From Chiloscyllium plagiosum (Eukaryota): 36,900 bases of DNA. The notes below the pieces were generated by a model, which was not told the DNA's origin, did no database searches, and was given only the letters and a program-made list of their open reading frames with translations. A program made the translations under genes and the position numbers. Of the stretch, positions 1 to 36,900 are shown in pieces. The stretch spans positions 501,449 to 538,348 of the forward strand of contig NC_057752.1 in NCBI RefSeq assembly GCF_004010195.1, in the 5' to 3' direction. Every line of letters begins with the position of its first letter. Position 1 is the stretch's first letter.

Positions 1-510
1 TTCCTATACCATCTATACCCTGGAACATTAAGCTGCTAATCCTGCCCTTCCCTGATCCACATCTGTAAACACTATGAGATCCCAGTCCCATGTTCCCAAC
101 CATGCCGAGTTTATCTGCCTTACCTGTCATGCCTCATGCATTGAAATAAATGTAGTTTAATTTATCAGTCTTACCTCATCCTCTGCTTTGCTCTTGCCTG
201 CCTTGACTATTTAACTTGCTCCTCTTTTCAAAATATACCAGCCTCAAACTTTCTTTTCTCATTATCTCTCTGGTCCCATCCATTCCCCCATCCCACCCTT
301 ACTAGTTTAAAAGTCCCGAATAGCACTAGCAAATCTCCCCACCAGGATATTGGGCCCCTTCCAATTCAGGTGCAACCTGTCCTTTTTATTCAGGTCACTT
401 CAACCGCAGGAGAGATTCCAAAGATCCAAAAATGTGAATCCCTTCCCCTGCACTGGCTCCTCAGTCACGCATTCATCTGCTCTATCTTCCTATTCCTGCT
501 CTCACTAGCA
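1..510 (-). mobile_element. CR1-type LINE fragment spanning the ORF1 3' end (SGNH/esterase-like) and the ORF2 5' end (APE endonuclease), decayed
   Basis: The reverse strand reads DRLHLNWKGPNILVGRFASAIR (CR1 ORF1 esterase motif, DGLHLN..GTNIL), followed by frameshifted pieces of the APE N-terminus (WLGTWDWDL...QLNVPGYR). Confidence 0.8.
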
Positions 511-1802
511 ATGAGCTGAATGGCCTTCCCCATCTGTAACTATCTTCAACACAAGTACTGCAACAGAAATGAAGAATCAAGAAGAACGTGAGAAACAGCA
601 CGGTAGATCCGTGAACACATGTCAACAGTGGGATGGGTAGACAGAGTTGGACAATCACTTGTGAGTTCACTTAAACAAACTCTTGGAATTTCACACTGTG
701 CCATTCACTCACTCCCTCGGTTGGGAGGCAGGTAACTACATTTTCCCACTGTGACACTGATTCGGACAAGTTCCACCACTATCTAAAGCAAACCAGTTGA
801 TGCCATGGGATAAGATAACTTCAGTACAGGCAGGTTGATTAGATGCCCACTTTGCTGCATACGCTGATATGGCAGTGATGTCAGTCAATAAACTGGTTGA
901 CAGATTGAAAAACAAAAGGAAACCTTCATGCAAAAAATTTGGAAAGGTGGAATGACTATCACTTCGAGTGAAGTCTCCTCCAACTGATTCCTAACTGACA
1001 CCAGCACTCGCCTGGTGTGGTAACTCCAATGTCATGTCCTATTCTGCAATGCAATTCACCTTTCTCTGTACTTCTCCACTCACTCCCTTATCTTTTTTCA
1101 AACTTTGACTGACTGTCAGTCTCCCAGCTATCTCCTCATACTAGCAAGTCAATGCAAACCTGGCAGCCTCCCTTGCTTCTTGCCTGTAGCTGTTCCTGTG
1201 TATTTGTGAGAGCCACTGGGACTCACCAGCTATTCTTTCCTTATCATATGCCTCCATAAGCCATCGTGTCCAGTTCCTGTTCCTTCACTTACTGCTTCTT
1301 GGCACACCTATTCTCCAGGTTTTTATAAACACTTCATTCCTTCAACTTTTGTCAATAAACCAAGAAAACAGAAGACTGGAACCACCTTAAAGTACCGCAG
1401 GACATAAAGAAGACCAGAGCCATACTGGCTAAGCTCACTATCTATGTTTCTTTGAATCCCAGTTTGTAATTGACAAATTTAGCACTGAGCCTGATCTGCG
1501 CAAGTGACAACTAAACCTCTCTCTGATCCTCTCAATCACATGGCTTACTTGAATGTTGTCACCGATGAGGCAAGCGGCCTTAAATCAAACTACAGAGACA
1601 GACTGAAGCCATTGACAGCTCACACAAATTATTACACTAAGGCCTAAAGACCACCCTTTGAGCCTCCACATTCAGGAACATGCTAGGAGTCTGCTATCAG
1701 TTATAACAATGATGTGGAGGAGCTGATTTTGGACCAGGGTGGACAAAGTTAAAAAAAAAATCACACAATGCCAGGTTATAGTCCAATAGGTTTAATTGGA
1801 AG

Positions 1803-1837
1803 CAGTAGCTTTCGGAGCTCTGCTCCTTCATCAGGTA
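1803..1837 (-). ncRNA. Minimal type I hammerhead ribozyme motif (PLE-associated), helix I damaged
   Basis: Minus strand: UAC CUGAUGA A GGAGC AGA GCUCC GAA AGCU A CUG. Core and stem II are intact, but the first helix I pair is C.C. Confidence 0.65.
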
Positions 1838-2604
1838 GCTGTGGAACAGGATCATAAGACACAGGATTGTGAGAAGATTTGTAGCTCGGGTGCTTGGAAT
1901 CACAACACAGGATTTATAGTAAAAGGTTACAGTGTCATGTAACTGAAATTATATATTGAACTAACCTAGATTGCTGTTAACTCTTTCGTCTTTTAGAATG
2001 GCTTGCAGGTTTTGGTTCATTGATATGTAAATCCCAGAACTTTTTTTTAAGTCACATTCTCAAGGTAACTTTTATAAAAAAAGGTGACATCTCAGCTCAG
2101 ACAATGCATTGAAGGTGCGAGGTTAGAGTCTGTCTGTATCCCAAACTTGAGTCGGACTGGTTCTATTTCCAAAGTAGGAATTTATAAAATATTACATGGA
2201 TTGACTGCCTGCAAGTTTTGCACTTTTTGAGCAAAATAGAATTTTTGCTCAAAAAGTGCACAATCTGCAGGCAGTCAATCCATGTAATATTTTATAAATT
2301 CCTACTTTGGAAATAGAACCAGTCCGACTCAAGATTGGGATACAGACAAGCTCTAACCTCACACCTTTAATGCATTGTCTGAGCTGAGATGTCACTTTTT
2401 TTTTATCATAAAACCTTAAGTTGTCTCGAGAATGTGAGTTAAAAGAAGTTCTGGGATTTACATATTAATGAACCGAAACCTGCAACCCATTTTAAAAGAT
2501 GAAAGACTTAACAGCAATCTAGGTTTGTTCAATATGTAACTTCAGTTACATGACACTGTAACCTTTTGCTATAAATTCTGTGTGTTATGATCTTGTTCCA
2601 CAGC

Positions 2605-2639
2605 TACCTGATGAAGGAGCAGCACTCCAAAAGCTAATG
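2605..2639 (+). ncRNA. Degenerate minimal hammerhead motif (catalytic G12 mutated)
   Basis: UAC CUGAUGA AGGAGCAGCACUCC AAAAGCUA AUG; GAAA has become AAAA. Confidence 0.55.
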
Positions 2640-2707
2640 CTTCCAAGTAAACCTATTGGACTATAACCTGGTGTTGTGTGATTTTTTAAATCTGTTATAA
2701 TGCCCAC

Positions 2708-2940
2708 AAACAAAAACAGAAATTGCTGAAAATCTCAGCAGGTCTGGCAGCATTTGTGGAGAGAAAGCAGAGTTAACATTTTGGAGTCCAGTGACCCTTC
2801 TTCAGAAGTGTTGTGAAGAAAAGTCCCCAGACTCGAGACATTAACTCTGCTTCCTTTCCACATATACGGCCAGACTTGCCGAGTTTCTCCAGCGATTTCT
2901 GTTTTTGTTTCAGATTTCCAGCATCCGCAGTTCCCTGTTT
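2708..2940. mobile_element. Second, shorter PLE-derived fold-back element (~200-bp hairpin plus unpaired tail), different family
   Basis: 2708-2807 pairs imperfectly with 2811-2910 (aaacaaaaacagaaattgctg... / ...cagcgatttctgtttttgttt). Degenerate CUGAAGA..GAAAC hammerhead remnants lie near the centre. The same terminus recurs at 14887-14990. Confidence 0.75.
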
Positions 2941-2984
2941 TAGTTATAACATTCAATGTGGTCTTAATCGATACTGACGGAAAA

Positions 2985-3150
2985 ATGAATATTGGCCATG
3001 ATACCAGGTGAGCATCTCAGTCCTCTTTGAAATAGTGCCACATAATATCTTCTGTCCAACTAAGAGGTTAGATGGGCACTTCAGTTTAATGTCTCATCCA
3101 AAAAGAAGTGACACCTCCAACAGTGCAACACTCCCACAGTACTACAGTAA
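2985..3150 (-). mobile_element. Deu-domain SINE fragment (SacSINE1/AmnSINE-like)
   Basis: aatattggcca...gaaatagtgcca...gtttaatgtctcatccaaaa...acacctccaacagtgcaacactcccacagtact matches the reverse complement of the Deu core as I recall it. Related copies at 6760, 10655 and 33640. Confidence 0.7.
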
Positions 3151-3944
3151 ATTTCCAGACAGGCAGTAGTTGAAATCCGAATACTCCTTCCTTCAGCAAA
3201 TGTTTGATGGCGTTTCAAACTGTTAGCAATCGCAATCACTGAAATTGTCTGTAATTATATACTAAGAGGGATAACAGACAATTCATTTTGATTTTCTGAT
3301 GAATACTGACAGCAACTTGGAAAAATTAAATCTTTTCTCAATTCAGGCATTTTATGAATTTTCACCTACGTAGTTGCATTTTCATTAATTCATTTGTTAG
3401 CTGTAATTAAACCATTCTTAAAGACTGCACGTGTATAGGTGAGCTACATGTTTGGCTTGTGTTACCGAAAAACAGATTTAAAAGGAAAAATTAAACTTTG
3501 GATGCTATTGGCTGACACATGAACTGGAGGAGGCCATTTTACCCTTTCTTGAGGCTGTTGCATTCGAACAGGAGGAGGCAATTCTTTTTTTTACACAGAG
3601 TGAGGTAAATTAGCGAAGCCAATCATATTTATGGCATGCATGGGGCAATATTGGGGTCAAATGAGCTTTTAATAAACTCAATTAACCCTTAAATTATTTA
3701 CCTACATACAATGGATGCGCAGGTAATAGGCTAGACGATCCCTACTATGTGTGCCCCCTCCCCAACCCCTACCAAAAATATACCCCGTGGAGACATGTAA
3801 TATCCAACCCACCAATCTGTTCTGCAAGCCCCTGGAGTCTATTTACCAATTTAGTTTGCAATGCCCATTTGTTGCTTGCTTCCCAGATATAAAGTTACAA
3901 GACTTATCTCATCATTCCATGGATCCCACCTCATCTCTCTAAAG

Positions 3945-4175
3945 TTCCTTCAACCCTACTACCCTCTAAGATATCTGTGCTCCTCCAATTCCAGCTCCTG
4001 AGCATCCTGGTTTTAATTGCTCGACAGCTGGCAGCCCGGAGCTTGAAATTCTTTCCCTAAACCTCTCCACATCTCTACCTCTAACTCTGCCTTTCAGACA
4101 TTCCTTGCAAGTTTACTCTTTGGCTAAACTCTTGATTACCTGTCCCAAAATCGCACATGGCTTGGTGTCAAATTG
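3945..4175 (+). mobile_element. L2-like LINE 3' remnant
   Basis: accctctaagatatctgtgctcctccaattc...ttccctaaacctctccac...tggcttggtgtcaaatt is homologous to the L2 tail at 24820-25025. Confidence 0.6.
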
Positions 4176-5061
4176 CATTTAATAGGCACTTTGGTAGATG
4201 TGCCTCACAAATGCAAGTTATTATGAAAAACACAAGCTTTTCCACATGTGCAGTTGAGTTTGTTCAGCAAGTGAAACTGACATCCTACCCAATATGCGAG
4301 TCAGTTCCACAGCACAGAAATCTCTTGGGCAATATTCCAATCCCATTCCTTCAAGCAATTCAATAACATAAATACAGCATTCAAGGCAGCTAAGCTCTCA
4401 CCCACCGCCCCCACACTTTGACAAGGATTGCAAAAGCATCCTATCAGTTAGAACAGATTCTTTCCTAGTTTGTGGTTTTAAGTACAGCTGTAAATTTAAC
4501 TGGAGGTAAGGAAAAGCCAAAAAATGGACAGGAAAAGGAAAACAGGGAGAAAAGGAAGAAAATATGAAAGGGGACAAAAATGTTGCAAATAAAAAGGGTG
4601 AGAAAAGAATTATGTACAAGGTTTTAAAACCAGTGTATTTAGGGAGCATGAAGATACATGGGTAAACAGCCAACTTTACATTATATAAAACTCACAAATT
4701 CACACACACACACGCAACAACTATGACACAGTGCACATAAATATTTACAGCATTGTCACTAACCAATCTCCAGATTTTGGCATTTCTGTTAAAAGACAAG
4801 TGGCAGGATGAGGTGATATGGTTACATCTACAAATTGCAGTAATTGTTTCAATCTCTTCTCTCTCTTCCATCTCTGAAAAGCATTGACATGACAGTGATA
4901 TGTTCAACACTGCCTTCTGCTACCTCACCCAGGTAGCCATTCTTTCTCTGCAAACCTCACAGCAGACAACACTTTTAACTTGGACAGAGACACAAGTGAC
5001 AAGTGGCCATTATAAACACAATCCAATCAAATTGGTCTATTGACTTGAATCAAAAGGAACA

Positions 5062-6137
5062 TTTGATCACACAGCACTGCCCTTTGATGTGAAGGGCAGT
5101 GTTTGTCACTGGCCACCCGGGTGTTTTCCTATCTTCCTGGTGGTGGAAATTGAATAAAGATTCGTGCACTTTGTGTCTCTCACTGTGTCTCCCACCTGTA
5201 CACACACACACCATGGGTTCTGGGGATAAAATAAGCACTACCGCACTTAGGTGGTAGTGTGGGGGTTAAAAGAGAAAAAAATAAACAGCAGTGTTCCCTA
5301 CCCTCCCCTTCACTGTTTTGATCACACAGCACTGCCCTTTGATGTGAAGGGCAGTGTTTGTCACTGGCCACCCGGGTGTTTTTCCTATCTTCCTGTGGTG
5401 GAATTTGAATAAAGATTCGTGCACTTTGTGTCTCTCACTGTGTCTCACTCCTACATCCACACACCATGGGTGCTGGGGATAAAATAAACACTACCGCACT
5501 TAGGTGGTAGTGTGGGGGTTAAAGGAAAAAAAAAGAACTATATAAAAAAATACAGGAGATTCCTACCCTCCCCTTCACTGTTTTAAAAAAAAAATAAAAT
5601 AAATGGGACATTAGAGGTGGGCGCCGCAGGATAAAAAAAAATCAAAAGGAACATTTGATCACACAGCACTGCCCTTTGATGTGAAGGGCAGTGTTTGTCA
5701 CTGGCCACCCGGGTGTTTTCCTATCTTCCTAGTGGTGGAATTTGAATAAAGATTCATGCACTTTGTGTCTTTCACTGTGTCTCACACCTGCACACACACA
5801 CCACGGGTGCTGGGGAAAAATATAAGCACTACCGCACTTAGGTGGTAGTGTGGGGGTTAAAAGAGAAAAAAAAAACAGCAGTGTTCCCTACCCTCCCCTT
5901 CACTGTTTTGATCACACAGCACTGCCCTTTGTTGTGAAGGGCAGTGTTTGTCACTGGCCACCCGGGTGTTTTCCTATCTTCCTGGTGGTGGAAATTGAAT
6001 AAAGATTCGTGCACCTTGTGTCTCTCACTGTGTCTCACACCTGCACACACACACACCATGGGTGCTCGGGAAAAATAAGCACTTCCGCAGCTAGGCAGTA
6101 GTGTGGGGGTTTAAAAAAAAATAAACAGGGAAAAAAA
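5062..6137 (+). repeat. Array of four ~250-bp monomers (two dimers) of a poly(A)-tailed retroposed unit, possibly a Tx1-type LINE 3' UTR
   Basis: Monomers start tttgatcacacagcactgccc at 5062, 5317, 5654 and 5907. Each has AATAAA plus a GT-rich tract, two hairpins and an A-rich tail. The 14-mer aatcaaaaggaaca lies at 5048-5061, 5640-5653 and 6138-6151. The family name is from recall only. Confidence 0.85.
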
Positions 6138-6417
6138 AATCAAAAGGAACAATAGTTCCAGGGAGAGGAAAACTGGTGGCTAATCCAACTGTCTTATATC
6201 CCTTCCAAAGTTGAAAGCTTTGCCCCACTTCAGCAGACCACATGACTGTAGATGGGATCACAGACAGGCCTGGATTTTATCCAAATCAAACAAAACACAC
6301 AGACACCATTTCCACATTCCAGTTACAGAAGAGTGATCAGGAGATGGGTGCCTTAGTTGAATTTTCCTCTGCTTAATCCAGAGAGGTGAGCACAGATCAA
6401 AAAAACAAAAAGGGGAC

Positions 6418-6649
6418 TATAGTGATTGTAACAAGGTCAGCCAGCTGGACCTCACAGAATATGAGTTCCCTTATTGGGGCTGTTAATCAGGTTCTATCAG
6501 GGAGCCCTGGCTGACATAGAAAAAGGGTTAGTGTCAGAGATGCTGACACTCTGCCTGACTCTAAGAGGCAGTACTATAGTCAAGGACTGTTCATGTGTAA
6601 ATAGAGGATGACTTGGTGATGGGATGCCAGCCTCTGTGGAGTTATTTCA
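6418..6649 (+). mobile_element. Solo LTR (~232 bp), LTR retrotransposon
   Basis: Begins tatagtgattgtaa (TG in the other copy) and ends gagttatttCA. Perfect 5-bp TSD GGGAC (6413-6417 / 6650-6654). Second copy at 15328-15561. Confidence 0.8.
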
Positions 6650-6759
6650 GGGACTTTCCTTGCTATGTGAGCTCAGTATTACATACAGGTATTTATTTCT
6701 TTATTTAGCCAAAGGAAGTGATGATCAATTACTTTTCTTTAAAACATAAACTATGATTC

Positions 6760-7950
6760 AGAGGGTAGCATCCTTGCCTCTGTGTCAGAAGGTTCAAGTC
6801 TAACCCTATCACAGCACAGAGACTACAGCATAAACTTTAGATTGACACTTCAATTGAGTCTTATGGGAGTGCTGCACTCTCAGAGATACCGTCTTTTGGA
6901 CAACGCATTAAACTGAGACATTTTCATCTGGCTGTACCAATCCTCTGGCACTATTTAAAGAACACAGAAATTAGTCCTAATGCCCTAGCCAAGATTTATC
7001 CCTTAAACATGACTTAAACATTTAGAGTCATAGAGATGTGCAGCACGGATACAGACTCTTCGGTCCAATTCGTCCAGGCCGACCAGATATCCTAACCTAA
7101 TCTAGTCCCATTTTCCAGCACTCGGTCCTATCCCTCAACCTTTACTATTCATATATAGTACCCATCCAGATGCCTTTTAAATGCTGTAATTGTACCAGCC
7201 TCCACCACCTTTTCTGGTAGCTCATTCCATACAAGCACCACCCTCTGCATGAAAACGGTGACCCTTGGGTCCCTTTTAAATTTTTCCCCTCCCACCATAA
7301 ACCTATGCCCTCTAGTTCTGAACTCTTCCACCCCACAGAAAAGGCCTTCTCTATTTATCCTATCCATGCCTCTCATGACTTTATCAACCTTTATAAGATC
7401 ACCCTCAGCCTCTAACGCTCCAAGAAAAACAGCCCCAGCCTATTCAACCTCTCCCTATAGCTCAAATCCTCCAACCCTGGCAACATCTTGTAATTTTTTT
7501 TCTGAATCCTTTCAAGTTTCACAACATCCTTCCAATAGGAGAAAGACAAGAATTGCGCGCAATATTCCAAAAGTGGCCTAACCAATGTCGTGTACAGCCA
7601 CAAAATGACCTCCCAACTCCTGTACTCAATACTCTGAACAATAAAGGAAAGCATACCAAACACCCTCTTCACTATCCTATCTACCTGCAACTCCACTTTC
7701 AAGGAACTATGAACCTGCACTCCAAGGTCCCTTTGTTCAGCAACACTCCCCAGGACCTTACCATTAAGTGTAAAAGTCCTGCTCTGATTTGCCTTTCCAA
7801 AATGCTTATTATTTGCTATTTGTACAAGTAAACTGGCTGCTATGATTCCTAAATTAAAACAGGGACTATACTTTGAAAGAACTTCATTACATATGAAGCA
7901 CTTTGCAATGACTTGAGGTCACACAAGACACAATATAAATGCAAGTTCTT
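6760..7950 (+). mobile_element. Deu-domain SINE (6760-7015 head and core; 7810-7950 tail) interrupted by a CR1 insertion
   Basis: Core ggagtgctgcactctcagagataccgtcttttgga...ggcactatttaaagaa. The tail aagcactttgcaatgacttgaggtc...atataaatgcaagttctt resumes after the CR1. Confidence 0.65.
7023..7805 (-). mobile_element. CR1/HER1-type LINE 3' end (RT C-terminus plus 3' UTR)
   Basis: Minus ORFs 7412-7720 (LYTTLVRPLLEYCAQF...RERLNRLGLFFLER) and 7149-7376 (WNELPEKVVEAGTITAFKRHLDGY), with a ctatgactcta-type tail at the left end. Confidence 0.9.
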
Positions 7951-8292
7951 ACTTTCTTTCAACAAGGCACTGTCTGTCCTCATTTGACTGGACTCGTCAG
8001 ATTAAGTCTCTACCAGCCAGTATTGGCAGTCGGGGCAAAGTAAATACTGAAAATATGTATGGAAAAGACCTTGCAATTATTCAGAGACTAAAATCCTAAT
8101 CCTAATTGTTCCCAGGCTGGATTGATGGGGAAAATGAATTAAATTTGCAGGACAAAAGGAAGCAATTTTGCTTTGGGCTGTGCAGCCTCACAAGCTTCTT
8201 ACTCTTCCTACTTCATCTGGCCCAGCAACCTAAGTTTCCATTCTTTTCTCCCTCATGTACTTATCGAGCTTCCCCAATTCCTTTTTGGTAAA

Positions 8293-9890
8293 CATTAGAT
8301 GGGATTGAGGTTCACAAGGAGGAGGTGATAGCAATTCTGGAAAGTGTAAAAATAGATAAGTCCTTTGGGCCAGATGGGATTTATCCTAGGATGCACTGGG
8401 AAGCCGGGGGGAGATTGCCGAGCCTTTGGCTTTGATCTTTTTGTCATCATTGTCTACAGGAATAGTGCCAGAAGACTGGAGGATAGCAAATGTTGTTCCC
8501 TTGTTCAAGAAGGGGAGTAGAGAAAACCCTGGTAACTATAGACCAGTGAGCCTTACTTTGTTTGTGGGAAAAGTGTTGGAAGAGGTTATAAGAGATAGGA
8601 TTTATAATCATCTAGAAAGGAATAAGTTATTTAGGAAGAGTCAACACAGTTTTGTGAAGGGGAGGTTGTGCCTCACAAACCTTACTGAGTTCTTTGAGAA
8701 GGTGACCAAACAGGTGGATGAGGGTAAGCATTAATGTGGTGTGTATGAATTTCAGTAAGGCATTTGATAAGGTTCCCCACGGTAGGCTATTGCACAAAAT
8801 ATGGAGGCATGGGATTGAGAGTGATTTAGTGGTTTGGTTCAGAAATTGGCTGAAAGAAGACAGAGGGTGGTGGTTGATGGGAAATGTTCATCCTGGAGTT
8901 TAGTTCCTAGTGGTGTACCGCAAGGATTTGTTTTGGGTCTACTGTTGTTTGTCATTTTTTATAAACGACCTGGATAAGGGCATGGAAGAATGGATTGGTA
9001 AATTTGCGGATGACACTAAGCTTGGTAGAGTTGTGGATAGTGCTGAAGGATGTTGGGGGTTACTGAGGGTCATAGATAAGCTGCAGAGCTGGGCTGAGAG
9101 ATGGCAAATGGAGTTTAATGTGGAGAAGTGTGAGGTGATTCACTTTGGAAGGAGCAACAGGAATAAAGAGTACTGGGCTAATGTTAAGGTTCTTGGTAGT
9201 GTAGATGAGCAGAGGGATCTCAGTGTCCATGTGCATAGATCCCTGAAAGTTGTCACCTAGATTGATAGGGTTGTTAAGGAGGCATACGATGTCTTAGCTT
9301 TTATTGGTAGAGGAATTGAATTTCGGAACCATGAGGTTTTGCTGCAGCTGTACAAAACTCTGGTGCAGCCGCACATGGAGTATTGTGTACAGTTCTGGTC
9401 ACCGCATTATAGGAAGGACGTGGAAGCTTTGGAAAGGGTTCAGAGGAGATTTACCAAGATGTTGCCTGGTATGGAGGGAAGATCTTCCGAGGAAAGGCTG
9501 AGAGACTTGAGGTTGTTTTCTTTGGAGAGGAGAAGGTTGACAGGTGACTTAATTGAGACATAAGATAATCAGAGGGTTAGATAGGGTGGACAGTGAGAGT
9601 CTTTTTCATTGGATAGTGATGGCTAGCACAAGGGGGCACAGCTTTAAATTGAGAGGTGATAGTTATAGGACAGATGTCAGAGGTAGTTTCTTTACTCAGA
9701 GAGTAGTAGGGGCGTGGTATACTGCCTGCAACAGTAGTAGACTGGCCAACTTTAAGGGCATTTAAATGGTGATTGGATAAACATGTGGATAAAAATGGAA
9801 TAATGCAGGTTAGATGGGCTTCAGATTGGTTTCACAGGTCAATGCAACATTGAGGGCCGAAGGGCCTGTACTGTGCTGTAATGTTCTATG
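8293..9890 (+). mobile_element. CR1-type LINE, 5'-truncated, RT region with frameshifts
   Basis: ORFs contain VPEDWRIANVVPLFKKG, PGNYRPVSLT, FSKAFDKVPH, FINDLD..KFADDTKLG and LYKTLVQPHMEYCVQFWSP. Ends with a 3' tail tgctgtaatgttctatg. Confidence 0.95.
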
Positions 9891-10654
9891 CTCTGGTTTT
9901 CAAGCAAGTTCCTACAAGGCATGGGCTTAAAGCATAAAATTAATGTGATGTTCCCTAATTCCATGAGGCCACACACTGCCTGGTGTGGAGAATGGAATTA
10001 TTGTCCTGGTGCAATAGGGGTTTCAGCACTGTCAACATCCAATGTGGCAATGTAAATTTCATGAAGACTTTTAAAATGACAATCACCCCCTCAATTTAAA
10101 AAAATACTATTTTGTATCCAGCAAACACAAAACCAGCAACATCTGCATCAACTGTATGCAGATCAAACTGTTAAAAGTAACCACATAATAGCGTACAATG
10201 TAACTGTGCGGCTGTAAAGTGGGTGATCCAAAGGCTATTTTGAGGGTCACAACTGCTGCCAGAATTGTAATTTTAAATAATTTCCAAGAAATGGAGGAAA
10301 AAAAGCTGACAGACATGCTGGGCTGAATGTCCTTCTCCCATGCTGTATAATTCTGCGAGAGGTGTGGTGCTTTTCAACATAATGTTGTTCAAGTTCACTT
10401 CAGGTAAGAAAATAGAAACAAATTTTCATGTTAAATCCTAAAACTAACGTATCTAATTCTCAGCCAATACAATTTAATGGAGCGAAGCAAATTCATTTCT
10501 TCACTGTCCAACATTGCTAAAGTTGAACATATGTAATTTGTCTACAAACTCAAGCCTATTGCAAGTCTATTACAGAAAAGCCAAACATTATCCTCCTGTG
10601 GATTTTTATCCAAGCAGGCCTCTCCCTATAAAATGGAACATACAGTCAAAGACA

Positions 10655-11050
10655 TGCTTTCTATGACACCTTTCACAACTTTAGGACAACTTAAGGCACT
10701 TACAGCCATAAAAATACTCTTGAAATGGCACTGTTATAATGCAGGAAGCAAAGCCAATTTATATTTAGCAAGCTCCCACAAACAATAATGTGATAGTAAC
10801 TAAACAATTATTTTTAAGTTATATTGCTAGAGAGATAAATGTTGGTCAGGACATCAGGAGAACTCCCCTGCTCTTCAAAATAGTGCCACTTTACATCTAC
10901 CTGAAGGGACAGTTTAATGTTGCATCTGAAAAATAGCAACCCCCTCCCCCGCCCCCCCCCAGTGCAGTACTCCTTTGTTCTGCAATGGATTATTTTATTA
11001 AATCTCTGGGAGTTTGAATCTGATTTCTTCTTCTGACTTAGACGCAAGAA
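10655..11050 (-). mobile_element. Deu-domain SINE
   Basis: gataaatgttggtcaggacatcaggagaactcccctgctcttcaaaatagtgcca...gtttaatgttgcatctgaaa; same family as 2985. Confidence 0.7.
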
Positions 11051-11095
11051 CAATAACATGGTGACAAGCTCAGCACATACCCCATTTGTGCACGT

Positions 11096-11445
11096 AGAGT
11101 CATAGAAATGTACAGCACAGCACGGAAACAGACCCCTCGGTCCAACTCATCCATACTGACTAGGTGTCCCAACCTAATCTAGGCCCATTTGCCAGCACTT
11201 GGCCCATATCCCTCCAAACCCTTCCTATTCATATACCCATCCAGATGCCTTTTAAATGTTGTAATAGGTCACCCCTGAGCCTCTGACGCTCCAGGAGAAA
11301 CAGCCCCAACCTATTCAGCCTCTCCCTATAGTTCAAATCCTCCAACCCTGGAAACATCCTTGTAAATCTTTTCTGAACTCTTTCAAGTTTCATAACATCC
11401 TTCCAATAGGGAGGAGACCAGAATTGCATGCAGTACTCCAAAAGT
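11096..11445 (-). mobile_element. CR1 3' fragment with internal deletion
   Basis: ORF 11229-11489 LLEYCMQFWSPPYWKDVMKLERVQKRFTRMFPGL. The sequence jumps from LRGDL directly to the 3'-most segment at ~11263. Confidence 0.9.
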
Positions 11446-11950
11446 GTAGCAGAACAGCAATTATTATGGTCTAACCCCTCATTCAGCATAAACTATCATC
11501 AAGTTCTTGCTATATTGCGATGTTTATCCACGAGGCAAAAAATGTAACAATACAGTACAAAAAGACAAAACTCTTAGTTGTGCTTCACTTCATTCCCTAG
11601 TGGAAGCAGATATAATATTTACCATTGTTGAGTTTGCTCTGCTCTGTAAAATGAGATTCAACAAAATTTGGTTTCAGACACTCCAATGCTAACTGTGGCA
11701 GATTTCCCCTGGTCACTTAAAATTCACTGACGATTTCATGAGAACTAACACAGTGGAAATCAGCCCACCATGTTCACAATGTGACTAAGGCACAACAACC
11801 AAAAGAAAATCCTCCCCATGCACCAGAAACCACTTGGTTATAGACACTGAAGCATATTCCAGCAAGCATAGTTGAAGTGAAAGAGCATCTTTGACCATCT
11901 CAGCTCACATCCGTAATCCATTCTTAAGTGTAAAGGACAGACTCAAATTG

Positions 11951-12113
11951 GGGGCAATTTTAACCTTATTTGCTCATTAGGAATGTGTTGGGAACAGATG
12001 TAATCCTGATTTACACCCATCCAGTATCACTGTCCATAATGGATGGGGTCAGAAACTGCATCCCACGTGATCCCATAGATTTCCTGCTTCCCAAGCTAAG
12101 TTAAAATTGCTCC
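11951..12113. mobile_element. MITE with 14-bp terminal inverted repeats (TIRs), PIF/Harbinger-like
   Basis: ggggcaattttaac (11951-11964) and gttaaaattgctcc (12100-12113) are inverted with 1 mismatch. The interior is also partly self-complementary (cccatcca / tggatggg). Confidence 0.6.
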
Positions 12114-12774
12114 ATGCGAACTAATGCACAATGTGACAAAGCAGCAATCTTCTCAAATAGTTTAAGCATACTTGTAGACAGATAGCAAAGTATAGAATCA
12201 TTGATCATTCCTCCATATTCTCCTTAATAGCACCATGGAAATGGGGGGGTCTTTTTTAATCAGTTTTCCATCTTTTTGATTGGTACTGAGCCATGAATTC
12301 AGTGAGTGATTACTTCCATACTGCAGGATAACTGATATAGAAATTGTGGCATAAAAATCCCTAATCACCAAGAGTATTTTACCCAATTTAATTGAACCAA
12401 AAGACAAAACTCACAAAATCAGATTTGGCCTCAATATAAATTTCAAGAACAAAACCTGATGTTCATTTTGTCATCCTCAACATCATCAACTCTCATGAAC
12501 GCCAAGATCCTCAGCCCCATTTCCTGCTGGTCTCTCTGACATTCAGCCACTCCTCTACCCCCAGCCTAATCCCAAATTTATTTTGGTCAATTCTGTAAAA
12601 GGACCTCTCCACACTGGAACTATGTCAATTCTCATAAAGACACCAATAACCTTTCCCCTGCTGATATCAGAACAGTTCCAATGTTGAAGTTGCCAGGGAT
12701 CTTAAGCTACACCGTTTATAATATCACCCACTCAATAAAAGCAATTAAAACTATCTTTTTGTCAACAGCAACCT

Positions 12775-13140
12775 GGAAAGAGGAGGCCATTCAGCCCTTT
12801 GTACCTGCTCCACCGATTCAATTAGATCATGATTGATCGGATTCTTAATTCTGCTTAACCGCCTTGGTTCCACATCACCGAATGCCCTTACCTAACAGAA
12901 ATCAATCAATCAATCTCAGTTTTGGGAGGTATACGGAAACGGAGTTCCAGATTCCCATTCCCCTTTGTGTGTGAAGACGTGCTCCCTGGGCACCCCCCGC
13001 CGCGCTCGAATTTCTGTTCTGAAGATTCCCCCCCTCCACCAAAAAAGGGGAAAGGGTACATGGAAAGAAACCGTCAAATTCTTTTATTATTTTACACACC
13101 TTAGTTAGATCATCCTTTAATCTTCTATACTCGAGGGAAT
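12775..13140 (-). mobile_element. Older CR1 3' remnant
   Basis: Minus strand YSLEYRRLKDDLTKVCKIIKEFD, plus a 3' UTR hairpin region ggaggccattcagccc...ccattcaattagatcatg. Confidence 0.75.
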
Positions 13141-13312
13141 AACAATATTTCAATACCAGTAAATGTATATTCCCAGAAATGTACAAACGCTGTTTATTCA
13201 TTATTCCTTTAACAACTGTTAAGCCTTCGATGCAAACCCTGGTGCTGAGAATCGTGCCTCATCGGGGATATGTGAGCAGAATGTACTATCTCAGCATTTA
13301 TGCTCACTGTAC

Positions 13313-13663
13313 CTGGTCTGGTCCCTGGAAACAGATCCTGCACAATGGGCTCTCCGTGCTACTGAGAGACACCGAGTCCATCCCCGTCTGGAGGGGCGCA
13401 TTCCTCTCCTTCTCTTCCTGTCCCCCTCCAGCTCCGGCACCTTCCGTCCCGTAACAATCCTCGTCGGCCTGGGACGAGCAATTGGGGAACGGAGGCCAGC
13501 CGCATCCCGAACCAGCCAGCCGCCCTCCTCCTCCTTCCTCTTCTCCTTCCCTCCTCTGGCCCGTTTCTAAATCCTGCTCGCTCCTTTGCATCGTAAAAGA
13601 TCTCATCAAAACCAGCACTTTTAGGTCATTGAAAACCATGCGGATGTGATACTTAAACATCAT
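13313..13663 (-). CDS. MARCHF9: First coding exon of a MARCHF9-like membrane RING-CH E3 ubiquitin ligase (117 codons; remaining exons not found in the window)
   Basis: The translation MMFKYHIRMVFNDLKVLVLMRS...GSGCGWPPFPNCSSQADEDCYGTE...DSVSLSS..PLCRICFQGPDQ matches MARCHF9 hallmarks (RMFLNELKLLVL, GCGWAPF..CS, DEEEYYGSE, CRICFQGPEQ). It ends at a phase-0 donor CAG|GTACAG (GT = 13312-13311), just before where GELLSPC would follow. Confidence 0.9.
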
Positions 13664-14470
13664 TTACATCTGGTGTTTGCACTAAATCAGATGCAAAACA
13701 ACAAAAAAGTCGATTATTGATCACTGCTAAAAAAGAAACGTTTAAAAAGCCTGGCAACAAAATTCCGCGACTGAGCATTGAATTGGTGCTGCGGAAGGAA
13801 TTGCCGGTGCCATTGTAGGAGCGCATCCCATTGTCCGCGGCTTATCCGGAGGAGAGGGAGCTGCTCGCTTCTCCCGAGCCGCTCAACGCCATCCCGCTCC
13901 TCCCCAGCACCAGGCGCCGCCCGCCGGCTTCTTTCATCTTTTCTCGCCACATTCCCCAACCCGCGCACGTCTAAACCCGACGTGTGCGCGTTTCAAACCA
14001 GCCAGAGCCCTGCCTTCATCTCCTGGGCGATCCCACCCTGAGAGAAAACAGGAGCCAGGCCCGCTCTTCCACTGCCCCTTTGCACTTGTCTGAAATCACC
14101 CAGCTGAACACCTCTTCCTTCCAGTGTTAATACCTTCTATTACATCTTTATTTGACATTTTATGCCCTCCTCCCACATACCATTAAAATTTAGCAGCTGC
14201 ACGTTGACGTCGACCACGTGTGAATTTCCCGCGGAAACAGCTTCCTACTCCGTTTTAATGGATTGAATTGGACAGCGGTTTCCCGGGAGTCACATCTGCT
14301 CCCAAGCCCTTCCACGTTGTTTTTGACGGCAGTCTTCGACTTACCCGGAAAAGACAACTGTCCTACAAACTTACCTCTTTGGTAACTTTGGCCTTGGCTC
14401 ATCTGCCCGGCTGTGACTCTGTCAAAATTTTGTTTGATAATCAGTCCGTGAAGCCCCTTGCGCGTTTCTT
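13360..14470. promoter_or_regulatory. CpG island: MARCHF9-like promoter and 5' region
   Basis: The only clearly CpG-dense unique stretch in the window (e.g. ggcgccgcccgccgg, gacgtcgaccacgtg, ttcccgcggaaa). It overlaps and extends upstream of the first exon. Confidence 0.75.
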
Positions 14471-14886
14471 ATTGCAACAAGGCTACTGTATAAAAGCAAA
14501 TTGTTGGAAATTCCAACTGGTCCCATCCCGATAGGATGCAGCCTACAGACACCATCAATTCCACAAGGTCAATGCTGAACAAAATCAATACTGCACCCAT
14601 CAATCCCATCAGTTTCCTGATAAGTAGATTTGGTTGAAATACTCTTCTGTGGATCATCACCTCGAGGGAAGAGTATATTACAGCAAAATCAAATATTTCC
14701 AGAGCAGTTGAGTCTGAGGATTGGGGTTTACAGATTCTGACCAGCAGTGTATGCTATGATGCCAAAAGTGGCTTTGGAGCTTGTCTGCATAAAACAGCTT
14801 AGTCAAGTAAAATATCACAGCCAGCAGCTAATTGCAGTGCAACATAACTTTGTTATTTAGCTCTGAAAACTTCAAAGTCTGGCCTA

Positions 14887-14990
14887 GAAACAAAAGCAGA
14901 AATTGCTTGAAAGACTCAGCAGGTCTGGCAGCATCTCTGGAGAGAGATTAGAGTTCATGTTTCGGATTCAGTGACCCTTCCTCAGAACAG
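14887..14990 (-). mobile_element. PLE terminal fragment with degenerate hammerhead motif
   Basis: Same terminus as 2708-2807. Minus strand GUU CUGAGGA AGGGUCACUGAAUCC GAAACAUG AAC. Confidence 0.7.
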
Positions 14991-14994
14991 TCCT

Positions 14995-15165
14995 AGCCCA
15001 GTATAGATGCATTTAAAGAGAAAACTAGATAAACAGAAGAGGGAGAAGGGAATAGAGGGTTAGAATGGTTAATTTAGATTAGAGAATATGGGAAATGGCT
15101 GGAGTGAAGAATCAAACACATCTGTTGGACTGAATGGCCTGTCTCTGTACCATGTATCCTATGTA
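14995..15165 (+). mobile_element. CR1 3' UTR remnant
   Basis: gcatttaaagagaaaactagataaac...tgttggactgaatggcctgtctctgtac...tcctatgtaa. Confidence 0.6.
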
Positions 15166-15327
15166 ATTATAAAATATTCATGGTGTGATTGTGTTATCTC
15201 TCCAGCTGGAATACCAACAATGTGCAGGAATAATTTATGCATTTGTACTTTCAACACAGTTTTATATCAGGAGTTTTCCTGGCACTTCCCACAATGTTCT
15301 ATCCACTGAAACAGCCCCTGTGAAGAC

Positions 15328-15561
15328 TGTAGTGATTGTAATGAGGTCAGCCAGGTGGACCTCATAGAATATGAGTTCCTGACTGGCGCTGTTAATCTGA
15401 TCCAATCAGGGAGCCCTGGCTGACAGGTAAGAACAGGAGTATCAGACATCCTGTTTATTGTGAGAGCTGGCTCCGAGGGAGCTGGATCAGTGTCAAGTAC
15501 TTTGCATGTGTAGATAAAGGGTGACTTGGTGACAGTGAACTGGCCTCGTGGAGTTATTTCA
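15328..15561 (+). mobile_element. Solo LTR, same family as 6418-6649
   Basis: TGtagtgattgtaatgaggtcagcc...gagttatttCA; flanks aagac / gggac (imperfect TSD). Confidence 0.8.
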
Positions 15562-15711
15562 GGGACAATATGACCTCACTGCCCAAATAACACATTATCC
15601 AGGGGTAGATTTCTGTCGTCAGCATTCCATGCGCAATGGATATGTAGGCAGTCTAAAAATGGCAAGTTGTTTTCTGCCACACTGAAATTGTTTAATTTCT
15701 CTTTGAACTAT

Positions 15712-16410
15712 TAAGACCATAAGACATAGGAGCGGAAGTAAGGCCATTCGGCCCATCGATTCCACTCCACCATTCAATGATGGCTGATGGGCATTTCAAC
15801 TTCACTTACCCACATTCTCCCCGTAGCCCTTAATTCCTTGTGACATCAAGAATTTATCAATCTCTGCCTTGAAGACATTTAGCGTCCCGGCCTCCACTGC
15901 ACTCCGGGGCATAGAATTCCACAGGCCCACCACTTTCTGGCTGAAGAAATGTCTCCATATTTCTGTTCTGAATTTACCCCCTCTAATTCTAAGGCTGTGT
16001 CCATGGGTCCTAGTCTCCTAGTGTCCACCCTTTCCAAGCCATGTATTATCTTGTAAGTTTCTATTAGATCTCCCCTTAATCTTCTAAACTCCAATGAATA
16101 CAATCCCAGGATCCTCAGCCGGTCCTTGTATGTTAGACCTACCATTCCAGGGATCATCCGTGTAAATCTCCGCTGGACACGCTCCAGTGCCAGTATGTCC
16201 TTACTGAGGTGTGGGGACCAAAACTGGACACAGTACTCCAAATGGGGCCTAACCAGAGCTTTATAAAGTCTCAGTAGCACAACGGTGCTTTTATATTCTA
16301 ACCCTCTTGAGATAAATGACAACATTGCATTCGCTTTCTTAATCACGGACTCAACCTGCATGTTTATCTTTAGAGAATCCTCGACTAGCACTCCTAGATC
16401 CCTTTGTACT
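15712..16410 (-). mobile_element. CR1 3' end, relatively young
   Basis: ORF 15879-16466: RDLGVLVEDSLK..KKANAMLSFISRGLEYKS..LYKALVRPHLEYCVQFWSP..LRGDLIETYKI; tail cctatgtcttatggtctta. Confidence 0.95.
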
Positions 16411-16440
16411 TTGTATTGTACTTTGTATTCTGATCTGTCA

Positions 16441-16800
16441 GCACGGTGGCTCAGTAAGGGTGGCATGGTGGCTCAGTAAGGGTGGCATGGTGGCTCAGTG
16501 AGGGCAGCACAGTGGTTCAGTGGTTAGCACTGCTGCCTCACAGCGCCAAGGTCCCAAGTTCAATTCCAGCCTCGGGTGACTGTCTGTGTGGAGTTTGCAC
16601 ATTCTCCGCGTGTCTGCGTGGTGTTCTTGTTTCCTCCCATAGTCCAAAGATGTGCAGGTCAGCTGATTTAGCCATACAAAATTGCCCATAGTGTTAGGTG
16701 CATTAGTCAGAGGGAAATGGGTCTAGGTGGGTTCCTCTTCAGAGGGTTGGTGTGGACTGGTTGGGCTGAAGGGCCTGTTTCCACACTGTAGAGAATCTGA
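16441..16800 (+). mobile_element. HE1-like tRNA-derived SINE with a 4x reiterated 22-bp 5' end
   Basis: A-box gtggttcagtggttagcactgctgcctcacagcgcc, B-box region agttcaattcc, CR1-like 3' tail. TSD-like repeat tctgatctgtca (16429-16440) / tctgatcttgtca (16796-16808). Confidence 0.9.
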
Positions 16801-17008
16801 TCTTGTCATCTGTGTTTGTCTTCTTGCACACTGCACAAGCAACCTTTCTTTATTGACAACAGGTGAACATGTTTGCACAGTTGGATATACTGTTACAATT
16901 TAAGAAGATTTGTAGTAATTTTGAAATGAAATGACATTGATTCTGAAGTTCATTGTGCATTTCCTTGAAGTCATTCGAGAAGGAAATCAGAAGTTGTGGA
17001 AAATAAAA

Positions 17009-17187
17009 AAGTTAAAAATCACAACACCAGGTTATAGTCCAACAGGTTTAATTGGAAGCACTAGCTTTCGGAGCGCCGCTCCTTCATCAGGTGATAGTGT
17101 CCACTGTTAAACCTGTTGGACTATAACCTGGTGCTGTGTGATTTTTAACTTTGTACACCCCAGTCCAACACCGGCCTCTCCAAATCA
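17009..17187. mobile_element. Short PLE pLTR-derived element (partial inverted dimer) with 12-bp TSD
   Basis: Same terminus as 1709-2689. The arm aaagttaaaaatcac...caacaggtttaa pairs with ttaaacctgttg...gatttttaacttt. TSD tggaaaataaaa at 16997-17008 and 17188-17199. Confidence 0.85.
17059..17093 (-). ncRNA. Minimal type I hammerhead ribozyme, apparently intact
   Basis: Minus strand CAC-CUGAUGA-A-GGAGC-GGC-GCUCC-GAA-AGCU-A-GUG. It has a 3-bp helix I, the full core, a 5-bp stem II, palindromic AGCU in place of helix III, and a CUA cleavage triplet. Confidence 0.8.
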
Positions 17188-17254
17188 TGGAAAATAAAAG
17201 GCTGCTGGTTGGTCAATACTATTGTCAAAGTCAAAATTATTCCTTGAATGAAAT

Positions 17255-17435
17255 ACTTACATCAATATCTCCTCTTTCATGACACCAGGTCATCCCAAAG
17301 CCCTTTACAACTAGTTACATACTTTTGAAGTGTGGCCACTGTCATATTATAGGAAATTCAACAGTCTATTTGCACATAGCAAGTTCCCAAAAACAACAAT
17401 GAGATAAATGACAAAGTCATCTGTTTTTAATGATG
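17255..17435 (-). mobile_element. Deu-SINE 3' tail remnant
   Basis: catcccaaagccctttaca...acttttgaagtgtggccactgtc...atttgcacatagcaagttcccaaaaacaacaatgagataaatgac; homologous to 10670-10810. Confidence 0.6.
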
Positions 17436-18224
17436 TTTGAAGCATTGTGTCTTTTGAAAGATAGTATTTCCAACAATAATTTTTCACTTACCAGAGGGCA
17501 TGTCAACTTACATATAATGTGGATTTTTAGTCTTGCAGAAGAGACTAAATGCAAGCATCAAAGCAATGACTCTTCCACAGAGTCATTGGTCATGGGTTCT
17601 CACCCTATCCCTAGTGCAGAAGTACATTTTAAACTCCCATTCTCTGTACATGTGGAATCAGCACCTTTTCCATTATTGAGTCAGCAATTCAAGACTGCTC
17701 TAATTCTCTGCAGCCTAAACTGAAAGGTATCAATTTTCTTTATAATAATGAGTCGATATGTAGAAAGGAGATAGTGTTCAAGGGACCTGCAGTCTCACTA
17801 AATCACCTTTCTGTAAGGCATTCTGCAGCCTTTCTCTCTGAGCTACTCTGCATACATCATTGTGTGACTTTGTTAGAATCAAAAGGCCTAAGACTCAGAT
17901 AACTCGCTAACAGGGTCTAGCTTCTGAAGATCTTTCTTCCATAGATCCATGGACTTTGTGTCGATACACCTCTGATTTGTGGGACACATGGTGATGCTCC
18001 TGGAGCTATTACTCAGTTCAAGATCCCTTGCACAATAAGGGATGGCATTGGATTCTGCTGCTAATCCTGCCATCTGCCACACATTTTCATACTTTCCTTA
18101 TGTTGCCTTCAGGTGGATCTGATATTACTCATCTTTTCATTGGTAGGATTTTTAAGAACAGAGTCTGAAGGTTCAACAGTCAGTGTCTAACATCTCCAAA
18201 GCTTCCACTCAGGTATATCCTGGT

Positions 18225-18567
18225 CGTAGCATAATGGTGATGTTACTGGTCTAGAAATCCAGCACAAATACATCCCCCATGCCCACCCTCCCACCCCACC
18301 CCACCTCACCCCACTCCAGACCAGGACATGGGTTCAAATCTCACCATGGCAGATGGTGAAATTTAAATTCAATTTTTTAAAAATGTAATGGTTATTGCAG
18401 AAGCTCATCTGATCCAGTAATGTCCTTTAGGGAAGGAAATCTGAGATCCTTACCTGGTCTGGCCCACATGTGAGTCCAGACCCACAGGAATGTGGTTGAT
18501 TCTTAACTGCACTCGAGGCAATAAATGCTGGCCTAGTTTGTGACACCCATGTCCTGCGAACGAATAT
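18225..18567 (+). mobile_element. tRNA-headed SINE of a second family
   Basis: gtagcataatggtgatgttactggtctag...gggttcaaatctcacc...ggaaggaaatctg..ccttacctggtctggcc...ggcaataaatgctggcct. Other copies at 20990-21277 (-) and 25480-25660 (+). Its tail is shared with the LINE end at ~33590. Confidence 0.7.
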
Positions 18568-20109
18568 TAAAGAAAAGGTCAGGTTCTGCAGACAGGGTCA
18601 GATATTTAAGCTCTAATTCTGATTCCCTGGCTCTCTTTTTCCCTTTGTCTCTCTCCTTTTCTTTTGTGCTTCTGCCTTTAGTGGAGACAAAAAGAATGGA
18701 ATTTCCTGCACTCCATGTTTTTCTGCCTGTGAAGCTCATGGAATGGCATGAAAAAGAAGTGGAAAGGTTTTTCTTCTTTAAACGGGAACACTTAATCAGC
18801 ACTAAGTAGTTGTGGATGAAGGCCACCCCCAATTTGCCATCTGCTACAGCATTAGTTAAATTAATTGCTTGGATTTGTTTTGTCCCTTCCTTCTGTGGCC
18901 TGACTTTCTTGGGAATTGTGTACAACCCTTTCCTGAGGGAAAAAAAATGCTAGATATTGTCAATTCTGACCTGTTGAATTTGAGAACTCATATCGGGTTC
19001 ACATAGGATTCACATGTCGTGCATTCAGTGAAGGGCCACTGGTCCATTACATTGAAAGCTTCTACATGCATGGCAAGACAGACCATTTACTGTACAACCC
19101 CTTGAAGACAACATCCCATAGTTATCAAAAGAAATATAGTTGGTGTATGTTGGTAGTTGTAGCCAATCCGGCTATGCTGGCTGTTGATCATTCTTGCCTG
19201 CATCCTCTGATGTAAACAGGTCTAGCTGAGATTGATTGTTTCCACAGAAATCTCTGCAAGCATAAATCCTCTGCCAGAGCGAAGTATTGAACCTCTGTCT
19301 GTAGATATAGGTATGTGCATATTAATGAGAGTCCAAAACATATCTATTGTACAACTGGCCAGTTGACATCCTGCCACAAAATTCAGATTCTCACTGGGAC
19401 ATCACAAACTGTCCAGCGACCAGGCTTCTTGTGATTTGTACAGCAGTATATCTTGCCAATGCTGGATTTGCCCTTGGAGTGTTTGACCCCGACACCACAA
19501 AGAAAGAAAATCAAAAGTGTCACCCTATCTTGATCAGCATGAAATGTCACCAGAAATATCTAAGAAAAATGGCTTTGAATGCTCAATGAAAGATACTTGG
19601 TGCTGTCAAACAGCCAAATTAAATTGTGTTCCAAGCACTGCTGGAGAGATTCAAAAGAGCAGCTTTTTCTATGCTAGCCTCCCTTGCAGCTGCTGTGATG
19701 AGATTACCCATTTTGTGCCATATTATGGTCAATCGTGTTCTGTGAACTCAGACCTCATGGGACCCAGGCTGCGAATAAGACTGTCTGGTTCCATTTCATT
19801 TAGGACCTCAGTGAGCTGATCGGGAGAGACTTTTGTCTTCTGTGTTACAAGTGATTGGATCTCAGGTCCTAGAGGTGTAAAGAGCTTTAGCTCATTGCAC
19901 CTTGACAGCAACTTGCTGAAGGATCACCTCATTCTCAAGTTATAATTACATGGGAGATATGATTCAGCATCTGAGGTCCCAAGATTTATTTTGAAATTTT
20001 GTCTTCCGGCTAATGGTCATAAATCATGGGCTAGTGCCAAAATTGGGAAAGCTGTCTTACAGACTCATCAAGCAGCAGCTTGATAAAGTCATATTCACAG
20101 ATAAAGTTC

Positions 20110-20900
20110 TTATGTCCTATGTATCTGCTGCCCTTGTTCTTTTAGATGGTAATGGTTTTGAAAGTGCTGTCTGAGGAGCCTTAGTGAATTTCTGCAGTAC
20201 ATTGTGTAGTTGGTAGACATTGCTGGTATTGTGTGTCAATAGTGAAGGTTTGTGGATGTGGTGCCAATGGGAGATTCAGTGATGATAATGCTGTTGAATG
20301 TTAAGGAGAGATTATTAGATTCTCTGTTCTTGGAGATAGTCATCACCTAGCATTTGTGTGGTGTGAATGTTAATTGCCACTTATCAGCCCAAACTGGATA
20401 TTGTCTAGGTCTTGCTGCATATGGACATAGACTGCCTTAGAATCTGAAGGGTGGCAAATGGTGCTGAACATTGTGCAATCATCAGTGAACATTCCCCCCC
20501 ATTTCTACCCTTATGCTACTCAGCCATTCTTGATGTTGACGTTGATGTTCCTCACCCAGAGTATATTCTGTGCCCTTGCCACTCTGAGTGCTTCTTCTAA
20601 GCGGTTTTCAAAATGGAGGACCACTGTTTTATCAGTCAAGGTTAGTATCAGTAATAACAACTCTCAGGGCACCTCCTTCCTGTCTTTATATTATTGTAAC
20701 CCCACCTCTGGTAGATAAATCCTGCCAGTGGGACAAGACATACCATGGGGTGGCAATGGTTTTGTTTGGAACTTTATCTGTGAATGTGACTTTATCAAGC
20801 TGCTGCTTGACTAGTCTGTAGGACAGCTTTCCCAATTTTGGCACTAGCCCCAGATGCTCATAAGGAGGACTTTGCAGAATTGAAAGGTCTGTGTTTGCAT
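20110..20900 (-). mobile_element. Old LINE (CR1/L2 group) remnant with internal deletions
   Basis: The left end is the reverse complement of the LINE 3' end seen at 21490-21880 (aaggacaagggcagc-like). Degenerate RT segments lie in between (ccaaactggatattgtctaggtcttgctg). Confidence 0.6.
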
Positions 20901-20989
20901 TGTCATTTCTGGTGCCTCGAATAATGCTGGTAGTTTGTCCATTTCATTCTGTTTTTCAGACATCATAGGAGTCTGACACAATTAAGTGG

Positions 20990-21277
20990 CTTGCTGCACC
21001 ATTTCAGAGGGCAATTAAGTGTCAAACACACTGCTTTGGGGTCTGGAGTCATATGTAGGCCAGACCAGGTAAGGACAACACATTTCCTTCCCTAAAGGAC
21101 AGTGGTGATTCAGAAGGGTTTTTACAACCGTTGACAGTTGAAGAAAGTTTAGCTGCTATTGATTAGCTTTTAATTTCAGATATTTTAATTAATCAAATTT
21201 CAATTTGTATTCATGTCCCCAGAACATTATCCTGGTCTTCTGGATTACTAGTTAAATGACATTACCACTACACCACT
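20990..21277 (-). mobile_element. SINE, same family as 18225
   Basis: gggtctggagtcatatgtaggccagaccaggtaaggac..atttccttccctaaaggaca is the reverse complement of 18420-18485. Confidence 0.7.
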
Positions 21278-21499
21278 GTCTTTCCTTATGTGAAGAAGGA
21301 TTGTTCTCCTAGTGTCCTGGCTAAGCTTCCTCTCTCAGCCAACTCACTCAAAAAGTAGATTGACTACCATTCTTTTCACTGTTGACTGACACATTTGCCT
21401 TAAAAAAAAAAGGTAGCCACTGTAATTCTAAACAATTGCATATGAAGAACCTTGCCACATTTCTGAATGAGACATTATATAACTGCCAAATTCTTTACC

Positions 21500-23705
21500 C
21501 CATGACCTTCAGCATTCAGTTCCGTCACTCTTATTACACAGTGGCAGCAGTGACTACCATCTATAAACCACCCTACAGGAACTCATGGAAGCTCCTTTAA
21601 TAGCACCTTCCAAAAAGGCCTGGGACAGGGGAGTACATCAGTACCCAATAGCTGGGCAACCTGCTGACCTCACATTGGGTGCATTGCACTGTGCTTGGGT
21701 TGGGGCAGAGCTGGGGACATGGGACATGAGCAACTTTGGGGCCTGTGATTTCAGTCCCTGCTCTAGCTTTCAAACTCAAAACCTCTTCCACCTGGAAAGA
21801 CAAGGGCAGCCGATGCATAGGGACACTGTCAGTTGCAAATTCCCCTCTGAGCTACACACGAGCCTGACTAGGAACTATATTGGGAGAAAGTGAGGACTGC
21901 AGATGCTGGAGATCAGAGTCAAAAAGTGTGGTGCTGGAAAAGCACAGCAGGTGAGGCAGCATCTGAGGAGCAGGAGAGTCAACGTTTGATAGTTCAGAGC
22001 AGAGGGTGGAGCAAATAGATGGAAAGGAAGATGGACAGGTGGGAGAAGTTCAAGAGAGTGGTGCCAAGTGTGAGGTTTGGATCTGGGATAAGGTGGTGGA
22101 GGGAAGATGAGGAAACTGGTGAAGTCGACATTGATGCCGTGTGGTTAGAGGGTCCTGAGGCAGAAGACAAGGTGTTCTTCCTCCAGTTGTCAGTGGCTTG
22201 GATTTGGCAGTGGAGGAGGCCCAGGACTTGCATGTCCTTGGCAGAGTGGGAGGGGGAGTTGAAGTGGTTGGCCACAGGGCGGTGGGGTTGTTTGGTGCGT
22301 GTGTCCTGGAGATGTTCTCTGAAACTTTTCGCAAGTTGGTGTCCTGTCTCCCCAATGTAGAGGAGACCACATCGGGAGCAACGGACACAGAGGATTAGGT
22401 GTTTGGATGTGCAGGAAAATCTCTGCCGGATGTGAAAGGATCCTTTAGGGCCTTGGACTGAGATGAGTGGGGTGGTTTGGATGCAGATTTTACACCTCTT
22501 GCAGCGGCAAGGGAAGGTGCCAGGAGTGGAGGGTGGGTTGGTGGGGGGTCGCATGGACCTAAGGAGGGTGTCGTGGAGGGAATGGTCTCTGTGGAATGCT
22601 GATAGGGGTGGGGAGGGAAATATATCTCTGGTGGTGGGGTCTGACTGGACGTGGCAGAAATGGTAGAAAATGATGCATTGTATCCAGAGATTGCTGGCAT
22701 GGAAGGTGAGGAACGGGGTGGGGGTTCTATCCTTGTTGAGATTGGAGGGGTGGGGTTCAAGGGCGAGGTGCGCGAAGTGGAGGAGATGCGCTGGAGGGCA
22801 TTGTTGACTACGTGGGAGGGGAAATTGTGGTCCTTGAAGTGGGAGGCTATCTGGGATGTTCTGGAGTGGAATTGGTCCTCCTAGGAGCAGATGCGGTGGT
22901 GGAGGTGGAGAAATTTGGAGTCGGGGATAGCATTTTTACAGGAGGGGAGGTGGGAAGAGGTGTAGTCCAGGTAGCTGTGGGAGTCGGTGGGTTTGAAGTA
23001 AATATCTGTGCTAAGTCGGTTGCTGGAAATGGAGATGGAGAGGTCCGGGAAGGGGAGGGAGGTATCCGAGATGGTCCAGGTAAACTTGAGGTCAGGGTGG
23101 AAGGTGTTCATGAAGTTGATGAACTGCTCTACCTCCCCATGGGAGCATGAGCTGGCACCGATACAGTCATCAGTGTAACAGAGGAAAAGGTGGTGAATGA
23201 GATGGACTGTTCCATGTACCCAATGAAGAAGCAGGCATAGCTGGGGCTCATGCAGGTGCCCATGGCTACCCTTTTCGTCTGAGAGAAGCGTGAGGATTAG
23301 AAGGTGAAGTTGTTGAGGGTGAGGACCAGTTCAGCTAATTGAATGAGTGTGTTGGTGGAGGGGTACTATTTGGGTCGGCGGGAGATGAAGAAACGGGCGG
23401 GGGGGGGGGGGTTGGAGGCCTTTGTCATGGCGGATGGATGTGTACAGGGACTGGATGTCCATTTAAAGATGAGGTATTGGGGACTGGGAAACCAAAAGAC
23501 ACAGAGGAGGTGGATGGCGTGGGTGGCCATTCCTTTACTGTTGCTGGGTCAAATCCTGAAATGCTATTCTTAACAGCACTATGGAAGTATCTTACCAGAT
23601 ACACTGCAGTGATTCAAGAAGGCAGCTCACAGACTTCTCAAAGATAATTGGAAATGGGCTATAAATTCTGCCCTTGAGCGATGTTTGTGACTCATAAATG
23701 AATAA
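21500..23705 (+). mobile_element. LINE 3' end (21500-21882 and 23527-23705) split by the Penelope insertion
   Basis: ...cctgactaggaactatat | ...gccattcctttactgttgctgggtcaaatcctg is contiguous in the paralogous copy at 32128-32180 (cctgacttgggaatatgtcgctgtttcttcagtatcgccaggccaaaatcct). Confidence 0.7.
21883..23526 (-). mobile_element. Penelope retroelement, 5'-truncated; RT plus GIY-YIG endonuclease pseudogene
   Basis: Minus strand: VAMGTCMSPSYA (RT, ~23235-23270), NTFHPDLKFTWTISDTSLPFPDL..YFKPTDSHSYLDYTSSH (22881-23111), and GTFPCRCKRCKIC..FSCTSKHLILCVRCSRCGLLYIGETG..EH..PVANHFN (GIY-YIG, 21994-22554). The pLTR terminus is at 21885-21985. Confidence 0.95.
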
Positions 23706-24019
23706 AAAAAAGACAAATCAAGAAAATTCAAGATTGGGTGGAGGAGCAGAGAATATCTTTTGGGACATGGCACTGCTGACCATCTCAGATGTGGTGTAGA
23801 GCTAGGGCATGGAGGATGTGGGTGAAGATTTTGAAGTCAATATGCTGGAAGGCAGGGAACCAATGAAAGTTGATGATGCGTTATGTGGCTGACCCATGGT
23901 GTTATTGGGCTGCTTATGGTGCCAAGCTCGACTGGTTCTCCTCCAAAAACTCTTTGCGAAGCATATTCTCTTCTTCAAAGCTGGACGCAATGTATATTTC
24001 TAACTAGGCCTTACTAATC

Positions 24020-24245
24020 ACAGCTGGTATCTCAAAGAAGTGGAGAAGTACTACCAGCAATGGCTTTTCAAAATCCTCCGAAATCAATGCCAAGAAAGGT
24101 TATCCAACAATAGTGTCCTCTCCCAAGACAACATGTCTAACATTGAGGTGCTAATCAATCAAAACCAGCTCTGTTGGGTGAGATGTCATTTGTGCACTTG
24201 ACACTAGATTCCCAGAGCAACTGTCCTACTCATAACTCTGTCACA
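24020..24245 (+). mobile_element. RTE/BovB-like LINE fragment
   Basis: Translates LKEVEKYYQQWLFKILRNQCQERLSNNSVLSQDNMSNIEVLINQNQLCWV.., resembling the RTE C-terminal motif LE.FHQRCLR.IL.I.WQD..N..VL....PSIE..I...QLRW.GH. Confidence 0.75.
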
Positions 24246-24679
24246 CTGTGCAGCAAAGCAGATGAAAATCACCGAGGCACAATTACAGTAATTAGTTATA
24301 AAATGTTATTTGTTGCCTCTGTACTTTTATTTTAAGCTGTATGAATGAAGTGGTAATAAATGCACTGGAGTCTAGACATAGCGCCTCTGTTGTGAATAAT
24401 ATGCCTAATTACAATATGTGTTGCCCAGCTGTCCCAAAGTATGTGGGTGGAAATGTATTGCTGTGTAGATTCTTTTTAAAGCATTTAAAGTAGAGCTTGA
24501 TTTTCAAAATGCCCAAACAGCTATTCATTAGGAAAGTGTCTGAATAGTTATTTCAGCAACTACGGAACCAAATGCAGGAGAATATTAAATATGGACAAAA
24601 GGTTTAGCTGGTAGATATGTTGCCCAGGCTGGACCTGAAGCATATGATGGAGAAAGGACCCAATCCTACCCTTTGGTTC

Positions 24680-25065
24680 ACCACTCATTACCTCCTGTGT
24701 TTGCTGATCCACATTGGTTACCTGTCCAACAAAATCTCAAACAATATAATTCTTAGCCTTGTTTTTAAATCCTTCCAAATCTTGTCCACCTCCCTAGCTC
24801 TGTAATCTCCTCAAGCCCTATAACCTCTAAGATATCTGCAGTTCTCCATTTCTGACCTCTTGGAAGATTGCTTCACTATTGGTGACCATGCCTTGCTGCC
24901 TGGACCCTGAGCTCTGGAAATCCCTCTCTAAGCTTCTCTCTCATCCTTTAGAGCACTCTTTTAAAGGATCTCGTTGATCAAACATCTTCCCTAATATCCA
25001 CATATGTGGCTGTGTCAAATTTTGATTGCTAATTTTAAGCAACTTGGGCTGTTGCACTATGTCAT
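24680..25065 (+). mobile_element. L2 LINE 3' end
   Basis: Degenerate (H)ITP..ADLHWLPV...ILSLVFKS motif, followed by an L2-type 3' UTR. Confidence 0.7.
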
Positions 25066-25989
25066 GATAAAGTATCAGTTGCTGATATTGTTGATTCATT
25101 AGTGGCTGACGAATATGCAGCAATTGCCACAGTACTCTGCCATTAACTGTGTCTTTTAAAGAGGGCCTGCTAGAGCAGGCTTCTCCTGGTGTGAGTCTGT
25201 GAGTATGGAGATATATCCATGGTGCCCTATGACTCCAGAAACACTGGCAGCACCTGAAAAAGTGTGGTTGGTGATCGTTCCTAGCAAGGTAATCTGGGTA
25301 CCCATCTGGACAAGGGAGTTATTTCAAGCAACCCCACCTCATACCCATTTTGAAAGGGACCATGTCCCATTCCTGGCATGAACACTAAGGTGGGATCCAG
25401 GGGGAAACATTGGCCCAGTGATGTTGTCACAGAACTCGTAATATTCTGGGGATCCAAGTTAGAATGTAACAATAATGGTGGAATTTTGCTTCAAAAATCT
25501 GCAATTAAAAGTATAATGATGACCATGTAACCACTGTAAATTGTTTTATAAAATGATCCATCTGGTTTATTAGTGCCCTTTAAGAAAGGAAATGTGCCAT
25601 CATTATTTGGTCTGACCTACATGTGACTGCAGACCCACAGATACTTAACTATCCTCTAAAATGGCCTGGCATTGGCTAAATCACCTGGAAACAGCAACAG
25701 CAAACACAACCCTGTTGACTTTGCAAAGTTCTCCTTACCGGAGTCTAGTACCAAAATTGGGAGAGCTGTTTCACAGACTAGAAGTCCAACTGGATCCTGC
25801 AGGAGACAAAAGAGAGAATGTCGTGAGCAAGGATAGAAGTTGTGGCATTTTAACATTAAATGCACAGTGGAGAAATGGGAGACCATTAGATCATGGCTGG
25901 TCTGATAATCCTCAACTCCATTTCCCTGCCTTTTTCCCTAAACCCTTGATTTCCTTCCTGATTAAAGATCTATCTCGATTTGGATTTCC

Positions 25990-26760
25990 ATGATGGCCAT
26001 AGTCAAGACAGCTGCTCCACAGGACATGAGGAAGAAAGCCCAGATGCCTCAGAGGAATCACTCACAAGGCTGACTCCCGCACCCCCTACCAGCTTAGATA
26101 CTGACACCTTGTTGGGTATTTTATCTAGATTAGGGTTAGGAATGTCTGCTGGTGGGCACTTCATCATCACATCTCCTCAGCTGGCCAAGGAAGAAATTGT
26201 CCATGCTGAAGAAATGTTGGCACTCGGAAATCTGCAGGAGGCCGAGCTCCTGCTCAGCCCCAGCTAGTAGAGGACTCTCCCACACCTGATATGTCCTCTT
26301 TGACATTTAGCGGATGGACTCCTGAACTGTCTGTGGCCCTATCCCCTTGAGTGACTTACCCGGACGGCCATGAACAATGAGTGACTGGACCCCAATTGAT
26401 ATCTGCACCCTTCCTCAAATGACTTCCTGCAAATTTGGCAATGGAGAATGTCTCCTTGGATTTTTTTTCCCTTCGAAATTGAGACATGGCCATTTGCTTA
26501 CAGTACATGCAGTATGTTTGCTATGTAAGCTGCTGCCACATGGTACCAGTGTGAGATTGATGTAGCACAGTGGCATACAGGAAGATATCTATCCCCTTTA
26601 CTGATGACTGCTGACAAGTTGTTTGGCTTGGTGTCTGTGCTAAATCGCCAGGTAATGCAGCAGTTGTGTGAGCCTTTAAGCTGTGGCTGAGGAGGCAGGA
26701 TTGGCATGACAAAATAGGAATGCTGTGAGCATGCGAGTCGATTCTAAGTGTGTCTACATT
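25990..26760 (+). mobile_element. Decayed DNA-transposon (PIF/Harbinger-associated) fragment
   Basis: 26520-26580 is homologous to 34520-34578 (atgtaagctgctg..catgg..cag..tgagattgat.tag.aca.tg.cata). Acidic Ser/Pro-rich ORF remnant EEESPDASEESLTRLTPAPPTSLDTDT. The family assignment is an inference. Confidence 0.45.
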
Positions 26761-27084
26761 AAGAGAGTGAGTGAGCTGCCCTGGTCCAGTCTGGGAGCAG
26801 TCCTTGCAGCAGAATTTTAATGGTAGTTTTTGGTGAACTCCAAATTGCAGGATGGCAGTGCAATCGTAGAGTGAAAGTGGATTGGAGATGTGCCAAGATG
26901 GTGCAGAGCTTGGAATGTGTCAGATGGCAGTATCAATGGATGTGGGCTGTGGGTAGTCACTGCCCATGGTGTATATTTTGAGATGTTGGTGCAGGGAGTC
27001 TAATATGGAAGGCCATAGGAGCAAGTGGTGAGTTGGAGTCACCAGGTACCTGCTCAGACTTTCATGTCAGGAATTCTAAGCCAA

Positions 27085-27830
27085 GTTGTATTGTATCTTA
27101 GGATCCTAAAACAAGAAGCTACAGCAACAGCAGATGCATTAGTTGTAATTTTCCAAAAGTCCTTGGATTCTGGAGAAGAATTGGAGGATTGGAAAATTGT
27201 CAATATCTTGAATATACTTAATGGCCCAGCACGAACAGCCCTCTATGATATATAATTCCAAAGATTCACTACCCTCATATCTGTCGAAAATGGGCAATCC
27301 CTTACTCTGTGATTATGCGCTTTGGCCCTTGCCTCTCCCACAAGGGAAAATAACTTCTCCACATCTACTCTGTAAAGCCTCCTTAGAATCTTATATGTTG
27401 CTGGAAGATCTCCTCTCATTTGCCTAAACTACAATGAGTGCAAGTCCAACCTACTTAACCTCCCGTCATAAGAAAATCTCTCCATACCTTGGTTTCAGCC
27501 TGGTGAACTTTCTCATGATTGCCTCCAATGCCAGTTTATCTTTCCTTGCATAAGGAGACAAAAACTGTTTACAGTATTCCAGCTGTGGTCTGACAGTGCC
27601 TTGTATAGCTTTAGTAAAAACTCCCTATCTTTATACTCCATTTCCTTTGAAACCTTCCAATTACCAATTAAATGTGGACATGAGCTTTTCTTATGATTCA
27701 TGCACTAGGACCCCCAAATCCCTTTGTGCTGCAGCTTTCTGTAGTCTTTTTCCATATAAATAATATTTAGCTCCTCTATTCTTCCTGCCAAAGTGCACAA
27801 CGTCACATTTTCCCACGTTATATTCCAGCT
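27085..27830. mobile_element. Two convergent CR1 fragments (27085-27210 plus; 27215-27830 minus)
   Basis: Plus: LRILKQEATATADALVVIFQKSLDSGEELEDWKIVN. Minus: EYNVGKCDVVHFGRKN..QRDLGVLVHES. Confidence 0.85.
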
Positions 27831-27834
27831 GTGG

Positions 27835-28640
27835 AGGGGAGCATGACAATGAACAATGCATCTTTATTAGTTGCTGGGACATGGAGGTTTCTGCATTCCC
27901 ACAGAAGTGGACTCAGTCTTTGCCAGTGAGGGCTAAGATCCTCTCCTTGTAGGGGGTGAGGAACCGAATGTCAGGCACTCCACCACCCACCTTGGCCCTT
28001 TCAGCCCTGTTATGGGTTGTTTTCTTTTGAAATTAGAGAAAGGCAGAGATTGAGAGATTGAAAGTGTATAACACAGCTATACCTGCTGGTGAAGTGGGGA
28101 GATATCCCAAAGGAATGAATAGGCAGTGCTCAAGCCTTGCAATATGTTTATTTGGGATGGGGGTGGTGGGGGGAGGTGTATGGTGGCAGGGGCTTGATAG
28201 TGAGTGGGGGAAAGATGTAACAGACAATAGTGAGAGTGGTAGAGCATGAGCCTTGATGGCAGGTGGGTACAGTAACAGACATAGATTGTCAGGTGGCACA
28301 GAGAAAATAGTGGGACCTACCTTGGTGGAGTGAAGAAAGTCATTCACCTTCTTCCTGAACTGTTGGGTGTTTCTTCAGACCATGGGGACTGCACTGATCC
28401 AGGTGGCAACCTCTGACCAGGTTGTCAGGGTCCAATGTCATGGCCTCCTTTGGTGGTCCACCTGAACCTCCTGGTCATTGTCAATGAAGCAAGGTCCAAT
28501 TTTTCCTTTTTTGTCACGTGCAGAAGGAATATGTGTGACTGTGCAGGGCAGCTCTGGACTGCTAGCACTTAACAGGATGTGCAAGTGTTTTAAATATGGC
28601 GCCAATGCATGGGATGCCTATATATGTGAGGTATCTCAGT
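27835..28640 (-). mobile_element. Harbinger-type Myb/SANT-like (trihelix) accessory gene remnant
   Basis: Minus strand TLTTWSEVATWISAVP..QQFRKKVNDFLHS (~28330-28430) and GGGVPDIRFLTPYKERILA (~27930-27988). Confidence 0.55.
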
Positions 28641-28646
28641 ATTCTC

Positions 28647-29592
28647 CTAGATCACATTGTCTTTTTCCAGTGTGAATACTGATGAAAAGTATTCATTTAG
28701 CGCTTCCCCTATCTCCTCTGACTCCACGCACAACTTCCCACTACTATTCTTGATTGGCCCTAATTTTTCTCTTGTCATTCTTTTATTCTTGATATACCTA
28801 TAGAAAGCCTTAAGCCAAAGACTTCTCATGCCCCCTCCTGGCTCTTCCCACCTCTCTCTTTAGGTCTTTCCTGGCTAACTTGTAACTTTCAAGTGCCCTA
28901 ACTAAGCCATCACATCTCATCCTAACATAAGTCTTCTTTTTCCTCTTGACAAGAGATGTAACTTCTTTAGTAAACCACGGCTCCCACATAGGACAACTTC
29001 CTCCCAGACTGACCAGTACATACTTATCAAGGACCTGCAGTAATTGGTCCTTGAATAAGCTCCACATTTCTATTGTGCCCATCCCCTGCAGTTTCTTTCC
29101 CCATCCTATGCATCCTAAATCTTGCCTAATTGTATCATAATTGCCTTTCCACCAGCTATAACTCTTGCTCTGCGGTATATACCAATCCCTTTCCATCATT
29201 AAAGTAAACATAACCGAATTGTGGTCACTATTACCAAAGTGCTCACCTACCTCCAAATCTAACACCTCACTAGGTTCATTACCCAGTACCAAATCTAATG
29301 TGGCCTCACCCTTTGTTGACTTGTCTACATACTGTATCAGGAAACCCTCCTGCACATATTGGACAAAAACTGACCCATCTAAAGTACTTGAACTATAGTA
29401 CTCCCAGTCAATATTTGGAAAGTTAAAGTCCCCCATAACAACTACCCTGTCAGTCTCGCTCCTATCAAGGATCATCTTTGCTATCCGATCCTCTACATCG
29501 CTGGAACTATTCAGAGGCCTATAGAAAACTCCCAACAGGGTAACCTCTCCTTTCCTGTTTCTCATCTCAGCCCATACTACCTCAGTAGACAC
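28647..29592 (-). mobile_element. CR1 ORF2 internal fragment (APE endonuclease and tether)
   Basis: 260-aa ORF with LGVFYRP, VVVMGDFNFPNIDW, LDLVLGN, FGNSDHNSV and EPWFTKEV; continues as KAFYRYIKNKR..LNEYFSSVFT. Confidence 0.95.
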
Positions 29593-29649
29593 TTTGGCAA
29601 AATATAGGGCGATTCTTTTTGTTGCCTCCTTATGTCCTTGTCACAACTT

Positions 29650-30308
29650 ACTTTCCTATGTATCTTTTGCTCTATCAGCAAATTTGACAACCATACCTTT
29701 CATCCATGTCATAAATATAAATTGTAAGTTGAGGCCACAGCATTGAGTCCTGCAGCATACCAACTTGTTATGTCTTGTCAACCTGAAAAAGATCCATTTA
29801 TGCCTACTTTCTGCATCCTGCTAGCTCAGCCAATCATCTATCCAGGCCAATATGCTACTGTCTAGACCACAATCTTTTATTTTTCACAATAATCTTTGCT
29901 GCGGCACTTTATCACAGTTCCCTTCTGGAAATCTAAGTATAGATCATCCACTGATTTCCCATTATATACAACACGTGATGCCTCCTCAAAGAACTTAGAT
30001 TGGTTCAATATGATTTCCCTTTAACAAAACAAAATTGATTCTGCCTAACTATCTTGAATTTGTCTAAATGCCCTGCTGTGACTTCTTTCATAGTAGGCAT
30101 TTTCTCTATGACAGATATTAAGCTAACGTTTTTCTGCTTTCTGTCTGCCCCATATTTTGATGAGGAGTTGCATTTAGTGTCAAATGGTACCTTTCCCAAA
30201 TAAAAAAGAGTTTTGGAAAATTAAACCTAATGCATCAACTATCTCACTAGCCACTTTTTTTAAGATCATAGGATGAAATTAATCAAGATCCAGACATTTG
30301 TCAGCCTG
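29650..30308 (-). mobile_element. Older CR1 RT remnant
   Basis: Degenerate NVSLISVIEK..GHLDKFKIVRQNQFCFVKGKSY and YLDFQK motifs. Confidence 0.7.
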
Positions 30309-30785
30309 GTTAATCCTTTATTCTCCTTAGCCTGAAGTAACTGAGATCCATCACTCCAAATGCAGCCTTGGCTGAGAACAACTTACTCAGCAAATGGTAG
30401 GGATAGAACCTTTGGGGATTTCTTCTCTGTTTGACGAATCCAAGCAGGGTAGCTACCTGCTGAGCCATTGAAAGAGTTATGAATGGGCTTTCTTGCAAGT
30501 TTGTGCCTAATCCTGTAAAGTGGCTTCAAGGATTGGAAAACACTGGAGAAGAAAATGTTTCAGTAGAGTAAAGGACTGTGTAGGTCACCAAGAGCAATAT
30601 CATCACTTTATTAATTTCCCACAAATCACCATTAATCATCTGAAGCACCATTTCACCTCCTTCATTACATTCAATTTATTTCCTAATTAACCCTCACAAT
30701 ACTCAATGAATTTCATATTTTTGGTTTCAAATCACATTTTCAAAGGGAAAGAATACTCAATACTCTTTAGAAAAGAAATGTCATA

Positions 30786-31150
30786 ATCAAGGTTTTGTAT
30801 CTGTTTCAAGGTGAACAAGGGTCTGGTATTTGGGTCTAGGTGATTCAAGACCTTGTGTGTGAGTCAAAGTGAATTTTGTATTTGTGTTAATGTGAACCTG
30901 GATCTTACATTTGTGTCAACGTGAATCAGGATCATGTGTTTCAGGCAAAGTGAATCAGGAAACTATTTGAGTTAAGTTGAACAAGAGCCTGTATTTGTGC
31001 CAAGAGGAACCAGAGTCTGGTACTTGAGTCAAGAGGAATCAGGTTCTTATACCTGAGACAAGAGGAACCAGAGTCTGGTACTTAAGTCAAGAGGAACCAA
31101 GGTCTTGTACTTGAAACAAGAGGAACCAGGGTCTTGTACTTGAGTTAAGA
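30786..31150 (+). repeat. 29-bp minisatellite (~12 units), consensus ~GTACTTGAGTCAAGAGGAACCAGGGTCTT
   Basis: Regular 29-nt period, clearest in 31020-31150. The left-hand units are degenerate (e.g. gtatttgtgttaatgtgaacctggatctt). Confidence 0.9.
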
Positions 31151-32502
31151 CTGTAATTAACATACAGAAAGAAGGAGCTATCTGTAGCATAATCTTTACA
31201 AACAAGGAGCTTTTCTCATTCGTTCACTGTTAATAGGTTACTGCACAAAATGCCAGCTTTGCCTACAAATGCAATGCCACCTGTTAGAAGGGAACAATTC
31301 AGGATTTACAACTGGGGGAACAGCTTTGTCCCAACATAGAAAATAATAGATTCTTTCTTCACACTGGATTTCTCTTCTCAATAATGGAGTGGAAACAGGG
31401 GAAGCTGTGACTTGCAGGTCAATTTGACCATGCGGATTAATAATTGAAAGGCAGTACTAGGTATTAGACTGGAGACGATAAGATTGCAGTTTGCTTGTAA
31501 AGGAATTGTAAGATTGGTAATTCCCCAGTATCTGCTTGGATGAGTAGCAATAAATATTTTGCATTGAGAATGAATCATCAATGCATTGGTTTCTTCAGTT
31601 GCGTTTGCATGTTTTAGAATCCTGTTCCTGACAGTTTCCTGGCCAAAGCCCAACTGTCATAATTGTAATGGGGATTTTGCTGTGTCCAACGTTCCTCAAA
31701 GTGCAACCCTCAGTCAAAATATGTGAATTGTAGTAGCTATCAATGGCCAACCTCTCACCCTCACTACACAATAGTCCTGTATTTCAAACATAGAATGTCT
31801 TGTCATCAATCCACCCCCCTCACAGAACTGTCCCCTGTCCCAAGATTCATTACTCAGCCACTGCCACGTGCTCCATTTTTCAGCTGGGCTGACAAAAAGA
31901 GTGACATTTACATAGTGCCTTTCTTGACCTCAGAATGTCCCAAAGAGCTTCACAACCAATCAAGTACTTTGTGAAGTGTTGTTGTGCAGGAAACACAGAA
32001 GAGAATTTGTGCACAGCAATCTCTTACAAACAGCAATTGCACCGTCTACAAGACGCACTGCAGAAATTCACTAAAGATTGTTAGACAGCACCTTCCATCT
32101 TGAAAGACAAGGGTAGCTGCTTACCATCCTGACTTGGGAATATGTCGCTGTTTCTTCAGTATCGCCAGGCCAAAATCCTCGAATTCCCTCCCTAAGAGCA
32201 TTTGTGTGTCTACCTCTTACACATGGGCTGTAACAATTTAACGAGGTGTCAAGACAGGTCAACGACGGTCGATGTAGTGTACATGGACTTCAGCAAGGCA
32301 TTTGATAGGGTTCTCCATGGTAGGCTCATTCATAAAGTCAGGAAGTATGGGATACAGGGAGATTTGGCTATCTGGATTCAGAATTGGCTGGCTGACAGAA
32401 GGCAGAGAGTGGTTGTAGATGGAAAGTATTCTGCCTTGAAGACAGAGTTGAGTGGGGTCCCGCAGGGCTCTGCTCTTGGGCCTCTGCTCTTTGTAGTTTT
32501 TA

Positions 32503-32696
32503 TTAGATTAGATTACATTACATTACAGTGTAGAAACAGGCCCTTCGGCCCAACAAGTCCACACCGACCCGCCGAAGCGCAACCCACCCATACACCCACA
32601 TTTACCCTTATACCTAACACTACGGGCAATTTAGCATGGCCAATTCACCTGACCTGCACATCTTTGGACTGTGGGAGGAAACCGGAGCACCCGGAG
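32503..32696 (-). mobile_element. HE1-like SINE (3' half; 5' half lost in the gap)
   Basis: Highly similar to 35290-35460, with an (AGATT)n-type tail. Confidence 0.9.
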
Positions 32697-33138
32697 NNNN
32701 NNNNNNNNNNNNNNNNNNNNNNNNNNNNNNNNNNNNNNNNNNNNNNNNNNNNNNNNNNNNNNNNNNNNNNNNNNNNNNNNNNNNNNNNNNNNNNNNNNNN
32801 NNNNNNNNNNNNNNNNNNNNNNNNNNNNNNNNNNNNNNNNNNNNNNNNNNNNNNNNNNNNNNNNNNNNNNNNNNNNNNNNNNNNNNNNNNNNNNNNNNNN
32901 NNNNNNNNNNNNNNNNNNNNNNNNNNNNNNNNNNNNNNNNNNNNNNNNNNNNNNNNNNNNNNNNNNNNNNNNNNNNNNNNNNNNNNNNNNNNNNNNNNNN
33001 NNNNNNNNNNNNNNNNNNNNNNNNNNNNNNNNNNNNNNNNNNNNNNNNNNNNNNNNNNNNNNNNNNNNNNNNNNNNNNNNNNNNNNNNNNNNNNNNNNNN
33101 NNNNNNNNNNNNNNNNNNNNNNNNNNNNNNNNNNNNNN
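32697..33138. other. Assembly gap (442 N)
   Basis: Run of n. Confidence 1.
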
Positions 33139-33639
33139 AAAGGTTGAATAAGCTTGGACTTGAGAAAAGTCCAGAGAGAAGAGACCTGATCAAGGTATAC
33201 AAAATAATGAGAGGAATAGATAGAGTCAATAACCAGAGACTTTTCCCCAGGGCAGGATTGACTGGTACGAGAAGTCATAGTTTGAAGATATTAGGAGGAA
33301 GGTATAAAGGAGACGTCAGAGGTAGGTTCTTTATGTAGAGAGTTGTGACTGCATGGAATGCGTTGCCAGTGGTGGTGGTGGAAGCAGAGTCATTGGGGAC
33401 ATTTAAGCGACTGCTGGACATGCACATGGACAGCAGTGAATTGAGGGGGGTGTAGGTTAAGTTACTATATTTTACATTGGGATTAAATCTCGGCACAACA
33501 TTGTGGGCCAAAGGACCTGTTCTGTGCTGTACTTTTCTATGTTCTATGAAGCAGCTCGCCACCACCTTCTCAAGGGCAACTAGGGACAGGCAATAAATGC
33601 TGATCGAGTCAGCAACCCTCACAACCATCAGTGAATTAA

Positions 33640-33850
33640 AACAAAGATAATCTGTTTTTGGTGATGTTGAGTTGAGGAATAAATGTTGGCTTAGGACACC
33701 AGGGAGAACTGCCCTGTTCTTGTTTGCAATTGTGTCATGCAATCTTTTGAGAAGGGCAGATAGGACCTAATTTTAATGCTTTATTTGAAAATCAGCATTT
33801 CTGATACTGCAGCAGTCCCTCAGTCCCACACTGGAAGTGTCAGACTGCAG
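33640..33850 (-). mobile_element. Deu-domain SINE fragment
   Basis: gttgaggaataaatgttggcttaggacaccagggagaactgccctgttctt...tgcagcagtccctcagtcccacactggaagtgtcag. Confidence 0.7.
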
Positions 33851-34771
33851 TTCATGGCTATATACAAGCTTTAATGCATGAGGGTCTGCACAGACAGCAT
33901 ACTGCACCATCTGCAACCAAGGAGAACAATGCACACATGTCACATTGGGTGCCTGGGTGCTTGACATCAGGGTGCTTCTGAGAATGGACAAACTTCCCCT
34001 CCTGCATTACTCCCTTATCGGCCAGGTTTTACAGTATCACTCCCTTCAAAATCCTGCTGCCCATCTTCACAAGTGCACTGCTCCCTTGCCCAGAGCCTGC
34101 TGCACCTAATCCCAAATACTAAACAACATTCCTCTTAGCTTTTGTGGATGAATCTGATGGACTGAACATTTACCACGCCCTTGACTGATATGACTAGACA
34201 GCCCAAGTCAAGACATACCCAGATTCCTAAATGGTGTCCATACATCTCCCTCATTAGCCCTACCTTCTGGTCTGGCTGCTCGAGAGACAATGGAGGTACT
34301 GTGGCCCACCTCCTAGACTGCAAAGGTATAGACCATGCAAAAACACCTCTGACACCCCCAACCAGGTGACTGAACATGATGAATGCCATTGAGTGATATG
34401 GGAAGCTCCTCTTGATTGGGACCCGCTGTGTTTCGCATGCTTCTATGGACTTCATTGACAAATATTCCCCTTTGAATTGGCTACATGGCTGCCTGCTTGC
34501 TGTCTATGTAGGGTGTTTGCCATGTAAGCTGCTGGCCCATGGAGCAGGTTTGAGATTGATATAGTACATTGCCATATAGCAACATTGTCAGAGAGGATTC
34601 TGAGGGACAGGATTTACATGTATTTGGAAAAGCAGCGACTGATTATGGATAGTCAACATGGCTTAATGTGTGGGAAATCATGTCTCACTGATTGATTGAT
34701 TTTTTTGAAGAAGTGACAAAGAAGATTGATGAAGGCAGAGCGGTGGGTGTTGCTGAAGTCCAAATAGACTT

Positions 34772-35080
34772 CAGTGGCTCAGTGGTTAGCACTGCTGCCT
34801 CACAGCACCAGGGTCCCAGGTTCGATTCCAGCCTCAGGTGACTGTCTGTGTAGAGTTTGTATGTTCTCCCTGTGTCCACGTGGGTTTCCTCCGGGTGCTC
34901 CAGTTTCTTCCCACAGTCCAAGGATATGCAGGTCAGGTGAATTGACCATGCTAAATTGCCCATAGTGCTAGATGCATTAGCCAGAGGGAAATGGGTCTGG
35001 GTGGGTTACTCTTTGGAGGGTTGGTGTGGATTGGTTGGGCCAAAGGGCCTGTTTCCACACTGAGGGAATCTAATCTAATC
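34772..35080 (+). mobile_element. HE1-like SINE
   Basis: gtggctcagtggttagcactgctgcctcacagc..ggttcgattcc (A and B boxes); ends gggaatctaatctaatc. Confidence 0.9.
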
Positions 35081-35259
35081 AGACAAGGTGTTCAACAAGG
35101 TTCTGCAAGGTTAGATCACATGGAATACAGGGAGAGCTCTCCATTTGAATACAAAATTGGCTTGAAGGTAGGAGACAGAGTATTGTAGTGAAGTGTTGCT
35201 TTTCGGACTGGAGGCCTGTGACCAGTGGTGTTGCTTTGTGTCATTTATATAAATAATTT

Positions 35260-35586
35260 GATTAGATTAGATTAGATTACAGATTAGATTACAGTGTGGA
35301 AACAGGCCCTTCGGCCCAACAAATCCACACCGACCCGCCGAAGCGCAACCCACCCATACCCCTACATTTACCCCTAACCTAACACTACAGGCAATTTAGC
35401 ATGGCCGATTCACCTGACCGGCACATCTTTGGACTGTGGGAGGAAACCGGAACACCCGGAGGAAACCCACGCAGACACGGGGAGAACATGCAAACTCCAC
35501 ACAGTCAGTCGCCTGAGTCGGGAATTGAACCCGGGTCTCAGGCGCTGTGAGGCAGCAGTGCTAACCACTGTGCCACCATGCCGCCC
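35260..35586 (-). mobile_element. HE1-like SINE, full length, young
   Basis: Minus strand starts GGGCGGCATGGTGGCACAGTGGTTAGC..GGGTTCAATTCCC; CpG-rich; (TAATC)n tail. Confidence 0.95.
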
Positions 35587-36654
35587 ACTGGTTGTGAGAA
35601 AGGAGGAATAATTCATAAGTTTGCAGATGACACTAAAATTGGAGGTGTACTGGATAGTGAAGAAGGTTGTCTCAGAGTACAACAGGACCTCGGTCAGATA
35701 GACTAATGGGCCAAGGAGGGGCAGATGGAGTTAATTTATATAAATGTAAGGTATTGTGTTTTGGTAAGGCAAATGAGGGCAGGATTTATACACTTAATAG
35801 TTGGGTCCTGGGGAGTGTTGCTGAACAAAGAGACCTTGGAGTGCATGTTCATAGCTCCTTGAAGGTGGAGTTACACGTGGACAGGATAGTGAAGAAAGTA
35901 TTTGGTATGCTTGCTTTTATTGATCAGAGTATTGAGTACAGGAGTTGGGATGTCATGTTACAGCTGTACAGGATATTAGTTAGGCCACTTTTGGAATATG
36001 GTGTTCAATTCTAGTCTAGGAAAGACGTTATTAAACTTGAAAAGTTCCAGAAAAGATTTACAAGGATGTTGCCAGGGTTGGAAGATTTGAGCTATAGGGA
36101 GAGGCTGAACAGGCTGGGGCTGTTTTCTCTGCAGCGTCGGAGGCTGAGGGGTGACCTTATAGAGGTTTACAAAATTATGAGGGGCATGGATAGGATAAAT
36201 AGGATAAATAGACAAAGTCTTTTCCCTGGGGTCAGGGAGTCCAGAACTAGAGGGCATAGGTTTATGGTGAGAGGGGAAAGATTTAAAAGGGACTTAAGGG
36301 GCAACTTTTTCACACAAAGGGAACGTAATGAGCTGCCAGAGGAAGTGGTGGAGGTTGGTACAGCTACAACATTTAAAAGGCATCTGGATGGGTATATGAA
36401 TAAGAAAGGTTTAGAGGGATATAAGCCAAATGCTGACAAATGGGACTAGATTAATTTAGGATATCTGATCGGCATGGACGAGTTGGGCTGAAGGGTTTGT
36501 TTCAATGCTGTATGACTGTACGACTCTGTATGCTCATAAGGCTGAGAACTGCTCTGCAACAACACAAACTGCCTAGTTGTCTGTCTCCACTAACTGCAAG
36601 CCAGGTAAGGGAGGGATGCTGTCAGCAAGCAGGTAGGCACTAAGCGAGTAAGCA

Positions 36655-36763
36655 CTCAGGTTGTTGAATTTGAGTCAACAGAAACTAGATTCTTGTACTT
36701 GAGACAAGAGGAACCAAGGACTTGTACATAAGATATGAGGAACCAGAGTTTTGTATTTGAGAT
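36655..36763 (+). repeat. Second block of the 29-bp minisatellite (~4 units), abutting a PLE terminus
   Basis: ttcttgtacttgagacaagaggaaccaaggacttgtac..gaggaaccagagttttgtatttgag has the same unit as 30786-31150. Confidence 0.85.
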
Positions 36764-36900
36764 GAAAATGTGTTGCTGGAAAAGCGCAGCAGGTCAGGCA
36801 GCATCCAAGGAACAGGAGAATCGATGTTTCGGGCATAAGCCCTTCTTCAGGAATGAGGAAAGTGTGTCCAGCAGGCTAAGATAAAAGGTAGGGAGGAGGG
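36764..36900 (-). mobile_element. Penelope pLTR terminus with hammerhead motif (36818-36854); runs off the window
   Basis: Homologous to the 21920-21985 terminus. Minus strand AUUC CUGAAGA A GGGC UUAU GCCC GAA ACAU C GAUUC. Confidence 0.85.

Follow-up and report, generated by a model that had tools for sequence, protein, structure and literature searches.

The window analysed here, a 36,900-nucleotide stretch of Chiloscyllium plagiosum DNA, contains an array built of four units of about 205 bp each (M1 to M4) and three copies of a 14-bp sequence, T (AATCAAAAGGAACA). A scan of all 36,900 bases placed exact copies of T at 5048, 5640 and 6138, and no other site in the window matched with two or fewer mismatches. 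At that tolerance shuffled sequences gave a mean of 0.80 matches and reached three in 2 of 100 cases; all three of the real matches are exact. The units share the same 12 initial letters, at 5062, 5317, 5654 and 5907. The layout proposed in an initial annotation of this DNA, T-M1-M2-extra-polyA-T-M3-M4-polyA-T, was thus recovered with its three exact T copies and four units (Table 1), and so were its details. Both dimers start at the identical base (M1 at 5062 and M3 at 5654), the junction after M1 equals that after M3 at 34 of 35 letters with the sole mismatch within the A-run, and the tails of M2 and M4 are unlike, at 132 versus 38 nt. The real starts of M2 and M4 lie 22 nt further 5', at 5295 and 5885, because the later half of the junction already belongs to the element.

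Table 1. Parts of the array and the neighbouring LTR-like repeat, in window positions.
Feature	Position (strand)	Basis or remark
T1, left copy of the target-site duplication (TSD)	5048..5061 (+), maybe 1-2 nt longer	6153 directly follows 5062 in a contig of organism B
M1, 5'-truncated LINE 3' UTR from UTR position 23	5062..5267 (+)	
5' hairpin within the UTR (stem of 13 bp), almost unchanged across the four copies	5073..5103 (+)	folding
3' hairpin directly before the G-run and A-tail	5235..5260 (+)	folding; decayed in M4 (6079-6104)
M1 A-tail	5268..5280 (+)	sequence; RNA reads enter A-tails here
Spacer S1, 14 nt, target-site-like (ATAAACAGCAGTGT)	5281..5294 (+)	putative TSD brought from another locus
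M2, entire 3' UTR from the first post-stop base	5295..5520 (+)	letters upstream end in TAG (X1, X21)
M2 A-rich tail and spacer S2 (about 5548-5560)	5521..5560 (+)	
F1, initial ~24 nt of a further 3' UTR copy, directly joined to an A-tail	5561..5584 (+)	
A-tail and spacer S3 (5599-5612, 14 nt)	5585..5612 (+)	
F2 (the 'extra'), a 19-nt piece from the coding end of this LINE's RNA, RWAPQ in one frame	5613..5631 (+)	
Terminal A-tail of the first stack	5632..5639 (+)	sequence
T2, middle TSD copy	5640..5653 (+)	exact match
M3 (from UTR position 23) and A-tail	5654..5870 (+)	
Spacer S1', identical to S1	5871..5884 (+)	
M4, entire 3' UTR cut at the stop codon, the most decayed of the four	5885..6112 (+)	
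A-tail, partial spacer S4 (ATAAACAGG, 6121-6129), second A-tail	6113..6137 (+)	joined to right flank (X1, X5)
T3, right TSD copy	6138..6151 (+)	exact match
LTR-like repeat, uninterrupted copy	6418..6654 (+), right end +/-5 nt	TATA site decayed (about 6515-6535)

Substitutions among the units had been described as scattered. The copies do differ, but the spread is uneven: the first 65 of 206 positions hold only one of the 21 substitution columns (binomial p 0.004, the true p being weaker because some columns are adjacent pairs). This nearly substitution-free stretch, 5062-5126 and its equivalents, contains the 5' hairpin, which has a predicted energy of -20.3 kcal/mol and a z of -6.1 against mononucleotide shuffles; selection on the hairpin in source copies is possible. 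The 3' hairpin has a z of -5.4 in M1 versus -0.8 in M4. The short pieces F1 and F2 (19-24 nt) could each be an internal deletion at a short stretch matching either the A-rich region at UTR 189 or the normal 3' end, and the 3' limit of F1 is the UTR position where M1 and M3 start.

To compare this locus with other material, four of the 24 public runs listed were aligned to positions 4700-6500. Organism A supplied two of the contig sets and the poly(A) RNA reads, and organism B supplied a third contig set. The left and right outer junctions are both present in the two further organism A runs, with contigs covering 4726-5077 and 6101-6339 in X1 and 4700-5077 and 6100-6447 in X5. At 5037 and 6168 the contigs across these junctions carry other letters than the window and therefore come from a haplotype other than the window's own. 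None of the best 24 of 51,890 alignment rows spans the middle T or the M2 tail, and both rest on the assembly. By comparison, a contig of organism B (X9) aligns from 4700 to 5062 and resumes directly at 6153-6338, which is the empty site with one T. Because that empty site holds a single T, the sequence is a genuine target-site duplication, which supports the earlier proposal of an insertion by target-primed reverse transcription. The next base in organism B is the letter T, and the TSD is possibly 15-16 nt long, sharing a short microhomology of T letters with the unit. Between the window and organism B the flanks differ at 10 of about 549 bases (1.8%), and the 1.09-kb insert is young. The alignment of the organism B contig ends at 6338 with 69 letters remaining, so organism B differs from the window within 6339-6407.

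Read depth indicates what the units belong to. In all three contig runs the summed depth on the units was 1e5-1e6 versus 7-25 on the flanks, which does not give a copy number. Because unit depth so far exceeds flank depth, the LINE-tail family must be very abundant in both organisms. Upstream of 5295 and 5885, reads go on into letters that are absent from the window. This holds for 26 and 30 contigs of X1 and for 20 of X5, and 95 and 191 RNA reads extend 5' of the two positions, respectively. By eye, the 30 letters upstream of these positions are nine sense codons followed by TAG, which was seen in X1, in X5 and in the RNA reads, and a 3' UTR therefore starts with the 22 nt at 5295-5316. M2 and M4 are entire UTRs cut at the stop codon, and M1 and M3 begin at UTR position 23. 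In 53 RNA reads the sequence continues upstream past 5613 as an open frame leading into RWAPQ, and the frames before 5295/5885 and before 5613 are probably one frame, of which six codons lie within the window. The joint from 5630 to 5295 was seen in 52 RNA reads with 35 starts. First mates of the RNA reads fall mostly on the minus strand (for example 137.6 versus 8.8 in the bin 5066-5126), which fits plus-strand poly(A) RNA. Across the family the A-tail sits at a fixed 3' end and the 5' truncation is variable; some A-tails occur at inner positions too.

These data support, with high confidence, the idea that the four units are 3' ends of an abundant LINE, and the suggestion that the unit might be a LINE 3' UTR is borne out by reads that continue into a coding frame ending in TAG. 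The LINE is likely of the Tx1 type; the coding end in the reads recalls what we take to be the C-terminus of ORF2 of Xenopus Tx1L. An exact-pattern scan of viral contigs, metagenome contigs and prokaryote genomes found no stretch with the unit motifs.

We also asked where copies of the family start. From 370 joints the best 12 were analysed; three were tail-internal or A-run slips and were dropped, and in the other nine an A-tail with spacer, or the LTR-like repeat, is joined to a UTR start. In this biased sample the starts were at UTR positions 0, 20, 28, 32, 34, 41, 53, 108 and 112, all distinct, with none at 23 and five of the nine within 20-41. Starts vary across the family, and it therefore has no defined 5' end. 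The initial annotation had considered a non-autonomous multimeric retroposon with a defined 5' end, which does not agree with these variable starts or with the copies that reach the coding end in 95 and 191 RNA reads. It had also named two observations that together would refute its reading, the second of them pointing to a simple local duplication. One was found, variable 5' truncation of a LINE 3' UTR; the other, a grouping of M1 with M3 and of M2 with M4, appears in none of the 21 substitution columns.

A spacer of 13-14 nt lies between each A-tail and the next piece (S1, S1', S2 and S3, with S4 partial), and these spacers bear on the choice of target. By eye, an S1-like spacer is present in five of eight head-to-tail joints among the best 12 of 370, and one joint in the same set leads from the LTR-like repeat at 6491 through a TATA motif to 5071. 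In reads, the LTR-like repeat family begins at 6420/6421. T itself is located in single-copy DNA and matches the spacer motif at 8 of the first 10 letters, a match equalled at 61 of 73,800 window sites. From these sequence comparisons, the LINE appears to prefer the TATA site of the LTR-like repeat and to stack there, and T looks like a degenerate version of that site. The preference is seen as a recurrent spacer motif and one LTR joint in the best 12 of 370 rows; as a comparison, the criterion given in the available part of Kojima (2015; PMC4494074) is more than 20% of flanks of one type. The inner spacers were not made at this site, because they differ from T, and read-through of stacks at other loci would be their simplest source. 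Joints between stacked pieces listed among the best 12 of 370 have depths of 65-250 versus 7-25 in single-copy DNA, and some stack junctions are therefore multi-copy. An S1-type junction is covered in organism B as well (position 5289, 18 contigs, with another letter) even though organism B is without the insertion. Spacer S3 is closer to T and the next two T letters than to S1 (12 of 15 by eye).

The window holds a second uninterrupted LTR-like copy at 15330-15562, which is 76% alike to the copy in Table 1, and the TATA site has decayed in both. Both copies are preceded by GAC and end in TTTCAGGGAC, and either the end of the repeat includes GGGAC or the repeat has a site preference of its own. 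A 5-bp TSD for the copy at 6418 was set aside, since both window copies end in GGGAC, which is possibly element sequence. The idea that this copy, 266 bp downstream of the array, acts as a tethering signal was dropped, since the copy at 15330-15562 indicates that the family is dense here.

With moderate confidence, we propose that LINE-tail stacks from two source RNAs were inserted sequentially at one degenerate site. A poly(A) LINE with a preference for a 14-nt TATA-like site in the LTR-like repeat would regenerate its target site at each insertion and so give rise to head-to-tail stacks. Transcripts reading through one tail into the next stacked pieces would carry the old TSDs as spacers, a putative 3' transduction. 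In L1-type 3' transduction a read-through flank is carried along with a second A-tail, as here; unlike in L1, the carried flank here consists of more copies of the same LINE tail and old TSDs. Two such RNAs, probably from related but distinct source loci, would have been copied into T by target-primed reverse transcription in two successive events in unique DNA, leaving T-stack1-T-stack2-T. The common 5' truncation base may reflect a 1-2-nt T microhomology at the target together with the sole T-run in the start-prone zone. UTR 16-43 has a single T-run, the TTTT at 22-25, and the coincident start of both dimers is explicable because the target end offers T and this is the only T-run where five of the nine listed starts fall. 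The complement of T has a 7-nt match at 4 of 218 UTR positions, 5317 among them, a weak observation noticed post hoc; such pairing between T and the RNA may aid 5' joining.

Whether one template or two supplied the dimers was judged from their divergence. The dimers differ from each other at 23 of 441 sites (5.2%) versus the 10 of about 549 (1.8%) between the flanks of the two organisms (Fisher p 0.004); against the upper 95% limit of the flank rate, which comes from one contig, p is 0.03. CpG-type changes make up 2 of the 22 core differences. Two templates are favoured because duplicates made after the two organisms split are expected to be about 1.8% apart or less, and this divergence, together with the lack of any grouping column, supports the first of the two options in the initial annotation, two hits at one site, over plain duplication. 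It is possible, but not probable, that a single transduced stack was inserted once and then duplicated by unequal exchange between T copies, with conversion and tail deletion following later. Such a duplication would account at once for the common start base, the A-tail pattern and the junction, and CAGGA flanks, at both ends, the tail-1 segment that is missing from tail 2. Four marks are common to both dimers: the start base, the A-tail pattern, S1 with C at 5289, and the truncation at the stop codon; C at 5289 is a minority letter, the alternative letter making up 71-83% of depth. Against duplication in place stand the 5.2% difference between dimers, when the flanks have diverged by 1.8% since before the insertion, and the 0 of 21 columns that group M1 with M3 or M2 with M4. 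In addition, tail 2 does not align to tail 1 as a simple deletion, and its ATAAACAGG is nearer to S1 than the spacer of tail 1 is. At 6067, 6084 and 6091 M4 departs from the letter carried by 98-99.6% of family depth, which exceeds what local age permits; these rare letters and the broken 3' hairpin are as expected for an old passenger copy. Gene conversion could mimic two templates.

Two templates might also have been joined in a single event, in which the reverse transcriptase copied one RNA and then the single-stranded T overhang, so recreating the original primer end, and primed on a second RNA before joining. No second cut would be required to explain the three exact copies of T, the common start and the differing templates. 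The tiny F1 and F2 pieces suggest jumps or slips, and template jumping onto target DNA is a route proposed for 5' joining in the available text of PMC2912911. We nonetheless think it unlikely: the S1 junction is found at other loci and in organism B, so no jump is needed here, and sequential insertion has a precedent in the portion of PMC4494074 at hand. In a variant of template jumping, some spacers may be short target pieces at RNA 3' ends that were joined by jumps, instead of products of read-through stacks.

A different role for the spacers is conceivable, in which a LINE tail cut at its stop codon lands at the TATA box of the LTR, and the TATA retained in the TSD and an initiator-like site in the UTR form a Pol II promoter that drives a short non-autonomous RNA with a fixed start through the stack. 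TTCACT at 5309 (+1 A at 5312), 32 nt past the TATA, is the only match within 5280-5330 to BBCABW, which we take to be the initiator consensus. Clustering of five of nine family starts at UTR 20-41 in the best 12 of 370 joints points the same way, and target-driven transcription has been proposed for SINEU (PMC4494074, in part). However, both dimers begin at +6, 5 nt past the predicted start, and not at +1, the nine starts among the best 12 of 370 joints are all different, and 286 RNA reads continue into the coding end. No pile-up of molecule starts was seen, although 3'-type single-cell reads cannot show a start. Such a promoter is very unlikely. An extended form, in which a TATA-aimed LINE gives its tails a promoter, stacks are re-mobilised as fixed-start Pol II SINE-like multimers and RNA-overhang pairing sets the 5' junction, is quite unlikely; in that case both dimers of the array would derive from such RNAs.

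That the array is a retrozyme-like or SINE-like multimeric unit which defines its own 5' end, for instance by self-cleavage and circularisation, is scarcely credible and largely refuted, even though a unit length of 253-255 nt lies within the range given for metazoan non-LTR retrozymes in the available part of PMC7761336 and F1 stops where M1 and M3 begin, since the sequence runs on into the coding end, whole-unit folding is no better than shuffles (z -0.83), and searches for ribozymes, A/B boxes and tRNA genes were negative. Rfam returned six weak matches (best E 0.14) and no family near threshold. The absence of a hammerhead noted initially was confirmed, as no type I hammerhead was found in the repeats with exact and one-mismatch cores on both strands of 5040-6160. 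Scans for hammerhead, hairpin, twister, pistol and HDV-like motifs and for an A/B box, with a crude HDV descriptor lacking a positive control, found none. ARAGORN found 0 tRNA genes, and Rfam, ARAGORN and the motif scan together found no tRNA, 5S or 7SL head with an internal promoter. With these results and the variable starts, the suggestion of a retrozyme-like unit or an undescribed SINE was not upheld. Readings as a Helitron, Crypton, DIRS or Penelope element were dropped given the empty site, the A-tails and the coding end.

Sequential insertion at one site, the history we favour, makes the array a tidy case of known LINE behaviour and not a new type of mobile RNA. In the part of Kojima (2015; PMC4494074) available, tandem copies of SINEU-3 that sandwich the TSD are explained by sequential insertion and are not treated as a subfamily, and crocodilian families such as Tx1-8_Crp and Tx1-4_AMi indicate that some Tx1 families target LTR elements. 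Our LINE resembles Tx1-8_Crp, Tx1-4_AMi and SINEU-3, as portrayed there, in being a poly(A) non-LTR element with a target site in another transposon and TSD-sandwiching tandems. Unlike the crocodilian Tx1 and SINEU cases in that text, the array here lies in unique DNA at a degenerate site, its halves have foreign inner spacers, and it has no U1/U2 head. Like Tx1L of Xenopus laevis, it involves a sequence-choosing LINE with another transposon as its target; unlike Tx1L, the target here would be the TATA site of an LTR-like repeat and not Tx1D, and specificity looks relaxed (PMC1950540, in the part available). The 14-16-bp TSD, the A-tail and the 5' truncation with short microhomology are like those of L1, where, according to the accessible section of PMC2912911, nearly 80% of 5'-truncated copies show microhomology. 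Metazoan non-LTR retrozymes, which the part of PMC7761336 available defines by tandem type I hammerheads, likewise consist of 150-300-bp units in tandem that themselves encode nothing. By contrast with that account, the array here has no hammerhead, its 5' extents vary, A-tails and target-like spacers lie between the units, and it is contiguous with a LINE coding end. No description of Tx1 target sequences in sharks was found in a literature search that left most subscription papers and Repbase outside, and the family is not thereby undescribed.

The locus is young and datable, being empty in a relative about 1.8% diverged, and records how stacks of a target-choosing LINE may be copied to unique DNA with old target sites included. 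On the favoured history it shows that an off-target site can be hit twice. For annotators it is a warning that such stacks should not be labelled dimeric SINEs, and it is of use in tracing source loci. Promoter capture, if true, would show how target specificity can lead to a new non-autonomous family, something only proposed for SINEU in the available part of PMC4494074.

The surroundings of the array are repeat-rich animal DNA. Pfam searches on ten window ORFs found reverse transcriptase and endonuclease pieces in three, none of them tied to the LINE family. On the minus strand at 13313-13460 there is an exon-like stretch that ends in SPLCRICFQGPDQ followed by GT, with 0 Pfam families. It resembles the start of a RING-CH (MARCH) domain, and an intron of that RING-CH-like gene may hold the array in antisense orientation. 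Decayed frames at 21994-23330 (minus), with 0 Pfam families for three ORFs, are in our assumption Penelope-like reverse transcriptase and GIY-YIG-like. An assembly gap of 442 N at 32697-33138 shows that the assembly is scaffolded. A 29-bp tandem repeat family occurs at 30967-31150 and 36692-36763, and a palindrome of about 930 bp at 1751-2687 has arms that are 91-94% complementary around a 6-nt centre.
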